Of a DNA stretch of 64,000 bases, positions 1 to 64,000 are shown in pieces (positions within the stretch are counted from its first letter, which is position 1; each line of letters starts with the position of its first letter). A program made the translations under genes and the position numbers. The stretch is from Candidatus Falkowbacteria bacterium GW2011_GWF2_43_32 (GTDB lineage Bacteria; Patescibacteriota; Patescibacteriia; Patescibacteriales; UBA12465). The stretch is taken from positions 323,139-387,138 of the forward strand of contig LCGL01000001.1 of assembly GCA_000999715.1 (NCBI GenBank), in the 5' to 3' direction. Below the pieces are notes generated by a model. That model was given only the letters and a program-made list of their open reading frames with translations, did no database searches and was not told where the DNA came from.

Positions 1-304
1 CGACCACGACTTGTCTGTTTCCGATCTGAACCGAAACCGTGGGCGACATCTTTTTCAAACCGCGAAAACTGAAAGCTTTTTTTAAACCGTCTTTTCTCCG
101 ACCGGACGCTTTGGCCGCCGAATAAGCATAACCCAATTTATTAAGTAAGGTTATGCCCACCATGGGAAATTTTTGATCGGCCGCCGCTTTAAGAATGTCT
201 CCGGCTAAAATTCCCAGCCCGCCGGCATAATTATTCAAGTCCTCGGCCACGGCTATTTCCATGCTGAAATAGGCGACCACCGGCTGTTTCTTTTTCAAGG
301 TCAT
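1..304 (-). CDS. glgP: alpha-glucan phosphorylase (GlgP/GT35 family), N-terminal fragment; the gene continues beyond the window start
   Basis: Own translation from the ATG at 304 (minus strand): MTLKKKQPVVAYFSMEIAVAEDLNNYAGGLGILAGDILKAAADQKFPMVGITLLNK... This carries the YFSME..GGLG.LAGD N-terminal signature of alpha-glucan phosphorylases. It is missing from the ORF track because there is no stop codon in the window. Confidence 0.7.
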   Translation of the reverse strand, partial: MTLKKKQPVVAYFSMEIAVAEDLNNYAGGLGILAGDILKAAADQKFPMVGITLLNKLGYAYSAAKASGRRKDGLKKAFSFRGLKKMSPTVSVQIGNRQVVV

Positions 305-318
305 ATTTTTCCATTAAT

Positions 319-1560
319 TTAACCGAACATCAACACTTGCGGCCAAAATATCAACAACAAACCGATGGCCAGCATTAACAGGCCGCCAATCAAACGGGAG
401 GCGCGCGTATATTTGGTGGTCACGCCGGTTACCCGCAAAGTAATCATGGCCGCGAAGAAAACAAACAAATCATCCAACATGAAAATAAAAATATATAATG
501 CGATATAAGAATAGTGTTGCCATTTGGTCAGATCGCTCAACGCCAAGATCTGCGTATACACCGCCGGCAAACCGGCCGAACAAATCAACTCCACTAAATT
601 AACGGCAAAAGCCAAAATGATTATGCCTCCCAACGCCAACCAAAAACTAGGCAACTGCGTAATCGCCCGTAATCTCCCAAAAACTCTCTGTCTTTTTTCG
701 CCGCTGACAACTTTACAGCTGTCGTCTTTACGGACAAAAAATTCTTTCAAGCTGTACGCTCCGCCCAAGAGAGCAACCAATCCAATCAATATTCTCACCC
801 ACAAAACAAAACCTAAAAATAAAATCAAATTAAGCCAGGCGGCCATGAATACAAAATAAACCGAAGCCGAAGCGACAATGAAGGCAATTCCCAAAATCCA
901 CATCCTTTTCCGGTTCTGCATGCCCAATAACAAGCCGATTAAAAACAAAAGGGTCCACATGGCACAGGGGTTAAAACCGTCCAAAGCGCCCATAATCACC
1001 GTCAATACCGGTAAAGAAAAAGAATTTAAATCCACTCGTCCCAAGAAAGGAATGTCCATTTCCTTTTTTTCTTGTCCGCCCTCTTCCGTGACGTTCGCCG
1101 CTGTTTGGACATCATCGCCCGAAATCTCTTGATCAAACGTTGCCTCATCCTCCTTGTCCAAGCCGACAATGCCGGCCGTTACATTCGGACAAGTTTGTTC
1201 CAAACAAAAAGCGACGCGATCGCCAAGCTCCGCGGGACTGGAAGATTCGGAAAAACCGACAAAACTTTTATCGCCGATAATGGTAAACGGAATGCCCTCG
1301 ACTCTCGCGCCCAACTCTCGTCCGACTTTCTGCAAAAGCAAAGCGTTGCTCCGATTATTATAGATTTCAAAATCATGAACGCGTATTTGCGGATATTGTT
1401 GTTCCAACTTATCAAGATAAATTTCCTCTTTGGCACAATGCGGGCAACCGTCTCCCCAAAAAAAATAAATATCCAATTCATCGCCGGCCGAAGCAAAATT
1501 TGCGGTCGACAACAAAATAACGATTGCTATCAAAAAACCCCATATTTTTATTCTTTTCAT
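319..1560 (-). CDS. thioredoxin-fold domain fused to a CcdA/DsbD-like membrane thiol-disulfide transporter
   Basis: ORF track 319..1581. The N-terminal part has a signal/TM segment and WGDGCPHC (a CxxC thioredoxin/glutaredoxin motif). The C-terminal part has multiple TM segments with the FNPCAMW motif typical of the DsbD/CcdA family. I prefer the ATG at 1560 (MKRIKIWGF...) because the longer start overlaps the upstream gene. Confidence 0.65.
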   Translation of the reverse strand: MKRIKIWGFLIAIVILLSTANFASAGDELDIYFFWGDGCPHCAKEEIYLDKLEQQYPQIRVHDFEIYNNRSNALLLQKVGRELGARVEGIPFTIIGDKSFVGFSESSSPAELGDRVAFCLEQTCPNVTAGIVGLDKEDEATFDQEISGDDVQTAANVTEEGGQEKKEMDIPFLGRVDLNSFSLPVLTVIMGALDGFNPCAMWTLLFLIGLLLGMQNRKRMWILGIAFIVASASVYFVFMAAWLNLILFLGFVLWVRILIGLVALLGGAYSLKEFFVRKDDSCKVVSGEKRQRVFGRLRAITQLPSFWLALGGIIILAFAVNLVELICSAGLPAVYTQILALSDLTKWQHYSYIALYIFIFMLDDLFVFFAAMITLRVTGVTTKYTRASRLIGGLLMLAIGLLLIFWPQVLMFG

Positions 1561-1570
1561 ATTTTCTGTT

Positions 1571-2311
1571 TTAGTGATCAAGCAATTTCACGGCCGACAT
1601 CAAAACTATTCCCAAAATAAACACCACAAACAAGCTCATGGATTTTTTCAAGTTGGCTTCTTTCCGTATTTCCGGCATCAAGTCGGAGGCGGCGATATAA
1701 ATAAACCCGCCGGCGGCAAAAGGCAAAAGATACGGAATAATGCCCTCCAAAGAAAAGGAAATAAAATATCCGACTACGCCGCCCGCCACGACGGTCAGGG
1801 CGACCAAATAATTTACCAACAAAGCCTGGCCTCTTTTCAATCCGGCATGAATCAAAACGCCGAAGTCGCCTATCTCTTGAGGAATTTCATGCAAAGCGAT
1901 CGCTAAAGTTGTAGCCAGACCCAAACGAAAATCCACCAAAAAAGTGCTGGCGATAACCAAACCGTCAATAAAATTATGCAAAGAATCTCCGACCAAATTC
2001 ATATATCCGAAAGTGTGTACCGAACAATCGCCTTTATGACAATGGTGCCAAAACAATAACTTTTCCATGAAGAAAAAGAAAATAAAAGAGGCCAAAACTA
2101 TCAAATAAAGCCGATCGGCGGCGATTTTTCCGGCTGCTTCCGGCAAAAGATGCAAAAAAGCTCCGCCCATCAAAACTCCGGCCGAAAGAGCCAAAAGAAA
2201 TATCGTAATTTTATTCAAGGTTGTTTCTTTAAAATACAAAAACAAAACCGCCAGCCAAACACAAAGACTGATCGCCAGACAAGCTAAAATAATAATGAGC
2301 AACACTCCCAT
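1571..2311 (-). CDS. ZIP-family divalent metal (zinc) transporter
   Basis: 246-aa polytopic protein with the HEIPQEIGDFGVL motif and an HHCHKGDCSVH His-rich loop, both characteristic of ZIP/ZupT transporters. Confidence 0.8.
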   Translation of the reverse strand: MGVLLIIILACLAISLCVWLAVLFLYFKETTLNKITIFLLALSAGVLMGGAFLHLLPEAAGKIAADRLYLIVLASFIFFFFMEKLLFWHHCHKGDCSVHTFGYMNLVGDSLHNFIDGLVIASTFLVDFRLGLATTLAIALHEIPQEIGDFGVLIHAGLKRGQALLVNYLVALTVVAGGVVGYFISFSLEGIIPYLLPFAAGGFIYIAASDLMPEIRKEANLKKSMSLFVVFILGIVLMSAVKLLDH

Positions 2312-2329
2312 AGATTTATGTTAGAAGAT

Positions 2330-3019
2330 TTATTTTTTTATCACGGCCACATCAAAAGAAATCACCACCTGGTCGTCAATAACGTTATCGGCTAAATTAT
2401 CAAAAAAATTTCCCGATCCGTATTTGACTTCCCATTGCGTTCTATCCCAAGAAAATTGCGATTTAATTCTGGTCTCCTCGCCTTGTTGATAAATCGTCAA
2501 GGGCAAAGAAAGCTCCCGAACAGTATCTTTAACGGTTAATTCTCCGTTTACCGACACCACTCCGTCAATCATAATTTCAAACGATTCTAAAACTTGAAAT
2601 TTAATTGTCGGAAAATCGCTAACGGCGAAAAAATCTGCCGATTGCAAATGATTGGCCAAACCGTCTTGACCGCGACCGGATCCCGTCACATCAACGCGCA
2701 AACTGTTCATATCCAAAACTATCAGCCCGTCGCTAACCCTTCCCTCTTGAACCGTAAACGCCCCGGAACGAATAGCTACTGTGCCCAAATCGGAATAATC
2801 GGTTTTCAACGGCTTGCGCCCACTCCACATAATTCTGTCGCCTTTCTGAAAAAAATATTCTCCATCCGATAAATTCACGCCTCGCGCCGATTCCTTTTCC
2901 TGTTTTTCCGCATCGCCGACCAAAGCGGCTAAATTTTGATTATTCCCCTTATTTCTCAAAACCAAAAACCCAATCACCAACACAACTATGATCAACAAGC
3001 TATATAAAAAATATTTCAT
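2330..3019 (-). CDS. YceI-like domain protein with an N-terminal membrane anchor
   Basis: 229 aa with an N-terminal TM segment. The pattern F.....S.I.W.G.K.....H.G...NGELT..D..R...L.. resembles YceI-family lipid-binding proteins. Confidence 0.6.
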   Translation of the reverse strand: MKYFLYSLLIIVVLVIGFLVLRNKGNNQNLAALVGDAEKQEKESARGVNLSDGEYFFQKGDRIMWSGRKPLKTDYSDLGTVAIRSGAFTVQEGRVSDGLIVLDMNSLRVDVTGSGRGQDGLANHLQSADFFAVSDFPTIKFQVLESFEIMIDGVVSVNGELTVKDTVRELSLPLTIYQQGEETRIKSQFSWDRTQWEVKYGSGNFFDNLADNVIDDQVVISFDVAVIKK

Positions 3020-3103
3020 AAGTTAAAATGATTAAATTTAAATTAGATTTTAGTTATTATATGATAGCAAAAATATCATATTTTGAAAACCCGCCTCAAA
3101 TCC

Positions 3104-4306
3104 CTACAGATACCGCGGTAAACGGCGCTTGGTTTTCAGGCTGGGAACCTTGATACAATAGATTAAAGCCCAAAAAATCCGGGCCAAACGACTTCGCAAA
3201 TGCCAGCCCCAGAGATTGCCTAAGGCCGATTTTTTACCCAAAGTCAAAAATTCACCGCGATGCTTATAAACAAAAGGCCGCAAGGGTTTGTTGAGCACAA
3301 GTGCTTCAATGTTTCTCGCCGCCACGACAGCCTGTTGATTGGCTACTTGCGCCAATCCGGGAAGAGGTCCCCCGTTTACCAGCAAACAAGAACTGTCCCC
3401 TAAACACAGAACGTTACGATGACCTTTCATTAATAATTCCGGAGTAATTTCCAGCCGGCCATTAACCGCCACCGGCTGATTGCCTAAAAATTCAGGAGTT
3501 TGCGCTTTAAGACCCGCGGCCCAAATAATATTTTCGGCCATAATTTCTTGACCGTTTTGCAAAACAATCCCTCGCGGCGACAAAGATTCCGCCAAAGAAT
3601 TAAAAATAATTTCCACGCCGATTTTATCAAAACATTTTCGAGCTTCGGCTCTCATCCAAGCGGGAAAAGAGGCCAAAATTTCCTGTCCGCGACTAATCAG
3701 TTTTACCGAAAACTCATTATCGCGCAAATGACTGCCCGCACTCAAAAAATGTTTCTGTTGATTCAACAATTGTTCTTGAATATGGGCCGCCAGCTCGACT
3801 CCGGTGGGACCGGCGCCTAAAACGGCAAAAGATAACAGTTGTCGCCGACGTTGTTCGTCACTTTCTTGAGAAGCAAGCAATAAAGCTTTTTCAATTTTGT
3901 CGCTTAAGCGAAGGGCGTCGTCAATGTCTTGAAATTTATAAATTCGGGAGCTTTCTGCCGGAAAAAAAATATCAGCTTTAGCTCCGGTGGCAATAACCAA
4001 AATATCAAAAGTCAAAATCGTTTTTTTCAATCGGACTTGACGCCGCTCCAGATCAACGGCGATTATTTCTTGATGATAAAAAGTCGTCCGCTTATCCAAT
4101 AAGCTCACCAAAGGAATGGCCACCTCGTCCGATCGCAAACGACCGAAAATCAATTCGGGCAACAAAGGAGTAAACAAAAAATAATCTCGCCGATCTACCA
4201 AAGCCAGCTCTATCAGTCCGCGACGCTGAAGCGGCTTTAACAGTTTGGCGGTTTTAATCCCGCCGAATCCCGCTCCCAAAATGACGACTCTTTGTTTATT
4301 TGTCAT
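3104..4306 (-). CDS. ndh: type II NADH dehydrogenase / FAD-dependent pyridine nucleotide-disulfide oxidoreductase
   Basis: 400 aa with an N-terminal VVILGAGFGG Rossmann motif and a second GAGPTGVE dinucleotide-binding motif. The length and layout fit NDH-2. Confidence 0.75.
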   Translation of the reverse strand: MTNKQRVVILGAGFGGIKTAKLLKPLQRRGLIELALVDRRDYFLFTPLLPELIFGRLRSDEVAIPLVSLLDKRTTFYHQEIIAVDLERRQVRLKKTILTFDILVIATGAKADIFFPAESSRIYKFQDIDDALRLSDKIEKALLLASQESDEQRRRQLLSFAVLGAGPTGVELAAHIQEQLLNQQKHFLSAGSHLRDNEFSVKLISRGQEILASFPAWMRAEARKCFDKIGVEIIFNSLAESLSPRGIVLQNGQEIMAENIIWAAGLKAQTPEFLGNQPVAVNGRLEITPELLMKGHRNVLCLGDSSCLLVNGGPLPGLAQVANQQAVVAARNIEALVLNKPLRPFVYKHRGEFLTLGKKSALGNLWGWHLRSRLARIFWALIYCIKVPSLKTKRRLPRYL

Positions 4307-4334
4307 GGCCGAATTTTATCATAAATTGTCTTAA

Positions 4335-4364
4335 TAAAAAAGAGCTCCCGAAAGCTCATTTTTT
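4335..4364. terminator. bidirectional intrinsic terminator upstream of ndh
   Basis: Hairpin GAGCTCCCGAAAGCTC (4342-4357), flanked by an A-run on the left and TTTTTT on the right. Confidence 0.6.
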
Positions 4365-4416
4365 GTAAATATGGTATTTTCACCAACTATTTTTGGGCAT
4401 TAAACCATAAATTAAT

Positions 4417-4444
4417 ATAAAAAGCCCACGTTTTATAGTGGGCT
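4417..4444 (-). terminator. intrinsic terminator of mini-unit 1
   Basis: Minus strand reads AGCCCAC-TATAAAAC-GTGGGCT followed by TTTTTAT. Confidence 0.6.
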
Positions 4445-4480
4445 CTTGCCTTCTCCTTTAAAGGCATTAAACAGTTTGTG

Positions 4481-4582
4481 TTAATAACAACCCTGTTTCC
4501 CAGTCGTTTTCAACAACTCCCTCTTTTGGTGATTTCGTGGCGAGCCGCGAGAATTTTTAACACTTTTTCTAATGTACTTCAT
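4481..4582 (-). CDS. 33-aa highly basic small protein (mini-unit 1), function unknown
   Basis: Own translation: MKYIRKSVKNSRGSPRNHQKRELLKTTGKQGCY*. A GGAGG sequence lies 8 nt upstream of the ATG, which is rare in this window. The ORF has its own TTGACA-17-TATTAT promoter and its own terminator. It is too short for the ORF track. Confidence 0.45.
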   Translation of the reverse strand: MKYIRKSVKNSRGSPRNHQKRELLKTTGKQGCY

Positions 4583-4623
4583 GTCTTTTTCCTCCATATT
4601 AAGTTAATACTAAAGACATTTAA

Positions 4624-4652
4624 ATAATATATCTGTTATACCTTCTTGTCAA
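4624..4652 (-). promoter_or_regulatory. sigma70-type promoter of mini-unit 1
   Basis: Minus strand: TTGACA (4652-4647), 17-nt spacer, TATTAT (4629-4624). Confidence 0.6.
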
Positions 4653-4733
4653 TTGGTTTACTTTCTCACAAAGAATCTATATTTTTAAAACAAAAAATGA
4701 CCATAAAATTATTTTTATACACCCCCTTACGGG

Positions 4734-4793
4734 GTGGCTAACCGCAAAACTTGGCAAACTTTTTTGATGGAGTGCTTGATACATTAAAAAAAA
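4734..4793. repeat. conserved inter-unit module, copy M1
   Basis: Plus strand: gtggctaaccgcaaaacttggcaaacttttttgatggagtgcttgatacattaaaaaaaacc. The first 40 nt differ from M4 at only 2 positions. All four copies share the core AAACTTG(G/A)(C/A)AAACTTTTTTGAT. Confidence 0.85.
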
Positions 4794-5013
4794 CCACCTA
4801 CATGAGATGGTTTTTGTAAAATAGTTCTTTAAGATACCGCAGTGATATCGCAATCCGCAAAGAGCTTCGGCCCACCCTCACAGGATGATTTTTTTATGCC
4901 TTAGCTACAATTCTGGGTTATCAACTCTTAGTGAGGACTTCCCCTTTAATTAGGTTAACCATCTTGCGAGTGATGGTCAGATACTTTGCCTAACTTTCTC
5001 AAAAAGAACTATA
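4785..5013 (-). ncRNA. candidate non-coding RNA A (mini-unit 2), about 229 nt, unknown family
   Basis: A promoter (TTGACT-16-TAAGAT) lies upstream. The terminator hairpin AACCATCT-CATGT-AGGTGGTT plus a U8 run is at 4812-4784. No start codon with a usable ORF is present. The 5' end (5012-5003) is perfectly complementary over 10 bp to 4830-4821, just before the terminator. There is also an internal hairpin ACCATC/GATGGT. Confidence 0.5.
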
Positions 5014-5018
5014 TTTAA

Positions 5019-5046
5019 ATCTTAACATTAGTATTCAAAAAGTCAA
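5019..5046 (-). promoter_or_regulatory. sigma70-type promoter of mini-unit 2
   Basis: Minus strand: TTGACT (5046-5041), 16-nt spacer, TAAGAT (5024-5019). Confidence 0.5.
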
Positions 5047-5112
5047 TAGATTGTACAACATTAAACTTAAAACAAAAAATAATTCCTAAAAAGAAATTGT
5101 TTTTATATATGA

Positions 5113-5176
5113 GTGGCTATTCGAGAAACTTGAAAAACTTTTTTGATTAAATATTTGATAAATTGATATAAAAAAG
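5113..5176. repeat. conserved inter-unit module, copy M2
   Basis: Plus strand: gtggctattcgagaaacttgaaaaacttttttgattaaatatttgataaattgatataaaaaag. It differs from M3 at about 1 position over roughly 48 nt. Confidence 0.85.
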
Positions 5177-5199
5177 ACCCGCGATATTGTTACGGATCT
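5170..5199 (-). terminator. intrinsic terminator of mini-unit 3
   Basis: Minus strand: AGATCCG-(11-nt loop)-CGGGTCT followed by TTTTTTA. Confidence 0.6.
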
Positions 5200-5245
5200 T
5201 ACAGTTTTTATTTAAACATATTTTGAGGGCATGAGCTAATAGTGA

Positions 5246-5398
5246 TTAAACCTCAAAATTTTCCCTAATGGAGTAAAGAAACGCCAACATGAAAGCTGCG
5301 CCAGCGCAAGCTAGAGTTATAACTGATGCTTCAGACTTCCAGTAAAAAACAAAAATGCCAAAAAGAATTGCTGTAAAATAATTAAAGAATGTTTTCAT
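5246..5398 (-). CDS. 50-aa two-TM hydrophobic peptide (mini-unit 3)
   Basis: Codon-by-codon translation: MKTFFNYFTAILFGIFVFYWKSEASVITLACAGAAFMLAFLYSIRENFEV*. An AGGAG sequence lies 9 nt upstream of the ATG. The ORF has its own promoter, a roughly 115-nt leader and a terminator. Confidence 0.5.
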   Translation of the reverse strand: MKTFFNYFTAILFGIFVFYWKSEASVITLACAGAAFMLAFLYSIRENFEV

Positions 5399-5430
5399 AA
5401 CTTATGACTCCTATTTTTAATGTTAAATAT

Positions 5431-5486
5431 AATTAGATTAATTATTAAGTTTACTAACATTAATAGACTTAATAATTAATCTAATT
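5431..5486. promoter_or_regulatory. perfect 20-bp inverted repeat in the 5' leader of mini-unit 3
   Basis: aattagattaattattaagt (5431-5450) is the exact reverse complement of 5467-5486, with a 16-nt loop. It lies between the predicted start site (about 5512) and the SD/ATG (5398). Confidence 0.8.
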
Positions 5487-5519
5487 TTAACCTTTTTGTA
5501 ATGAACTATATAACTAAAT

Positions 5520-5548
5520 AATATATCACATATATTATATTTTGTCAA
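5520..5548 (-). promoter_or_regulatory. sigma70-type promoter of mini-unit 3 (extended -10)
   Basis: Minus strand: TTGACA (5548-5543), 17-nt spacer ending in TGTGA, TATATT (5525-5520). Confidence 0.6.
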
Positions 5549-5635
5549 TCAATTTATATTATTTAATACTGTTGAGCCACATTTTAACCTTACATAATAG
5601 AAAAACCGAGCTTTCGGACCCGTGCTTTCCTTAAT

Positions 5636-5929
5636 CTATTCCCAAAAAATTAATACCAATGAAACAACCCCCAACAAGAAACCGATGATTTGAATTCTAT
5701 TAATCGGCTCCTTATAAAGCACCATCCCCAATATTACTGCGATAATAGCCGACGCCACAGAAAAAATAATTGCTCCTCTTCCTAGTCCGGCTCCATTTTT
5801 AAGAGAAAACAACCAAAAAGAATTTGCCACCAAATAAAGAGCAAGGCTGATTATTGCAAACCAAATTATTTTTTTTAGCGACCACTCTTTTGCAAATACG
5901 TCAGCAACTGCTTCAAAAATTATTAACAA
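5636..5929 (-). CDS. SMR/EmrE-like small multidrug-resistance-family membrane protein, possibly 5'-truncated
   Basis: 97 aa with four TM segments. The motif IIFEAVADVFAKEW aligns with the EmrE TM1 segment ILAEVIGTTLMKF, including the membrane-embedded Glu. The start is a TTG with no SD, only 5 nt from module M3. Confidence 0.5.
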   Translation of the reverse strand: MLIIFEAVADVFAKEWSLKKIIWFAIISLALYLVANSFWLFSLKNGAGLGRGAIIFSVASAIIAVILGMVLYKEPINRIQIIGFLLGVVSLVLIFWE

Positions 5930-5934
5930 TAAAA

Positions 5935-5988
5935 GCGGAAAACTTGAAAAACTTTTTTGATTAAGTATTTGATAAATTGATATAAAGA
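5935..5988. repeat. conserved inter-unit module, copy M3 (left part missing)
   Basis: Plus strand: gcggaaaacttgaaaaacttttttgattaagtatttgataaattgatataaagag. It lacks the GTGGCTA.. left end found in M1, M2 and M4. The SMR-like ORF starts where that end would be. Confidence 0.85.
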
Positions 5989-6238
5989 GAGGGCTAATTG
6001 CTTAGCCCTCAAAAATTTAGAACTCGTTGAACTGCTTTCAAGGCTATTTCACTCTATTCGCCCCTTCGATTAATAAGGACGGTATCTTATTTTTGACTCC
6101 GCTAAAGCTGGCGCCCTAGGTTCACAGTCTCCCGCCTATTCTGCACATTACTAATCTATCTTCAAGCCAACATACAGGAATTGGACCCGCTGGAGATATA
6201 ATCTCTTGCGCCCATTGCGCTACATTGTTTCTAAATTT
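5985..6238 (-). ncRNA. candidate non-coding RNA B (mini-unit 5), about 255 nt, unknown family
   Basis: The promoter is TTGACA-17-TAATAT. The terminator-like hairpin GAGGGCTAAGCAATTAGCCCTC (6010-5989) has only a weak U-tract. No ORF longer than 9 codons is present. The 5' end (6238-6228) pairs over 11 bp with 6023-6013, just before the terminal hairpin, which is the same architecture as RNA A. Confidence 0.45.
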
Positions 6239-6244
6239 AATTAA

Positions 6245-6273
6245 ATATTATAAATAAAATCAACTTTTGTCAA
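6245..6273 (-). promoter_or_regulatory. sigma70-type promoter of mini-unit 5
   Basis: Minus strand: TTGACA (6273-6268), 17-nt spacer, TAATAT (6250-6245). Confidence 0.6.
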
Positions 6274-6346
6274 CAAAAATACAGCAAGATCTATTTTAAC
6301 CCTCATATCCCAGAAAAAAGCAAAATAGTTCATTTTTCCCAAATAG

Positions 6347-6410
6347 GTGGTTAATCGCAAAACTTGGCAAACTTTTTTGATGGAGTATTTGGTGAGTTGA
6401 TAAAAAAGAG
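6347..6410. repeat. conserved inter-unit module, copy M4
   Basis: Plus strand: gtggttaatcgcaaaacttggcaaacttttttgatggagtatttggtgagttgataaaaaagag. Confidence 0.85.
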
Positions 6411-6433
6411 ACCCTTGATGTTATCGCGGGTCT
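6402..6433 (-). terminator. intrinsic terminator of mini-unit 6
   Basis: Minus strand: AGACCC-(12-nt loop)-GGGTCT followed by CTTTTTTAT. Confidence 0.6.
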
Positions 6434-6459
6434 AGAAATTAGGTAATAAAATCTTTAAT

Positions 6460-6609
6460 TTACATAAACATCAGAGACATCAAAATAAATACCGCAGCAA
6501 TAGCCCACGCAAGCGATGATTTTTTAGATTTTTTTTTAAAACTAAAATATAAACAAAGAATACCGGTAATGAATACTAACACTTTTAAAATTAGAATAAA
6601 AATTTCCAT
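6460..6609 (-). CDS. 49-aa two-TM hydrophobic peptide (mini-unit 6)
   Basis: Codon-by-codon translation: MEIFILILKVLVFITGILCLYFSFKKKSKKSSLAWAIAAVFILMSLMFM*. It has the same TM-charged loop-TM layout as the 5246-5398 peptide. Its leader carries a degenerate version of the unit-3 palindrome. The SD is weak (AGAAA). Confidence 0.4.
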   Translation of the reverse strand: MEIFILILKVLVFITGILCLYFSFKKKSKKSSLAWAIAAVFILMSLMFM

Positions 6610-6717
6610 TATTTCTATTTTTTAATTTAACAATTCGATTAATTCTTAAATTTACTATTTATAATAAACTTAATAATTAACCCAATCGTTTTTTGTAAAA
6701 GAACTATATAACGAAAT

Positions 6718-6746
6718 ATCATATCACATTTACTATTTTTTGTCAA
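6718..6746 (-). promoter_or_regulatory. sigma70-type promoter of mini-unit 6 (extended -10)
   Basis: Minus strand: TTGACA (6746-6741), 17-nt spacer ending in TGTGA, TATGAT (6723-6718). Confidence 0.6.
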
Positions 6747-6838
6747 TTAATTTGTCTTCCCACTAGGGGGTAACAAGACCAAAACAAAAAATAACCCCAA
6801 TCCGCCAGCCGGCGGAGGAGTTATTTTCGCTAATATTA

Positions 6839-7057
6839 GGGTGCCTACTGGGAGTATCTCACTCAGCCGCCGCCGGAAACGCGGCGGCTTCGCTCGTCCT
6901 GGGTTGGCGCCGAGCCCTGCGCCAGCTCGGGTTCGTCGACGCTCGTCCGCTCATTTCGGCTTCCGCCTCAACTCGCGTCTCGCTTCCAACCTGTTCAACT
7001 TCCCGGCTAACGCCGACAGTAATAAAAGAACGCGCAAATGCGCGTTTTTTTATTACT
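6839..7057 (-). repeat. tRNA-His trailer module: hairpin, inverted T-arm copy, GC-rich spacer, 17-bp repeat of the tRNA 3' end
   Basis: gggtgcctactgggagt occurs at 6839-6855 and again at 7058-7074 inside the tRNA (17/17). The hairpin is at 7018-7057. gttcaacttccc (6993-7004) is an inverted T-arm copy. The spacer at 6856-6992 is GC-rich. Confidence 0.85.
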
Positions 7058-7058
7058 G

Positions 7059-7130
7059 GGTGCCTACTGGGAGTTGAACCCAGACTATCGGGACCACAAC
7101 CCGACGTTCTACCGCTAAACTATAGGCACC
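7059..7130 (-). tRNA. tRNA-His (anticodon GUG) with encoded G-1
   Basis: Cloverleaf read by eye: GGTGCCTA acceptor including G-1:C73, anticodon stem TCGGG/CCCGA, loop TTGTGGT, T-arm TGGGTTCAACTCCCA. Confidence 0.85.
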
Positions 7131-7169
7131 ATGATTATATTTTAACGTATCTTTAACGATCGTTAAACG

Positions 7170-7241
7170 TACGCCCGGGGGGAGTCGAACCCTCATCTAG
7201 AGCTTAGAAGGCTCCCGTTCTATCCGTTGAACTACGGGCGC
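7170..7241 (-). tRNA. tRNA-Arg (anticodon UCU)
   Basis: Acceptor GCGCCCG/CGGGCGT, anticodon stem GGAGC/GCTCT, loop CTTCTAA, T-loop TTCGACT. Confidence 0.8.
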
Positions 7242-7363
7242 AAAAATAATCCGTAAAAAATAATTAGGAAATTTTCCTCCCTAATTATTGTCTTATATTA
7301 ATAAAAATATTCATTTTTGTCAAACTGCTAATAAATCATTATCTGTTTGCCGATAAGCCTCTT

Positions 7364-8173
7364 TTATTCTATCACTTCTCTTTGCCGTAAGACCTCAAAA
7401 ATAATGACCGCGGCCGCCACTGAAACATTGAGGGAGTCGATTCCCTTGTTCATCGGAATTTTAATCAGCTCGTCGGCGTCTTTCAACCACTTAGCACTTA
7501 AGCCTTCGGACTCCGATCCTAAAATAATCGCCGTCGGCCCGCTCAAATCAACTTGCGTATAATTTTTAGAAGCGCCGGTGGCCGCGCCAAAGCTTTTTAT
7601 TTTCTTTTCTTTCAACCATTTAATCGTTTCGACGATAGACGCGCTGACGACTTTTTCCGTAAAAACAAGTCCTTCGCTGGCTCTAATAACATTCGGATTA
7701 TAAATGTCCGTTTGATTGTCGTTAACAATCACCGCCGCCGCGCCGGCCGCATAGGCGGTTCGGATTATCGCCCCGAGGTTTCCCGGTTTTTCCACCGCCT
7801 CCAGAACAACAATTAATGGATTATCGTTTAGTCTGATGTCTTTAAAGGTCGTTTCTTTTGTTTCGGCAATCGCCAAAAATCCCTCCGGCTTTTCTTTATA
7901 TGAAATCTTATGAAAAGCCGATTCGGAAACTTCAATTATTTTTTCCGTAGCCACTCCGAAAAATTTATCGCTGTTCCCGACAGTGCCCTTTATCAAGCTC
8001 GGACAATAAAACAAATTATTGATTTTCAATCCGGCCTCAATCGCCAATTCAATTTCGCGCGCACCGTCAATAATAATCAAACCGCGAGTTTTTCTTTCGC
8101 CGGTCTTTTTAAGTCGCACCGCTTCCTTGATTGTCTGATTGCTCAGGCTATTTATTGTTTTCATAATTTTCAA
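7364..8173 (-). CDS. SpoU/TrmH-family RNA 2'-O-methyltransferase (RlmB-like)
   Basis: 269 aa. The C-terminal part has the SpoU motifs LEAVEKPGNLGAIIRTA, ILGSESEGLS and IPM.G.IDSLNVSVAAAV. Confidence 0.8.
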   Translation of the reverse strand: MKIMKTINSLSNQTIKEAVRLKKTGERKTRGLIIIDGAREIELAIEAGLKINNLFYCPSLIKGTVGNSDKFFGVATEKIIEVSESAFHKISYKEKPEGFLAIAETKETTFKDIRLNDNPLIVVLEAVEKPGNLGAIIRTAYAAGAAAVIVNDNQTDIYNPNVIRASEGLVFTEKVVSASIVETIKWLKEKKIKSFGAATGASKNYTQVDLSGPTAIILGSESEGLSAKWLKDADELIKIPMNKGIDSLNVSVAAAVIIFEVLRQREVIE

Positions 8174-8263
8174 ACTGCTTTTATTATATCAACAAACCCT
8201 CGGCATTACAAAAGCCCCCGAAAACTCGGGGGCCCTGAATAATCAAATTATAAAAACTAAATC

Positions 8264-8851
8264 TTATTTACTGCCCATAGCGCGAGTATAGGCGCTGGTA
8301 CCGACACTATAATTTTTATTACTTTTCTCCGGCAAATCGGCCAAGTCAACCTCAATGTCAACATATTTTTTAACGGAATCTAAAACCGAAAACATGTCCA
8401 CTTCTTTCCCCGAATTAAATAAGGTAATAGCATTTTTTAACACTCCAAAAGATTTGGCCCTTTTTTCTTCAACCAATTTTTCGCTACCCAGGGCTTTGCC
8501 GATGCCTTTTAAAATTCCACCCAAACCATGTTTAACTTCTTTTTCTTTGTCCGACCAAGCTTTAATTTTTTCTTTAATTTCGTTAAGCTTCAGCGCGGTC
8601 AATTCTCTGATTTTTTCCTTATCTTCGCCTTTTTCCTGACCGCCGATTTCCTTGATTTCTTCCCGTGTTTTTCCTAAACTTTGTTTTTCCGAGGCCGCAA
8701 TGGCCGCCGCTTGCTCTACGGAGCGATTATCCGCCGAAGAATCCGCTTCTAAAACCTCCGTCATTGTGGCCGAAAGATCTTTAGAAATCTCCTTTTCTTT
8801 GGAAGCTTCTTGGTTGCTAACGCCGGGCACTTTTTCAAAATTGTCTAACAT
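8264..8851 (-). CDS. hypothetical K/E-rich protein
   Basis: 195-aa ORF that is charged and probably coiled-coil. I recognised no family. Confidence 0.4.
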   Translation of the reverse strand: MLDNFEKVPGVSNQEASKEKEISKDLSATMTEVLEADSSADNRSVEQAAAIAASEKQSLGKTREEIKEIGGQEKGEDKEKIRELTALKLNEIKEKIKAWSDKEKEVKHGLGGILKGIGKALGSEKLVEEKRAKSFGVLKNAITLFNSGKEVDMFSVLDSVKKYVDIEVDLADLPEKSNKNYSVGTSAYTRAMGSK

Positions 8852-9054
8852 ATGCTTTTGATTATCTATAATAAGGCTTTTTCAAGCATTTTTAATAATG
8901 TTATTATAACACAAAACTCAAAAATAATCAAGAGCAACCAATTAAGCGCTTATTATGGCCCTAATATCAGCTAAAATTATTAAAAATTTCTAAAAAATCG
9001 ACTAAAATGATATAATAAAAAGGCTATTTTAAATTCTACCTCTTTAACTATTAT

Positions 9055-11844
9055 ATGCCTATTCCTCAGCTACGTTCAAGAAGTTACGGCTCTTGGCACA
9101 ATCAAAAAAATTATTCTCGCCCCAAAAATTCTCCTTTGATCCACCGCAAAAAGAAGCAAAAATTAATAAAAAAATTGATTTCCTTCGCCTTGGTGTCGGG
9201 GCTTTTCTTGCTAATTTTCGGATCAATTTATATTTCCTTGATTTCCCGTAATCTGCCTAACCCGAATGAATTGATTAACCGCGAGGTGGCACAAAGCACC
9301 AAAATATATGATCGCACCGGCGAACATGTTTTATATGAAATCAGCGGCGATCAAAAAAGAACTTTGGTCGCGCTTCAAGATATTCCCGACAACGTCAAGC
9401 AGGCAACAATCGCGATTGAGGACAAAAATTTTTATACTCACGGCGCTTTCAGCGTTTGGGCCATGTTTCGCACCGCCGTCACCAATGTTTTGTTTGGACG
9501 CAGTGCCGGCGGCTCCACCCTCACTCAACAATTTATAAAAAATGCCGTTCTGACTCCGGAAAAAACCATTACCAGAAAAATCAAAGAGTTGATTCTGGCT
9601 TATCGTCTGGAAAAGAAATTTTCCAAAGACGAAATCTTACAGATGTATTTAAATGAAATTCCTTACGGTTCCAACGCTTACGGCGTGGAAGCTGCCAGTC
9701 AAAAATACTTCGACAAGAATGTGAAAGATTTAGCTCTGGAAGAAGCGGCCATCTTGGCGGCTATAGTACAAATGCCGACCCGCTATTCTCCCTATGGCCC
9801 CAACAAGGACATTCTTTTGGGACGTAAAGATTATGTTTTAACTTTGCTGGCCGAACAAGGTTATATTTCCGAGCAAGAGCGCGATGAAGCGCAAAAAAAA
9901 GAAATAGTCTTCAAAAATCCGGGGACCAAAATTACCGCCCCCCATTTTGTCATGTACATAAAAGAAATTGTCGCCGAAAAATACGGCGAACAAATGGTTG
10001 AACAAGACGGTTTAAAAATTTATACCACCCTTGATCTTTACAAACAAAAAATTGCCGAAGAGGTTATCGCCGCACGTTCCGAAGATTATCCTAAAAAATA
10101 TAATGCCAATAACGCCGCCCTGATTTCTCTCGATCCCAAAACCGGACAAATTCTGGCCATGGTCGGTTCGCGAGATTATTTTGACGATTCCATCAACGGT
10201 CAGGTAAATGTCACCACGCGTCCCCGTCAACCGGGCTCTTCCATGAAGCCGATAGTATACGCCGCTTTATTTGAAAAAGGTTACACTCCAAACACAATTT
10301 TATATGATACTCTCACCAATTTCTCCACCAACAGCACCCCTTATTCTCCCCATAATTACGATGATAAAGAGCGTGGTCCGGTAACCGTTCGTCAGGCTCT
10401 GGCTGGCTCTTTAAATATCCCCGCTGTTAAAGCGATTTATTTAGCCGACATCAACACCGTTATCGATTTGGCTGAAAATATGGGCTACACCACTCTTTAT
10501 CCGCGCAATCGCTTCGGGCTCTCGTTGGTATTGGGCGGCGGAGAAGTTAAACTTTTGGAACATACAAACGCCTATAGTGCCTTCGCCCGCGACGGTCAAA
10601 TCAGCGCTGTAACGGGAATTTTGAAAATTGAAGACAAAAACGGCCGCATTATTGAAGAATACCGGGCGACCGAAAAAAAGGCTTTGAGTTCCAAGGTCGC
10701 CAGAATGATTAACAATGTTTTATCGGACAATCAGGCGCGCGCCTATATTTTCGGCGAAAAAAACTACCTGACGCTAGGTAATCGGCCGGTAGCCGCCAAA
10801 ACCGGTACCACCAACGACTATCATGATGCTTGGACGATTGGTTACACCCCTTCGTTGGTAACGGGCGTCTGGGTGGGCAACAGCGACAATAAAGCGATGA
10901 CCGGACGTGCCGACGGCAGTATTTTAGCCGCTCCCATTTGGCACGATTTTATGGACAAAGTTTTAGGCGACACCCCACAGGAAACATTCAAAGAACCGGA
11001 AGACTATAAAACCGGAAAACCTGTTTTAGACGGAGAAGTTTCCCTGGGACAAAACGGCTCGCCGATTCATCACAGCATTCTTTATTACGTGAATAAAGAT
11101 GATCCTCTTGGTTCAACACCAAATAACCCCGATAAAGATCCGCAATTTACCGCTTGGGAAAATTCTGTTCAAGAATGGGCAAATAAAAACGCCACTTCTT
11201 CTCCGGACGGCTCCGGCAACGGCGAGTTTAATGTCCCGGAAAACCTTCCGACGCTTAAAATAGATTCCCCGACAGCCAACGAAACCATTACCGTCAGCGA
11301 ACTAAAAATATCTTTAACGGCGGACGCGCCGCGTGGCATCAACCGGACGGAATATTATATTAACGGCAACCTCTGGGAATCTCGTTGGAATCACCCGGAA
11401 CCGTTTATTAAAGAAATAAATTTTTTAAATAACGGTTATCATTCTCTCCGGGTCAAGGTTTGCGATGATGTTAAAAATTGCCGCGAAGAAGAAATTAACT
11501 TTAATCTTTTAATAAAAAATAATCCGGTCAGTGCCGGAAAAAATTCTCTTATTCTGTCCGGTCTAACGACCGGAGTGGCCGCCACCGCCCTTGATTTTCC
11601 TCTCGCCCTGGAATTGCAAATTGCCAAGCCGGAACGTGTGGCTGAAATCCGTTTATTTTCCAGAAATTCCGATACCGGCGAAGTTCTTCTTATCGGCGAA
11701 TTTGCCGGACCGTTCGGACAAACAATTTCTACCGATACGGGGCCGGCTCCGGCCGTCGGCTCTTACGCCGTTTATGGAGAACTCAAAGATTGGAACGGAG
11801 AAACGATAACCAGTAATGAAATAAAAATAACCGTCAGCCAATAA
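9055..11844 (+). CDS. class A penicillin-binding protein (PBP1A-type transglycosylase/transpeptidase) with a C-terminal extension
   Basis: 929 aa with an N-terminal TM segment. GT51 motifs are EDKNFYTHGAFS and RKIKELILAYRLE. Transpeptidase motifs are SSMKP and KTGTT. Confidence 0.9.
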   Translation: MPIPQLRSRSYGSWHNQKNYSRPKNSPLIHRKKKQKLIKKLISFALVSGLFLLIFGSIYISLISRNLPNPNELINREVAQSTKIYDRTGEHVLYEISGDQKRTLVALQDIPDNVKQATIAIEDKNFYTHGAFSVWAMFRTAVTNVLFGRSAGGSTLTQQFIKNAVLTPEKTITRKIKELILAYRLEKKFSKDEILQMYLNEIPYGSNAYGVEAASQKYFDKNVKDLALEEAAILAAIVQMPTRYSPYGPNKDILLGRKDYVLTLLAEQGYISEQERDEAQKKEIVFKNPGTKITAPHFVMYIKEIVAEKYGEQMVEQDGLKIYTTLDLYKQKIAEEVIAARSEDYPKKYNANNAALISLDPKTGQILAMVGSRDYFDDSINGQVNVTTRPRQPGSSMKPIVYAALFEKGYTPNTILYDTLTNFSTNSTPYSPHNYDDKERGPVTVRQALAGSLNIPAVKAIYLADINTVIDLAENMGYTTLYPRNRFGLSLVLGGGEVKLLEHTNAYSAFARDGQISAVTGILKIEDKNGRIIEEYRATEKKALSSKVARMINNVLSDNQARAYIFGEKNYLTLGNRPVAAKTGTTNDYHDAWTIGYTPSLVTGVWVGNSDNKAMTGRADGSILAAPIWHDFMDKVLGDTPQETFKEPEDYKTGKPVLDGEVSLGQNGSPIHHSILYYVNKDDPLGSTPNNPDKDPQFTAWENSVQEWANKNATSSPDGSGNGEFNVPENLPTLKIDSPTANETITVSELKISLTADAPRGINRTEYYINGNLWESRWNHPEPFIKEINFLNNGYHSLRVKVCDDVKNCREEEINFNLLIKNNPVSAGKNSLILSGLTTGVAATALDFPLALELQIAKPERVAEIRLFSRNSDTGEVLLIGEFAGPFGQTISTDTGPAPAVGSYAVYGELKDWNGETITSNEIKITVSQ

Positions 11845-11853
11845 AACTATAAC

Positions 11854-12978
11854 TTATTGTCCGATAGGCATAACGATATAAAGATAGTTATTGTCTTTTT
11901 CCGGTTTTAATAAAAACGGTTGTTTGTCGTTAAGAAGTCCGATTTTAACACGATCGTCATCAATATTATTTAGGCCGTCAAGTAAATAGCGGAAATTAAT
12001 GGTAATCTCGTTATCGCCACCGCTTACTTCCGCGGCCACTTCTATCTGACTTTCTCCGCTTGCCCCGGAAGACGCGGAAACGATAACTTTATTTTTATTA
12101 AAATTCAAAGTGACATCATTAAGGCCGGTTTTGGAAAACAGGGCGGCGGCTTTAACAGCGCGAAGTAGTTCTGTGCGTTCAATAATTGCCTCCATTTGGC
12201 TTTGCGCGGGAATGATTTGCTTATAGTCCGGATAATGACCGTTAACCAGACGGGAAATCAGACTAACCGAATCAATTGTAAATAAAATTTGATTATCGGA
12301 TAAATAAATTTTAATTTCCGGCGTTCCTTCGATATTACCGGAATCAAAATTATTTAAGATTCTCAATAATTCTTGAATCGTCTTGGCGGGAACAATAACT
12401 TTATGTTCTGCACTACTTTCATCTGCTAGAGCGGCAATTTCTTTTTCCGCCAAACGATAACTGTCCGTGGCCGCCAAACTTAGGCGGTTTTTAATAAAAG
12501 AAAACAAAACGCCGGTTAACTCTACCCTGTTTTCGCTGGTCGCGACCGCAAAAACAACGCTATTAAGGGCTCTCTTTAGGTCGTCCGCCTGACAAACATA
12601 GGGATTGTCTTTGGGAATGGTGGGGATTAAAGGAAATTCTTTGGCCTCCTCACCTTTTATTTTTGTTTTATAGTTTCCGCACTCAACCGCCAACTCGCTT
12701 TCTTTAACTTCAACTTTTACTTTTTCTCCGCTATTCAATAAATTAACATATTCGGTAATCAGTTTGGCGTCCACCGTAAACTGTCCGTCTTTTTCGATTT
12801 TTCCGCGAACCTGATGAACGACCCCAATTTCCAGGTTGGTGCTTACCAGTTCAATATTTCCTCCCTCGACTTTAATTAAAATATTATTAAGAATCGGAAG
12901 ATTAATATTCTTGGCGGTGGCATGACCGACAATATTTAAACCGCGTTTTAAATTTTCTTGTAAACCGATGAAACGCAT
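11854..12978 (-). CDS. dnaN: DNA polymerase III beta sliding clamp
   Basis: 374 aa located immediately downstream of dnaA. It has the typical MRF....L...L start and the three-domain length of a sliding clamp. Confidence 0.9.
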   Translation of the reverse strand: MRFIGLQENLKRGLNIVGHATAKNINLPILNNILIKVEGGNIELVSTNLEIGVVHQVRGKIEKDGQFTVDAKLITEYVNLLNSGEKVKVEVKESELAVECGNYKTKIKGEEAKEFPLIPTIPKDNPYVCQADDLKRALNSVVFAVATSENRVELTGVLFSFIKNRLSLAATDSYRLAEKEIAALADESSAEHKVIVPAKTIQELLRILNNFDSGNIEGTPEIKIYLSDNQILFTIDSVSLISRLVNGHYPDYKQIIPAQSQMEAIIERTELLRAVKAAALFSKTGLNDVTLNFNKNKVIVSASSGASGESQIEVAAEVSGGDNEITINFRYLLDGLNNIDDDRVKIGLLNDKQPFLLKPEKDNNYLYIVMPIGQ

Positions 12979-13241
12979 ATAGTTATAATTGTTATATTAT
13001 TTATTATATTAATTAATAATAACAATAAGGGAGTGGATAATTTTTACTTTTGGCGATTTTTTTAAAATTTATTAAGGATTTTTTAGATTTTCATGTTGAT
13101 AACTCTCGGGGCGTTTTGTTGATTACTTTTGACAACCGGTGGACAGAAAAAATATTTTTTAAGTTATTCACAAAACACTTTTTTTATCCACAAAGAAATT
13201 AACAAGATATCAACAAAATATTTGGTTAAAAACGGGCGGTT
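12979..13241. other. candidate oriC (DnaA-box cluster plus AT-rich tract) in the dnaA-dnaN intergenic region
   Basis: One perfect TTATCCACA lies at 13184-13192. Near-matches (8/9) are TTATTCACA at 13164-13172, aGTGGATAA at 13032-13040 and TGTtGATAA at 13094-13102. The tract at 12979-13030 is almost pure A/T. Confidence 0.6.
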
Positions 13242-14630
13242 TTAATAAGCGGCGGTAAATAACTGTCGGATAGAATCTACCTCTTGCTTTATCTTTTTGT
13301 TTTCCAACTCTTTTATTTCTTGGGAAATTTTGTTGTAAGAGTGCATGGCGGTGGTGTGGTCGCGCCCGCCCAGTTCGGCTCCGATTGCCGGATAAGACGT
13401 TCCCAGCTCTTCTCTAATCAAGAAAATGGCGATTTGTCTGGGCCAAACCAACTCCTTTTTGCGACTTTCCCCGGTCAGATCTTTATAATTTAAATTATAA
13501 AATTTGGCGGTTGTTTCAATAATTTCTTTGGGAGTCAGGGACCTTAATTGAATATTGGAAACATAGTCATTAAGAATCTCTTTGACCGTTTTAAGAGACG
13601 GAGACAATCCTTTAAATTGGTGCGAGGCAATAACCTTTGTTAAAGCTCCTTCCAGTTCTCGAATGTTGTTTTGAACGTGATCAGCAATGTAGGATAAGAT
13701 TTCTTTATCTAAAGGAAAGTTTTTTTCCAATGACTTTTTTTCTAAAATAGCAATTTTAGTTTCTATGTCCGGCTTGCCGATGTCGGCCACCATCCCCGAT
13801 TCAAACCGGGAAATCAGCCGTTTTTCAATCGCCGGCAAGGATTTTGGCGGACGATCGGAGGTCAAAACAATTTGCTTGTCGTTTTGTTGCAGTTCATTGA
13901 AGGTATGAAAGAATTCTTCTTGAGTTCCGTCTTTCCCACCCATAAATTGCACGTCGTCCACCAAAAGCAAGTCAACATTACGATAAAGATTTTTAAATTC
14001 TTTTGCTTTTCCGGTTTTTACGGCCTGGATATAATTATTGGTGAATTTTTCACTGGTGGTATATAATATTTTGTCACTGGTTTTGGCCACGACGCCGCCG
14101 ATCGCCTGAAGAAGATGGGTTTTTCCCAAGCCGACACCACCGTAAATAAACAAAGGGTTGTAAGATTTACCGAGATTTTCCGCCACAGCCAAGCAAGCGG
14201 CATGGGCCAACTCGTTGCCGCGTCCGACAATAAAATTTTCAAAGACATAGCGCGGATTTAGCCCGAAGCGGTTGCTTCCGCCATTCGATTCCCGAGAAAC
14301 GGAAGAATCGTTTTTAATCGTTTGAATGGGAGTCTCGATTTTTGTTTCACTTTTAGTCGCGAGAGGCGCTTGTCCGCCGCGTCGTAACTCGATTTTATAA
14401 ATAATTTCTTGGATCGGTTTTTTGGAAACGTTTTCCAGCGCACCGAGAATGTTTTTATGATATTTTTCCTCCAGCCATTTTTTTACAAAGGCGTTGGGAA
14501 CGCAAATAATGACTCGGTCATTTTCAAAAGAGGAAAGAAAGGTATCTTTAAACCAGGTAACAAAATTTGCTCGAGACAGCCCTATTTCAATTTCACCCAA
14601 AACGGCTTGCCATATTTGTTCGTTGGTCAT
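13242..14630 (-). CDS. dnaA: chromosomal replication initiator DnaA
   Basis: 462 aa with Walker A GGVGLGKTHL, the DDVQF box and the C-terminal DNA-binding motif GGRDHTT..H. Confidence 0.95.
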   Translation of the reverse strand: MTNEQIWQAVLGEIEIGLSRANFVTWFKDTFLSSFENDRVIICVPNAFVKKWLEEKYHKNILGALENVSKKPIQEIIYKIELRRGGQAPLATKSETKIETPIQTIKNDSSVSRESNGGSNRFGLNPRYVFENFIVGRGNELAHAACLAVAENLGKSYNPLFIYGGVGLGKTHLLQAIGGVVAKTSDKILYTTSEKFTNNYIQAVKTGKAKEFKNLYRNVDLLLVDDVQFMGGKDGTQEEFFHTFNELQQNDKQIVLTSDRPPKSLPAIEKRLISRFESGMVADIGKPDIETKIAILEKKSLEKNFPLDKEILSYIADHVQNNIRELEGALTKVIASHQFKGLSPSLKTVKEILNDYVSNIQLRSLTPKEIIETTAKFYNLNYKDLTGESRKKELVWPRQIAIFLIREELGTSYPAIGAELGGRDHTTAMHSYNKISQEIKELENKKIKQEVDSIRQLFTAAY

Positions 14631-14841
14631 AAGCGTGAAGTTGATAAGAATCCTTAATCGGAAAATATTAATAAATTTATAGTAGTCTAATTATATTAGA
14701 TAAACAAGTTCTTCACAAGTCGGAGTAATGTTTATAAGGTGTTGATAAGCGGGGGAAAACTATTTGGCGAGGTTTTAATCGGTTGACTTCGCCAAATAAA
14801 GGTGTTATGTTATAAAAATAATAAAGCATTTAATCATTAAT

Positions 14842-14979
14842 ATGCCCAAAAGAACTTATCAGCCCAATAAACGTCGCGCTAAAAAGAAACATGGTTTTAT
14901 CAAGAGAATGGAAACCAAGGACGGGCGCAAGGTTTTAAAACGTCGTCGTCAAAAAGGCCGTAAAAAAATAAGCAAATAA
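14842..14979 (+). CDS. rpmH: 50S ribosomal protein L34
   Basis: Own translation: [45 protein letters not shown]. This is the canonical L34 sequence and sits upstream of rnpA. It is too short for the ORF track. Confidence 0.95.
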
Positions 14980-14995
14980 GCTAGACAAGCGTCGC

Positions 14996-15340
14996 ATGCT
15001 TCCTAAAAACAAAAGAATTAGACTTAATAAAGATTTTGACCATACTTTTAAGACTGGTCAATCTTTTTATGGGCAAATTTTAGGCATTAAAGCGGCTAAA
15101 AACATTCTCCCCGGCAATCGCTTGGGAATTATTATTAATACGAAAGTTAGCAAAAAAGCTGTTGTCAGAAATCGTTTAAAACGGCAAATTAGAGAAATCG
15201 TTAAAAAAGAATTTTCTCTGCTGACAACCGGACATGACCTGGTTATTATCGTTTTTCCGCCAATAATAGATAAAAATTTTTTAGAAATTACCGCGGTCAT
15301 AAAAACCGGCTTAAAGCGTTTGGGCTTATATAAAGGATAA
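14996..15340 (+). CDS. rnpA: ribonuclease P protein component
   Basis: 114-aa basic protein in the conserved rpmH-rnpA-yidD-yidC order, with the RNR.KR..RE motif. Confidence 0.85.
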   Translation: MLPKNKRIRLNKDFDHTFKTGQSFYGQILGIKAAKNILPGNRLGIIINTKVSKKAVVRNRLKRQIREIVKKEFSLLTTGHDLVIIVFPPIIDKNFLEITAVIKTGLKRLGLYKG

Positions 15341-15358
15341 TTGGAATTGATTAACAGT

Positions 15359-15616
15359 ATGTTAAATTATATAAAGCACGGGCCCAGAAGATTGGTGGTT
15401 AAATTGATTAGAATTTATCAAAAAACCCTGTCCTTTGATCATGGCCCGTTAAAAGTTTATTATCCGCACGGTTTTTGTCGTTTTTCTCCCACCTGTTCCG
15501 ACTATGGGGCGGAAGCGATTACTAAATATGGCTTAATCAAGGGAGGGTTGATGGCTGGTTGGCGGATTTTACGTTGCAACCCCTGGAATAAGGGTGGACA
15601 CGATCCCGTAAAATAG
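15359..15616 (+). CDS. yidD: membrane protein insertion efficiency factor YidD
   Basis: Motifs CRF.PTCSDYG and [14 protein letters not shown] prefer the ATG at 15359 over the TTG at 15341 listed in the track. Confidence 0.85.
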
Positions 15617-15663
15617 ACAAGTTATTGAATTTATAATTTTAATACTCAAGCGAGAATAATCGT

Positions 15664-16419
15664 ATGAACAACCTTTTTACAAGTATTTTTTATCAACCGA
15701 TTCTTAATTTATTGGTCTTTTTATACAATACCGTTTCTTTCCATGACCTGGGCGTATCCATTGTTTTGTTGACCGCGATCATCAAATTGGTTTTTTGGCC
15801 CCTGGGAAAATCATCCATTAAATCTCAAAAAGCTTTACAAGACTTACAACCGAAATTGGAGGAGTTGAAAAAAACCTATGCCGGTGATAAAGCCGGGTTG
15901 AGCCGGGCCACTATGGATTTGTATAAGGAAAATAAAGTTAATCCTTTTTCTTCTTGTTTGCCCTTGTTAATTCAATTACCTTTCTTGTGGGCGGTGTACC
16001 GCGTTTTTCGCGATGGCGTAAATAATAAACTGGACTTGGTTTATTCTTTTATTACTCGACCGGAAACGATGAATGTTATTTCTTTCGGACTCTGGGATTT
16101 ATCTCAGCGCAGTATTGCCTTGGCGATTTTAGCCGGGCTGGCTCAATTTTGGCAAGCAAAGATGTTGATGTCCAAAAAACCGGTTGTGACCACTCCCGGA
16201 TCTAAAGATGAAAGCATGGCCGCCATCATGAATAAGCAAATGCTTTATTTTATGCCGGCCATTACCGTTTTTATCGGCCTTTCTCTTCCGGCTGGCCTGA
16301 CTTTATATTGGTTTTTCTTTACTTTGTTTACCGCTTTACAGCAAGTGCTCACTTTTCGTGAAAAAAATACTCCGGAAAACCGGAGTAAAAACACCATTGA
16401 GGGTGAGTTGATAAAATAA
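15664..16419 (+). CDS. yidC: YidC/Oxa1-family membrane protein insertase (short form)
   Basis: 251 aa with multiple TM segments. It has the K...LQP....K motif and sits in the conserved position after yidD. Confidence 0.85.
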   Translation: MNNLFTSIFYQPILNLLVFLYNTVSFHDLGVSIVLLTAIIKLVFWPLGKSSIKSQKALQDLQPKLEELKKTYAGDKAGLSRATMDLYKENKVNPFSSCLPLLIQLPFLWAVYRVFRDGVNNKLDLVYSFITRPETMNVISFGLWDLSQRSIALAILAGLAQFWQAKMLMSKKPVVTTPGSKDESMAAIMNKQMLYFMPAITVFIGLSLPAGLTLYWFFFTLFTALQQVLTFREKNTPENRSKNTIEGELIK

Positions 16420-16459
16420 ATAGTCAGCTATTTTAAAACGACCGGAATTCCGGTCGTTT

Positions 16460-17287
16460 TTAGTTAGAGGAAGAATCGGGAGCGGTCTCTCCGGAAACAG
16501 CCGTTTCTGAGGGCGGAGTTGTTTGGGAGGTTGAAGTGGCGACAGAGTCGGCCGGACTATCAGTGTTGTCTGTGGCGGGCGTTGAGGTGGCGGTAACACC
16601 GACCAGACAGACGGCCTGCCAGGGCACGTAGTGAGAACTGAAGCGTCGTTCTTGGACGGAGGTGGTGGTGGCTCCCTCCGGATAAACCACGGTGTAATCA
16701 AAATAAGCGTCGGCGCCGTTATGAGAGCTTTCCGTGCATTTTTTTTCTCCCGGCGCCAGATCCGTGGTTTCAATTATTTTTGTCGGTTCCGGTTTGACTA
16801 TATTGTAAATTACCGGAGTAGTGGTAGTTACCAGGCGACCGTCTCGTACTCCCCAAAAATCAAAATATAAATCGTCTTGAACAATGCGCGATTGAATAAG
16901 AATGTAATTACCGGTATCGTTTATGAAGCGAAAATCCGGAGCGGGATCGTAAATTGTTGCGTCTGTTCCGGCCGGCTCGTAGTAAGAAACGCGATAAGAA
17001 TGGTTGCGGCGAGCGGTTACCGGCAGTCCCGAGGCTAAAACGGTACGGAAGAGAGTGGTGCCGATTTGGCATAATCCGCCGCCGAATTCCGGAATGGTTT
17101 TATTGTCTTTGATAACCAACTCCGGCAAATATCCGGTTTCACCGGTGATTTCTCCCAGAGCTTTTAACAGTGAAAATTCTTCACCGGGCTTGATTAACAA
17201 ACCGTGTAAAGCTTTCGCGCCGACATTTATATTATGGCGGCGGTTGGCGGGAGAGCCGGCGAAGCGCGAAGAGCCGGTGCCGACCAC
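16460..17287 (-). CDS. VanW-family protein, C-terminal part (VanW domain plus S/T/P-rich tail); apparently split from 17293..18375
   Basis: The GGGLCQ..TTLF......GLP...R..HS core is the VanW domain. The reading frame stays open upstream of the listed start and reads ...ADNDFQIKEVVGTGSSRFAGS, which continues the upstream ORF in another frame. Confidence 0.6.
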   Translation of the reverse strand: MVGTGSSRFAGSPANRRHNINVGAKALHGLLIKPGEEFSLLKALGEITGETGYLPELVIKDNKTIPEFGGGLCQIGTTLFRTVLASGLPVTARRNHSYRVSYYEPAGTDATIYDPAPDFRFINDTGNYILIQSRIVQDDLYFDFWGVRDGRLVTTTTPVIYNIVKPEPTKIIETTDLAPGEKKCTESSHNGADAYFDYTVVYPEGATTTSVQERRFSSHYVPWQAVCLVGVTATSTPATDNTDSPADSVATSTSQTTPPSETAVSGETAPDSSSN

Positions 17288-17292
17288 TTCTT

Positions 17293-18375
17293 TTATTTGA
17301 AAATCATTATCGGCCGTAAATCCAGTTCCCTTTCGGCGGTAAAAATTATTTCGGCTATTTTGGTAATAGTCAGTTCTTGATTTATTTGTCGACCATTTTC
17401 TCCCACCTGCCAGCTGGTTACTCGATCATTTTTCATTTCAAAGCGCGGTCGGACGGCCTCTTTATTTACTTCGGGAGAAACGACGTCGTTCAGATATTGT
17501 TTAATTTTTTCCGAATTCAAAGACAAGGTTGCTCGGTCGTTGTTTTTTTGCGCGCCTAACCAGCCGATCAACTCGGTCGGTGTTATTTTCCAATATTTGG
17601 CCGTACTAGTGCCTTTTTCCGGTTCAAAAAAACGTAAGACCAGTTCTCCGCCGCTAAGAATGTTTTGTGCGCGCTCTTCTTGGCCGATTAAATCTTCTTG
17701 TCTGACCGTCGGATATTGAGTTTTGGTTTTAACTGCAATGATTTCATTTTTCAGGTTTTCCAAATTGGCGGAGAGTTCCGTTAAAATCGCCGCGTAGTTG
17801 ATTTCTTTGCCCAATTTTTCCGGACGAACTTCCAAGCGGAAATCGTTATCTTCGTTTTGCTTGTCAGTTACGGCGAAATAAGCGTCCGACGATGTTATGT
17901 TGAGCTCCGTAAAATTATCAGTTAAAAATTTGTTTATTCTCTCCGCATCCAAAGTGTAAAGAGCTTTGATTTTTTGTGAAGCTTGCGGACGGAAACGAGC
18001 GGATAAATAGGTAAAAAAATTGCGATCGGAAGGTTCTCCAAAAGCCGCCAGGGCGGTTTCGGCGGGATGAAAGGCTAATGAGAGATAAGAAAGATCGGAG
18101 TCAAAAGAGGCCACGGCCGGTGTCAGGGTGGCCGTTTTTTGTCCGGCCTGAAAAACTAAGCCGACGGTTTCTATTTTTTGCATTTCTTCGGTCAGCACTA
18201 TTTTGGCTTCATCCAAAGTCAATCCGCTTAATTCCGTTTCGCCGACCCTTACCCCGGGGTAAATCCGAGTGATATATTTATTTTTCCAAATCGAATAGTT
18301 AAGAATCAAAAAAAGAGCCAATAAAAAAATCGCCAAGAAGGAGATAATTTTAATTACTCGGGACTTCTTTTCCAT
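17293..18375 (-). CDS. VanW-family protein, N-terminal part (TM anchor plus YoaR-like region)
   Basis: 360 aa with an N-terminal TM segment. It ends 5 nt before the VanW-domain ORF, which is in a different frame. Confidence 0.55.
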   Translation of the reverse strand: MEKKSRVIKIISFLAIFLLALFLILNYSIWKNKYITRIYPGVRVGETELSGLTLDEAKIVLTEEMQKIETVGLVFQAGQKTATLTPAVASFDSDLSYLSLAFHPAETALAAFGEPSDRNFFTYLSARFRPQASQKIKALYTLDAERINKFLTDNFTELNITSSDAYFAVTDKQNEDNDFRLEVRPEKLGKEINYAAILTELSANLENLKNEIIAVKTKTQYPTVRQEDLIGQEERAQNILSGGELVLRFFEPEKGTSTAKYWKITPTELIGWLGAQKNNDRATLSLNSEKIKQYLNDVVSPEVNKEAVRPRFEMKNDRVTSWQVGENGRQINQELTITKIAEIIFTAERELDLRPIMIFK

Positions 18376-18398
18376 AGAAGTGTTTGCTTGATGCCGGC

Positions 18399-18818
18399 CT
18401 AGTCTTTTATTTTGACTTTAATTTGGCCGGGATTGTTTTTATAAAGAGTGACGGTCAGAATGCCGTCTTCTAATTCCGCTTCAATGCGTTTGGAATCCAC
18501 TTCCGCCGGAAGAATAATGGAGCGTGAGAAAGAGCCCCAATAACATTCTTTATAGAGATAATCCTCTTCTTTTATTTCTTTGGCGGATGAACGGCTTCCT
18601 TTAATGGTCAAAAGATCGTGATGCAGGGAAATTTTTAGGTCTTCCGGTTTAACGCCGGCGATGGTGGATTTAATGATAATTTTTTTGTCCGCCTGGTAAA
18701 CGTCAATTGCCAACTGTCCTTCGGTTTCCATTTCATCGCGATCCAGCCAGCCCGCCGGCGGAATTGATTCGGCTTCGGCGCGTAAATTGATTTTTTTATT
18801 TTTTTTAGGGAAAAACAT
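18399..18818 (-). CDS. Hsp20/alpha-crystallin small heat-shock protein
   Basis: 139 aa with the alpha-crystallin domain pattern and the C-terminal GILTVTL.K motif. Confidence 0.85.
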   Translation of the reverse strand: MFFPKKNKKINLRAEAESIPPAGWLDRDEMETEGQLAIDVYQADKKIIIKSTIAGVKPEDLKISLHHDLLTIKGSRSSAKEIKEEDYLYKECYWGSFSRSIILPAEVDSKRIEAELEDGILTVTLYKNNPGQIKVKIKD

Positions 18819-18909
18819 ATTTTTTTATTCTGTATATAATTTACCAATAATCGGGCAAAAAGTAAATGATCTTTACAAAAACACGTCGGTTTAAGACGTG
18901 TTTTTAGGG

Positions 18910-18983
<74 letters not shown>

Positions 18984-18991
18984 TCTTCCTG

Positions 18992-19065
18992 TGCGCCTAG
19001 ATGGACTTGAACCATCGACCCCCGCTTTATAAGAGCGGTGCTCTAACCACCTGAGCTATAGGCGC
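18992..19065 (-). tRNA. tRNA-Ile with anticodon UAU
   Basis: Read as GCGCCTA-TA-GCTC-AGGTGGTTA-GAGC-A-CCGCT-CTTATAA-AGCGG-GGGTC-GATGG-TTCAAGT-CCATC-TAGGCGC-A. The anticodon loop CTTATAA gives U34 A35 U36. Confidence 0.75.
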
Positions 19066-19098
19066 ATTCGGCGTTGGACTGCAATTTATTTTATACCA

Positions 19099-20241
19099 TT
19101 ATGAAGTTAATTTATCAAGTTTGTTTCGCAAATTGACGACAACTTCCACCGTGGCCGTTTCTAGGTCTTGATTGATTAGGGCTTGAGCAATTTTTATCGT
19201 GCCTCGGGCCGCATATTCTTTGATAAAATCAAGAGCATTGATGTTTTTAAGAGAATAAATCAATAATTTGGTTTTATCGGTGGCCTCTTCCCGCAAGATG
19301 GCGACGATTTTGGCGCTGGGAACATTGGCGATCAATTCGTCCACGATTTCCGTTAATTTATCGTCGGCGGTATCGACTCCTTGGCAATCAAGCGCGCTTA
19401 AGCGGGACCATAAAAATTCTCCGTTCCTTTCCGATTTGAGATTGGACAGCACTTTCCCCCATAATTTCAGAGAAACGAAATCTCGGGAACGATATAGATG
19501 GTTGACTATTTCTTCGCGTCGGGCGCCGAGAGAAATAAGCTGAGAAGTGGTCAGCAAGGTGCGCGGCGTCAAGTTTGCGGTTTTGAAGTTTTTGGTTTCT
19601 AAAATTATTCCCGCCAACAAACAAGAGGCGATATCCTCGTCGATTAATTGCGGTTTATAATTTTTTAACAGATAAAAAAGAATTTCCGCCGTAGCGACCG
19701 CGTTTAGGTCCACAAAATTTATTTGTCCGAAGTCTTCGTTGGCGGAGCGATGATCGATATTAACGATGGTTGTTTTATAAAAAAATTCCACGTTATCGTC
19801 ATAGATTTTTCCTAGCGCTTCCAGGTCGCTGGTACCGAGAGCAAGAATTAAATCATATTTGAATTCTCCGGCGCGTGTCGTAACGTCCTCCGATTTAAAC
19901 CAGCCGCTGGCCGGAGAAATGATAAAATTCAATTGCTCTCTGTCTACGGTGTATTTGATTTGATTAACCTTGGACTGGCTGATATTCAGAGAAACGATGA
20001 AACGACGCAAATTATGAAGATCGTCCCGAATTTCGGTGCTGGCCGGCAAGAAAGATAAAAGTTTGTTTTTTCCTTTATTGTTCGCGCCGACAATTTCCAC
20101 TTCTTTCCCCAGTTTTTTTAAAAATAAGAAAAAAGCCAAAGCCGAGGCGGTGGTGTCGCCGCTCTGATCGGCCGGAAAAACAAGCAAAATATTTTTTGAT
20201 TTTTCCAGTTGGCGAAAAATTTGTTGTTCTAAATCAAGCAT
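19099..20241 (-). CDS. DHH/DHHA1-family phosphoesterase (NrnA-like)
   Basis: Motifs DGD(T)..SALA, the IDHR-type NIDHRS motif and a C-terminal DHHA1-like region. I prefer the ATG at 20241 (MLDLEQQ...) over the longer start in the track. Confidence 0.65.
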   Translation of the reverse strand: MLDLEQQIFRQLEKSKNILLVFPADQSGDTTASALAFFLFLKKLGKEVEIVGANNKGKNKLLSFLPASTEIRDDLHNLRRFIVSLNISQSKVNQIKYTVDREQLNFIISPASGWFKSEDVTTRAGEFKYDLILALGTSDLEALGKIYDDNVEFFYKTTIVNIDHRSANEDFGQINFVDLNAVATAEILFYLLKNYKPQLIDEDIASCLLAGIILETKNFKTANLTPRTLLTTSQLISLGARREEIVNHLYRSRDFVSLKLWGKVLSNLKSERNGEFLWSRLSALDCQGVDTADDKLTEIVDELIANVPSAKIVAILREEATDKTKLLIYSLKNINALDFIKEYAARGTIKIAQALINQDLETATVEVVVNLRNKLDKLTS

Positions 20242-20361
20242 TTTTTCAATTTTAAACCGTCCACCCCGGCAATCAGGGCGACCTTTCAATATATAGTTAT
20301 TCGCGGCTAAAGTCAAGATAATCGCATTGACTTAAAGGTCTTTTTTTGGTAATTTTAAAGT

Positions 20362-23004
20362 ATGAAACAAGACTTGGATAAGATTTATAACCCCGGAGAG
20401 AACGAGGATCAAATTTATGAAAAATGGGAAAAATCCGGCTATTTTAACCCGGATAATTTAAATTTGTCCGCGAAAGCGCCGAATTACACCATTGTCCTGC
20501 CGCCGCCGAATATTACCGACAAATTGCACATGGGCCATGCGGCCACAGTGGCGATTGAAGATTTATTGATTCGCTATCATCGTTTGTCCGGTTTTAGAAC
20601 TTTATGGTTGCCCGGCACCGATCATGCCGCGATCGCCACTCAAAATGTTGTCGAAAAAAAACTGTGGCGCGAACGGAACAAAACTCGGCATGATTTGGGA
20701 CGCGAGAAATTTCTGGAAGAAGTTTGGGCTTTTCTGAAAGTGACGCAAGGCAAGATTCTGCATCAAACCCGGAAACTGGGAGCGTCTTTGGATTGGTCGC
20801 GCATCGCCTTTACTCTGGACGAACCGCGTCGCCTGGCCGTCCGAACCATGTTTAAGGAGATGTACGACGAGGGGATTATTTATCGCGGAGAAAGAATCGT
20901 CAACTGGTGTCCGCGTTGTCATTCCACTTTAGCCGACGATGAAGTGGAATATCAGGAACAGTCCGCGAAATTATATACTTTTCAATATGATAAAGATTTT
21001 CCGATTGCCATTTCCACTACCCGCCCGGAAACTAAATTGGGCGATACGGCTGTGGCAGTTAATCCCAAAGACGAACGTTATAAAAAATATATCGGTCAAG
21101 AACTTGACGTTGATTTTTGCGGTCAAAAATTGAAGATAAAAATTATTGCCGATCGCAACGTTGAAGCCTCTTTCGGCACGGGAGCGTTGGGGGTTACGCC
21201 GGCGCACTCTTTGATTGACGAACAGATGGCGCGAGAAAACGATTTGCCGATTATTAAAGTTATCAACGAAGATGGGTTGATTCATTCCGGTTTCGGACAA
21301 TATTCCGGTCTGAGCGTCGCGGCCGCTCGGGAAAAAATAGTGGCCGAATTGATTAAGCGCGGATTATTGAAAAAAGAAGAAGACATCAATAACAATTTAT
21401 CGGTTTGTTATCGTTGTGCCACGCCGATAGAGCCGCTGCCTTCGCGGCAATGGTTTATTTCCGTGGATAAAAAATTGAAACGATTAGGCAATCTTTCCTT
21501 GAAGGAGCGAGCGCTAGAAGCCGTGCGAACGGATGATTTAAAAATAATTCCCGCCCGATTTACGAAAAGATATTCTGATTGGATGAGCAATTTACACGAT
21601 TGGTGCATTTCCCGACAAATTTGGTTCGGACATCAGATTCCGGTTTGGTATCAAGGAGAGAAAATTTTTGTCGGTTCGGAGGCGCCGGACGGCGCAGGCT
21701 GGACGCAAGATCCCGACACCTTGGATACTTGGTTTTCTTCCGGCATGTGGACTTTTTCCACTCTCGGTTGGCCGGAAAATTATAAAAATGGCCGAAAAAG
21801 CGGAGATTTAAGCAAATTTCATCCGACGCAGATGTTGGAAACCGGATATGAGATTTTAACTCTCTGGGTGTCGCGCATGGTGATGATGTCCTTTTTCGCT
21901 TTAGGTGAAGTTCCGTTCGAAAAAGTTTATTTGCATGGTATGGTTTTGGATGAAAACGGCAAGAAAATGTCCAAGTCCAAAGGTAACGGCGTGGACCCTT
22001 TGGATATTATCGCCAAGTTCGGTGCCGATGCGGCGCGACTTTCCCTTTTGATGGGGGCCACTCCCGGAAACGATTCTCGGTTCAGCGAAGAACGGGTGGA
22101 GGCGAAAAGGAATTTTATCAATAAATTTTGGAATATCGCTCGGTTTATCATCGGTAATATCGATGCAACATATTTATCGGCTGCACCCGATCGGTTGCCC
22201 GACGGTAAAACGGCGGCGGACATTTGGATTTTGGAAGAGTTCGCCAATTTGATCGAAAGAACGACCGCATTTTTGGATAATTTTGATTTTTCTCTCGCCG
22301 CCGAAGAGCTGACTCAATTCACCAAAGAGACGCTGGCCGATTGGTATTTGGAAATCGCTAAATTTGAAAAAGATAAAGAAGAAATTCTTGTTTATTTGTT
22401 AAAAAACCTTTTGATTCTCTGGCACCCTTTTATTCCTTTCGTGACCGAAAAAATTTGGAGCTCTTGGAATGAAGCCGAAGACCATTTGCTGATGGTCAGT
22501 CATTGGCCGAAAAAGACGGGCTCAAAAAAAACCAAAAAGATTCAACAAAATTCGGCCGACTTTCGAAAAGTAATTCGCTTGATTCAAAAAATCAGGGAGT
22601 TGCGGGCGGAACATAAAATTGAACCGGGAAAGAAATTGCAGGCGGTTATTCGCGCGGGTCGGGAGCATGCGCTGATCAAGGAGCAGGAGCTGTTGATTAA
22701 AAGTTTGCGCACCGGCATCGCCGGTTTAGAAATTACGGTTGACGGCCCCGGTCCCGAAGGCGCGATTGTCGGCTTGAGCGACGATTTGGAAATATATTTG
22801 CTTGGCGCCGTCGATGAAGAAAAAGAAAAAGCGCGCTTGGCCAAAGAAAAAGAAAATCTAAAAAAACTGATTGCCGGTCAAAAAAATAAATTGGCCAATA
22901 GCGATTTTGTGTCTCGAGCCCCGGAAAAAATCGTGGCCGCCGAAAAAGATAAATTGGCCGGCTATGAAGCGGCCTGGGAAAAGATAAATAAAATTAATTT
23001 ATGA
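20362..23004 (+). CDS. valS: valyl-tRNA synthetase
   Basis: 880 aa with the HIGH-type motif (PNITDKLHMGHA), KMSKS and a C-terminal coiled coil. Confidence 0.95.
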   Translation: MKQDLDKIYNPGENEDQIYEKWEKSGYFNPDNLNLSAKAPNYTIVLPPPNITDKLHMGHAATVAIEDLLIRYHRLSGFRTLWLPGTDHAAIATQNVVEKKLWRERNKTRHDLGREKFLEEVWAFLKVTQGKILHQTRKLGASLDWSRIAFTLDEPRRLAVRTMFKEMYDEGIIYRGERIVNWCPRCHSTLADDEVEYQEQSAKLYTFQYDKDFPIAISTTRPETKLGDTAVAVNPKDERYKKYIGQELDVDFCGQKLKIKIIADRNVEASFGTGALGVTPAHSLIDEQMARENDLPIIKVINEDGLIHSGFGQYSGLSVAAAREKIVAELIKRGLLKKEEDINNNLSVCYRCATPIEPLPSRQWFISVDKKLKRLGNLSLKERALEAVRTDDLKIIPARFTKRYSDWMSNLHDWCISRQIWFGHQIPVWYQGEKIFVGSEAPDGAGWTQDPDTLDTWFSSGMWTFSTLGWPENYKNGRKSGDLSKFHPTQMLETGYEILTLWVSRMVMMSFFALGEVPFEKVYLHGMVLDENGKKMSKSKGNGVDPLDIIAKFGADAARLSLLMGATPGNDSRFSEERVEAKRNFINKFWNIARFIIGNIDATYLSAAPDRLPDGKTAADIWILEEFANLIERTTAFLDNFDFSLAAEELTQFTKETLADWYLEIAKFEKDKEEILVYLLKNLLILWHPFIPFVTEKIWSSWNEAEDHLLMVSHWPKKTGSKKTKKIQQNSADFRKVIRLIQKIRELRAEHKIEPGKKLQAVIRAGREHALIKEQELLIKSLRTGIAGLEITVDGPGPEGAIVGLSDDLEIYLLGAVDEEKEKARLAKEKENLKKLIAGQKNKLANSDFVSRAPEKIVAAEKDKLAGYEAAWEKINKINL

Positions 23005-23390
23005 CTTTGAAAAGTTATTTGTCGGTGATGGCCGTTTTAACCGCTTTTTGTTGGGGTATTTTCTTGTTCGTCGCCAGGCTGGTTGATCCGACGGCGACCA
23101 ATTGGCTGGGGTTCTTGTTGTTTTATTTGGCCCTGTTCGCTTCTTTGAGCGGAACTGGCGCTCTGGCGGGGTTCGTGATTCGCTTTGTGGCTTTAAAAAA
23201 GGAATTGGCCTTTAATCTGGTTAAAATCGCTTTTCGCCAATCTTTCTTGTTTTCCTTATTTATCATTTTTCTTTTGATTTTGAAGTCACAGCACTTGTTC
23301 AATTGGTTGAACTTGTCTTTGTTGATAATAATTTTTACGATTTTTGAATTATTTTTAATTAGTTATAAGAAAAACCGTTATGAAAAATAA
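23001..23390 (+). CDS. hypothetical integral membrane protein
   Basis: 129 aa with 3-4 TM segments. It is translationally coupled between valS and pheS. Confidence 0.5.
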   Translation: MTLKSYLSVMAVLTAFCWGIFLFVARLVDPTATNWLGFLLFYLALFASLSGTGALAGFVIRFVALKKELAFNLVKIAFRQSFLFSLFIIFLLILKSQHLFNWLNLSLLIIIFTIFELFLISYKKNRYEK

Positions 23391-24408
23391 ATTGCAAAAA
23401 TTGCGAGACGATTTTTTGCGGCAATTGTCGACGGTTGATACGAGCGAGCGTTTGCGCGATTTGGAGCTTAAATATCTTTCTCGCAAGGGAGAGCTTAGCG
23501 AGATAATGCATGAATTGAAAAATTTAAGCGGAGAATTGAAAAGAGATATCGGCGGATTGGCCAATGCCGTCAAAACGGAATTGCAGGATAAGTTTACGGA
23601 AGCGCGACGTCTTTTGGATAAGCGCTCCGGAGGCGAACGGATGACGGACGTCAGTTTGCCGGGAGAAAAAATTATTAACGGGCACTTGAATCCGATCACC
23701 CTGGTTCAAAACGAATTGGAAGATTTGTTTACTTCCTTGGGCTTTATGGTTTTGGACGGTCCGGAATTGGAGAGCGATTATTATAATTTTACCGCCTTGA
23801 ACCTTTCGCCGGATCATCCGGCGCGCGATATGCAAGACACTTTCTATATTGATTATAAAAATAAGAGCGGACAATATGATTTGTTGATGCGGACACAAAC
23901 CTCGCCGGTGCAAATACGGGCGATGAGAAAATATGGCGCACCGTTGAAGGCCATCATTCCCGGGCGCTGTTTCCGCAACGAATCTACCGACGCTCGCCAT
24001 GAACACACCTTTTATCAAGTGGAAGGAATTTTGGTCGACAAGAATATCAATTTTGCCAATTTAAAAAGTTTTTTGGAAATTGTCGGTCAGAAATTATTCG
24101 GTCCGGACACTAAACTGCGGATGCGTCCCAAGTTTTTTCCTTTCGTGGAGCCGGGAAATAATGGTGAATATTCTTGTTTTTTATGCGGAGGAAAAGGTTG
24201 TCGCGTTTGTAAAAATACCGGTTGGCTGGAAATTGTCGGCGCCGGATTGATTCATCCCGATGTTTTGCGCGCCGGCGGCATCGACCCGGAGGTTTATTCC
24301 GGCCTGGCGTTCGGTTTCGGTTTAAATCGTTTGGCGATGCTTAAATATAGCATTAATGACGTCCGCTTGTTTAATAGCGGCGACCTCAAATTTTTAGAAC
24401 AATTTTAA
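23380..24408 (+). CDS. pheS: phenylalanyl-tRNA synthetase alpha subunit
   Basis: 342 aa with class II motifs (HPARDMQDTFY, FRNE..D..H...F.Q.EG). It is followed by pheT. Confidence 0.95.
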   Translation: MKNKLQKLRDDFLRQLSTVDTSERLRDLELKYLSRKGELSEIMHELKNLSGELKRDIGGLANAVKTELQDKFTEARRLLDKRSGGERMTDVSLPGEKIINGHLNPITLVQNELEDLFTSLGFMVLDGPELESDYYNFTALNLSPDHPARDMQDTFYIDYKNKSGQYDLLMRTQTSPVQIRAMRKYGAPLKAIIPGRCFRNESTDARHEHTFYQVEGILVDKNINFANLKSFLEIVGQKLFGPDTKLRMRPKFFPFVEPGNNGEYSCFLCGGKGCRVCKNTGWLEIVGAGLIHPDVLRAGGIDPEVYSGLAFGFGLNRLAMLKYSINDVRLFNSGDLKFLEQF

Positions 24409-24412
24409 ATCT

Positions 24413-26845
24413 ATGTATATTTCTCTCAATTGGCTTAAAGATTTCGTTAAAATACCGGCTAAAATCAATCCGGCGGTGTTGGCGGAAAAATTAACCGGGC
24501 ATACGGTTGAAGTCGAGGGTTTTGTGAATTCCGGAGAGCAGTTCGATCGAGTCGTGGTCGGAAAAGTTTTGGAAGTCGCCAAACATCCCAATGCCGATCG
24601 TTTGCGATTGACCGTCGTGGATGTGAAAAAAACTAAATTGAATATTGTTTGCGGCGCACCCAATGTCGCGCCCGGTCAACTGGTGGCGGTGGCTTTGGTG
24701 GGCGCCATTTTGCCCAATGGTTTGGAAATAAAGGCGGCGGAAATTCGCGGCGAGAAATCGGCCGGCATGATTTGTGCCGAAGATGAATTGGGTTTGGGAA
24801 AAGATCATGAGGGCATTATGGTTTTGAATGGCGACGCCAAAATCGGAGAGCCGTTCGCCAAATACTTGAAAGCCGAAGACATCGTTTTGGAAATAGACAA
24901 TAAGTCATTGTCCAATCGTCCCGACCTGTTGAATCACTACGGCTTGGCGCGCGAGGTGGCCGCTATTTTTAGTTTGCCGCTTAAGCCCTATGATAAATTT
25001 TTTCAGAAAAAATGGAATTTTGCGGAGGCCAAAGAAAACACTCTGGAAGTTAAAGTTAAGGAGCCCGAACTTTGTGCGCGTTATCAAGCGCTTAAAGTGG
25101 AAAATATCGAAGTCAAAGAATCGCCGGCCTGGCTCAAAGAAAGACTGGTGGCCATCAATCAGCGGCCGATTAATAATATTGTGGATTTGACCAACTATGT
25201 CATGTTTGACTGTGGTCAACCGATGCATGCGTTTGACGCCGCCAAAGTGACAAAAATAGTTGTCAGACGGGCCGAGGATAATGAGGTTTTGGAAACATTG
25301 GACGAAAAAGAACGGGTTCTAGACAATCAAGATTTATTGATTACCGACGGCAAGGAAGCGATCGCGATTGCCGGGGTCATGGGGGGACGTCATAGCGAAA
25401 TCGGCCCGGACACTACTGCTTTGATTTTGGAGTCGGCTAATTTTCTGGGTTCGTCGGTGCGTCGTACCGCGCAAAAGTTCGGTTTGCGCACTGAAGCATC
25501 GGTGCGTTTTGAAAAATCTTTGGCACCGAATTTAACCGAATTTGCTTTATGGCGGTTTTTGACTCTGCTTAAAGAAATTTGTCCGAAGATGAAAATTGCC
25601 AGCGCTTTGGCGGACATCAATAATGCGGCCGACAAAGAAACGAAGATCGTTTTAGATTTAAATTGGTTGACCGTCAAAATCGGGCAAGAAATTTCTCGTT
25701 CCGAGGTGGCGGATATTTTAAAAAGATTGGGCTTTATTTTAGCCGATGAAGACGGGGACATTCTGACGGTGACGGTTCCCGCTTGGCGAGCGATCAAGGA
25801 CGTCACGACGCGAGAAGATTTGGCCGAGGAGATTCTGCGATTATTCGGCTACAATAATGTCGTTTCACGTTTGCCGATTTTAGAAATGCGCTTGCCGGAG
25901 ACCAATCAAGAAAGAGTTTTAGAGAGGAAGATTAAATCTTTGTTGGCCGGCAAACACGCTTTGAATGAAGTTTATAATTATTCCTTCGTGGGAGAGGAAC
26001 AATTGAAGAAATTAGACATTGATTTTTCCAATCATTTGAAATTGGCCAATCCGTTGACGGATTTACAAACGATGTTGCGCCAATCGCTGGTTCCGGGCTT
26101 GATTAATAATATCAAAACCAACCAGTCTCGGCCCGGCGACTTGGGGTTTTTCGAAATCGGCAGTATTTTTTGGCCCGCTCCGGGTAATTTCAAGAAAGAA
26201 ATAGCCGGTGATGAAACTTTGCCTTATCAGGAAAAGCATTTAGGAGTTGCCATGGCCGGAGAAGACGGCAATGCGCTCGGTCGCGTGAAAGCCGTCGTTA
26301 ACAATATGTTGCAGAATTTGCTGGGCTATGAAGAAGAGGCGGAATTTTCATTATTAGAAAATATCCCCGGTTGGGCGAATAAAAAAGCGGCTGTCAGCAT
26401 CAAAATTTATGAAAAAGAAATCGGTTTTGCGGCCATCATCAGCCCGGAAACGACGGAAAAAGTTAATTTGAAAAAAGAAGCGGCCATAGCGGAATTGAAT
26501 TTTACTTTTTTGGTTCAGCTTGTTCTCGGTCGCTCATCTTTCGATTTTCGAGAGCCGGCCAAGTACCCGCCGATTATTCGCGATCTCGCCTTTGTAGTAA
26601 ATCAAAAAATATTGTATAATGATTTAAGGAGTGAATTTTTAAAATTTAATCCTTTAATCAAGAAAGTAGAATTGTTTGACGTTTATAGCGGCAGTAAATT
26701 GCCGGACGGACAGAAGAGCTTGGCTTTTCACTTGGTTTATCAAGACGATTCTCGGACTTTGACGGCGCCGGAAGTCAATAAAATTCAGGAAGAATTAATG
26801 GTGCATCTGGCGAAGAAATTTGAAGCTAAATTGAGAGATTTTTAA
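24413..26845 (+). CDS. pheT: phenylalanyl-tRNA synthetase beta subunit
   Basis: 810 aa with an N-terminal tRNA-binding domain (KHPNADRL..C.VD), B3/4 and B5 domains and an anticodon-binding C-terminus. Confidence 0.95.
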   Translation: MYISLNWLKDFVKIPAKINPAVLAEKLTGHTVEVEGFVNSGEQFDRVVVGKVLEVAKHPNADRLRLTVVDVKKTKLNIVCGAPNVAPGQLVAVALVGAILPNGLEIKAAEIRGEKSAGMICAEDELGLGKDHEGIMVLNGDAKIGEPFAKYLKAEDIVLEIDNKSLSNRPDLLNHYGLAREVAAIFSLPLKPYDKFFQKKWNFAEAKENTLEVKVKEPELCARYQALKVENIEVKESPAWLKERLVAINQRPINNIVDLTNYVMFDCGQPMHAFDAAKVTKIVVRRAEDNEVLETLDEKERVLDNQDLLITDGKEAIAIAGVMGGRHSEIGPDTTALILESANFLGSSVRRTAQKFGLRTEASVRFEKSLAPNLTEFALWRFLTLLKEICPKMKIASALADINNAADKETKIVLDLNWLTVKIGQEISRSEVADILKRLGFILADEDGDILTVTVPAWRAIKDVTTREDLAEEILRLFGYNNVVSRLPILEMRLPETNQERVLERKIKSLLAGKHALNEVYNYSFVGEEQLKKLDIDFSNHLKLANPLTDLQTMLRQSLVPGLINNIKTNQSRPGDLGFFEIGSIFWPAPGNFKKEIAGDETLPYQEKHLGVAMAGEDGNALGRVKAVVNNMLQNLLGYEEEAEFSLLENIPGWANKKAAVSIKIYEKEIGFAAIISPETTEKVNLKKEAAIAELNFTFLVQLVLGRSSFDFREPAKYPPIIRDLAFVVNQKILYNDLRSEFLKFNPLIKKVELFDVYSGSKLPDGQKSLAFHLVYQDDSRTLTAPEVNKIQEELMVHLAKKFEAKLRDF

Positions 26846-26861
26846 ATTTAAATAAAATATT

Positions 26862-27167
26862 ATGTTTGCCACTTCTTATGATGTTTTAAACTTAGTGCTA
26901 TCGATATGTGCCATCGCTCTGGCTTTCTTTCTTTGCTGGGCGCTCTATTATTTCATCGCCAGCGTGCAAAAAATTCATCGTTTGGTGAAGCGAGTGGAGG
27001 CCGGTGTCGATAAGGCGGAAGAAATCGTGGACACGGTTAAAGATAAAATAAAAAATAGCTCGGCTTACGTGATGATTTTGAGCGAGCTGGCCAGAAAAGC
27101 GATAGAATTTATTCAAACGAAGCGAGCGGGGGCGCAGAAAAAAAAGAAAACAGGAAAAAAGAAATAA
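26862..27167 (+). CDS. hypothetical small membrane protein with a Lys-rich tail
   Basis: 101 aa with one N-terminal TM segment. A strong terminator follows. Confidence 0.4.
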   Translation: MFATSYDVLNLVLSICAIALAFFLCWALYYFIASVQKIHRLVKRVEAGVDKAEEIVDTVKDKIKNSSAYVMILSELARKAIEFIQTKRAGAQKKKKTGKKK

Positions 27168-27209
27168 GATTATATTTACAGTTTGCTAAAAAAGGCGCCT
27201 ATTGATAGG

Positions 27210-27253
27210 GCGCCTTTTTTGTGAGAGAGATGATTGATCTTCTTTTTATTTAT
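27210..27253. repeat. left copy of the 44-bp direct repeat bracketing the sortase/surface-protein block
   Basis: gcgccttttttgtgagagagatgattgatcttctttttatttat compared with 31709-31752 gives 40/44 identity by hand alignment. Confidence 0.8.
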
Positions 27254-27927
27254 TCTTTATCCGCAAACACAATCAGTCGTCGAGGAAAAGTTCCGGAGAG
27301 CTTATCATAAGCGCCGTCGCAAGTAATCAAATTGAGATGAGCTTGTCCGTCGGTTGAGAAAAAAATCTCCGAGGCCTCCGCCTGGGCCTTATATTTTTGT
27401 ATTTTACGTACTATAAAGGCAACTCTTTCTCCCTCAGCGGTTTCTACATATATTTTATCCCCCTTTTTCAGTTTGTTCAGATTGTCAAAGACCGATCCTT
27501 GTCCGTTTTTCCAACGACCGTAGTGTCCGGCGATAACCGCGCTTCCTTCGTCTCCCGGAAGCGTGCCCAAATTATACCAGGCGGCGTTGGCGGGATTTTT
27601 AGGAATGTCCATGGCGCCTTTCGGAGTTAAGCCGACCGATTCCAATAAGGCGTTAACTTGGATTTTCGGAATTATCAAGCGCACCGGAAGGCCGGAATCG
27701 GTCGTCGTGCCCGGGGCTATCAAAGGAACAATCTCAACAGATTTTTTATCAAGCTGTCGGTCGACCAATCTCAAGGCCGGTTGTTTATCGGTTGAGAAAG
27801 TTGTTTTTAGATTGGCTCCCTGAGCGGGCAGATTGAAAGACAAAAACAAAACAATAGTTAAAGAGAGGGTGGTTATTGTCAGGCCGGGGATTAAAAGAGA
27901 GTGTTTTAATAATTTTTTCAATAACAT
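27250..27927 (-). CDS. sortase-family transpeptidase
   Basis: It has an N-terminal TM anchor, an active-site-type LITCDG (TLxTC) motif and a conserved His in the AGH context. I prefer the ATG at 27927. Confidence 0.8.
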   Translation of the reverse strand: MLLKKLLKHSLLIPGLTITTLSLTIVLFLSFNLPAQGANLKTTFSTDKQPALRLVDRQLDKKSVEIVPLIAPGTTTDSGLPVRLIIPKIQVNALLESVGLTPKGAMDIPKNPANAAWYNLGTLPGDEGSAVIAGHYGRWKNGQGSVFDNLNKLKKGDKIYVETAEGERVAFIVRKIQKYKAQAEASEIFFSTDGQAHLNLITCDGAYDKLSGTFPRRLIVFADKE

Positions 27928-28008
27928 AAATTTTGCGCATCTTTCAGTCAAGATGAAATAAGAAGTCGGAATAAATTCAGAGCCCCGTGTTGGCGGGGCT
28001 CTGGAAGG

Positions 28009-28149
28009 CTATTTGCCTCTGATGATTCGTATTAGAAATAGGATAATCGCCAGAGCTAACAGAAAATGAATAAATCCGCCGAGTATCGGAAAAACGATGA
28101 ATCCCAACAACCACAACACAACGAGCACGCCGCCGATAATATAAAGCAT
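28009..28149 (-). CDS. lmo0937-family small membrane protein (46 aa)
   Basis: Codon-by-codon translation: MLYIIGGVLVVLWLLGFIVFPILGGFIHFLLALAIILFLIRIIRGK*. The pattern VLWLLGF...GG.IH.LL..AI.LF...I.RG is typical of this family. Confidence 0.65.
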   Translation of the reverse strand: MLYIIGGVLVVLWLLGFIVFPILGGFIHFLLALAIILFLIRIIRGK

Positions 28150-28167
28150 AAAGTTGGTGTTAAGGGG

Positions 28168-29967
28168 TTAATTATTTAATTGATTTTTTCTCAGAACGGC
28201 GGTTAAGGCGACGGAGGATAAGACTAAAAATCCGGTGGCAATAATAATGCTCCACAGCAAGGTTCCTCCGGCGGATGTTCCCGTGTTAGGTAAAGACGGC
28301 ACGACTGAGGCGACGACTACGGTGGCGAGAGCAAAATCTCTGACGGTCAGGCCGTTAGCTTCACCGACTGCCACAGCGGTATTGGTCGTAGTTTTAACGA
28401 GCTTGGTTGAGCAGGTATATGTCCAAGTTTCGGTAGTGTCTAATTTGGCGTCATTATTCGTATCGCCGGAAATGTATTTCATCGGACTGCATTTGTCATC
28501 CGTGAGGCGAACATTGCTTAAGGCCACCGCACCCGGATTGGTGATTTTTTCCGTATAAGTGACCATGCCTCCTCCGGCCGGCAAGGTTAAGGGGCTGGGA
28601 GATTTTGTGACATGGATTAATGGCGGGATGATCGGTAAACCGACCACCACCCTCGCGCTGGCAATATCCGTGGCGCTGATGCCGTTGGCCCAGCCGGTAG
28701 CGACAATCGTATTGGTATGCGTTTCCGAAAGAATTGTAGAGCAAGTATAAACCCAGGTTTCGTTGAGATCAAGCTTAGCGTCGCCGTTTGTATCGCCGGT
28801 CGCTAAATTTATCGGACTGCAGGTGTCGCCGACCATCGTGATATCGGTTACCGGAACCGTGCCGATGTTGCGAAGTGTGTAAGTATAAGTAACCGCGCCC
28901 GGGCCGTTCGGTAAAGACAAGGGGCTAGGCACTTTAACGACATCAATTATCGGCGGTACCGGAGGGATGGCCGTGGGAGCGCCGATATCATCATTGGTAA
29001 TGATGCAGAATTTAGCCTCATCCGGATTAAGGGTCACAATGCCGTTGCTGTCGCAATCGCCGGAAAACGTTTGAGTATATTGAGGGTCGGTAGTTTCGGT
29101 TACGGTATAATCATAAGTGACGATATTGGAGGTGCCGAAACGGTTAGTAATGCCGGAAGCGATGAAACCGCCGTTAATAAATAGCGGAAAATCGGCGACA
29201 GTTTTAGTTCCGCCGTTGTCATTAATTACTGTTTTAACGACATTGATTGTTCCATATTTGGTGGTGCCTCCGCTCGTGCTCGCGACGGCACAAATCGGTT
29301 CGGTGATTTGGTTTCTGATTAAAGTCACCTGAGCGTTGCGCGATAAGGCCCGACCTTCAAGAGTGGCACTGTCTCCGAATGAAATAAGGGCCGTGTTGGT
29401 AATAATCGTACCGACCAGTTCTGCTCCGGCACCGATAGTCATGGCTGTCGGCACTTGCCAAAAGACATTGCAAGCATCGGCTCCGTTGATCATGACGACT
29501 TCAGCGCCCGGGTCGACGGTGATGCTTGAGTCGCTGCGGAAAATATAAACACCGGCGCCGTCAAGAGTTACTGTGCCGTTTAACAAGGCCGCTCCGACGG
29601 TATAGACTCCCGGCGTGACCGTAACTACTCCGGATAAATTTTGTACTCCGTCAGCCGCTTGAGCGTTTAACGCGCCATAAGCCGTTAAAATTGCCGCTTC
29701 TACGCCGGCTCCGGCATCTATTACTCCGTCTACTTGGGTCGCGTCGTCAAGGTTAGTGACATTAACGGCATCGGCACCGACATTTCCCCAAATGTGAGTC
29801 GTGACCGAAAGATCATTGGTCACTCCCGTTTTACCGAAGACCGCATAAGTGGCCGCCGCGCCCAGATCCGGAGCTACTCCGGCCGCAGAAACGGAAATTG
29901 TTCCGAGCGGACTGAGTACGAACGTTATGGCTAAAAGGATTGTTGAAAAACCTTTAAATAGCTTCAT
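28168..29967 (-). CDS. LPXTG-anchored surface protein (DUF3494/ice-binding-like beta-solenoid N-domain plus two tandem roughly 110-aa repeat domains)
   Basis: A signal peptide starts at the ATG at 29967 (MKLFKGFSTILLAITFVLS). The C-terminus has LPNTG, a hydrophobic stretch and an RK tail. GDTN.DAKLD..ETW.YTCST occurs twice. The N-terminal region resembles DUF3494. Confidence 0.75.
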   Translation of the reverse strand: MKLFKGFSTILLAITFVLSPLGTISVSAAGVAPDLGAAATYAVFGKTGVTNDLSVTTHIWGNVGADAVNVTNLDDATQVDGVIDAGAGVEAAILTAYGALNAQAADGVQNLSGVVTVTPGVYTVGAALLNGTVTLDGAGVYIFRSDSSITVDPGAEVVMINGADACNVFWQVPTAMTIGAGAELVGTIITNTALISFGDSATLEGRALSRNAQVTLIRNQITEPICAVASTSGGTTKYGTINVVKTVINDNGGTKTVADFPLFINGGFIASGITNRFGTSNIVTYDYTVTETTDPQYTQTFSGDCDSNGIVTLNPDEAKFCIITNDDIGAPTAIPPVPPIIDVVKVPSPLSLPNGPGAVTYTYTLRNIGTVPVTDITMVGDTCSPINLATGDTNGDAKLDLNETWVYTCSTILSETHTNTIVATGWANGISATDIASARVVVGLPIIPPLIHVTKSPSPLTLPAGGGMVTYTEKITNPGAVALSNVRLTDDKCSPMKYISGDTNNDAKLDTTETWTYTCSTKLVKTTTNTAVAVGEANGLTVRDFALATVVVASVVPSLPNTGTSAGGTLLWSIIIATGFLVLSSVALTAVLRKNQLNN

Positions 29968-30209
29968 AAATTTATAATTATTTGTTAAATTATTTTTTAA
30001 GACCAACACTATATGTTATTTTTAATTTAGCTTATATAGTATATCACACTCTGGACAACTTAACAATTTTTTAGTAATTTTTTTTATTTTTAGTCAAATT
30101 TTGGGCGAGATTACAAAAAGCTAAAAAAATGTTATAATTAAATTAGAAGAAAAATAGGAAATAATAAAGAATAGCGGTTAATTGATTTATTGCATTTTTA
30201 TTTTTTTAT

Positions 30210-31628
30210 ATGAAAAGAAAAATAATTTTTGGTCTTCTATTTAGAAGAATGGCCGATAATAAATCGAATTTAAATAATAAACGGGGCTTAAATTTAGGAA
30301 TTTGTATTTTAACATTTACGGTCCTTTTTTCTTGGCCTTTAGTCGCGCTTAAAGCGGGAGGAGAAATAGAATTGATAACCCAACCAATATTGTCTAAAGT
30401 CGAAACAACGGAAACGGAGTCGGAATCGGAGGTTGAAATAATTAGTTTACAGGAACAGATAGTAATGGCCTTAGCTTCGTTTACTAAGACTTTACAAATA
30501 GGGGCGACGGGTGACGAAGTTCGGCAGTTGCAAACAATTTTAAAAATTTATCCGGAAATTTATCCGGAAGGAGTGGTGACCGGTTATTATGGTCCACTTA
30601 CCGAAATGGCTGTACGACGTTTTCAAATTAAAGAAGAAATAGAGGTTGCCGGGGTTGTCGGTCCGTTGACTAGAGATAAATTAAATGGATTAATAGCTAA
30701 GGAAACGACCGGGACAGTCGGTCCGACCGGGGCCACCGGCGAAACAGGCGCGACTGGTGCGGTTGGGACTACCGGAGCGGTTGGCGAAACTGGCGCGACC
30801 GGAGCTATCGGCGAAACCGGAACAACGGGTGCAATTGGCGAAACAGGAGCGCGAGGCAGGTCCGGTTCTTCCGGCTCAACCGGGGCCACCGGTGAAACAG
30901 GAGCGACCGGTTCCGTTGGAGCGACCGGGACAGAAGGTGCAGCCGGTGCTGTCGGCGACGCTGGGGCAGAAGGTGCGGCTGGCGTTGCTGGCGTTGCTGG
31001 CGACACTGGGGCAGAAGGTGCGGCTGGCGCTGTCGGAGCAGCTGGAGCAGAAGGTGCGATTGGTGCAACCGGTATTGAGGGCGCCGCCGGTGAAGCTGGC
31101 GTTGCTGGCCCGGCTGGGGCAATCGGCGAAACCGGGGCCACCGGCGAAACAGGCGCGACTGGAGCGACTGGAGTTATTTTGTCCGCTCAATATGTTCAGC
31201 TGGGAGCACAGCCGGCAACAGTGGGCGCCGGTCAACCATTTACTTATACTACCGAGGTCTTATCCACGCCGGGCATTACTTTTGAAACCGCGGTATTTAA
31301 TCCGCCGTTTATTACGAGCGGCACAATTTTTACTTTAGCCAATGTCGGACGGTATGAAATAAATTATCAAATGACCTACCCGACGGACGGTGGCATTGTC
31401 TTATATTTTGGCTCGACCATTCCGACAATGTTGCCGCTTCCTTATACGATGATCGGGAAAACCACAGACGGATCGGTTAGCGGTAGAATAATCATTCAAA
31501 CCACGACGCCAAATTCATTTTTAAGCGTTAATGCCGCGGCCGGAAACGCGGCGGCAATTGATATACCGGCGAATACCAGCACCACCAATCAAAGCGCGAC
31601 CACAATATCGTTTAAGCAGATTCAATAA
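30210..31628 (+). CDS. collagen-like (Gly-X-Thr/Ala triplet repeat) protein with a PG_binding_1-like domain and a C-terminal globular domain
   Basis: 472 aa. It has an N-terminal TM/signal segment, a peptidoglycan-binding-like stretch ([11 protein letters not shown]...[15 protein letters not shown]), about 150 aa of uninterrupted G-x-y triplets (nt 30711-31172), and then a roughly 150-aa non-repetitive C-terminal domain. Confidence 0.75.
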
Positions 31629-31708
31629 AGAGGGTGGTTTTACGCCAGGTTCTTCATTAAGCTATCAAAAATATTTAACACCAATAAAAAAAGACGCTGT
31701 TTAATCAA

Positions 31709-31752
31709 GCGCCTTTTTTGTGAGAGATATGATTGATATTCTGTTTATTTTT
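31709..31752. repeat. right copy of the 44-bp direct repeat bracketing the sortase/surface-protein block
   Basis: gcgccttttttgtgagagatatgattgatattctgtttattttt. See the left copy at 27210-27253. Confidence 0.8.
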
Positions 31753-31936
31753 AGTCAATATTAGTTAATTTGCCCGGGCTTGACTGCAAGTTATTTTTGT
31801 GATTTAATTGAAAGTCGATTGGTGTGGCCCTTTAACAACAATGAATTAATCAATGATTTGATTATCGGTTAAAGCTTTAATAATTAGAGTTTTGTCCGAT
31901 AATCAGATCTAGTATTAATTTAAAATAGAAAATGTC

Positions 31937-32470
31937 ATGAAAAAAGTGTATTTATCGTTACTTGTTGCGGTCGTTATTATTGCCGGTCTTTATATTTATA
32001 AAAAATCAACCAGTATTTTGGAACTCGTTTCTGTCGGCCAAGAGCTGACAATAGAAATTCCGCGAGATCGATTGTTTCTTGCCGAAGCCGACAGGATGTT
32101 CAAACATATTGATCCTCGATTGCTGGCGATGGAAAAAAATAAAATTAACCATTCAAACTGCCAAATCACGTTTGACGTTTACGACGCCGACTGTAAAGTC
32201 GGACAAAATTTAGCCGATATTTTTGCCGCTCTTCCTCAGACGAATCGGGAAACGTTAACCTGGGAAGAGGTCAAGATTTTTTGCGTTAAACATTACGCCT
32301 CCTTGGCTCAAGGAGGAAGAGTTAATTTATTTTTAGTGGAAAGCAGCGAACAACAATCAAAAGTTTTTGTCTATGTTGACCCGGACGGATTTTATGTTCT
32401 TTTCCAGTTGTTTGAATATGACGATTTTTGGATCGGTGAAAGTTCCTGGCGCCTGATCGTGCCTCGTTAA
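31937..32470 (+). CDS. hypothetical protein with an N-terminal TM/signal segment
   Basis: 177-aa ORF with a TTGACT-17-TTTAAT promoter near 31778. I recognised no family. Confidence 0.4.
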   Translation: MKKVYLSLLVAVVIIAGLYIYKKSTSILELVSVGQELTIEIPRDRLFLAEADRMFKHIDPRLLAMEKNKINHSNCQITFDVYDADCKVGQNLADIFAALPQTNRETLTWEEVKIFCVKHYASLAQGGRVNLFLVESSEQQSKVFVYVDPDGFYVLFQLFEYDDFWIGESSWRLIVPR

Positions 32471-32517
32471 ATCACTCCACCCTCGGATTAAAGCAAACGC
32501 TTTTAAATCCGGGGGTT

Positions 32518-34749
32518 TTATTTATTTTGCGTGTAACCGCAATCCCGATTACTGCATTTTACTTGGCCGCTTTTATCGGTGACCAATAAGGCTTGGCAAT
32601 CCGGACACTTATCGCCGGTCGGTTGCCCCCAATAGGCATTTTTGCATTTCGGATAAGCGGAGCAGGCCCAAAATGCGCCGCGACGACTGAATTTTTTAAC
32701 GATTTTGCCTTCGCCGCAAACCGGACAGTCCACTTCTTTCCCGTCTCCCGGTTGAGCGATATTTTTGATGTTTTTACATTTCGGGTAAGCGGAGCAAGCC
32801 AGGAAAGGCCCGTATTTTCCGGTGCGGACTTTCATGGGCGCACCGCATTTATCGCAAACTTCGCCGGCATATTTTTTTTCCAGTTCCAGAGTTTTGGCGT
32901 CCGGCTCTTTTTTTTCACCGCCGTTTTCGCCGGGCATTTTTTTGATGTTGCGGCAATCCGGAAAAGCGCTGCAGGCCAAAAATTTTCCATAACGTCCGGT
33001 TTTGATAACCATGGCCGCGCCGCATTTATCGCAGATTTCGCTGGATTTTTCTTCAGGCATAATATCTTTTTTATTAATTTCTTCGTATTTGATTTGTAAA
33101 TTATCGTGAAATTCTTTATAAAACTCGCCCATCACCGGTTGCCATTCTTTTTTTCCCGCGGCGATAAGATCCAGATCGTCTTCCAATTTGGCCGTAAATT
33201 CATAATTAACTATTTTGGGAAAATGATTAATCAATAAATCGGTCACGACAAAGGCGATGCTGGTCGGCTTCAATTTTTTATTTTCATCCCGCTCCACGTA
33301 ATTGCGAACGATAATGGTATTGATGGTCGGAGCGTAAGTGGACGGTCGGCCGATGCCGTGTTTTTCCAATTCTTTGACCAAGCCGGCGTCGGAATAACGG
33401 GCCGGCGGATTGGTGGCATGTTGTTCGGCCCGCAAGTCCAACAAAATCAGCGCTTGTTTTTCGGTTAAGACCGGCAATTCTTGCTCTTTGGTTTTTTCCG
33501 GCCAAATTTTCAGATAGCCCGGGAAAATCAAAATTTGTCCGTTGGCACGAAAAATATAAACTTCCTTTTTTATCTGAGCCTTGATATCAATCGTTGTCGC
33601 CGCCAATTTTGCGGGAGCCATTTGACTGGCGATTGCTCTTTGCCAGATTAAACGATATAAGCGTTCTTGATTTTTATCCAGTTTTCCCGCCAGCAATTCC
33701 GGAGTGGTATTGGCCTCGGTCGGTCGAATGGCTTCATGAGCTTCTTGAGCGTTGCGACTTTTGTTTTTAAAGACGCGCCCTTTTTCCGCCGCGTATTCCG
33801 GTCCGAGATTAGTTTTTAACCAAGCGGCCGCTTCCGTCAAAAATTTCGGCGAGAGGTCCAAGGAGTCGGTGCGCATGTAGGTGATGTGGCCTTGCTCGTA
33901 TAATTTTTGCGCCACCATCATTGTTTGTTTGGCGCTGAAGCCCAAATAACGATTGGCCGATTGCTGTAAGGTGGAAGTCGTAAACGGCGCCGCCGGATTT
34001 TTGTTGATTTGTTTTTTGTCTATTTTATCAACGGCGTACTCCGCGCCGGTTAACAATTTTTTTAGACTGTCGGCTTCCGCTTTTTTGATATCCAGCTTAT
34101 TGAAAGTTTTATTTTTTATTTTATAAAGATCGGCCGTGAAAGCGGTTTCTTTTTTGTCGGCCGTAAAATCGGCCGACAGACTCCAGTATTCTTCAACTTT
34201 GAAGTTTTGTATTTCTCGTTCCCGCTCCACGATTAAGCGGGTAGCTACGCTTTGCACTCGTCCGGCCGACAAACCTTTGGCCACTTTTTTCCATAAAAAC
34301 GGAGACAGTTCATAGCCGACCAGGCGGTCCAAAAGGCGTCGGGTTTGTTGAGCATCCACCAAGTTGAGATCAATTTTTCGCGGCGTTTTTAAGGCCGCCA
34401 AAATCGCCTCTTTGGTGATTTCATGGAAGACGATTCTTTTGTTTTTGTTTTCATCCAAGTTCAAGGCTTTCACCAAATGCCAAGCGATCGCCTCGCCTTC
34501 GCGGTCTTCGTCGGAAGCCAAGATAACTTCCGTGGCCTTTTTGGCGGCCGATTTTAAAGCGGCCACGGTTTTTTTTGCCTTGGCGGGGATGATGTATTTC
34601 GGTTCAAAACCGTGTTCAATGTCTATGCCCATCTCGCTTTTCGGCAAATCGCGAATATGACCGAAAGAAGATTCAACCTGGTATTCTTTGCCCAGGAATT
34701 TACCGATGGTTTTCGCCTTAGTCGGCGATTCAACGATGATTAAATTCAT
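32518..34749 (-). CDS. topA: DNA topoisomerase I
   Basis: 743 aa with an N-terminal Toprim domain (MNLIIVESPTKAKTI), active-site region and four C-terminal CxxC...CxxC zinc ribbons. Confidence 0.95.
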   Translation of the reverse strand: MNLIIVESPTKAKTIGKFLGKEYQVESSFGHIRDLPKSEMGIDIEHGFEPKYIIPAKAKKTVAALKSAAKKATEVILASDEDREGEAIAWHLVKALNLDENKNKRIVFHEITKEAILAALKTPRKIDLNLVDAQQTRRLLDRLVGYELSPFLWKKVAKGLSAGRVQSVATRLIVEREREIQNFKVEEYWSLSADFTADKKETAFTADLYKIKNKTFNKLDIKKAEADSLKKLLTGAEYAVDKIDKKQINKNPAAPFTTSTLQQSANRYLGFSAKQTMMVAQKLYEQGHITYMRTDSLDLSPKFLTEAAAWLKTNLGPEYAAEKGRVFKNKSRNAQEAHEAIRPTEANTTPELLAGKLDKNQERLYRLIWQRAIASQMAPAKLAATTIDIKAQIKKEVYIFRANGQILIFPGYLKIWPEKTKEQELPVLTEKQALILLDLRAEQHATNPPARYSDAGLVKELEKHGIGRPSTYAPTINTIIVRNYVERDENKKLKPTSIAFVVTDLLINHFPKIVNYEFTAKLEDDLDLIAAGKKEWQPVMGEFYKEFHDNLQIKYEEINKKDIMPEEKSSEICDKCGAAMVIKTGRYGKFLACSAFPDCRNIKKMPGENGGEKKEPDAKTLELEKKYAGEVCDKCGAPMKVRTGKYGPFLACSAYPKCKNIKNIAQPGDGKEVDCPVCGEGKIVKKFSRRGAFWACSAYPKCKNAYWGQPTGDKCPDCQALLVTDKSGQVKCSNRDCGYTQNK

Positions 34750-34761
34750 ATATTCGGAAAC

Positions 34762-35892
34762 TTAGATTAGTTTATAGCCGAATTCGGCGGAGCTTATCAC
34801 TCCTTTAATCTCCAATATACTTAGTGTACTATTTATCGTCGCGGTGTCAAGTTTGGTGTTTTTTATAATTTCATCCGCGCTCAGTGCTTCCGCCCGCTCT
34901 TCGGCCGATTTCAATAAATTGCAGATTGTCGCTTCGTTTTGATTTTCCGGTTGATAAGAGGAATGAGCCTTTAATTTTTTAGAGGGCGTTGACGCGGATG
35001 ACGTTAATTTAAAAACTTCCAGAATATCGTCGACATTAATGACGGTCTTTGCTCCGGAGCGGATTAAATCGTTCGGTCCGGCGGAAAATTCCGAGAAGAT
35101 ATTTCCCGGAATCGCCAACACTTCCCTATTTTGTTCCAAGGCGTAGGCGGCGGTAATCAGCGCTCCGGATTTGGCTTTTGCTTCCACGACCAAAGTCGCT
35201 TGCGCCAAGCCGGCGATAATGCGGTTGCGTTGCGGGAAGTTTTGTTTGTAGGGAGGCGTGCCGGGCGGGAATTCCGACAGCAAAAGGCCGCCGTTGGCGA
35301 TGATATTTTCCGCCAAACGCCAATTGGCGGACGGATAAATATTTTTAGCATCTAAGCCGGAACCGAGAATCGCCCAGGTCTTCCCTTTCAAGTCTAAAGT
35401 TTTATGATGCGCCAAGGCGTCTATTCCCAGAGCCAAGCCGCTGATAATTTCTATTTCGGCGGCGATCAGCGGCGGCAACAGTTCGGCAATTATTTTTTCC
35501 GCGTAGGCGCTGTGTTGTCGGGAGCCGACGACGGCCAAGCGATTTTTTATTTTTCCCGCAAATTCTTCGGAACAACCTTTATAATATAAAACCGGCGGCG
35601 GCGCGGATATTTCTTTTAACAACGGCGGATATTCCGGATCGTGCCAAGTGATGAAAGAAATATTTTCTTTTTCCAATTCGGTCAGGACGTTTTCTATCCG
35701 CCAATTTCGTCGCCAGGCAATAAATTCGCCGGCTAATTTAGGATTCAAACCGGCTTTTTCCAAAGCAAAACTAGAGGCCGTAAAAGCGTTTTTTAAATCC
35801 GAAAAATAATTTTCTAATCTTTTCGTCGCCATCGGGCCGATTTTTTGGAAACAGTTGAAGGCGAGATAATAATGTTTATTTTCGTAAGTCAT
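34762..35892 (-). CDS. dprA: DNA-processing protein DprA
   Basis: 376 aa with the Rossmann-like DprA core (VVGSR..S.YA, GLA.GID..AH, LSE.PPGT.P....FP.RNRIIAGL). Confidence 0.9.
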   Translation of the reverse strand: MTYENKHYYLAFNCFQKIGPMATKRLENYFSDLKNAFTASSFALEKAGLNPKLAGEFIAWRRNWRIENVLTELEKENISFITWHDPEYPPLLKEISAPPPVLYYKGCSEEFAGKIKNRLAVVGSRQHSAYAEKIIAELLPPLIAAEIEIISGLALGIDALAHHKTLDLKGKTWAILGSGLDAKNIYPSANWRLAENIIANGGLLLSEFPPGTPPYKQNFPQRNRIIAGLAQATLVVEAKAKSGALITAAYALEQNREVLAIPGNIFSEFSAGPNDLIRSGAKTVINVDDILEVFKLTSSASTPSKKLKAHSSYQPENQNEATICNLLKSAEERAEALSADEIIKNTKLDTATINSTLSILEIKGVISSAEFGYKLI

Positions 35893-35962
35893 ATTTTTAT
35901 TTTTAACCGGTTATATTTTGAATAAATAAAATCCCCCTAAGATTTTTAGGGGGATTTTATGA

Positions 35963-36511
35963 TTATTTTAGATTTTTGATGTTCAGTCCGGCGAGTAATT
36001 TTTGCAGGCGTTCTTTTTCTTCCGGGCTAAAAGCGCCGAGGACGAATTTGTCGGGTGGAATGTGGGTTCTCAATAATTCGTTTTTAACGCCGAGGCGAAG
36101 GCGGGTGATTTTTTTGGTTTTCAGATAATCAATGATGGATTGGACGCCGCGATGTCCGGCGCTGGCGGAATCGACAGCCACCTTATAATCGCCCAAATTT
36201 AAATCCAGGTCGTCATGAACGACAATCAGTGTTTCGCTCAAATCGGCATTTTTCTTTTTTATCAAACCGAAATTTTTTGGTAAAAGTTTGTAATAGTTGA
36301 GAATTTTTTGTACTGCCATGCCGGAGTTATTCATGAAGGTCAGCGGTTTGACGAATAAAAACTCGCCGCTTTCATGAAGTAAAGCGTTGAATTTTTTGTT
36401 TTCCGACCAATTAACGTCGCCTAGCCAGTTATCCAGGGCTAGCCAGCCGGCGTTATGGCGCGTATTTTTGTATCGTTCCCCGGGATTGCCCAGGCCGACT
36501 ACGATTTGCAT
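35963..36511 (-). CDS. pth: peptidyl-tRNA hydrolase
   Basis: 182 aa with VGLGNPG..Y..TRHN.G at the N-terminus. Confidence 0.9.
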   Translation of the reverse strand: MQIVVGLGNPGERYKNTRHNAGWLALDNWLGDVNWSENKKFNALLHESGEFLFVKPLTFMNNSGMAVQKILNYYKLLPKNFGLIKKKNADLSETLIVVHDDLDLNLGDYKVAVDSASAGHRGVQSIIDYLKTKKITRLRLGVKNELLRTHIPPDKFVLGAFSPEEKERLQKLLAGLNIKNLK

Positions 36512-36512
36512 A

Positions 36513-37988
36513 TTATTTTTTATTTTTTATTTTCTTGGGACGAGAGGGCTCGTTATAGGTTGTATGCGATTTTTTATTCTTAGTGACGCGAATGCTCAGA
36601 GGTGTGCCGATAAATCCGTGTCGTTCGCGTAAACGATTTTCCAAGAAACGCACGTAAGAAAAATGCAAATTATCGTTGGGCCCGATACGCAGAACAAAAG
36701 AAGGCGGATTATTTTTGGTTTGGCGGAATTCGTAAATGTGCGGAGCCTTCAATCCCTTGCCTTTGGCCGGTTTATGAATTTTTACCACATGTTTGAGAAA
36801 CTTCTCCGTTTGCGAATCGCTCAATAATAATTGTCGTTGAGTGGCCACGGCGATAATCGACTCCAGAATTTTATTGACCTTTTCTCCGGTTTTGGCGGAA
36901 ATGAATTGAGTCGGCGCCCAAGTGGCGAAAGGTAATTTATCATACAAAATAGCTGCCCATTTTTTGGTGTCGCGTCCTTCCACCAAATCCCATTTGTTGG
37001 CGATGAATATCAAGCTCTTCTGGCGATCAACGATTTCTTGCACCAACTTGGCGTCTTGATGAGTTAAGGGCTCGCTGATATCCATCACTAATAGAGCAAT
37101 GTCCGCTTTTTCCAAAGATTTTAAAGATTTGACGATCCCGTCTTTTTCAAAACCGGTGACATTGCGGCTATGTCGGGCGATGCCCGCAGTATCCACCAAA
37201 GTAATTTTTTTGTCTTGATAAGTTATTTCCGTATTTTGCGGTTCTCTGGTCGTATGCGGCACCGGACTGACAATAACGCGCTCATAGCCGAGAATAGCAT
37301 TCAATAAAGATGATTTGCCGACATTCGGTTTGCCGATCAGACAGGCGGAAATTCCTTTATCCGGATTAACGATTATTTCTTCATCTGAATTTGTGTTTTT
37401 ATTGGCCGGTTTTGATATGTTTTTTCTTTTGGCCAGTTTTTCGGTAATTAAATCCAAAAGATCGCCGGTACCCAAACCGCTGGCCGCCGAAATGATTATC
37501 GGGTCGCCCAGGCCAAGGCGATGAAAAGGAGCCGCTTCTCCGGCGGTCCGGAAACTGTCAACTTTGTTGGCCACCAATAATACCTTTTCTCGATATTTCG
37601 GATTTTTCTTTAGCTCCGCCGCCAATTTCTTGTCTTCCGACAAGAGACCGGCTTTGGCGTCCACGATAAATAAAATCAAGGCCGCTTCCCATAGATAGGA
37701 ACGGGCTTGTTTTTGTGTTTGGCTGTCGATATCTTCGCCCGAAATTTTTTTATCGGTCAGAATTTGCGAATCCAACAATCCGGCAGTATCCACCAATTCA
37801 AAGGATTGTCTCGCCCATTCCACGAAGCCCAGGTTACTGTCCCGCGTCGTGCCGGCGATATCGGAAATCAGCGCCTGTTTTTTTTCCGTCAGACAATTAA
37901 AAAGAGTGGACTTGCCGACGTTGGTTCGTCCGCAAATGGCCACCAGCGGCAATTCTTGATTTATTTTTTTCCGAAGGTTTTTAGTCAT
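36513..37988 (-). CDS. der: ribosome-associated GTPase Der/EngA (two GTPase domains plus KH-like domain)
   Basis: 491 aa with two P-loops (GRTNVGKST and GKPNVGKSS), DTAG motifs and NKxD motifs. Confidence 0.9.
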   Translation of the reverse strand: MTKNLRKKINQELPLVAICGRTNVGKSTLFNCLTEKKQALISDIAGTTRDSNLGFVEWARQSFELVDTAGLLDSQILTDKKISGEDIDSQTQKQARSYLWEAALILFIVDAKAGLLSEDKKLAAELKKNPKYREKVLLVANKVDSFRTAGEAAPFHRLGLGDPIIISAASGLGTGDLLDLITEKLAKRKNISKPANKNTNSDEEIIVNPDKGISACLIGKPNVGKSSLLNAILGYERVIVSPVPHTTREPQNTEITYQDKKITLVDTAGIARHSRNVTGFEKDGIVKSLKSLEKADIALLVMDISEPLTHQDAKLVQEIVDRQKSLIFIANKWDLVEGRDTKKWAAILYDKLPFATWAPTQFISAKTGEKVNKILESIIAVATQRQLLLSDSQTEKFLKHVVKIHKPAKGKGLKAPHIYEFRQTKNNPPSFVLRIGPNDNLHFSYVRFLENRLRERHGFIGTPLSIRVTKNKKSHTTYNEPSRPKKIKNKK

Positions 37989-38004
37989 GTTGATGTTATT
38001 TCGT

Positions 38005-39459
38005 TTATTCGGCGTTGGCGCCCAGGATGAGCAGAAAATCCGCCTGATAAGTTTCGTTGATTTTATAATTTTGAATCCATTCCGGAGAATCGAAAGATTG
38101 ATTGGCGCCGGTTATTCTTTTTAACGCTTCCAAGGATTCGTTTTTCTTGCCGTAGGTCAGGTCATAGAAAGTGGTTTGCGAAAAGTCTCTTAAGGGAGCA
38201 TTGCCAACCTCCACAACATTAAATTTTGATAAAGTCAGTTGACTGGCGCTTTTAGTGGCCAGGCCGGTAATCCAGGTACCGTTGAGAACGATAATTTTGG
38301 CGTTGTCGTTGATAGTTTCTCGCGGTTCGGAAGATTTTTGTTCCAGCGGCGCGGCGGAAAAAATATTACGCACCAGATTTTTTATTTCCGCAAAATTGCC
38401 GGAACGGGGCACCAGAATGTAAGCGCCGTCTTCGCCTTGGCCGGCCACCAATAAACCGTCGGGAGCGTCGCTTAACACTTTATTGATAATTTGATCGCGG
38501 TTGATGTCCTTGAACAAATCCCAAAGCCGCAATATTTCCCAGGCGCTCAGATTGGTGGAAATGTTTTTGTTGAATTCATTGATTAATTTGGCGATGATAG
38601 TGGGGTTGAGCAGAATTTTGCTGGAAAGAATTTTATTTTTTATCGCCTCAAGTACCAATTGTTGTCGACGGGAACGCGCGAAATCGGAACCTTCCGAGCT
38701 GAGAGCGTGACGACTGCGCGCATATTTCAGAGCTAAAGAGCCGTCCATATTTTGTACCCCTTTATCAATATGCAGATGTTCAAAGCGTGCATAGTAATTG
38801 GGATTATCTTCTTGGCCGAAAATCGGATAAGTATAATCATCCAAAGTATTTTCTACATTGACTTCAATGCCGCCCAGTTCGTCTATAATTTTGGCGAAAC
38901 CGCTGAAATCGACTCGAACATAATAAGTAATCGGAGTCTCCAATAGTTCGCTTATTGCTCGAGTGGTTGCCTCGCCGCCACTGCCTTGGTTTTTTTGTTC
39001 GGCATAAGCATTGATGCTGTTTATTTTTCTCCAGCCGTTGACCGGCGAAACCAAATCGCGCGGCAGAGATATCATGGCCACTTGTTTGGTGGATGGTTTC
39101 AGACTGGCAAGGATTATCGTGTCGGTTAAGTAGGCGCCTTCGTGCCCCTCTCCGCCCATGCCTAATAATAAAATATTGATTTGATCTTCGTCCTCGCCGG
39201 CCAAAAGTTTATCGTGACTGGTAATCAGATGTTTTATTTTGCCGAAGAAAGTGTCTTCCGGAAACCAATTGGTTGCATTTTGACTGGATACTAAAATTCG
39301 TCCGGAAAAAATTAGCGCCACGACAACAATCGCGATGGTATAGGTGATAAATCTTTTTCTTTTTTTATTATTAATAATGAGCTCCGGTTGCTCCCAAGTC
39401 AGAGAAGCTCGGTTGGCATGACGCTCCTCCTCTTCTATTTGTTTTTTAAAATCAATCAT
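38005..39459 (-). CDS. LytR-CpsA-Psr (LCP) family cell-envelope phosphotransferase with a C-terminal LytR_C-like domain
   Basis: 484 aa with an N-terminal TM segment. LCP core motifs are NILLLG.D..., DTIILAS, SLPRD and RSR...S.GSDF.R..RQQ. Confidence 0.8.
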   Translation of the reverse strand: MIDFKKQIEEEERHANRASLTWEQPELIINNKKRKRFITYTIAIVVVALIFSGRILVSSQNATNWFPEDTFFGKIKHLITSHDKLLAGEDEDQINILLLGMGGEGHEGAYLTDTIILASLKPSTKQVAMISLPRDLVSPVNGWRKINSINAYAEQKNQGSGGEATTRAISELLETPITYYVRVDFSGFAKIIDELGGIEVNVENTLDDYTYPIFGQEDNPNYYARFEHLHIDKGVQNMDGSLALKYARSRHALSSEGSDFARSRRQQLVLEAIKNKILSSKILLNPTIIAKLINEFNKNISTNLSAWEILRLWDLFKDINRDQIINKVLSDAPDGLLVAGQGEDGAYILVPRSGNFAEIKNLVRNIFSAAPLEQKSSEPRETINDNAKIIVLNGTWITGLATKSASQLTLSKFNVVEVGNAPLRDFSQTTFYDLTYGKKNESLEALKRITGANQSFDSPEWIQNYKINETYQADFLLILGANAE

Positions 39460-39522
39460 AAGAATACTAACGATGATAGAGTCGTTTCTGGGCTTGTCAT
39501 CCAGAACGTTTAAAGTTTATTG

Positions 39523-39593
39523 TCGGGCCGCCGGGAATTGAACCCGGGTCACACGCACCCGAAGCGTGTATAATGCCGTTATACCACGGCCCG
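39523..39593 (-). tRNA. tRNA-Pro (anticodon CGG)
   Basis: Acceptor CGGGCCG/CGGCCCG+A, anticodon stem CACGC/GCGTG, loop TTCGGGT, T-loop TTCAATT. Confidence 0.75.
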
Positions 39594-39601
39594 ATTTATT
39601 A

Positions 39602-39700
39602 GTGGACTTGAGGGGACTTTCGCGCTCGTTCGCCGCTTGTTCGAGTTCCTTTCGATCAGTCAATAAATTATTCAGACAAAGCCTGAATAATTTATTGATG
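39602..39700 (-). repeat. tRNA-Ala(CGC) trailer module: hairpin, inverted T-arm copy, GC-rich spacer, 17-bp repeat of the tRNA 3' end
   Basis: gtggacttgaggggact occurs at 39602-39618 and at 39700-39716 in the tRNA (17/17). A 16-bp-stem hairpin is at 39661-39697. gttcgagttcc (39639-39649) is an inverted T-arm copy with 1 mismatch. The spacer is ttcgcgctcgttcgccgctt. Confidence 0.85.
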
Positions 39701-39773
39701 TGGACTTGAGGGGACTCGAACCCCTTACCTCTGCAATGCGAATGCAGCGCTCTACCAGATGAGCTACAAGCCC
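39701..39773 (-). tRNA. tRNA-Ala (anticodon CGC)
   Basis: Acceptor GGGCTTG/CAAGTCC with G3:U70, anticodon stem CTGCA/TGCAG, loop TTCGCAT. Confidence 0.85.
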
Positions 39774-39862
39774 TTGTGGAGTTTAAATTAGCCTGGATTC
39801 GTCATTCCCCATCCACTATCCGTTATTTGTCGCTGACGGAGGCGGAGAATCAAGACCATTTG

Positions 39863-39933
39863 TCGGGCTGCCCGGAATCGAACCGAGGCTACATGCACCC
39901 CATGCACGCGTACTACCATTATACTACAGCCCG
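39863..39933 (-). tRNA. tRNA-Pro (anticodon GGG)
   Basis: Acceptor CGGGCTG/CAGCCCG+A, anticodon stem CGTGC/GCATG, loop ATGGGGT, T-loop TTCGATT. Confidence 0.7.
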
Positions 39934-40091
39934 GGTTAAGGAAAAAGAATCAATAAAAAAAGGCTGGCGACCCTTTATCTCATATTAACATAAAACTCTA
40001 ATTTTTCAAGGTGTGTTTTTAATGCGATTTACCGCTTATTTTAACAATATCTTGACAAAAATATTAGGATAAGTAAATATGTCTCATAGGT

Positions 40092-40372
40092 GGGGCGCGA
40101 GTTAGTTCTAAAGTTCAGTAGATACGTGCAGAACTTTAATGTTCAAGCCTTAAAAAGCTAGTTAGTTCTACTGCAAAAGAATAGTCTGACTGATGTGATT
40201 ATATTTGTGAATTTCTGAGGCTAGCGACCTCGGTGCTCCGTTTAGTATAATCGTTTCTATTGTTGATAAGTCGGCAACATCCCGGACCGTACCAGTCTTT
40301 GGCCGTATCGACGAAAAGGAACAGCACAGTCAAGAAAGGTTGGAGGGTTCGAATCTCTTCCGGTTCGCCCCA
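40092..40372 (+). ncRNA. tmRNA-like RNA (ssrA candidate) with a tRNA-like 3' end
   Basis: The promoter is TTGACA (40052-40057), 16-nt spacer, TAAATA. The 5' GGGGCG pairs with the 3' CGCCCC-A. A GGTTCGAATC T-loop lies near the 3' end. A strong terminator is at 40398-40428. The RNA is about 281 nt and sits beside tRNA genes. Caveats: position 3:70 reads G:C rather than G:U, there are extra nucleotides between the T-stem and the acceptor, and I could not assign a tag ORF with confidence. Confidence 0.45.
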
Positions 40373-40484
40373 CATTTTTGTTCTTTCATCTAAATCAGGG
40401 CCCGCTTATATCAAAAGCGGGCCTTTTTATTAATTTGCTAAAAACGGCCGATTAAATTACAATATTGATATAAAATAAAATTAT

Positions 40485-41474
40485 ATGCCAGCGCAAAAAA
40501 TCATTTTTTCCGGTATCCAGCCTAGTGGCCGTCTTAATATCGGCAACTACATCGGAGCGATTTCTCAATGGGTGGAAATGCAAAAAAATTATAATTGCAT
40601 TTTTTCCGTGGTCGATTATCACGCCATTACCGTCAAACAGGATCCCGAGGAATTAAGAAAAAGAATTATTGAAGTCACTAAAATTTATTTGGCCGCCGGA
40701 ATTGATCCGGAAAAATCTGTTATTTTTCAGCAATCCGCCATCCCGGCTCATACCGAGTTGGCTTGGATTTTTAATTGTTACGGAACGCATATCGCCGATT
40801 TGAATAAGATGACGCAGTTTAAGGATAAGTCCGGCAAAAATCAAGAATCGGTTAGTGTCGGTCTTTACGACTACCCCGTGTTGATGGCCGCCGACATCTT
40901 GTTATACGATACCGATATTGTTCCGGTCGGAGAAGATCAAGTTCAACACGTGGAATTGGCTCGCGATATCGCTCGTCGTTTCAATAATGAATTCGGCGAA
41001 ACTTTTAAAATACCGCAATCGGTAATACGTAAAGAAGGCGCGCGAATTATGTCTTTGCTTGATCCGGCTAAGAAAATGAGCAAGAGCGATGTTAATCAGA
41101 ATAATTGCCTTGCCTTATTGGATGCGCCGGAAGTTGCCAGGAAGAAAATTATGCGCGCCGTGACCGATTCCGGCTCGGAAATCAGTTATGATCTTAAGAA
41201 TAAACCGGCGTTAGCGAATCTCTTGACGATTTATGCTCAGCTGGGCAATCGCGAAATAAAAAGATTGGTGAAAGATAATTCCGGACGAGGATATGGTGAT
41301 TTTAAAAAAGACTTGGCCGATGTGGTTGTTAAATTTTTAGAAGATTTTCAGAAGAAATATAATAAGATTTCCGATAATGATGTTAAAACGATTTTAGAAA
41401 ACGGGCGTCAGAGAGCGGAAGAGATTGCGCAAGTAAAATTGGAACAAGTTAGAAAATTAATTGGGGTGAGATAA
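40485..41474 (+). CDS. trpS: tryptophanyl-tRNA synthetase
   Basis: 329 aa with class I motifs: GIQPSG.L.IGNY (HIGH-like) and KMSKS. Confidence 0.95.
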   Translation: MPAQKIIFSGIQPSGRLNIGNYIGAISQWVEMQKNYNCIFSVVDYHAITVKQDPEELRKRIIEVTKIYLAAGIDPEKSVIFQQSAIPAHTELAWIFNCYGTHIADLNKMTQFKDKSGKNQESVSVGLYDYPVLMAADILLYDTDIVPVGEDQVQHVELARDIARRFNNEFGETFKIPQSVIRKEGARIMSLLDPAKKMSKSDVNQNNCLALLDAPEVARKKIMRAVTDSGSEISYDLKNKPALANLLTIYAQLGNREIKRLVKDNSGRGYGDFKKDLADVVVKFLEDFQKKYNKISDNDVKTILENGRQRAEEIAQVKLEQVRKLIGVR

Positions 41475-41494
41475 TCAATTAGTATAAGATAATC

Positions 41495-41522
41495 AAAAAA
41501 CCGCTAAAATAAGCGGTTTTTT
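41495..41522. terminator. bidirectional terminator shared by trpS and the 16S rRNA transcript
   Basis: AAAAAA-CCGC-TAAAATAA-GCGG-TTTTTT. Confidence 0.6.
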
Positions 41523-41657
41523 GTATAGTCAATCATGAAATGAATTTTGAGTCTAATCGGCACCAATTCGTTGTTGTCTTGCGACAACCACTCCGACAGC
41601 TAAGTCAGAGGCGACTGATTCTTCTTTCCACGTGGAAAAGAAGAATTTTTCTCCCTA

Positions 41658-43065
<1,408 letters not shown>

Positions 43066-43286
43066 TGATTGACTCTGTTTGAAAGCTTACGCTTTCTATA
43101 TAGATTCCGTTTTTAGAAACGGACAAAATTTATTCTTACCGAATTGATGCCGATTAGCATCAAAATTAAACCATCACCATGATTGTTTGTTATAGAATTT
43201 TTAAGGTTCCAAATAGACAGAAAAAAACAGAGATATAAAATATATCTTGTTTTTATTGAAATATTCCGTTTATTTTTAATAACCTT

Positions 43287-43315
43287 ATTTTATATTAATT
43301 AAAAAGAGCTGTCAA
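43287..43315 (-). promoter_or_regulatory. 16S rRNA promoter
   Basis: Minus strand: TTGACA (43315-43310), 17-nt spacer, TAAAAT (43292-43287). Leader 43161-43140 is complementary (about 19/22) to trailer 41575-41554, which would form a processing stem. Confidence 0.6.
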
Positions 43316-43339
43316 GAGGCGCAGATCTTTCGTTTTAAA

Positions 43340-43368
43340 TTGACTTTTCGGTATTTTTAAGATATAAA
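43340..43368 (+). promoter_or_regulatory. infC-rpmI-rplT promoter
   Basis: TTGACT (43340-43345), 17-nt spacer, TATAAA (43363-43368). Confidence 0.55.
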
Positions 43369-43449
43369 TATATTTAAGCTAGTTATTGTAAAAAAAATCA
43401 TCATTAAGCGGTTGCGGGTTCGGTTATTGAAATACTTATTATAAAAACC

Positions 43450-44007
43450 ATGCGGATTAAATTCCATCGTTTAGAAAGAAAAAAAGAAGTGCCGATTTTT
43501 AGAGCCAATACTCAGATACGAGTACCGGAAGTATTTTTAATAGATGAAAACAATGAAGCGATCGGCAAGATGTCGACGGCCGAGGCGATTGCCAAAGCTC
43601 AGGAAAGCGATTTGGATTTAGTGGAGGTTAATCCTAAAGCCAATCCGCCGGTAGTTAAAATCGTGAATTTGGGTCAATTGAAGTATGAACGGGAGAAGCA
43701 GGCGCATAAGCAAAAAATGCAACAGAAGAAAATTGATACCAAAAATATTCGTCTGTCTTTCCGCATCAGCGAACATGATTTGGGCATGCGTGTTTCTCAG
43801 GCCGAGAAATTTTTGTCTAAAGACAATAAAATCAAAGTAGAGCTGATTTTACGCGGACGAGAGAGACAATATCCCCAGAAGGCCGCGGAAATCGTTAATA
43901 ATTTTGTGGCCAAGTTGAAAGCCAATTCGGAATTAGTCATAGAAGCTGAACAGGCCTTGACAAATCAGGGCGGAAGATTTACTATTATATTGATTAATAA
44001 AAAGTAA
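43450..44007 (+). CDS. infC: translation initiation factor IF-3
   Basis: 185 aa with the N-terminal IRVPEVFLIDENNEAIG motif. It sits in the conserved infC-rpmI-rplT order. The exact start is uncertain because IF-3 genes often use unusual start codons. Confidence 0.9.
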   Translation: MRIKFHRLERKKEVPIFRANTQIRVPEVFLIDENNEAIGKMSTAEAIAKAQESDLDLVEVNPKANPPVVKIVNLGQLKYEREKQAHKQKMQQKKIDTKNIRLSFRISEHDLGMRVSQAEKFLSKDNKIKVELILRGRERQYPQKAAEIVNNFVAKLKANSELVIEAEQALTNQGGRFTIILINKK

Positions 44008-44052
44008 TATCGTTAAATTCAGGTGTTCACCTGTTTTTTAATCGGTAAAATT

Positions 44053-44250
44053 ATGCCCAAGATCAAGACTCATAAGGCCACCGGCAAGCGCTTTACCAGA
44101 ACGGCTACCAAGAAGTTAAAACAACGGAAAGCCGGGCAGGATCATTTTAATTCCCGCGATACCGGAAACGCGACTCGCAAGAAACGTTTGGATATTTCCA
44201 CTCATAAGACTTTGGAGAAAACCATCAAAATGCTGACTCCTTATAATTAA
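44053..44250 (+). CDS. rpmI: 50S ribosomal protein L35
   Basis: MPKIKTHKATGKRF... is the canonical L35 N-terminus. I chose the internal ATG at 44053 within track ORF 44023..44250. Confidence 0.9.
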   Translation: MPKIKTHKATGKRFTRTATKKLKQRKAGQDHFNSRDTGNATRKKRLDISTHKTLEKTIKMLTPYN

Positions 44251-44298
44251 TTTAAAGATTATATTAATTCGGTTTAATACGGATCATAATTTTATCAT

Positions 44299-44649
44299 AT
44301 GCCTAGAGTAAAACGCGGTACGACCCATGTTAAAAAGAGACGAAAATTGCTTAAAGCCGTTAAAGGTTATAAGTGGGGTCGTAAAAAATTGATTAGACTG
44401 GCTAAAACCGCTCGGACTCATGCCGGAGCGCATGCTTATATTGATCGTCGCAAGAAAAAAAGAACGATGCGCGGTTTATGGCAAATGAAAATTAACGCTT
44501 TTGTTCGCGAGCACGGTTTGTCGTACTCCAAATTCATCGATATTTTAAAAAAGAACAAGGTTGAGGTTGACCGGAAAATTTTGGCCGATTTGGCGGTTAA
44601 CGATAAGGAAGTATTGACGGCGTTGATTACTAAACTTCATCAGAAATAA
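44299..44649 (+). CDS. rplT: 50S ribosomal protein L20
   Basis: MPRVKRGTTHVKKRRKLLK... is the canonical L20 sequence. Confidence 0.95.
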   Translation: MPRVKRGTTHVKKRRKLLKAVKGYKWGRKKLIRLAKTARTHAGAHAYIDRRKKKRTMRGLWQMKINAFVREHGLSYSKFIDILKKNKVEVDRKILADLAVNDKEVLTALITKLHQK

Positions 44650-44650
44650 T

Positions 44651-44866
44651 ATGATTTTTTGGATTAAAATCGGGCAAATTGCGGTGGCGGTGCTTTTGAT
44701 GCTCTCGATTTTAATGCAAAATCGCGGTTCGGGTTTGGGCGGCGTTTTTGGCGGTTCCGGCGGAGTATATCTCACCAAACGCGGATTAGAAAAAAAACTT
44801 TTTGTCGCGACTATCGTGTTAGCCGTGATTTTCATCCTTTTATCTTTATTCGTTTTCCTTATATAA
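44651..44866 (+). CDS. secG: preprotein translocase subunit SecG
   Basis: 71 aa with two TM segments separated by the Gly-rich loop NRGSGLGGVFGGSG. Confidence 0.75.
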   Translation: MIFWIKIGQIAVAVLLMLSILMQNRGSGLGGVFGGSGGVYLTKRGLEKKLFVATIVLAVIFILLSLFVFLI

Positions 44867-44901
44867 AGATTAAGCGTTGTTAGGGCGCGTTAAGATTTTT
44901 T

Positions 44902-46680
44902 GTGTCTTCACTTCAGAATAAAATTATTTCTTTTTGGCGAAAGTTGAGAAACGCTCGACTATTTTCTAATTGGTTAAAGAGCGATTCTTTCAGTCAGGAA
45001 AGCGCGGACAGAAAACTTATTTATGCATTGTCGCCCCGGAAGATTCCGAATGGGGAGCAAATCAAGCATTTGAATAAATTTTTGAATCCTCGGGAATTTT
45101 TGCTTATTAAAATATGTATTTTAATCGTTTTGGTGAACGGTGTTTATTTGGGAACGGTTTTTCTAAAAAAACATTTGCAGTATCTGCCGGTAATCGGCGG
45201 TGAATACATTGAAGGAGTGGTGGGCTCCCCGAAAACAATCAATCCGCTTTACGCGGTTAATCGCGATATAGATAGCGATCTGAGTCGCTTGATTTATTCC
45301 AGCTTATTTAAATATGATATTCACGGGCGTTTAAGTCATGACTTGGTCGAGACGATGGAAATCGGCGGCGAGAACAAAGAATATATCATTAAAATCAAAG
45401 AAGGCGTTAGCTGGCATACCGGCGGCAATTTGACTGCCGAAGATATTGTTTTTACCGTTAATCTTATTAAAAGCGCCGAATACAATTCCCCGCTCCGTTC
45501 CGCTTTTACCAATATTACGGTGGAAAAAATTGATGATCTGACTCTTAAATTTGTTTTGGCCGAGCCATATGCTCCGTTTCCGGATCTTTTGACCTTTGGC
45601 ATTTTACCGGCCAATCTTTGGAAAAACATCGCCCCGAATGCGGCGGTTTTGGCCGATTTAAATTTGAAGCCCGTCGGCTCCGGTCCATATAAATTCAAAT
45701 CTCTGGTTAAAAGTAAAACCGGCGACTTGAAAGAATATCGCCTGGAGGCCAATGCCGATTATTACGGCGGCCAAGCGTATTTGAAAAATATTACTTTTAT
45801 TTTTTTCGTAGATTACATTGAGGCCATCAAGGCTTTCAATGATAATCAAATCATGGGTTTGAATTATTTGCCCTTTACTTTACGCCAAGAAATTTTGGCC
45901 CAGAATTCCGTGAAATTTCGGGAATTGGCTCAACCGCAGATTATTTCTCTTTTTTTCAACAGTGTCAAAAATAAAACTTTGGCCGACAAAGACGTTCGGG
46001 TGGCTTTGGCGACGGCCTTGGATAAAAATCAAATCATTCAAGAAGTTTTTGCCGGTATTCATTCTCCGGCGGACGGACCGATTTTAAAAGAAAGCTTCGC
46101 TTATAACGAAGAAATTAAAAAATATGATTATGCTCCGGCCACAGCCGCCGAGACGATTAAAACTAAGCCGGTAACCGCGATTTTAACCGTTATTGATTCC
46201 GGAAACAACGTGGCGGTAGCGGAAAAGGTTAAAGACTATTGGACGAAGGCCGGCGGACAAATTAGTTTGAATATCGTTTCGGGTGATCAGGCGGCCGAAA
46301 TTGTCAAAAATCGTAATTTTGAAATCTTGTTATACGGTGAATTTATCGGTGGCGATCCGGACGTTTTTGTTTTTTGGCACTCCAGTCAAGCTGGTGAAAG
46401 AGGTTTTAACTTGACCGGGTATAACAATCCGGAAGCGGATAAATTATTGGCGGAAGCCAGAGTAAGCACAGATCAGGCCGAGCGCATCAGTCGATATAAA
46501 AAATTTCAAGAAATAGTCGTCGCGGATTTGCCGGCCATATTTTTATACTCTCCGAGTTATACTTATGTACAGAGCAATAAACTTAAGGGGTTTTCCGGAA
46601 CGGCGATTGTTGATCCCGGCGATCGATTTAGCGGCGTCGGCGGCTGGTATTTAAAGACTAAGAAAAAATTAACTTGGTAA
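44902..46680 (+). CDS. ABC-transporter family-5 (peptide/nickel type) solute-binding protein
   Basis: 592 aa with an N-terminal TM anchor. The SBP_bac_5-like core pattern is L......P.LA........D...Y.F.LR.GV.WHDG. No permease genes lie adjacent. Confidence 0.65.
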   Translation: MSSLQNKIISFWRKLRNARLFSNWLKSDSFSQESADRKLIYALSPRKIPNGEQIKHLNKFLNPREFLLIKICILIVLVNGVYLGTVFLKKHLQYLPVIGGEYIEGVVGSPKTINPLYAVNRDIDSDLSRLIYSSLFKYDIHGRLSHDLVETMEIGGENKEYIIKIKEGVSWHTGGNLTAEDIVFTVNLIKSAEYNSPLRSAFTNITVEKIDDLTLKFVLAEPYAPFPDLLTFGILPANLWKNIAPNAAVLADLNLKPVGSGPYKFKSLVKSKTGDLKEYRLEANADYYGGQAYLKNITFIFFVDYIEAIKAFNDNQIMGLNYLPFTLRQEILAQNSVKFRELAQPQIISLFFNSVKNKTLADKDVRVALATALDKNQIIQEVFAGIHSPADGPILKESFAYNEEIKKYDYAPATAAETIKTKPVTAILTVIDSGNNVAVAEKVKDYWTKAGGQISLNIVSGDQAAEIVKNRNFEILLYGEFIGGDPDVFVFWHSSQAGERGFNLTGYNNPEADKLLAEARVSTDQAERISRYKKFQEIVVADLPAIFLYSPSYTYVQSNKLKGFSGTAIVDPGDRFSGVGGWYLKTKKKLTW

Positions 46681-46802
46681 GTTCTCGTTAAGCTTCGGCC
46701 GAGAGAGCTTACCCATTCATATAACTCATCGAGGGGAACCTCGAATTATCGGTGTCCGTGTCCTTAAAATAGACTCGCCCGATACATTAATAATTAAATA
46801 AA

Positions 46803-48596
46803 ATGTTTGCAAAACAACACACTCCGACGCCAACGCCTCGGAAAAGCTTTTCCGGCCGCGGCCGGGAAGCTTCGTATAGTCCAGTTCGTGTCGATAAAAA
46901 AGAATTCGGCCCGGCCACCAATCCCCTGAAGGTCATGGTGGTCGGCGGTTTGGAAGAAGTCGGGCGGAATATGACGATTATCGAGTATCGCAAAGAAATC
47001 ATCATCATTGATATGGGTTTGCAGTTCCCGGAAGAAGATATGCCGGGCATCGATTATATCATTCCTGACGTTACTTACTTGAAAGACAAGAAAGACTGGG
47101 TTAAAGGCGTGATTATCACGCATGGTCATTATGATCATATCGGCGGCATTCCTCATATTATGGGAGAAATAGGCAATCCGCCGATGTTCATGGGTAAAAT
47201 GACCGCCGGTTTGGTCAGAAAACGTCATCAAGAATATAAAACCGCGCCCGCTTTGAAAATCAAAGAAATAGACGAAACAAGTTCGGTTAAACTGGGCTCG
47301 TCTTTTCAGATTGATTTTTTACGGGTTAACCATTCTATTCCCGATTGTTTCGCCATTATCGTGAAAACCGCTTTGGGAACAATTATTCATACCGGCGATT
47401 TCAAAATAGATTTTTCTCCGGTGAACGATAAGCCGGCCGATTTGAACAGAATCGCTCAATTGGGCGCTCAAGGCGTTTTGATGCTTATGTCCGATTCCAC
47501 CGACTCCACTCATCCCGGTTATCAGATTTCCGAATCGGCCATCGGCGAAGAGTTGGGAAAATTGTTTGATAAAATCGAAGGACGCATAATTATCGGCACT
47601 TTCGCTTCGCAGTTAAGTCGTGTTCAGAAGATTTTTGAGTTGGCCGAAAAATACGGTCGTCGCGTCAATCTTCAGGGGCGAAGCATGAATTCCAACGTTG
47701 AGGTCGCTCATCAGATCGGTTATCTTAAATTTGATCCGCGCATTTTGGTGGAAGATAAAGATTTAAATCGACTGTCCGACAATAAAGTCATTATTATCGG
47801 TACCGGCGCTCAAGGAGAAGCAAACGCCTTTCTGAATAGAGTCGTCAATAACGAACACCGTACCGTATCGTTAAAACAAGGAGATACGGTGCTCTTTTCT
47901 TCTTCCATTATTCCCGGCAATGAGCGCAGTGTTCAAAATATCATGGATATGTTGGTTAGACAGGGTGCCAAGATTATCAATTACAGAATGTTGGACATTC
48001 ATGCCGGCGGTCACGCGAAAGAAGAAGACTTGAAATTAATGATGCGCTTGATTAAACCGGAATATTTTATGCCCATTGAAGGCAATCATTATATGTTGAA
48101 GGCTCATGCCGATTTGGCCGAAATCGTGGGTATTCCGAAAGATCATATTTTTGTGGCCGATAACGGTCAAGTAGTTTCTTTCCATAAAGCCGTCGACAAT
48201 AAAATTGTCGGTACGTTGACGAAAGAAAAAATCCCCTCCGCTTATGTCATGGTTGACGGTTTGGGTGTCGGCGACGTTTCGGAAATCGTTCTGCGTGATC
48301 GGCGCATGATGGCCGATGACGGCATGATTGTCATTATTGCCACCATTGATAATAAAACCGGTACCATCATCGGTAATCCCGATTTGATTTCTCGGGGGTT
48401 TGTCTACATGAAAGGCAATCGTGATTTGATTGAGAAAACCAGAATGAAAGTTAAGAAGATCGTTAAAGATAAAAATCCGATGACTCCGGCGGATGACGAT
48501 TATATCAAGAATAAAATCAGAAATGATATCGGACAATTTTTATTTAACGCCACCAAACGACGCCCGATGGTTTTGCCGGTGGTGATTAAGGTTTAA
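46803..48596 (+). CDS. rnj: ribonuclease J
   Basis: 597 aa with the metallo-beta-lactamase motif HGHYDHIGG, a beta-CASP region and a C-terminal domain. It also has a roughly 40-aa N-terminal extension. Confidence 0.9.
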   Translation: MFAKQHTPTPTPRKSFSGRGREASYSPVRVDKKEFGPATNPLKVMVVGGLEEVGRNMTIIEYRKEIIIIDMGLQFPEEDMPGIDYIIPDVTYLKDKKDWVKGVIITHGHYDHIGGIPHIMGEIGNPPMFMGKMTAGLVRKRHQEYKTAPALKIKEIDETSSVKLGSSFQIDFLRVNHSIPDCFAIIVKTALGTIIHTGDFKIDFSPVNDKPADLNRIAQLGAQGVLMLMSDSTDSTHPGYQISESAIGEELGKLFDKIEGRIIIGTFASQLSRVQKIFELAEKYGRRVNLQGRSMNSNVEVAHQIGYLKFDPRILVEDKDLNRLSDNKVIIIGTGAQGEANAFLNRVVNNEHRTVSLKQGDTVLFSSSIIPGNERSVQNIMDMLVRQGAKIINYRMLDIHAGGHAKEEDLKLMMRLIKPEYFMPIEGNHYMLKAHADLAEIVGIPKDHIFVADNGQVVSFHKAVDNKIVGTLTKEKIPSAYVMVDGLGVGDVSEIVLRDRRMMADDGMIVIIATIDNKTGTIIGNPDLISRGFVYMKGNRDLIEKTRMKVKKIVKDKNPMTPADDDYIKNKIRNDIGQFLFNATKRRPMVLPVVIKV

Positions 48597-48714
48597 GGTC
48601 GGTATTGATAAAGAGATTATCTTGATATTTAGCTAATATTCATTTAAAAAAGACCAATAATAAGTTGGTCTTTTTGCTTGTGGTTAAATTGTGGATAAAA
48701 GTATGTGGAAAGTA

Positions 48715-48743
48715 TTGACAAGCAATGTTTTATATGCTATAGT
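48715..48743 (+). promoter_or_regulatory. promoter of the orphan sRNA candidate
   Basis: TTGACA (48715-48720), 17-nt spacer, TATAGT (48738-48743). Three DnaA-box-like sites lie immediately upstream at 48679-48712. Confidence 0.6.
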
Positions 48744-48749
48744 AATAAG

Positions 48750-48907
48750 TCGTTTAAAAATACATAAAAGACATCTTTAGAAAAGACCGCTTTAAACGGG
48801 TCAGGCACGACAAGCATGGGGATTTTCTTGTAGGTTTTTCTGGCTCCGCGCTCGAAAGTGCCTAGAAGAAATTTTCTTGCCTACCCGTTTAAGTCGGTCT
48901 TTTTTTA
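48750..48907 (+). ncRNA. orphan structured sRNA candidate (about 158 nt), unknown family
   Basis: It lies between a consensus promoter and a U7 run. 48784-48801 pairs with 48883-48900 (16 of 18 positions Watson-Crick, the other two a T:G wobble and a C:T mismatch). This stem encloses the helices AGGCAC/GTGCCT, ACAAG/CTTGT and AAGAA/TTCTT. No ORF is present, and the next gene is on the opposite strand. Confidence 0.5.
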
Positions 48908-48927
48908 TAGAAAATATTTATTTTATC

Positions 48928-49665
48928 TTATTCAAACATTCTGTCTTTACCGACGATTACGTTAACGCGATCTTTGCTGATACCCACTTCAATCGGCGTG
49001 GCCATCTCGATAACGCCGTCAACCAGTAATTTGTTATTCGGATTGGTTATCAATAATTTTTTGGCGCTCAAATAAGTTTGGTCTTTTCTTTTGGTTTTGA
49101 TGTAAATATCCAATTTGCCGTCATGCGGATTGGATTTGATGCTTTGATTTTTGTCGCTGAGCAAATTAATAATACTTACTTCCCCTCTTTTGATAATCTC
49201 CAAAGAATAATCGTCAATTTCCAAAATCGTTCCCAGGCTTTGAATGGTGGCTTGGTTTAAAAAATAATATTGCCCGACTATCCCCAAATCTATTTTTTCC
49301 ACGCGGCGCGCCAGCAGGATATTGCAGGCCTCTTCTTCATTTTTAATGCCGAAAGAAGCGGCAATGGAATTGTCTCCGCCGACCGGAATGATGCCTAAAA
49401 TAGTTTTCTTTTGGAAATCGCTATAGATATCCGTATCAATAACCGCTCCGATTATTTTATTGATCGTTTGGTTGTTGCCCACGGCGACGATCGTTTTTGC
49501 GCCCAGTTTTATTTCGTTTTGGATAGTTCCCTTGATATTCTTAATACCGCCTAAACGAATAATTTTACCGTTCAATCCCAAATCAGTCAGCCGAATTTCT
49601 ATTCGGTTAATCGTTTTATTATATTTGCTTTTATTTAAATAGTCGTCGTAAATGTAGACGTGCAT
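48928..49665 (-). CDS. diacylglycerol/lipid kinase catalytic-domain protein (YegS/BmrU-like, short)
   Basis: 245 aa with VAVGNNQTINKIIGAV and GIIPVGGDNSIA (the GGDG-type motif of the DAGK_cat domain). Confidence 0.6.
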   Translation of the reverse strand: MHVYIYDDYLNKSKYNKTINRIEIRLTDLGLNGKIIRLGGIKNIKGTIQNEIKLGAKTIVAVGNNQTINKIIGAVIDTDIYSDFQKKTILGIIPVGGDNSIAASFGIKNEEEACNILLARRVEKIDLGIVGQYYFLNQATIQSLGTILEIDDYSLEIIKRGEVSIINLLSDKNQSIKSNPHDGKLDIYIKTKRKDQTYLSAKKLLITNPNNKLLVDGVIEMATPIEVGISKDRVNVIVGKDRMFE

Positions 49666-49679
49666 AGGGTTGCGCCCGT

Positions 49680-50090
49680 TTATTTATCTGTCGCTACCGC
49701 CTTTTCTTCCGGTTTTAATTTATCGTTGCGTTTATGTTCTTCGCTCAACATCATGAGTTGACCGTTAATGATCGCACCTTTGGCCACAGAGATTTCTCCA
49801 TATTGGATATCGCCGAAGATTTTGGCCGTTCCGCCGATGGCCAAATAATTTTTAGATTTAATATTGCCGCGGACCTCCCCGTTGACAATGGCATCCTTCG
49901 ATTCTATGTTGGCGGTTACTTTCGCCCGATCGCCGATAAACAGATTGGCATCGGTCTTTAAAGAGCCTTCTAACGAGCCTTCAATGATAATGCTTCCCTG
50001 TCCCTGGAAATTTCCTTTGACCTTGATGGAGGCGCCAATAATCGTTTCCGCATCCTTAAACTTTTCCAATTGATTGTCTTTATTAAACAT
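49680..50090 (-). CDS. bactofilin-family cytoskeletal protein
   Basis: 136 aa with repetitive beta-helical G.V.G.I....L.I...A.V.G.I pattern typical of bactofilins. Confidence 0.8.
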   Translation of the reverse strand: MFNKDNQLEKFKDAETIIGASIKVKGNFQGQGSIIIEGSLEGSLKTDANLFIGDRAKVTANIESKDAIVNGEVRGNIKSKNYLAIGGTAKIFGDIQYGEISVAKGAIINGQLMMLSEEHKRNDKLKPEEKAVATDK

Positions 50091-50280
50091 ATGGTTAATT
50101 TAATTATTAGGCTAAATTCTTATAAATAGCGGATAAATAAAAAGGCAGGATTATATTCTTATCTTAGTTTAATCTTAGCCGCTTGTCAAAAGCCGAATTG
50201 TCTTCAAAAACATTAATTTTAATTGTAAAAGTTATTTAATTATTATAGAATTAAAGCTGGTTATCCAATATTTTGTAAAT

Positions 50281-50355
50281 GTCCTCGTAGTTCAACGGAT
50301 AGAACGAGAATCTCCTAAGTTCTAAATCCAGGTTCAATTCCTGGCGGGGACACCA
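50281..50355 (+). tRNA. tRNA-Arg (anticodon CCU), CCA encoded
   Basis: Acceptor GTCCTCG/CGGGGAC, anticodon stem AGAAT/GTTCT, loop CTCCTAA, T-loop TTCAATT. The gene ends in ACCA. Confidence 0.8.
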
Positions 50356-50523
50356 GTTTTAGTATTATCATAATAAATTTGGTTTATTGTCAAGTATTTG
50401 ACAGAATTCCATAATTATTACATTGGTTCCCTCTTGACTTTTATTTTTATTCTAGTATGATATAGATAGTTTTTATAGTAGTTTTGGCTATAAAATAGCA
50501 ATTGTTCCTTGAGGAACAATTTT

Positions 50524-50584
50524 GGGTTATTAGCTCTTCCCTCGCTTCCCGTTCATTAATTGACGAAGGCGGAGGCTAGAGCGC
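50524..50584 (+). repeat. pseudo 5' fragment of tRNA-Ala(GGC) with a 37-nt insertion at the D-loop position
   Basis: GGGTTATTAGCTC (50524-50536) matches the tRNA 5' end GGGCCATTAGCTC at 11/13. GGCTAGAGCGC (50574-50584) is identical to the tRNA D-arm at 50616-50626. The two pieces are separated by ttccctcgcttcccgttcattaattgacgaaggcgga. Confidence 0.7.
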
Positions 50585-50598
50585 CTCAATGTGTTTAA

Positions 50599-50672
50599 GG
50601 GCCATTAGCTCAGTTGGCTAGAGCGCTTCCATGGCATGGAAGAGGTCAAGGGTTCAAGTCCCTTATGGTCCA
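50599..50672 (+). tRNA. tRNA-Ala (anticodon GGC)
   Basis: Acceptor GGGCCAT/ATGGTCC with G3:U70, anticodon stem CTTCC/GGAAG, loop ATGGCAT, T-loop TTCAAGT. Confidence 0.85.
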
Positions 50673-50919
50673 CTAAAAAAAAGAACCCCACCTGCGTGGG
50701 GTTCTTTTTTTAAGATTGAAAGCATAAGGGACTTGAAAGCCGGAGGCGATGCGCACTTGTGCGCCGCCGAGGCCGGGTCGGGGCGCTTAGCGAGTGAGAC
50801 TTGCGAAGCAAGCGAGCGAGGCTTAGCGACCGTGACCAAGTCCCTTATGGTCCACTAATGAAAACAACCCGAACTGCTTTGGGTTGTTTTCATTAAAGAT
50901 AAAAATAAGGGACTTGAAC
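50673..50919 (+). repeat. tRNA-Ala(GGC) trailer module, doubled: hairpin, inverted T-arm, GC-rich spacer, 22-bp 3'-end repeat, second hairpin, second inverted T-arm
   Basis: caagtcccttatggtccactaa occurs at 50655-50676 and 50837-50858 (22/22). cataagggacttgaa (50723-50737) and ataagggacttgaac (50905-50919) are 15-nt exact inverted copies of the T-arm. Hairpins are at 50676-50712 and 50859-50895. The GC-rich spacer is at 50738-50836. Confidence 0.85.
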
Positions 50920-50965
50920 GGATGGCTATTATAGTATATTATTTAGGTGTACTAATTTAATTAAT

Positions 50966-51556
50966 ATGAAAAAAAGAGTTTTTATAATACATGGTTGGGA
51001 TGGGTCTCCGCAAGAGAATTGGTTTCCATGGTTAAAAAGGGAATTAGAAGTTAGAAACTTTGAGGTAATTGTGCCTCAACTTCCTAAACCGGAAGAGCCA
51101 CGGATCAGTAATTGGATTCCCTTTTTAGAAAAAATTGTTATTAATCCGGACATTAACACTTATTTCATTGGTCATAGTATGGGTTGCCAAGCGGTAGCTC
51201 GTTTTTTAGAAAGATTACCAAATAACATTATTGTTGGTGGAGCGATTTTTGTGGCTGGATTTTTTAAACGTCTAACGAATCTTGAGGATGACGATGTAAC
51301 TAACAGTGTTGCGAAAGAATGGTTAGTCTCTTCCTTAGATTTAAAAAAAGTTAAAACTCATTTAAAAAATAGTGTTGCTATTTTTTCCGACAACGATCCG
51401 TATGTTCCATTAGATAACCAAGAAGAGTATATAGATTATCTGGAATCCAAAATAGTGGTTGAACATAATAAGGGGCATTTCAACAGTGGTGCTGGTATTA
51501 CTGAATTGCCGTTTGTTTTAGAAGCCGTATTAGAGATTAGCAAGAGAGGGAATTGA
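50966..51556 (+). CDS. alpha/beta hydrolase of the YdeN/RBBP9 serine-hydrolase type
   Basis: 196 aa with FIIHGW.GSP..NWFPWL and the nucleophile elbow GHSMG. The gene is visibly AT-richer than its neighbours. Confidence 0.65.
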   Translation: MKKRVFIIHGWDGSPQENWFPWLKRELEVRNFEVIVPQLPKPEEPRISNWIPFLEKIVINPDINTYFIGHSMGCQAVARFLERLPNNIIVGGAIFVAGFFKRLTNLEDDDVTNSVAKEWLVSSLDLKKVKTHLKNSVAIFSDNDPYVPLDNQEEYIDYLESKIVVEHNKGHFNSGAGITELPFVLEAVLEISKRGN

Positions 51557-51821
51557 TATAAATATTGATATAAATAATGTAATGCACATGCCGCTAAGAT
51601 TAGTCTACAATAATGTAGACTTTTCTTTTTTATTTAGCTAATATTAAATAAATAACACGTTTAGACAAATTGTGGAAAAGTTGTTATTATCTAGTAAATT
51701 TTTCGCTAAAATTAAATAGACATCAATTTAAAGATCAATAATTTTTTTTAAATTTCGTTGATTTGCTTTTAATAAAAAAAGAAATTATAATTAAGCTATT
51801 AAAATTAATTTTATTATATTT

Positions 51822-52760
51822 ATGTATGATTTAATCATCATTGGTGCCGGTCCGGCCGGCATGACTGCCGGTATTTTTGCCACCAGGCGGGAAATGAAAA
51901 CTCTGATTATCGGTCGAGAGGTCGGAGGACAGTTAGTCTGGGCCAGTGAAATTGAAAATTATCCCGGGTTTCTTACAATAGACAGTTTGGATTTGATTAA
52001 TAAAATGAAAGAGCAGGCTACAACTTTCGGAGTTGAGCTGAAAGAAGATGAAGTGCAAAAAATCCAAAAGACCGAATATAACAGTTTTTTGGTTTATACC
52101 GGTCGGGAAAAATTTGAGGCCAAGACCGTGGTTATTGCCATGGGTTTATCGCCGCGACGTTTATCGATTCCGGGAGAGACCGAGCTTAATGGCCGAGGCG
52201 TTTCTTATTGCGCGAATTGCGACGGACCACTATTTCGCGGTAAAACCATTGCGGTTGTCGGTGGCGGAAACTCCGCTTTAGACGCCGCAGAAATGATGTC
52301 TAAAATCGCCAAAGAAGTTTACTTGATTCATCGTAGCGATAGTTTCAAGGCTTTTGATGTACTGGTAGATGAAGTAAAAAATCGTCCTAATATAAAAATT
52401 TTGATGAATACGGAAGTTAAATCAATTGGGGGAGAAGGGAAGGTGGAAAAAATAAAAATCATGGACAAACAGACAAGCGAAGAAAAAGATATTGTTTTGG
52501 ACGGCGTTTTTGTGGAAGTCGGCCGTTTGGCCAGTACGGAATTGGTTGCCGGCTTGGTGGAGCGTGACGCCAAACAACAAATTATTATAACCAACAAAGG
52601 AGAAACAAAGACCCCCGGATTGTTTGCCGCCGGCGATGTCACTAATTGCGAATTTAAACAAATTCCTATCGCCATGGGAGAGGCAACTACGGCGGCTTTA
52701 AGCGCCTATCAGTATTTGCAGTCAAAACAAGGCGGGACTTTTGTCGCCAAAGATTATTAG
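51822..52760 (+). CDS. trxB: thioredoxin-disulfide reductase
   Basis: 312 aa with GAGPAG, the redox-active CANCDG (CxxC) and GGGNSA motifs. Confidence 0.9.
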   Translation: MYDLIIIGAGPAGMTAGIFATRREMKTLIIGREVGGQLVWASEIENYPGFLTIDSLDLINKMKEQATTFGVELKEDEVQKIQKTEYNSFLVYTGREKFEAKTVVIAMGLSPRRLSIPGETELNGRGVSYCANCDGPLFRGKTIAVVGGGNSALDAAEMMSKIAKEVYLIHRSDSFKAFDVLVDEVKNRPNIKILMNTEVKSIGGEGKVEKIKIMDKQTSEEKDIVLDGVFVEVGRLASTELVAGLVERDAKQQIIITNKGETKTPGLFAAGDVTNCEFKQIPIAMGEATTAALSAYQYLQSKQGGTFVAKDY

Positions 52761-52831
52761 TATTCGGCGGTTATTTTGGCATCTTGGCGGTTATTTTGGT
52801 ATAATAGAGGCAGAAGAAACATTTTTAAAGT

Positions 52832-54121
52832 ATGGACTCAAAAAAAATAAATCTTGTGGCCGCCGACATGGGATACGGTCATCAGCGAGCCGCTTATCCT
52901 TTAATGGATTTGAGCGGGGGAGAAGTTATCACCATCAATAATTATCCGGGAATTCCCGATTGGGAAAAAGAATATTGGGTTAAGAGCTTGCGTTCTTACG
53001 AACGGATTTCTCGCTTTAAAAAAATTCCATTTTTGGGCGGTTTGGTTTTTGAAATTATGGACGCTTTTCAAAAAATCAAACCGTTTTATCCGTTTCGCGA
53101 CTTATCGCGGCCGACCGTTCAACAAAAATATTTTTTTAAGTTTATCAAAAAAGGCTTGGGAAAAGCCTTGATTAAAAAATTAAATCCCAGCGGCTTGCCG
53201 TTTGTCACGACTTTTTTCGTGGCCGCTTATATCGCGGAATACTACGATTATCAGGGCGATATCTATTGTATTATTTGTGATACCGATGCTTCGCGCGCTT
53301 GGGCGCCGCTTAATCCCGGAAACAGCCGTACTAAATTTTTAGTGCCGAACGCCAAAGTCAGAGAAAGATTTTTGATGTATGGCGTTAAAGCGGAAAATAT
53401 TTTTGTTTCCGGATTCCCTTTGCCGAAAGAAAATATTGGTGCCGACAAAAAGATATTAAAGACGGCCATTGCTCGCCGCTTGGCGGCGCTTGATCCGCAA
53501 GGAGTTTATCGTCAGCAGTATCAGGCCTTATTAAAAGAAATTTTGCCCGATTTTGCGCAAGAAGCCGTTTTGGAAATGGCTCATCCGTTGACAATTACTT
53601 TTGCGGTCGGCGGTGCCGGCGCGCAGGCGGAAATCGGCTCGGCTATCATGACTAAACTGGCGGAGGCCATTAAGCAAAAGAAAATAAATTTAAATTTAAT
53701 CGCCGGCAATCGTCCGGAAGTCAAGGATTATTTTATTGAAGAAATCCGCCGGCTTAAATTGGAGGCGGTGGCCGGTATTCAGATAATTTTTGATGCGGAT
53801 AAAGTTGAATACTTTAAAAAATTCAATCAATGCTTGAATCAAACCGATATTCTTTGGACCAAGCCTTCGGAATTGTCTTTTTATTGCGCCTTGGGCTTGC
53901 CGATCATCATGTCCGTGCCGGTCGGCAGTCAAGAAAATTTTAATCGAGAATGGTTGTTGACGATTGGCGCCGGCATTGACAGTTTGGAGCCGCAATATAT
54001 TGACGAATGGTTGCCGGATTTATTAGAGTCGGGACGATTGGCGCGAGCGGCGATAGACGGATTTTTGAATGCCGAACAATCGGGAGCCTATAATGTTGAA
54101 AAGTTGCTGTTAGAAAAATAA
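52832..54121 (+). CDS. putative glycosyltransferase (MGDG-synthase/MurG-like fold); assignment uncertain
   Basis: 429 aa. The N-terminal DMGYGHQRAA resembles the GxGH motif of GT28-type enzymes. The gene lies in a cluster with another GT, a GH and a DMT transporter. Confidence 0.35.
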   Translation: MDSKKINLVAADMGYGHQRAAYPLMDLSGGEVITINNYPGIPDWEKEYWVKSLRSYERISRFKKIPFLGGLVFEIMDAFQKIKPFYPFRDLSRPTVQQKYFFKFIKKGLGKALIKKLNPSGLPFVTTFFVAAYIAEYYDYQGDIYCIICDTDASRAWAPLNPGNSRTKFLVPNAKVRERFLMYGVKAENIFVSGFPLPKENIGADKKILKTAIARRLAALDPQGVYRQQYQALLKEILPDFAQEAVLEMAHPLTITFAVGGAGAQAEIGSAIMTKLAEAIKQKKINLNLIAGNRPEVKDYFIEEIRRLKLEAVAGIQIIFDADKVEYFKKFNQCLNQTDILWTKPSELSFYCALGLPIIMSVPVGSQENFNREWLLTIGAGIDSLEPQYIDEWLPDLLESGRLARAAIDGFLNAEQSGAYNVEKLLLEK

Positions 54122-54152
54122 TTTTAACGGTCGGTAATTAATTTTATAATTT

Positions 54153-55088
54153 ATGTCTTGGGTTTTTGTGGCCCTGGCCGCTTACTTGTTGTTAGCCATC
54201 GTCAATTTATTGGATAAATTTTTGGTGGATAATGTTTTAAAAAGCAGTAAAGCTTATGCTTTTATCGTGTGCACCCTCGGCTTGGCGGTTTTTTTGGCCG
54301 CTCCCTGGCTTTTGGAATGGCCGGGCTGGTTCCTGTTTCTTTTTAATATCGTCAACGGAGTGATTTTTGCCATTGCCTTGTGGTTGTTATATGAAGCTTT
54401 GCGACGCGGCGAGGCGGCGCGAATCCTGGTTTTTATCGGTGGAGTTACCCCGGTTTTTTCCCTGATTTTTTCTATTTTATTCTTTAAGGAACAATTTTCC
54501 CTTAGCCAATGGGCGGGAATAGTCGCCTTGCTTTCCGGAGTTTTCATCGTCGCTCTTTTGCCGGTGCAACGCAGTTTTTTGAAACGGGTTTTTAAAAAAT
54601 TGAGATTGACGCAAGAGGCGCGGCGGGGCGGTTTGGGGGCGGCCTTATTTTGCGCCTTGGCTTATTCCGTTTATTTTTTAGGCACAAAATACGCTTATAC
54701 CGGGCAGTCTTTCGCGAGCGCTTTTATTTGGACTCGTTTGGGGGCGGGATTATTCGTTTTATTGTTTTTAATCAAACGTGTCGATCGTTTGGCGATTACG
54801 GCGACTTTTTCCAAATCCAGCCCAGGAAAAAATAAATTTTTGGTGCTTTTTAATCAACTGATGGGCTCTACCGGATTCATTTTGCAAAATTATGCGGTTT
54901 TTTTGGGTTCGGTGGTTTTGGTCAACGCCTTGCAAGGCGTGCAATATGCCTTTCTTTTGATTGTCAGTACCGGCTTGGCTCTGTTTGCGCCGAAGTTATT
55001 GAAGGAAAATTTTTCTTGGCGAATTACGATTCAAAAAGCGGCCGCGGTTTTGGTGATTGTGTTGGGATTTTATTTTGTCACTCTTTAG
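54153..55088 (+). CDS. EamA/DMT-superfamily membrane transporter-like protein
   Basis: 311 aa with about 10 TM segments arranged as two EamA-like halves. Confidence 0.5.
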   Translation: MSWVFVALAAYLLLAIVNLLDKFLVDNVLKSSKAYAFIVCTLGLAVFLAAPWLLEWPGWFLFLFNIVNGVIFAIALWLLYEALRRGEAARILVFIGGVTPVFSLIFSILFFKEQFSLSQWAGIVALLSGVFIVALLPVQRSFLKRVFKKLRLTQEARRGGLGAALFCALAYSVYFLGTKYAYTGQSFASAFIWTRLGAGLFVLLFLIKRVDRLAITATFSKSSPGKNKFLVLFNQLMGSTGFILQNYAVFLGSVVLVNALQGVQYAFLLIVSTGLALFAPKLLKENFSWRITIQKAAAVLVIVLGFYFVTL

Positions 55089-55108
55089 AACGTATCATGC
55101 TTTAAAAT

Positions 55109-56167
55109 ATGCCCGTCGTTAAATCTTCTCAAATAAATATTAACGGTTCATCGCCTCGCCGAGGCACCTGGTTCAGAGTGGCGATGGCGATTTTTGTTCT
55201 TATTTTAATCGGGCTTCTTTATATTTTTAAAATCGCCGAATATCGTCCGGAAAAAGAGGGACTGGAACATCGGGCGGATTTTTTTGGCATCACTTTTTCT
55301 ACAAAATTCTGCGACGAACTCGGCTTGGGTTGGAAAGAGACTTATCGGGCGATATTGGACGAATTGCAGGTGAAATACATTAGAATTCCGGTTTATTGGG
55401 ACGAGATTGAAAGAGAAGAGGGCGTGTATGATTTTTCCGATTACGATTATCTTTTGGACACCGGAGAAAAAAATGATGTCAAATTTATTTTGAGCATCGG
55501 TCGTCGTATTCCGCGTTGGCCGGAATGTCATAGCCCGGCTTGGCTTAATCGTCAAAGCGAAACTGAAGCGCAGGCGGCGACGTTGAAGATGATTGCGACG
55601 GTTATTGAACGTTATCGCGATCGCGCCAGCATCGAATATTGGCAGATAGAGAATGAACCGTTTTTGGGAACCTTCGGCGTTTGCCCGCCCTTAGATGAGG
55701 AGTTCTTGCAACAAGAGTTCGCGTTGGCGCGCTCATTGGACGATCGTCAACTTATCATCACCGGCTCGGGAGAGTTAAGCTCGTGGAAAAAAGAGGCCGC
55801 CGTCGGTGACATTTTTGGCAGTACGTTATATCGCTCTATCCACAATAAAGTTGTCGGTCATATCCGATACCCTTTTTCCACTTGGTTTTATGAAACTAAA
55901 GCGAAAATGGCCGGGTTGACTCCGGAACGATTAATGGTTTTGGAATTGCAAGCCGAGCCTTGGGTGCCGCAAGGGAAAATGATTTATTTGTCCGACAGTG
56001 AAATCAACAGAACGATGAGTATTCAACAATTCAAGAATAACATTCAATATGCGGTTGATTTGGATTTCCGACGCGCTTATTTTTGGGGAACGGAGTGGTG
56101 GTATTGGCAAAAAAAATACGGCAATCCAGAATATTGGCGGATCGCCGCGAGCTTGTTTGCAGATTAA
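55109..56167 (+). CDS. glycoside hydrolase, clan GH-A TIM-barrel type (GH5/GH42-like), membrane anchored
   Basis: 352 aa with an N-terminal TM segment. IRIPVYWDEIEREEGVYDF and WQIENEP (the catalytic NEP acid/base motif) are present. Confidence 0.55.
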   Translation: MPVVKSSQININGSSPRRGTWFRVAMAIFVLILIGLLYIFKIAEYRPEKEGLEHRADFFGITFSTKFCDELGLGWKETYRAILDELQVKYIRIPVYWDEIEREEGVYDFSDYDYLLDTGEKNDVKFILSIGRRIPRWPECHSPAWLNRQSETEAQAATLKMIATVIERYRDRASIEYWQIENEPFLGTFGVCPPLDEEFLQQEFALARSLDDRQLIITGSGELSSWKKEAAVGDIFGSTLYRSIHNKVVGHIRYPFSTWFYETKAKMAGLTPERLMVLELQAEPWVPQGKMIYLSDSEINRTMSIQQFKNNIQYAVDLDFRRAYFWGTEWWYWQKKYGNPEYWRIAASLFAD

Positions 56168-56168
56168 A

Positions 56169-57245
56169 TTATTTTTCCAATAAAGACAATATTTTATTGT
56201 CGTTTTTATCAACCCATTCTTTGAAAGCGCGACGCGCTTCCGGAGAAGGGGTTTTTTGATGGTCGGTTATCAAAGAGAGATTAAAATTCGTCGCCGTTAT
56301 GGCCAATCCGGCTCGCTCGGCGTCAAAGGCGTTGCTTTTCTGTTCAAAATGGTTGATGGTCGGAATCATTAAAATCGGTTTTTGCAAATAAGCGGCCTCG
56401 GCGATAGAGTCAAAACCGGCGGTCGCGACGTAAGCGCGGCAAGAAGATAAATTATCAATAAATTGTTGGCCGCTGAGCTGATAAAAAACTAAATTAGGAC
56501 CGAAGATCGTTTTCTCTTCTCCGGGATTGTTCCAAAAAGCGCGGACGGAGCTTGTCGGATTGGCTTTCGCCCAGGAAATTATTTCTTCGCTATATCCGGA
56601 ATTCAACAGATAAACCAAAAGAAAGTTTCCAGTCACGGGGACGGTTTGTTTTATGGCCTGACGAATCAGCGGCGGACAAACAAACAGATTTTTTTCCGGG
56701 CAGTCATTTTCCGCCGTGAAAGACAGAGCGATTTTTATGGTCCGGCGCGGCGCGGTCAAACGGTTATATAAACGAAAGGAAAGCTTGGTCAGCCAGTGAA
56801 GCGGCGGGAAACGGAAAGCAGGATGAGCGATAAAATGCTGATGTCCGATACAAAACATCGGTCGTCGATCACGGGAAAATCGGTAGTAATTGCCGGCCAA
56901 AGGTTCATAGAAATTGACAAAAATATCCGGCGGAAATTCGGTCACGATTTTTTTTATTTTTTTAATTGACGCCAGATAATTCGGGAGACGCCAAAACGCT
57001 TGCCGTGCGCTGGCAAAGATTTTTATTCCTTTTTTGCCGGCATCGACTATAAAACGAGGACTGTCGACAGTGAAGAGAGGGCTTTTGATTTGTTCTTTGA
57101 AGAAAGTCGGCAGTTCGTCGCGGGAAGCGGAACCGACGACGACCGCCACGACCGCATGACCTCGGTTTTCCAGTTTTTCCTTTAAAGCCAGGGCTTGGGT
57201 CATATGGCCGCGTCCTTCGCCTTGAATGAAGAAGAAGTATTTCAT
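56169..57245 (-). CDS. glycosyltransferase (GT1/GT28 MurG-like family)
   Basis: 358 aa. The N-terminal FFIQGEGRGHMTQALAL is a G-rich GT-B motif, and there is a C-terminal nucleotide-sugar-binding-like region. Confidence 0.6.
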   Translation of the reverse strand: MKYFFFIQGEGRGHMTQALALKEKLENRGHAVVAVVVGSASRDELPTFFKEQIKSPLFTVDSPRFIVDAGKKGIKIFASARQAFWRLPNYLASIKKIKKIVTEFPPDIFVNFYEPLAGNYYRFSRDRRPMFCIGHQHFIAHPAFRFPPLHWLTKLSFRLYNRLTAPRRTIKIALSFTAENDCPEKNLFVCPPLIRQAIKQTVPVTGNFLLVYLLNSGYSEEIISWAKANPTSSVRAFWNNPGEEKTIFGPNLVFYQLSGQQFIDNLSSCRAYVATAGFDSIAEAAYLQKPILMIPTINHFEQKSNAFDAERAGLAITATNFNLSLITDHQKTPSPEARRAFKEWVDKNDNKILSLLEK

Positions 57246-57349
57246 AAGGAGCGCTGAAATTTATTGCGGTAAATTCGCTTTTATTATAGTAATAATCGGT
57301 TCAAAAAGCAAACCCGGAGTCAGGCGGTTTGAGAAGATAAAAAACGTTT

Positions 57350-58585
57350 TTATTTGAATGTCCGGCGCCTTCGGTTGAATGTCCGTTTCGTTTTCGGACG
57401 AGCGACATTAGGTTCCGATTTTTTGGACAAGCTGACAAATTCCGTTCGCTTGATATTTTTATTGATCAACCGTTCAATTTCTTTGATTTCTCGCGCTTGA
57501 TTGGCGGTGGCAAAAGTAATGGCTTTTCCCGCTTTGTCGGCGCGTCCCGTGCGACCGATGCGATGAACATAGTCTTCGGAATTGTCCGGCATATTATAGT
57601 TCACCACCAATTCAATATTATTGATGTCCAGGCCGCGCGCCGCCACATCCGTCGCCACCAGAATGCGCTTTTTTCCGGATTTAAAATCATTAAGTGCCGC
57701 GCGGCGACGATTTAAAGACAGATTGGAATGAATTTCCGTGGCTCGATGTCCGCCTGCCTGTAATTTTAGAGTTAAAGCTTTTACGCCGTGCTTGGTTCTG
57801 ACAAACACCAGAACCGAGCCGGCATAACGAGCCAGAATTTTTTCCAGATGGCTGAGCCGTTCTTCGCCGTTAATGATAAATATTTCTTGATCGACTTGAG
57901 CGGCCGTCGTTCCCGGTGGCGCGACTTCAATACTGACCGGCAGTTTCATATATTCGGTGGCGATTTTAACAATTGCCGCCGGCATCGTCGCCGAGAATAA
58001 CATGGTTTGACGTTCTGCCGGTGTTTGATTGAGGATTTCCTTAATCTGGGGAGCAAAACCTAAATCCAACATCATATCCGCTTCATCCAACACCAAAATA
58101 GTTATTTGATCCAATTTGAAAGTCCGGCGTTTTAAATGATCCAACAGTCTTCCCGGAGTGGCCACGACAATATGAGGTTTTTTGCGCAAACAAAAAAGCT
58201 GGCGGTCCAGGGATTCTCCGCCGATTAAACTGGCCGTGCGAAGCCCTAAAGATTGACCCAGTTTTTTCAAGCTTTCTTCAACCTGTAAAGCCAATTCACG
58301 GGTGGGCGCGATAACCAGTCCCTGCCCTTTGTTTAAGCCCAAGCGTTGTAACATGGGGATGCCGAAAGCAAAAGTCTTGCCGGTGCCGGTTTGTGCCACG
58401 CCAATCAAATCCTGACCGCTTATGGCCACGGGGATGGTTTTTTCTTGAATAGGCGTCGGTGTTTTGAGATTCAGTTTGGTCAAGGCCTCTAAAATTGATT
58501 GACTGATGCCCAAATCGGAAAATTGTTTTAAAGGTTGAGCCAAGCTTGTCCGGTCAACCCGGCTAGTGTTAATAGTGTGTTTCAT
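57350..58585 (-). CDS. DEAD-box ATP-dependent RNA helicase
   Basis: 411 aa with the Q-motif, AQTGTGKT, DEAD, SAT and HRIGRTGR motifs, plus a basic C-terminal tail. Confidence 0.95.
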   Translation of the reverse strand: MKHTINTSRVDRTSLAQPLKQFSDLGISQSILEALTKLNLKTPTPIQEKTIPVAISGQDLIGVAQTGTGKTFAFGIPMLQRLGLNKGQGLVIAPTRELALQVEESLKKLGQSLGLRTASLIGGESLDRQLFCLRKKPHIVVATPGRLLDHLKRRTFKLDQITILVLDEADMMLDLGFAPQIKEILNQTPAERQTMLFSATMPAAIVKIATEYMKLPVSIEVAPPGTTAAQVDQEIFIINGEERLSHLEKILARYAGSVLVFVRTKHGVKALTLKLQAGGHRATEIHSNLSLNRRRAALNDFKSGKKRILVATDVAARGLDINNIELVVNYNMPDNSEDYVHRIGRTGRADKAGKAITFATANQAREIKEIERLINKNIKRTEFVSLSKKSEPNVARPKTKRTFNRRRRTFK

Positions 58586-59024
58586 AATAAAAATAAGTGA
58601 CCCGATTATTCAAGGTCACTTAATATATGACGAAGATTCGAATCTTAATTTAATAGATTAATTATGGCATATAATTATAATTAAGTCAAGGATTATACGT
58701 TTTCGTTTCTTCGTTCTTTTGTCATTTTTCGTCAGCTTTAAGTTCTATCATTGTTAAACCAGCTTTTATTTGGACATATAAAAAGGTGCGAAAGGTTATT
58801 TAAGCGACGGTTTAATTATATAGGTAGCTTATCCATAGCGGCAGTTTATTAAAAAGTTAAAAAAGACCAGAATCATTGACATTTTTTATGATGTATGTTA
58901 ATTTATAACATTAAAACCGTTCTTTCAAAAATAGGGTTAAATTGGATTAATTATCAAATCCACCTGTTCAGGCGAATTTGTAGTTAATCTAATTATTCTT
59001 AAACCTTTATAAAATTGATAAATC

Positions 59025-59843
59025 ATGAAAAAAATTAGTGTATTGCTCGTAATGTCAGTTATTTTAGTTTGTCAGTGCTTCGGCCAGCAATATAAAATTG
59101 ATTATGAAAAAAATCGTTCCGGTAAAGACATTTACTATGTATCTAAAATTAAAATTGAAATTGAAGATGCAGATACTTTATTTTTTATCGATCAAGCTAT
59201 TCCTGGCATCAAACGAATTGAAGCTTATGAAGAAGGCATCGCCTTTTACGACACCAGTAGAGTGTCGAGCAATTATAATGCTAATCATTTTTGGCTAACT
59301 CGATATTATAATATGGAGTATAAAATTGCTAAATTTGATAAAGCCAAAAAAGAGATTAGACAAACTGTCGCAACTACGGTGTCATCAGATTCCTCTGTGT
59401 CTGTTGAAATTATAGTAATTTTGTTCCTGGCCATTATTTTGGTATTATCAATATTTTTAACAGAGACCGGTGATTGTTCTGACAAAGATATTGAAAAGCC
59501 GGAATTTGGACTCGTTTTTCTTCTTCCGTGGCTGGGTTATTCCATTTGTTTATTAGTTAGTTTTTTTGGTTCTTTTCATAATCCAGAATCACAAATATTT
59601 GTTGGAGTTCTCATGAGCGTAGCAGGTATATTTTTTGTTGTTTCAATGTTTACAACAAAGTGGAATAAAAATAAATATATTGTTTTCCAAACCGTGAACC
59701 TGTCTATTGCCTTGATGTCAATTGGTGCCATTACCGGAAGTTGGTGGGCATCTTTTGTCTCCATACTAGCTTCTTTATTTTGTTATTCAGTATTTGTAAT
59801 TGTTCGCCGGGCAGCTATTGCAATAACAGAGAAGATCAAATAG
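59025..59843 (+). CDS. hypothetical membrane protein (signal peptide, extracytoplasmic domain, 4-5 C-terminal TM segments)
   Basis: 272-aa ORF that is visibly AT-rich. A TTGACA-17-TAATTT promoter lies roughly 130 nt upstream of the ATG. I recognised no family. Confidence 0.45.
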   Translation: MKKISVLLVMSVILVCQCFGQQYKIDYEKNRSGKDIYYVSKIKIEIEDADTLFFIDQAIPGIKRIEAYEEGIAFYDTSRVSSNYNANHFWLTRYYNMEYKIAKFDKAKKEIRQTVATTVSSDSSVSVEIIVILFLAIILVLSIFLTETGDCSDKDIEKPEFGLVFLLPWLGYSICLLVSFFGSFHNPESQIFVGVLMSVAGIFFVVSMFTTKWNKNKYIVFQTVNLSIALMSIGAITGSWWASFVSILASLFCYSVFVIVRRAAIAITEKIK

Positions 59844-59919
59844 CTCAAAATTTACTCTGGTAATAAAATTGAAGTCTCAAAGGTATTTAAGAGGCCTTAA
59901 ACCAGCCTCTTTTTTATTT

Positions 59920-60060
59920 AGAGCGGGTAAGGGGAATAGCGTGCTCGATTATTCGTCGTCGCTTCCGCTCCTCCTCATATCTCGCTCGCTACCTGTCCGA
60001 TTCCCGGCTCGACTCTTATAAAATAAAACAGCCCCTGACGAGGCCGTTTCATTTTATAAG
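59920..60060 (-). repeat. tRNA-Gly trailer module: hairpin, inverted T-arm copy, GC-rich spacer, 18-bp repeat of the tRNA 3' end
   Basis: agagcgggtaaggggaat occurs at 59920-59937 and 60059-60076 (18/18). The hairpin is at 60015-60060. gtccgattccc (59995-60005) is an exact inverted T-arm copy. The spacer at 59938-59994 contains ctcgctcgct and cgtcgtcgcttccgc. Confidence 0.85.
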
Positions 60061-60132
60061 AGCGGGTAAGGGGAATCGGACCCCTCTCATAAGGTTGGAA
60101 ACCTTAGGTAATAACCACTATACGATACCCGC
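60061..60132 (-). tRNA. tRNA-Gly (anticodon UCC)
   Basis: Acceptor GCGGGTA/TACCCGC, anticodon stem TAAGG/CCTTA, loop TTTCCAA, T-arm GGGGTCCGATTCCCC. Confidence 0.8.
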
Positions 60133-60194
60133 CTATTTTTAGTTAATTATTTCGGATTATGACTAATATTATAAAATTAAACCCCGAAAGTCAA

Positions 60195-61376
60195 TTATTT
60201 GCTGTCTTTTAAGGAGAAAGTGAAAGCGAGACCGCTTAACATGATAATGGCCACAAACAAGAAAAGATAATTTAAAGGCCAAAAGGATAGAATCAAAAAA
60301 GCGATTCCCGGGCCGAGAATGTAACTTAAGGGTACGGCCAAACGAAAAAGATTGATTTGATTGATATTTTCGGCATCTACTAATTTAAAAAAATAACTTT
60401 CGCGCATCGCCTCTATCAAAGAAGCACCGATACGACTGAAAAACAACAATAGCGTCCAAAGCCAAACCAGCGGTATGCTGAGATAGGAAAAAAGAAACAG
60501 TGCCACGATTAAAATAACAAAACCGACAGTCAAAATCTCTTTTTCTCCCAGGTATTTATCGGCGATGATGCCGGCGGGAATTTCAAAAATAATGAAAGGA
60601 ATCAGCATGATAGAAAACATCGGGCCCAAAACGCTCCAGCTCATGTTTAGATTTTGATGAAGATAAAGAGGAATATACACTACGGCCGAACTGTAAAATA
60701 ATTGCAGGAGCAAAGAAATAAAGAAAATGCCGCGTAAATTTTTGTTATGCCACATTTTTCGGATCACGACGCCGATTTTTTCTTGGCGATATTTATTTTT
60801 GTCTTTCAGGTTCTTTTTTTGATAAGCGAAAATCAGAAAAACGGGGATAACCAATGCGGCGGCAATTAAAAATGGCAACGAATAATCGCTATAACCGATC
60901 AAGGAAGTGGCCGCTACCGGTGCCAAGATCCAACCGAGATTGATAAAAGTGAAATAAACCGCCCGAGTGCGCCCGGTGGAAGCGTTGTCCGAGAAACTTT
61001 CTACGGCGATGTCCATATTTATCCAAAGCAAATTGACGCTGACGGTAAAGAGAATGATGGCCAGGAGAGCGGCCCAGGGCCCGGTGGAAACGGCTAGTCC
61101 CAGGAGAGCCAAAGCGTAAAAGACAAGAACTATTTTCGTTAAAGAATAATTGGTCAGTCGTTTGATAAGTTTCGGGAAAAACCAAATGGCTATGGCCGCC
61201 GCCAAATTGGCGGTCATGAAAAATAGGCTGACGGATTTGATGTTGACGAACTGGCCCAAAAAATTGGATTGAGTATAAGCGGGCAGAGCCGTGGAAACAG
61301 CCAGCAGACAGCCCAAAAGATACAGAATAGCCAGACGTCGTTGGTTTCGTTTTTTAGTTTTTTTTGTAGAAAACAT
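60195..61376 (-). CDS. MFS-family transporter
   Basis: 393 aa with about 12 TM segments in two halves separated by a basic central loop. Confidence 0.7.
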   Translation of the reverse strand: MFSTKKTKKRNQRRLAILYLLGCLLAVSTALPAYTQSNFLGQFVNIKSVSLFFMTANLAAAIAIWFFPKLIKRLTNYSLTKIVLVFYALALLGLAVSTGPWAALLAIILFTVSVNLLWINMDIAVESFSDNASTGRTRAVYFTFINLGWILAPVAATSLIGYSDYSLPFLIAAALVIPVFLIFAYQKKNLKDKNKYRQEKIGVVIRKMWHNKNLRGIFFISLLLQLFYSSAVVYIPLYLHQNLNMSWSVLGPMFSIMLIPFIIFEIPAGIIADKYLGEKEILTVGFVILIVALFLFSYLSIPLVWLWTLLLFFSRIGASLIEAMRESYFFKLVDAENINQINLFRLAVPLSYILGPGIAFLILSFWPLNYLFLFVAIIMLSGLAFTFSLKDSK

Positions 61377-62172
61377 GAGGATTAAAAATTATGGCGACAG
61401 AAAAAATAATTATGGCCAAACTGATGATTTGCGGCCAGCGCAACCCAAGCCAAGAGGGCGTGGCGTCGATTCTGATAAATTCCAAAGAGAATCTTAATAT
61501 GGAATATAATATCATATAAAGAGCCGTTAACCAAACATAGCGGCGCTCGTTTAATTTTTGACGACGAATCAGATAAACGTTGGCCGCCAGCAAGATTGAG
61601 CCGATCGCCAAACAGCCGAGGCTTTCGTATAAAAAGGTGGGGTGGAAAAAACGATTGGCAATATATTCCGCCGGACGGTTAAGCGGATTGACGGGAATGC
61701 CCCAGGGAAGATTTGTGGGACGGCCGAATAATTCCTGGTTAAAATAATTTCCCCAGCGGCCGATGGCTTGAGCGAAGGCTAAGCCGGGAACAATCAGAGC
61801 GCTCAGTTTCCAGAAATTTATTTTTTGGCGACGGGAGAAAAAATAAATGATTAGCAAACCGGCGATGATGCCGCCGTGAATGGCCAGCCCGCCTTTCCAA
61901 ATCGCCAGAGTTTGCCAAGGATGCTGAAAGTAGTAGGGTAAATTTAAGCCGATGTCGTATAAGCGTGCGCCCAGCAGTCCGCCGATAATCAACCAAAAAG
62001 ACAAATCAAAAATCGTTTCTCTTCTTAGGTGATAATATTTGGCCAAATGGAAAGTTAACGATAAAGCGACTATCATGCCCAGGACAACAAAAAACCCGTA
62101 CCAGTAAACGGTTAGCGGGCCGAAAGAAAATAAAATCGGTTGGGGAGAAAAATAATGAAGAAAATTAAACAT
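61354..62172 (-). CDS. lgt: prolipoprotein diacylglyceryl transferase
   Basis: The Lgt motifs are present (YG....LG, GGLGARLY, GG...HGG..G, RWGN..N.E..G). I trimmed the start to the ATG at 62172 because the track's N-terminal extension overlaps tRNA-Leu. Confidence 0.85.
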   Translation of the reverse strand: MFNFLHYFSPQPILFSFGPLTVYWYGFFVVLGMIVALSLTFHLAKYYHLRRETIFDLSFWLIIGGLLGARLYDIGLNLPYYFQHPWQTLAIWKGGLAIHGGIIAGLLIIYFFSRRQKINFWKLSALIVPGLAFAQAIGRWGNYFNQELFGRPTNLPWGIPVNPLNRPAEYIANRFFHPTFLYESLGCLAIGSILLAANVYLIRRQKLNERRYVWLTALYMILYSILRFSLEFIRIDATPSWLGLRWPQIISLAIIIFSVAIIFNPHVFYKKN

Positions 62173-62181
62173 AAATTCGGT

Positions 62182-62262
62182 GCGGACGGAGAGACTCGAA
62201 CTCTCAAGGGTTGCCCCGTTTGGTCCTAAGCCAAGTGCGTCTACCAATTTCGCCACGTCCGC
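62182..62262 (-). tRNA. tRNA-Leu (anticodon UAG), long variable arm
   Basis: GCGGACG-TG-GCGAAATTGGTAGACGC... closely resembles E. coli leuW. The anticodon loop is CTTAGGA, the variable arm is CGGGGCAACCCTTG, and the T-loop is TTCGAGT. Confidence 0.8.
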
Positions 62263-62382
62263 CAAGCGACGCTCATCAAGCGTCCATTTTTATCTTAAAC
62301 AATTATTCTTATAAAGTAAAGTTTGTGTTATAATGAGAATGATTAAAATTGTTGTAATAAATTTTCATATTTTTATAAATTT

Positions 62383-64000
62383 ATGTCCAAGAATAAATTC
62401 ATTCAGTTTTTCAGCGAGCTCTCCATTAAAGATGTGCCGCGAGTCGGCGGAAAAAATGCTTCCCTGGGAGAAATGTACAGGCATCTGGCTAAATACGGGA
62501 TTAGAGTGCCTAACGGTTTTGCCACCACCGCCTATGCTTATGATCATTTTTTGGAAGCGACCGGCTTGAAGAAAAAAATCAAGGAAATTTTGACCGGCTT
62601 GAATACTCATGACGTTAACGATTTGGGAAAACGCGGTGCGGAAATCAGAAAATTAATCGTTGCCGCCAGTTTTCCGACGGATTTTACCAAAGAAATTACG
62701 ACAGCTTATAGAAAATTGTCGGCCGGTTATAAAGCTAAAAATGTGGACGTGGCCGTTCGTTCCAGCGCGACCGCCGAAGATTTGCCTGACGCTTCTTTCG
62801 CCGGACAGCAGGAAACTTTTTTAAATATCAGCGGCGAGAAAGACTTGTTGCTGGCCGTTAAAAAATGTATTGCCTCGCTGTTTACCAATCGCGCCATTTC
62901 TTATCGCGTCGACAAAAAATTCGATCATTTTTCCATCGCTCTTTCGGTGGGCGTTCAGAGAATGGTACGCGCCGATCTCGGTTCTTCCGGCGTCGCCTTT
63001 ACGATTGACACGGAGTCCGGTTTTAAAGACATCGTTTTAATCAATTCTATTTTCGGACTGGGCGAAAATATCGTTCAGGGGCACGTTAATCCGGACGAAT
63101 ATTATGTTTTTAAGCCGACCGGAAAAATTATTTCTAAAACTATCGCTAAAAAGCAGATTAAAATGGTTTATAATTCGCGCGGTCTGCGTCCGGTCAAAAA
63201 TATCGCCTTGTCGCCGGCTGAGCAAATAAAACCGGCTCTCAGCGATAAGCATGTTTTGCAATTGGCTCGCTGGGCGATGATTATCGAAAAGCATTATCGG
63301 AAACCGATGGATATTGAATTCGCCGTAGACGGGCGAACCAATGAATTATATATCATTCAAGCTCGTCCGGAGACGGTTCAGAGTATTAAAGACTGGAAAA
63401 TAATCGAGCGCTATCGCTTAATGAAAAAAGGAAAAATCATCGTTTCCGGTCAAAGCGTCGGCAGTAAGATCGGTGCCGGAACGGCCAATCGTATTATGGG
63501 CGTTAAAGATATCGACACGTTCAAGCCCGGTCAAGTGTTGGTCACCGATATGACGGATCCGGATTGGGAGCCGATTATGAAAATCGCTTCCGCCATTGTG
63601 GCCGATAAAGGCGGTCGGACCTGTCATGCCGCCATTGTTTCTCGCGAATTGGGGATTCCCTGCGTTGTCGGAACGCAAAATGCTTCCACGAAGATTAAAT
63701 CCGGTCGCGAGATTACCGTCAGTTGCGCCGAAGGGGACGAGGGAGAAGTTTATGAGGGCAAATTGCCGTTTAAAATAGAGAAGACCAACATTAAAAATTT
63801 TCCGCGGCCGCGAACCAAAATCATGATGAATGTCGCCGAGCCGGATTTGGCTTTGACCAATTCTTTTATTCCCAATGACGGCGTCGGGTTGGCGCGCCTG
63901 GAATTCATTATCAATAATTACATTAAGATTCATCCTTTAGCTTTGGTAAATTACAGCCGTTTGAAAGATCGCGCCGTCAAGAAACAGATTGATAAGCTGA
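62383..64000 (+). CDS. ppsA: phosphoenolpyruvate synthase (PEP/pyruvate-binding, phosphohistidine and PEP-utilising domains), 3'-truncated by the window end
   Basis: Own translation from the ATG at 62383: MSKNKFIQFFSELSIKDVPRVGGKNASLGEMYRHLAKYGIRVPNGFATTAYAYDHFL... Later it has the phosphohistidine motif GGRTCHAAIVSRELGIP. It is missing from the ORF track because there is no stop codon in the window. Confidence 0.9.
   Translation, partial: MSKNKFIQFFSELSIKDVPRVGGKNASLGEMYRHLAKYGIRVPNGFATTAYAYDHFLEATGLKKKIKEILTGLNTHDVNDLGKRGAEIRKLIVAASFPTDFTKEITTAYRKLSAGYKAKNVDVAVRSSATAEDLPDASFAGQQETFLNISGEKDLLLAVKKCIASLFTNRAISYRVDKKFDHFSIALSVGVQRMVRADLGSSGVAFTIDTESGFKDIVLINSIFGLGENIVQGHVNPDEYYVFKPTGKIISKTIAKKQIKMVYNSRGLRPVKNIALSPAEQIKPALSDKHVLQLARWAMIIEKHYRKPMDIEFAVDGRTNELYIIQARPETVQSIKDWKIIERYRLMKKGKIIVSGQSVGSKIGAGTANRIMGVKDIDTFKPGQVLVTDMTDPDWEPIMKIASAIVADKGGRTCHAAIVSRELGIPCVVGTQNASTKIKSGREITVSCAEGDEGEVYEGKLPFKIEKTNIKNFPRPRTKIMMNVAEPDLALTNSFIPNDGVGLARLEFIINNYIKIHPLALVNYSRLKDRAVKKQIDKL

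Follow-up and report, generated by a model that had tools for sequence, protein, structure and literature searches.

The repeats downstream of tRNA-Ala(GGC) probably represent one member of a multi-copy, non-autonomous family of insertion cassettes that are specific for tRNA 3' ends in Patescibacteria (CPR bacteria). In the 64-kb stretch of DNA analysed here (the window), the same layout is found at 4 of the 11 tRNA genes, those for His, Ala(CGC), Ala(GGC) and Gly(TCC). At each, a contiguous and intact tRNA is followed by a terminator-like hairpin (hp), a short linker rich in AT, the T-loop and 3' T-stem strand of the host tRNA in inverted orientation (antiT), a GC-rich spacer (S) and a direct copy (A2) of the 3' part of the host tRNA, which starts at T-loop position 56-58. 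The cassettes are non-coding, are small (about 80-200 nt, with instances of 80-250 nt), keep a constant order of parts and contain no ORF. What the initial annotation took for a doubled module of a single tRNA trailer is instead one locus of a family with copies at many tRNA genes.

At the Ala(GGC) locus, all parts of which lie on the forward strand, the intact tRNA occupies positions 50599-50673 (ARAGORN; Rfam tRNA, 64.8 bits), with the discriminator at 50672, C74 at 50673 and no CCA in the gene. Its positions 56-74, together with a following TAA, constitute the first copy (A1, 50655-50676) of the 22-nt direct repeat CAAGTCCCTTATGGTCCACTAA; the second copy, A2 (50837-50858), lies outside any tRNA. 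Between the two are hp1 (50673-50714), a terminator-like hairpin composed of an A-tract, a GC stem, a CTGC loop and a T-tract; antiT1 (50723-50737), the exact reverse complement of tRNA positions 54-68; and the 99-nt S2 spacer (50738-50836), a GC-rich structured core identified by RNAalifold and covariance model R1. AntiT1 covers the T-loop, the 3' T-stem strand and 3 nt at the beginning of the acceptor 3' strand, and is conserved in L083-L092. Past A2, a truncated second unit begins with hp2 (50856-50895), which is homologous to hp1 though diverged and has an identical CTGC loop, and ends with antiT2 (50905-50919), the exact reverse complement of tRNA positions 53-67. The 22-nt repeat, both hairpins, the inverted T-arm copies, the 99-nt spacer and the individual strings quoted in the initial annotation were all confirmed in place. 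The motif CAAGTCCCTTAT occurs four times in the 64 kb, always at this locus, compared with 0.21 expected occurrences, and none of 100 shuffles reaches four. The earlier view that the arrangement is not random debris is supported. Two independent assemblies from different runs are base-for-base identical at this locus, and thus the repeat is not an assembly artefact.

The doubling noted earlier is real as a repeat, in the form of a truncated and diverged tandem copy of a 182-nt unit. The supposed doubled module thus consists of unit 1 and the remains of an older unit 2, which has diverged and is truncated to its hairpin and antiT. The two hairpins, previously considered different in sequence and alike in design, are in fact homologous, being 85% identical over a 54-nt register with the same CTGC loop and compensatory differences in the stem. 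Orthologues of hp1 also keep the CTGC loop and show compensatory stem changes, with T.G pairs on the tRNA-sense strand alone. An RNA that stops at hp1 is predicted to fold into a cloverleaf plus a hairpin. When hp1 and hp2 were tested as terminators, inspection revealed the stem GAACCCCAC/GTGGGGTTC followed by T7; the hairpin is missing from the consensus list of the terminator scan because the T-run pairs with the upstream A-tract, inside an extended stem. The antiT2-end junction recurs in a 90%-identical relative (L083), where ...CATAAGGAACTTGAAC directly abuts GGATGGCTAT; the contig of this relative stops within the cassette, 90 nt upstream of the hydrolase gene. The repeated region also reaches further upstream than first described. 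At 50524-50591 (forward strand), with a conserved hairpin on its upstream side and the real tRNA after it, lies a degenerate piece of the 5' part of tRNA-Ala (positions 1-13 and 18-36), recognized by its direct repeats and broken by a 37-nt insert (TTCCCTCGCTTCCC...GAAGGCGGA). This fragment is absent in L084, L085, L087, L089 and L091, in which the hairpin is followed by ~12 nt and then the tRNA.

The other cassettes of the window lie on the reverse strand. The tRNA-His cassette (6839-7057) comprises a hairpin at 7018-7057, antiT at 6993-7004, an S1 spacer at 6856-6992 and A2 at 6839-6855, corresponding to tRNA positions 58-74; its S1 is homologous to spacers behind tRNA-Ala(GGC) in L087 and L091. 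In the tRNA-Ala(CGC) cassette (39602-39699; hairpin 39660-39699, antiT 39639-39649, A2 39602-39618), S1 is reduced to a 20-nt remnant at 39619-39638. The tRNA-Gly(TCC) cassette (59921-60059; hairpin 60016-60059, antiT 59995-60005, A2 59921-59937) has a truncated S1 at 59938-59994, and its antiT matches the unusual TCCGATT loop of that tRNA. In every case examined, both flanks agree with the local tRNA (AATCGGA at Gly, AGTTGAA at His, ACTCGAA at Ala(CGC) and GGAATTGAA at Pro). Orientation in these four cases follows the tRNA and not the direction of replication: relative to an origin near 13-15.6 kb (dnaA/dnaN, GC-skew minimum), the His and Ala(GGC) cassettes are co-directional with replication, and the Ala(CGC) and Gly cassettes are head-on.

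Across 78 tRNAs in 91 CPR/DPANN sequences, the direct repeat was detected at 18 and the inverted copy at 15. In 12 loci, the direct repeats start at tRNA position 56-59 and stop at position 74 or CCA. Some repeats extend 13 nt or a whole hairpin past the tRNA. A2 lacks CCA wherever the gene lacks it, indicating that A2 is a DNA-level copy; a cDNA retro-copy of the mature tRNA was rejected on this ground. Degenerate A2 copies are seen in L006, L087, L091 and L018, and A1 is never decayed; antiT stays perfect even where A2 has decayed. In L006 and L086, antiT spans the whole 12-bp acceptor/T-arm equivalent, and the inverted copy takes in almost all of the 3' segment. At Ala(CGC), the native flank AATAAAT lies in the left arm of the hairpin and is present again after A2. 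Orthologous loci had been proposed as a check in the initial annotation, with loss of the inverted copies in related strains as part of what would speak against it; the inverted copies are conserved in the relatives.

The GC-rich stretch that was initially read as a spacer between repeat copies proved to be the conserved core of the element rather than filler. According to matches of covariance model R1, the S2 family resides at tRNA-Ala(GGC), Pro(GGG), Val(TAC) and Val(GAC), and S1 is found at tRNA-His, Gly, Ala(CGC) and Ala(GGC). Spacer lengths range from 57 to 137 nt, apart from the 20-nt remnant at Ala(CGC) of the window. Sequence similarity between S copies persists in genomes whose proteins are only 55-70% identical, and a 47-nt stretch occurs without mismatch both in the Gly(TCC) cassette of the window and in the cassette at tRNA-Ala(CGC) of L096, a pair of genomes with 65% identical LCP proteins. 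RNAalifold yields for S2 two helical arms closed by a helix between antiT1 and A2. In the S2 alignment, 95.6% of cells are paired, compared with 33-38% in slid controls, and 26 of 44 pairs show compensatory changes, a count that none of 500 shuffles reaches, with an alignment that is fitted to the model and favours that structure. Among four S1 sequences, 20 of 39 pairs are compensatory. G.U pairs far outnumber A.C pairs on the tRNA-sense strand. The comparative models thus show S1 and S2 folding on the tRNA-sense strand as predicted multi-helix domains closed by antiT:A2. This agrees with the earlier proposal that the T-arm copies pair to close the spacer; the competing pairing with the real T-arm, also raised at the time, is likewise predicted to be strong (P1 = -46.9 kcal/mol). 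Each family meets A2 at its own specific junction. Hairpins at loci with a common S are non-homologous, leaving the exact limits of the mobile unit ambiguous.

Related genomes contain both empty and filled sites. In L003, L004 and L016, tRNA-Ala(GGC) is followed after ~25 nt by the hydrolase gene. In L098 and L100/L101, the spacers of a Pro-Ala-Pro cluster measure 11-20 nt; in the window and in L096, these sites are filled. The Ala(CGC) site is empty in L098 and L100/L101 and carries in L096 two full 199-nt units that are 100% identical. Relative to these empty sites of related genomes, the entire cassette block is an insertion. The units stand in tandem in 1.1-2.3 copies, depending on the genome, and this copy-number variation fits recombination between the repeats. 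The second unit matches the first almost completely over 107-123 nt in L084, L089, L085 and L092. The tandem repeat is perfect for 120 nt in L084 and for 119 nt in L089, whereas L085 and L092 show a few mismatches. Different S families can occupy the same tRNA (L087 versus L084) or be stacked behind a single one, as in L091, where S2 precedes S1. Among the sequences compared, we found no near-identical pair of strains that differ by a single cassette; mobility is therefore inferred from distribution and not from a fresh event.

Searches for known families did not account for the cassettes. At gathering thresholds, Rfam 15 returned for the whole window only tRNAs, 16S rRNA and one LSU fragment; at permissive thresholds over the Ala(GGC) and His cassettes, all matches other than tRNA fell far below threshold, and those that overlap the spacers came solely from long models far below their gathering scores. 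Queries with the tRNA 3' end and with S1 and S2 motifs against 2.9 million viral contigs gave nothing or chance matches in high-GC DNA. A full-text literature search found no description of such a tRNA-bracketed cassette family. Several other candidates were considered and rejected. A degenerate second tRNA gene does not agree with an S that lacks the acceptor 5' strand, the D arm and the anticodon arm. The hydrolase gene is not repeat-bounded cargo, as judged from 12 loci in which no further direct or inverted copy occurs downstream of it. For hammerhead and other small ribozymes, neither core motifs nor an Rfam match were seen, and an integron attC-like site is unfit in the orientation and consensus of its core sites, by inspection only. 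The replication-strand bias of a single-strand transposase was not seen, with two cassettes co-directional and two head-on. A tRNA intron was discarded given the contiguous tRNA and the lack of a group I match in Rfam; published tRNA introns of Patescibacteria are of group I and located at position 35/36 (PMC13011429).

Of the rival explanations, the one that weighs most is a host-functional RNA, a tRNA trailer that would arise by read-through of the hairpin, with copies at different tRNAs as selected paralogous duplications. The antiT:A2 helix and a free acceptor 3' strand would then create a minihelix-like end, a candidate substrate for RNase P, RNase Z or the CCA-adding enzyme, and processing might release a small RNA or regulate the maturation or quality control of the upstream tRNA. 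The strong compensatory change in S2 and S1, the G.U bias toward the tRNA-sense strand, an orientation that tracks the tRNA rather than replication, the extended antiT of L006 and L086 and the conservation of S despite protein divergence all speak for such an RNA. Indeed, sense-strand covariation would also be expected of a host-functional RNA and to that extent counts against mobility. However, the same tRNAs have empty sites in related genomes, A2 is degenerate at several loci, S families swap at one tRNA, internal deletion has left 20 nt at Ala(CGC) of the window, and second copies are truncated. With a strong hairpin and T-tract upstream of S and no matching Rfam family, we regard a host RNA as rather unlikely.

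Two other rivals start from the repeats themselves. The cassettes could be scars of integrases, that is, of phages, plasmids or islands that entered tRNA T-loops, each duplicating the identity block from the T-loop to the 3' end, and were later reduced by internal deletion to their attL/attR arms. T-loop-class sites reportedly span the T-loop to the 3' end, exactly the segment that is directly repeated here; the element-proximal copy restores the tRNA, and tandem and stacked arrangements are present. On the other hand, every instance is 80-250 nt long with constant part order and no ORF, the spacer-A2 junction is specific to the family, and the 2.9 million viral contigs hold no S motifs bar chance high-GC matches. 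A scar family would be tied to one tRNA core, whereas S2 and S1 are each found at four tRNAs, which is unexpected for a site-specific attP; nor is sense-strand covariation expected of double-stranded protein-binding arms. Scars also leave the tRNA-matched inverted copy unexplained. On the whole, this origin is very unlikely. We consider it more improbable still that the cassettes arose by replication error with no element involved. Here, a snap-back switch at the terminator palindrome and a second switch at the T-arm would copy the tRNA 3' part backwards and then forward, producing a tandem inversion duplication in which quasi-palindrome correction could keep antiT perfect. Such a course would match the direct-inverted-direct order of copies with a palindrome at the first junction, the inverted copy over nearly the whole 3' segment in L006 and L086, the native AATAAAT in the Ala(CGC) hairpin and again after A2, and the perfection of antiT beside decayed A2. 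But a conserved, foreign, structured spacer of 57-137 nt (20 nt in the Ala(CGC) remnant) sits at the second junction and is common to unrelated tRNA loci and genomes, and the empty sites offer no hairpin to snap back on. Replication error may account for how antiT arose or is maintained; it leaves the spacer unexplained.

Comparison with known systems suggests partial likenesses to several. Like tyrosine-integrase elements at tRNA sites, the cassettes insert 3' of an intact tRNA, show a direct repeat from the T-loop to the 3' end and occur in tandem or stacked. Unlike them, they lack integrase and cargo, possess an extra inverted T-arm copy, and have spacer families that serve several tRNAs with matching repeats and covary as a single strand; neither an integrase gene nor a kb-sized element is present in the 80-250 nt between repeats, and no integrase Pfam domain was found among the window genes. 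Casposons are said to insert at the 3' ends of tRNA genes, to duplicate 14-15 bp and to form tandem arrays. Casposons and CRISPR spacer integration thus resemble the cassettes in the tRNA 3'-end target, the duplication of the tRNA end and the tandem arrays. In contrast to casposons, the cassettes have no terminal inverted repeats of their own, show no Cas1 (they hold no ORF), reside in another host phylum and duplicate 16-22 nt or more, with the left end set by tRNA coordinates. Small size, non-coding nature, multiple copies, hairpin formation and an often terminator-like character are shared with MITEs, REP, BIME, REPIN, Correia and IS200/IS605-derived PATE elements, and presence/absence variation, as in MITEs, is also observed. 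The inverted repeats that flank S (antiT and A2) are, however, derived from the target and differ with each host tRNA; instead of a short target duplication of fixed length, repeats of 16-22 nt or more have limits set by the tRNA; and the cassettes stand strictly behind tRNAs and co-oriented with them.

TnpB/IscB omega-RNAs and IS110 bridge RNAs resemble the cassettes in layout only: a scaffold (S) precedes a 16-22-nt stretch identical to the target (A2), a target-complementary stretch (antiT) lies upstream, and insertion follows the T-loop pentanucleotide TTCRA. In contrast to these elements, neither the cassettes nor the rest of the window hold a gene for a nuclease or recombinase, and there is no sequence or Rfam similarity. 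To our knowledge, a target duplication of 17-22 nt is not a feature of TnpB/IscB and IS110 elements. No TnpA/TnpB partner was found in the 64-kb window, and the presence of a target duplication is contrary to the IS200/IS605 type. Tandem inversion duplications and quasi-palindrome switching in Salmonella and E. coli show the same direct-inverted-direct order around a palindrome and the perfecting of imperfect palindromes, but the cassettes carry a foreign spacer at the second junction and recur at many tRNAs and genomes. Archaeal non-canonical tRNA introns and split tRNAs (T-loop positions 56-60) share the break in the T-loop and GC-rich complementary segments; the cassettes differ in their bacterial host, a tRNA that is complete without splicing and a downstream 3' piece that is dispensable and decays.

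For the insertion cassettes that we favour, the following course can be proposed. The cassette would be transcribed by read-through from the tRNA promoter, and antiT:A2 pairing may prevent competition between the spare 3' segment and the genuine one; another option is that antiT pairs with A1 in the read-through RNA. Tandem copies would be gained and lost via unequal recombination or slippage between the A repeats. For spread to the same tRNA gene in other genomes, the ultra-conserved tRNA body and A2 could serve as homology arms, and a jump to a new tRNA would re-template both flanks from the target. Both junctions fall within the universally conserved T-loop (positions 53/54 and 56-58), which favours T-loop-anchored recombination or template switching. 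This step, with the putative activity behind it, is the weakest. The cassettes have no linked recombinase, transposase or reverse transcriptase, nor does the 64-kb window encode one, and we know of no transposition chemistry that accounts for target-derived flanks in both inverted and direct orientation. It is possible, if tentative, that the cassettes stand for something new altogether, either a class of elements specific for tRNA genes or a class of small RNA whose maturation relies on the tRNA-processing machinery. As an element, S would be a structured RNA or single-stranded module inserting behind any tRNA via T-loop anchoring; the target would be copied in both orientations at insertion to give antiT and A2, 'guide-like' flanks rebuilt at each site, by a putative enzyme or with no dedicated one. 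As a small RNA, antiT-S-A2 would mature through the minihelix-like end.

Patescibacteria have tiny and strongly reduced genomes, yet about a quarter of the sampled tRNA genes hold cassettes, in some cases repeated perfectly in tandem. Should the cassettes be mobile, they would represent a tRNA-specific parasite that spares its essential target and has its flanks rebuilt from each new one, for which we know of no transposition or integration mechanism. If they act as functional RNAs, two or three new and widespread classes of structured RNA linked to tRNA maturation would be added in a phylum whose RNA biology is unusual. In practical terms, the repeats break short-read assemblies at tRNA loci, with contigs L002 and L083 ending inside a cassette or tRNA, and partial tRNA copies from cassettes could pass for integration scars. 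Cassettes can also reshape adjacent genes, as in L089, where a cassette copy stands in place of the start of the hydrolase gene.

At the tRNA-Ala(GGC) gene (50599-50672/3), every element listed in the initial annotation was found where it had been placed: a 22-nt direct repeat, CAAGTCCCTTATGGTCCACTAA, at 50655-50676 (A1, the tRNA's own 3' segment) and 50837-50858 (A2, the distal copy); two hairpins (50673-50714 and 50856-50895); two exact inverted T-arm copies, or antiT (50723-50737 and 50905-50919); and a GC-rich spacer of 99 nt (50738-50836). All four occurrences of the 12-mer CAAGTCCCTTAT in the 64 kb lie at this locus, against 0.21 copies expected by chance, and none of 100 shuffles matched that count. 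Two independent assemblies from separate sequencing runs are identical here. The annotation had called the two hairpins different in sequence but alike in design; the common design holds, whereas unrelated sequence does not, as the hairpins are homologous (85% identity over a 54-nt register). They have a CTGC loop in common, and their stem differences are compensatory. The interpretation offered, selection or a templated mechanism rather than random debris, is supported in part, and the observation itself is confirmed. Just 5' of the tRNA lie a degenerate piece of this tRNA-Ala's 5' part with a 37-nt insert (50524-50591) and a perfect hairpin, ATTGTTCCTTGAGGAACAAT (50500-50521), which a terminator scan flagged on the minus strand and which is kept in the related contigs L084, L085, L087, L089 and L091. 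Judged by its flanking proteins, the window belongs to Patescibacteria, and by source names to Candidatus Falkowbacteria.

When all tRNAs in the window were scanned for copies of their own 3' ends, the same layout appeared on the minus strand at tRNA-His (7058-7129), tRNA-Ala-CGC (39700-39773) and tRNA-Gly-TCC (60060-60132). At these three and at Ala-GGC the order is invariant: tRNA, A/T-flanked hairpin, antiT, a GC- and purine-rich spacer, and A2. In all four, antiT is an inverted copy of the T-loop and 3' T-stem strand of the adjoining tRNA itself, and A2 is a direct repeat, 16 nt or longer, running from T-loop position 58 (56 at Ala-GGC) to position 74. AntiT is accordingly tRNA-specific, reading AGTTGAA at His, ACTCGAA at Ala-CGC and AATCGGA at Gly, the last complementing Gly's unusual TCCGATT loop. 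That tRNA-Gly(TCC) carries C for the near-universal T at position 55, and the inverted copy in its cassette is altered to match, which suggests co-variation or conversion between tRNA and cassette. Across 91 CPR/DPANN sequences, a direct repeat of this type follows 18 of 78 tRNAs and an inverted T-arm copy 15 of 78; several of the surveyed tRNAs with no exact repeat retain one in decayed form.

Three relatives with the gene order of the window, tRNA-Arg(CCT), tRNA-Ala(GGC), Ser_hydrolase (L003, L004 and L016), have the hydrolase gene ~25 nt after an identical or near-identical tRNA-Ala(GGC), and hairpin, inverted copy and repeat are all absent behind that tRNA. Because these relatives lack them, the ~265 extra nucleotides of the window represent an insertion. 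A second locus compared was the Pro(GGG)-Ala(CGC)-Pro(CGG) tRNA cluster between a tRNA-synthetase gene and an LCP gene. The cluster is empty in L098 and L100/L101, where its three tRNAs are spaced by 11-20 nt. L096, which shares its population with L084, has behind tRNA-Pro(GGG) a hairpin, that tRNA's own antiT (GGAATTGAA), a spacer of the family found behind tRNA-Ala(GGC) in the window (S2) and a copy of the tRNA's own 3' end (CAATTCCCGGCACCCCGAC). Behind tRNA-Ala(CGC) in the same contig stand two 199-nt units, 100% identical and each composed of hairpin, antiT, repeat and, between the latter two, a spacer of the family found behind tRNA-His (S1), and then a third hairpin. The Ala(CGC) site of the window has the same cassette, with its spacer reduced by deletion to 20 nt. 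Between tRNA-Pro(GGG) and tRNA-Ala(CGC) the window has 88 nt (39774-39861, minus strand) versus 11-16 nt in empty relatives, and GGGGAATGACGAATCC within this interval is possibly the decayed remnant of an inverted copy of the tRNA-Pro T-arm.

Further related loci came from scanning metagenome contigs for the pattern. The window's architecture recurs behind the same tRNA-Ala(GGC) in L084, L085, L089 and L092, where copies 1 and 2 are near or fully identical over 107-123 nt (a perfect repeat of 120 nt in L084 and 119 nt in L089). Copy 2 there continues beyond antiT as far as the spacer's first hairpin, with a breakpoint that differs by lineage, which indicates that the Ala-GGC structure comprises ~1.6 tandem copies of a ~182-nt unit. 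In the window, copy 2 has a diverged hairpin and has lost its spacer, and the tRNA-derived 22-nt and 15-nt parts remain perfect. Copy 2 of L089 has merged with the hydrolase coding sequence, whose start codon is gone: the truncated copy is joined straight to about codon 6 (…GCCGAG|TTTATATTATTCATGG; 6080-6100). Turnover of a cassette can thus harm an adjacent gene. In L091 a single complete unit precedes a degenerate second palindrome, after which comes a spacer of another family; L087 has the same tRNA-Ala(GGC), yet its spacer is homologous to that of the window's tRNA-His; and S2-like spacers stand behind two different tRNA-Val genes in L090/L088 and L006. The spacers of tRNA-Gly in the window and tRNA-Ala(CGC) in L096 have 47 nt of exact identity, and identity between the LCP proteins of the two genomes is just 65%. 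A GC-rich palindrome, CCTGCCGGCAGGCAGG, which breaks the distal repeat in L018 (~2490-2510) and also lies within a tRNA-Val cassette of L071 (~1870-1890), is perhaps a very small palindromic repeat in its own right.

For S2, RNAalifold on six Ala-GGC loci predicted a three-way junction closed by an antiT:A2 helix, with compensatory changes at nine pairs, and a covariance model from these six sequences recovered more members at Pro(GGG), Val(TAC) and Val(GAC) loci. In an alignment that was fitted to this model and hence biased toward its structure, 95.6% of cells were paired and 26 of 44 pairs had changed on both sides; none of 500 shuffles reached these values, and slid controls were 33-38% paired. 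Four S1 sequences from four tRNA contexts gave 39 pairs, 20 with compensatory changes, in a fold likewise closed by antiT:A2. On the tRNA-sense strand of the spacers G.U pairs are common and A.C pairs rare, and hairpins tolerate T.G on that strand only; the tRNA-sense strand is therefore the one that folds. Predicted energies are -46.9 kcal/mol for the A1-hairpin-antiT palindrome, -41.3 kcal/mol for the second palindrome and -67.9 kcal/mol for antiT-S2-A2, and a transcript ending at hairpin 1 is predicted to fold into an ordinary cloverleaf with the hairpin after it.

The cassette layout is a real and recurring feature. Its units are inserted relative to empty sites, are amplified in tandem and decay; their families are multi-copy and common to different tRNAs and genomes, both flanks come from the local tRNA, and the single-strand fold of the spacer is conserved. 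Of the readings considered, the evidence best supports non-autonomous insertion cassettes, forming a family specific to the 3' ends of tRNA genes. The main rival holds that the spacers are host-functional tRNA-trailer RNAs, which the covariation and strand bias fit as well as they fit insertion cassettes; the empty sites, the interchangeability of families, the deletions inside units and the decay of repeats speak against an essential role. Snap-back template switching, acting at the hairpin, could give rise to antiT and keep it up, but leaves the common spacer unexplained. A1 is intact at every locus and A2 is at times truncated, mutated or interrupted (L006, L087, L091, L018), so the tRNA does not depend on A2, and an intron is rejected on that ground; known tRNA introns of Patescibacteria are group I introns at position 35/36 (PMC13011429). 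Wherever the gene lacks CCA so does A2, so that DNA or a precursor served as the template and mature tRNA did not. Relative to the origin at dnaA/dnaN, two of the window's cassettes run with replication and two run head-on to it, each co-oriented with its own tRNA, which argues against a mechanism dependent on the lagging-strand template.

As insertion cassettes, these units would change copy number by unequal recombination between A repeats, which would account for the 'doubled module' of the initial annotation. Read-through from the tRNA promoter would express the cassette, and antiT could pair with the spare 3' segment, neutralising it. Spread could reach the same tRNA gene in other genomes, with the invariant tRNA and A2 as homology arms. 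Occasional jumps to new tRNAs would re-template an inverted and a direct copy of the target and would be anchored in the T-loop, because both junctions fall there (antiT at 53/54, A2 at 56-58) and it is the only block common to all tRNAs. The cassettes contain no ORF, the spacers match no Rfam family, and their motifs were not found in viral contigs, chance matches aside. Full-text literature searches returned no description of such cassettes; tRNA-associated insertions and MITE-like repeats are related known kinds, and we think it rather unlikely that the feature is mechanistically new.

The window's genes are housekeeping only, including dnaA/dnaN at the GC-skew minimum. This origin region (~13000-15700, minimum of cumulative skew) has dnaN and dnaA on the minus strand and rpmH-rnpA-yidD-yidC on the plus strand. 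The Ser_hydrolase gene (PF06821; 50966-51556) has homologues at loci L003-L028, and in 13 of the 26 closer ones it lies directly 3' of a same-strand tRNA of one of nine identities (Ala-GGC, Arg-TCG, Val-GAC, Leu-GAG, Lys-TTT, Ala-TGC, Ala-CGC, Glu-TTC and Gly-GCC/TCC). More distant homologue loci have no such adjoining tRNA, and no second tRNA repeat bounds the gene, whose movement to tRNA 3' flanks, or retention there, is a possibility. In a 2.7-kb stretch with small ORFs only, 89 nt standing alone (6068-6156, minus strand) match bacterial LSU rRNA (model positions 2126-2215, the L1-stalk region; gathering-threshold score) and may be an rRNA mimic or fragment. By eye, a candidate tmRNA gene at 40092-40375 (plus strand), detected by neither ARAGORN nor Rfam, begins with GGGGCG and ends with a T-arm-like GGAGGGTTCGAATCTC plus CGCCCCA, with a terminator hairpin behind it (~40399-40425). 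Between tRNA-Arg(CCT) and tRNA-Ala(GGC), L003 (2890-3900) and L004 (2855-3880) have a different kind of tRNA-flank insertion, with a partial tRNA-Arg copy (anticodon arm to 3' end) and an ORF, similar on visual inspection to a DUF559/Vsr-like endonuclease, with many CCTCCTCTT...AAGAGGAGG hairpin repeats on its flanks.

Follow-up and report, generated by a model that had tools for sequence, protein, structure and literature searches.

The trailer of a tRNA-Gly(UCC) gene in Candidatus Falkowbacteria bacterium GW2011_GWF2_43_32 is best read, at a probability of about 60%, as a degraded copy of a small mobile module (~100-250 bp) which encodes no protein and has tRNA genes of Patescibacteria as its specific insertion sites. 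We document the architecture and recurrence of these modules, their family relationships, the structural covariation of their cores, and their presence or absence among relatives; we infer their mobility. They appear to represent a widespread and apparently undescribed class of tRNA-specific mini-insertions with structured cores, in which the tRNA-Gly copy, judging from its sequence, is a degenerate member. No published description of such modules was found in the literature searched. The copy lies in a stretch of 64,000 nucleotides (termed the window), which has a G+C content of 42%; its genes include one for 16S rRNA, 11 for tRNAs, and housekeeping genes such as dnaA, dnaN, rnpA, yidC, pheS and dprA.

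An ordered insert behind four tRNA genes

The sequence-only reading had described an ordered module behind tRNA-Gly, and each of its parts was recovered on the minus strand in the order proposed, with an 18/18 direct repeat and an exact 11-nt inverted copy of the T-arm. In the sense of the tRNA, the locus comprises:

60194-60166: promoter-like TTGACT-17-TAATAT at tRNA-Gly(UCC)
60061-60132, minus strand: tRNA-Gly(UCC), the target gene (ARAGORN; Rfam tRNA, 56.5 bits), with T-loop TCCGATT
60059-60076, minus strand: direct repeat, proximal copy, 18 nt, ATTCCCCTTACCCGCTCT, covering tRNA positions 58-73 plus 2 nt
60015-60060, minus strand: proximal hairpin H1, 46 nt, terminator-like, as read from the sequence
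60006-60014, minus strand: linker, 9 nt, AGTCGAGCC
59995-60005, minus strand: inverted T-arm, 11 nt, GGGAATCGGAC, the exact reverse complement of tRNA positions 53-63
59938-59994, minus strand: spacer, 57 nt, purine- and GC-rich, a single long imperfect hairpin with a GGAA loop, equivalent to arm 1 of core family B (see below)
59920-59937, minus strand: direct repeat, distal copy, 18 nt, ATTCCCCTTACCCGCTCT, identical to 60059-60076
59884-59919, minus strand: distal hairpin H2, a probable native terminator for tRNA-Gly

The insert amounts to 139 bp and contains no ORF; the ORFs adjoining the module are an MFS transporter gene and an ORF without a Pfam hit. The 18-mer ATTCCCCTTACCCGCTCT occurs twice, against 0.00 occurrences expected from 100 shuffles even with two mismatches permitted, and the spacer has a fold z-score of -2.6. 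Because independent assemblies from two other sequencing runs contain the identical module sequence, it is not an assembly artefact. The linker is similar to those of a related locus, L008 (AGTCGGAGCC), and of tRNA-His in the window (GTCGGCGTTAGCC).

We read the distal 18-nt repeat (59920-59937) as the original 3' end of the tRNA gene, which would have been pushed downstream, and infer from the sequences that H1 came in together with the insert. H1 is unlike the terminators found behind the identical tRNA-Gly in about 16 related genomes, and H2 resembles one of these, having AAAAAGAGG...ATTACC in common with the terminator behind the identical tRNA in L034, a modest likeness. A consensus terminator scan called neither H1 nor H2, so that the name "terminator" for these hairpins refers to shape and position only.

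The tRNA itself is unusual in having C at position 55 of its T-loop TCCGATT, a position that is nearly universally U (pseudouridine) in tRNA, and the same 3' part of tRNA-Gly is present, exactly, in more than 100 species-level genomes. Beyond the module, a DEAD-box helicase gene and a 272-aa membrane ORF of 30% G+C with no Pfam hit occupy positions 57350-59843, and this segment separates the module from a glycosyltransferase gene (56169-57245). In at least seven syntenic relatives (L012, L064, L005, L082, L098, L103, L084) the start codon of the glycosyltransferase lies 5-8 nt behind tRNA-Gly. Since the gene adjoins tRNA-Gly in these relatives, the 2.7 kb beyond the module may represent an independent insertion into this hot spot; no additional tRNA repeat was detected.

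Recurrence of the layout at four tRNA genes had also been proposed, and the same arrangement is indeed seen at tRNA-His, tRNA-Ala(CGC) and tRNA-Ala(GGC), making four of the 11 tRNA genes of the window with a module and seven without:

6839-7074, minus strand: tRNA-His module, with repeat copies at 7058-7074 and 6839-6855, a hairpin, and an inverted T-arm at 6993-7004 (one extra A)
6856-6992, minus strand: full family B core of the tRNA-His module
39602-39716, minus strand: tRNA-Ala(CGC) module, with repeat copies at 39700-39716 and 39602-39618, an inverted T-arm at 39639-39649 (one extra A), and a spacer of about 20 nt
50655-50919, plus strand: tRNA-Ala(GGC) module, with repeat copies at 50655-50676 and 50837-50858 and an inverted T-arm at 50723-50737

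The spacer of the tRNA-Ala(GGC) module is 99 nt long, does not belong to family B, and is followed by a native-like hairpin; this array also includes a second inverted T-arm (50907-50919) with no spacer behind it.

Several further features of the window were recorded. An ORF-poor 2.7-kb region (4307-7057, minus strand) contains several small ORFs and repeated AT-rich leader-like sequences, with four copies of TCAAAAAAGTTTKYCAAGTTT (at 4747, 5126, 5940 and 6360), each directly behind a hairpin. The same region includes an isolated 89-nt match (6068-6156, minus strand) to positions 2126-2215 of bacterial 23S rRNA, the L1-stalk region, scoring 50.4 bits, just at the gathering score; distant as it is from any rRNA gene, it could be an rRNA mimic in a leader. 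The 16S rRNA gene (41659-43065) spans 1407 nt, compared with a 1533-position model, and has no adjoining 23S rRNA gene; three tRNAs and a gene for a tRNA synthetase of the Pfam class I W/Y family lie downstream of it. Closely preceding tRNA-Ala(GGC), at 50530-50598, is a pyrimidine-rich stretch, CTCTTCCCTCGCTTCCCG, the antisense of the core motif GGAAGCGAG, together with an 11-nt copy of the D-arm of that tRNA, GGCTAGAGCGC, at 50574.

Geometry and folded cores across Patescibacteria

To survey the layout more broadly we used 110 loci (denoted by L-numbers) that match the 3' part of tRNA-Gly, each up to 8 kb in length and taken from one genome per species; almost all of these genomes are Patescibacteria (candidate phyla radiation). 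The same inverted T-arm stands behind tRNA-Gly in ten of the 110, most of which also have the 3'-end repeat. Among the 272 tRNAs called by ARAGORN in these loci about 25 have a module, their specificities being Gly, Ala, Arg, Pro, Gln, Thr and Phe, and here as in the window modules are always 3' of the tRNA and on its strand. For 247 tRNA genes with complete flanks, an exact inverted copy (at least 10 nt) of the T-arm/3' region was present within 150 nt downstream in 21 and upstream in none, the longest upstream match being 9 nt.

The antisense copy of the T-arm is 10-19 nt long, at times reaching into the acceptor stem, and is placed 7-94 nt from the T-arm. Its inner end is the complement of tRNA position 53 in 17 of 20 cases, and its outer end falls at position 62-71. 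These inverted segments differ with the tRNA and hence are derived from the target. The direct repeat begins at position 56-61 (mostly 57-59) and runs to position 73 plus 0-45 nt, with a length that varies from 12 to 60 nt; in four cases (L018, L071 and both L104 copies) it spans the whole terminator hairpin. Departures from a single complete unit include tandem units (L018, L087), shortened cores (tRNA-Gly and tRNA-Ala(CGC) in the window, tRNA-Gly in L017), an antisense segment and core with the distal repeat missing (L008 and the outer unit of L018), and arrays ending in an antisense segment with no core (window 50907-50919, and L071, whose array contains a run of N).

That no element is involved, the layout being local replication or repair noise from palindrome extension and slippage around tRNA terminators, we regard as very improbable. 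The 3' part of the tRNA, the hairpin and the inverted copy do form a long quasi-palindrome, nearly perfect in L086 and L061, and quasi-palindromes can be extended by template switching. However, conserved, covarying cores are common to unrelated loci and genomes, and shared core families cannot arise locally.

Three further mini-inserts were recorded behind tRNAs. Two tandem 105-nt units behind tRNA-Leu (L087, 3333-3545) start with AGGTTGG, lack an inverted T-arm, and are flanked by repeats that extend from position 57/58 as far as CCA; an 80-nt insert behind a tRNA (L039, 2100-2210) is bounded by a repeat that begins in the anticodon stem; and another core family is present behind tRNA-Pro (L041, 1500-1700).

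Cores fall into families, and the same family occurs behind different tRNAs, each time with an antisense segment matching the tRNA in question. Family A, of which 13 copies were collected, is hosted by tRNAs for Gly, Arg, Pro and Thr; all copies retrieved by pattern search lie just 3' of a tRNA and on its strand. It consists, in order, of a purine-rich leader, hairpin P2, the joiner GTGnnGGAG, hairpin P3 around GAACCGnGGGTTC, a variable hairpin and a purine-rich tail. Positions 4-7 of helix P3 show two to four pair types each, and all 44 cells are standard pairs (43 Watson-Crick, one G-U); the pair pattern of helix P2 is similar. The 5-6 nt that precede the repeat imitate the local T-loop save for two changes, C56 to T and A58 to C, and this segment could pair with the inverted copy, leaving fixed mismatches at positions 56 and 58. 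Since all three of Gly, Arg and Pro show these two changes, the boundary where element meets target can be placed at position 58/59.

Family B is hosted by tRNAs for His, Gly, Ala and Gln. Its fold has a closing helix P1 (GGTTGG/CCAACC, replaced in L008 by GGTCAG/CTGACC) that encloses arms 1 and 2, followed by arm 3; arm 1 always terminates in CGGAAG, and the helices are broken by G/A-rich internal loops. In the four full copies from which fold and covariation were assessed (n=4), 95.9% of cells are paired and 15 of 37 pairs show compensatory changes, a result equalled by none of 500 shuffles; in slid controls at most 45% of cells are paired. A covariance model built only from the four full-length relatives of the tRNA-His spacer matched the tRNA-His core (140 bits), L017, L008, two tandem copies in L018, and L089. 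The earlier suggestion that the spacers are homologous even where the tRNA-derived parts differ is borne out by the only other match of this model in the window, to the tRNA-Gly spacer (29.5 bits, rough E-value 5e-6 to 6e-5), with the homology restricted to arm 1: the alignment covers model positions 1-52, and P1, arm 2 and arm 3 are missing. Since the match is confined in this way, the tRNA-Gly spacer is a one-arm truncated copy and no full homologue. The spacers of tRNA-Gly in L017 (23 nt) and tRNA-Ala(CGC) in the window (about 20 nt) are even shorter, the latter too short to score, and the tRNA-Ala(GGC) spacer of the window represents another family, C, which it has in common with L017.

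These properties bear on a further alternative, in which the module serves its host as a co-transcribed trailer RNA, its antisense segment pairing with the T-arm in cis (for instance in the control of processing or folding, or as a modification guide) and the repeat acting as a competing partner. Consistent with such a role are the invariable position directly downstream on the tRNA strand, including one locus (L063) with no terminator between tRNA and core; the conserved GNRA-type loops and covarying helices of the cores; and an antisense segment for which sequence predicts two alternative pairing partners, the tRNA and the distal repeat. There are precedents for tRNA-linked guide RNAs in the plant tRNA-snoRNA genes cited in a study that also speculates on RNA-guided modification in these bacteria (PMC12045711). 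Nevertheless we consider a host-serving RNA improbable: most close relatives with identical tRNAs lack the module, as do all but four of the window's 11 tRNAs; tandem, nested and truncated copies exist; most copies stand behind a strong hairpin; and inspection by eye revealed no box C/D-like motif by the antisense segment. By the same inspection, which extended to H/ACA boxes, a box C/D or H/ACA guide RNA was set aside as an identity for the module.

Occupied and empty sites, and searches for a source

Many of the loci are syntenic with the window at a DNA identity of 65-73%. The identical tRNA-Gly(UCC) is found in about 20 related genomes, and a module follows it in four (the window, L017, L008 and L018); at empty sites the tRNA is followed directly by the glycosyltransferase start codon, or by a plain terminator with no inverted T-arm. 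Likewise, the 3' end of tRNA-Ala(GGC) is common to 11 genomes, two with a module and nine empty. One of the two, L017, carries the family C unit of the window and, inserted beside the tRNA, an extra unit of family B. The hairpins are also informative. The distal hairpin of the tRNA-Ala(GGC) array in the window matches the native terminators of L045 and L034, and the repeated hairpin in L018 matches that of L105; the proximal hairpins of tRNA-Gly and tRNA-Ala(GGC) in the window match none of the native terminators compared. Such sequence comparisons suggest that the tRNA is the point of entry for each new unit, that a unit can supply a hairpin of its own, and that older material is shifted downstream. 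At strain level, three assemblies with an identical neighboring protein all have the identical module, and neither an empty site, a polymorphism nor a circle junction was found among them; the comparison of filled with empty sites was made at 65-73% DNA identity.

In another alternative, modules would spread with no dedicated enzyme, by natural transformation and homologous or homology-facilitated recombination: with the tRNA on one flank and a 17-60 nt duplicate of its 3' end on the other, a unit could be copied into every genome that has this tRNA. The mismatch of proximal hairpins with the native terminators of the lineage, at both tRNA-Gly and tRNA-Ala(GGC), suggests that these hairpins came from another lineage; genomes that are otherwise 65-73% identical have identical tRNA sequences; and the window encodes a transformation protein, DprA. 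Left unexplained, however, are the presence of one core family at different tRNA species with a newly matched antisense segment, the very existence of that segment, and the left boundary of the repeat, fixed in the T-loop. We judge this alternative quite improbable.

No Rfam 15 model matched the cores at gathering score anywhere in the window, and relaxed searches (E ≤1 for eight loci, E ≤10 for two cores) returned just generic hairpin or terminator look-alikes far under threshold; with no Rfam match, a known RNA family was ruled out, and the group II intron models in particular had no match at these loci. An intron in the tRNA was rejected because the proximal repeat already completes the tRNA. 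A retroviral-type primer-binding site was likewise ruled out, the repeat being sense rather than antisense and continuing past position 73 into genomic bases instead of CCA.

Sources were sought in several collections. Viral contigs scanned with four module-specific patterns and one family A pattern yielded either no hit or only chance matches, which lay in coding DNA away from any tRNA, and BLAST of both cores against 50,697 phage records gave no match; a phage or viral origin was set aside on these grounds. A two-block family B pattern had a sole match in metagenomes, the contig of L017. No autonomous parent element or related insertion sequence emerged from the 110 loci, the phage records or the viral contigs. 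The 35 ORFs of the window that were scanned are mostly housekeeping genes (six have no Pfam hit) and include no recombinase, integrase or reverse transcriptase, and specifically no DEDD/RuvC recombinase and no Nop-domain Tas gene; nor was any recombinase, reverse transcriptase or nuclease linked to a copy.

Small stand-alone GIY-YIG nuclease ORFs (PF01541, E-value 1e-16) were encountered in the survey, in nine of nine cases within 600 nt of a tRNA gene (L102 at 3739-4080, L099, L054 with two, L053, L019, L037, L063 and L023). In L102 a 14-nt inverted repeat closes the ORF, which has tRNA-Gly on one side and a repeat of tRNA positions 61-73 on the other. Free-standing homing nucleases of tRNA loci are one possible identity for these ORFs; they are also candidates for an enzyme acting on the modules in trans.

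Elements that integrate at tRNAs classically leave as their footprint a direct repeat that extends from the T-loop through to the tRNA 3' end, and many tRNA-targeting integrases use the T-loop. Modules could accordingly be scars of integrase-driven islands or prophages, in which a kilobase-sized element integrated at the T-loop and an internal deletion left the arms flanking the attachment sites. Besides the matching repeat geometry, this would accommodate other mini-inserts with tRNA-fragment borders, such as that of L039 with its repeat from the anticodon stem, and the 2.7 kb beyond the tRNA-Gly module that are missing in relatives. We nonetheless hold it to be unlikely. Independent deletions would not repeat one junction, the antisense end at position 53 abutting the core, together with one core length, in dozens of loci and at several tRNAs; at the 272 tRNAs, in loci of up to 8 kb, no repeat-bounded element longer than 350 bp was found other than a neighboring tRNA; and no integrase gene was found among the window ORFs scanned, nor any copy in the phage and viral collections.

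Candidate insertion routes and relation to known systems

Under the reading that we prefer, that of a mobile module, a full unit would comprise four parts: the tRNA sequence copied from position 57-59 in the T-loop to the 3' end, often with a terminator hairpin included; a short linker; an antisense version of the T-arm, 10-19 nt long, which nearly always has the complement of position 53 at its inner end; and a conserved, folded, GC- and purine-rich core of one of several families (A, B, C and others). Insertion at the T-loop would rebuild the tRNA and move the original 3' end and native terminator downstream. Because new units would enter beside the tRNA, older units would move outward and decay.

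Two routes can be envisaged. In the first, which proceeds through RNA and which we prefer, a read-through trailer transcript would use its tRNA-like 3' end to pair with a tRNA gene whose T-loop carries a bottom-strand nick, and would be copied back into that gene; a fixed first nick would give the constant left boundary of the repeat and a variable second nick its variable right boundary. The antisense T-arm might then be a guide that pairs with the target, or a snap-back copy made by second-strand priming at insertion; copying accounts more readily than point mutation for its fixed inner and variable outer ends. In the second route a trans-acting recombinase would act at the DNA level on a folded site, in which the antisense segment is paired with the T-loop-like segment in a CTX-type layout. 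We favor the RNA route slightly, in view of the RNA-like nature of the core, an orientation that strictly follows that of the tRNA, and repeat boundaries of which one is fixed and one variable; the DNA route is nearly as likely, and transformation with homologous recombination would also fit the anatomy. Copies lacking the distal repeat (L008, outer L018) and core-less array ends are not predicted by a simple single-site insertion model, and neither these nor the units of L087, with no antisense segment, fit any simple version of the RNA, DNA or transformation routes.

Each route has relatives among known systems. Like islands and prophages with tRNA-targeting tyrosine integrases, the modules show a direct repeat from the T-loop to the 3' end or beyond, a rebuilt tRNA, and serial insertions stacked at the tRNA; unlike them, they are 100-250 bp in size and gene-free, carry a folded core and an antisense T-arm beside the tRNA, and are accompanied by no visible integrase. 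With CTX-phage-type elements and integron cassettes they share two inverted copies of a core site, 30-100 nt apart near one end of the insert, able to pair (in family A with one or two fixed mismatches by the junction), whereas the module duplex is about 11 bp of tRNA T-loop rather than a dif or attC site, and family B has no matching second arm. In sequence arrangement alone, they resemble the bridge RNA of IS110 and the guide RNA of TIGR-Tas, in that a single non-coding RNA would carry both an antisense segment that matches the top strand of the target and a repeat that matches the bottom strand. The bacterial group concerned also has TIGR-Tas systems (PMC12045711). The modules differ from both in having no adjacent recombinase or Tas gene, no array and, by eye, no box C/D motifs, and in segments that overlap by about 6 nt instead of abutting and measure 10-19 nt and at least 17 nt, not 9 + 9.

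Similarly, MITEs and Correia, RPE and REP-type elements are small, non-coding, hairpin-forming, multicopy within a genome and patchy among relatives; by comparison with MITEs, however, the inverted ends of a module are copied from the target, the target duplication is variable and measures 17-60 nt rather than 2-10 nt, and insertion is strictly tRNA-specific and in one orientation. Target-primed retroelements (SINE/LINE, class C group II introns) offer parallels in an orientation fixed by transcription, a variable target duplication with one fixed boundary, insertion beside a terminator hairpin, and a structured RNA that could be the template, but for the modules no reverse transcriptase, Rfam group II intron match, poly-A or intron domain was found.

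The most far-reaching version of the mobile reading, which we offer tentatively and think somewhat unlikely as a whole, is a gene-free, nucleic-acid-guided class of mobile elements, in which the element's own folded RNA, arising by read-through from the promoter of the tRNA, would choose the T-loop on both strands through a reprogrammable antisense T-arm segment and a sense 3'-end segment, and an enzyme supplied in trans would copy or recombine that RNA into the tRNA gene. By analogy, such an element would be a bacterial counterpart of a SINE, or a free-standing guide resembling a bridge RNA.

For genome analysis, the module repeats break assemblies, as in L071 with its run of N, and modules leave tRNA 3' fragments that can be mistaken for island boundaries. 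For the biology of these bacteria, a tRNA-matched antisense segment in a covarying RNA fold points either to target choice guided by nucleic acid or to an insertion chemistry that copies the target backwards, and either would be new for bacteria. If mobile, the modules, which encode no protein, would be smaller than any other site-specific element known to home to a tRNA gene, and would supply compact targeting RNAs from bacteria in which TIGR-Tas systems are already known.
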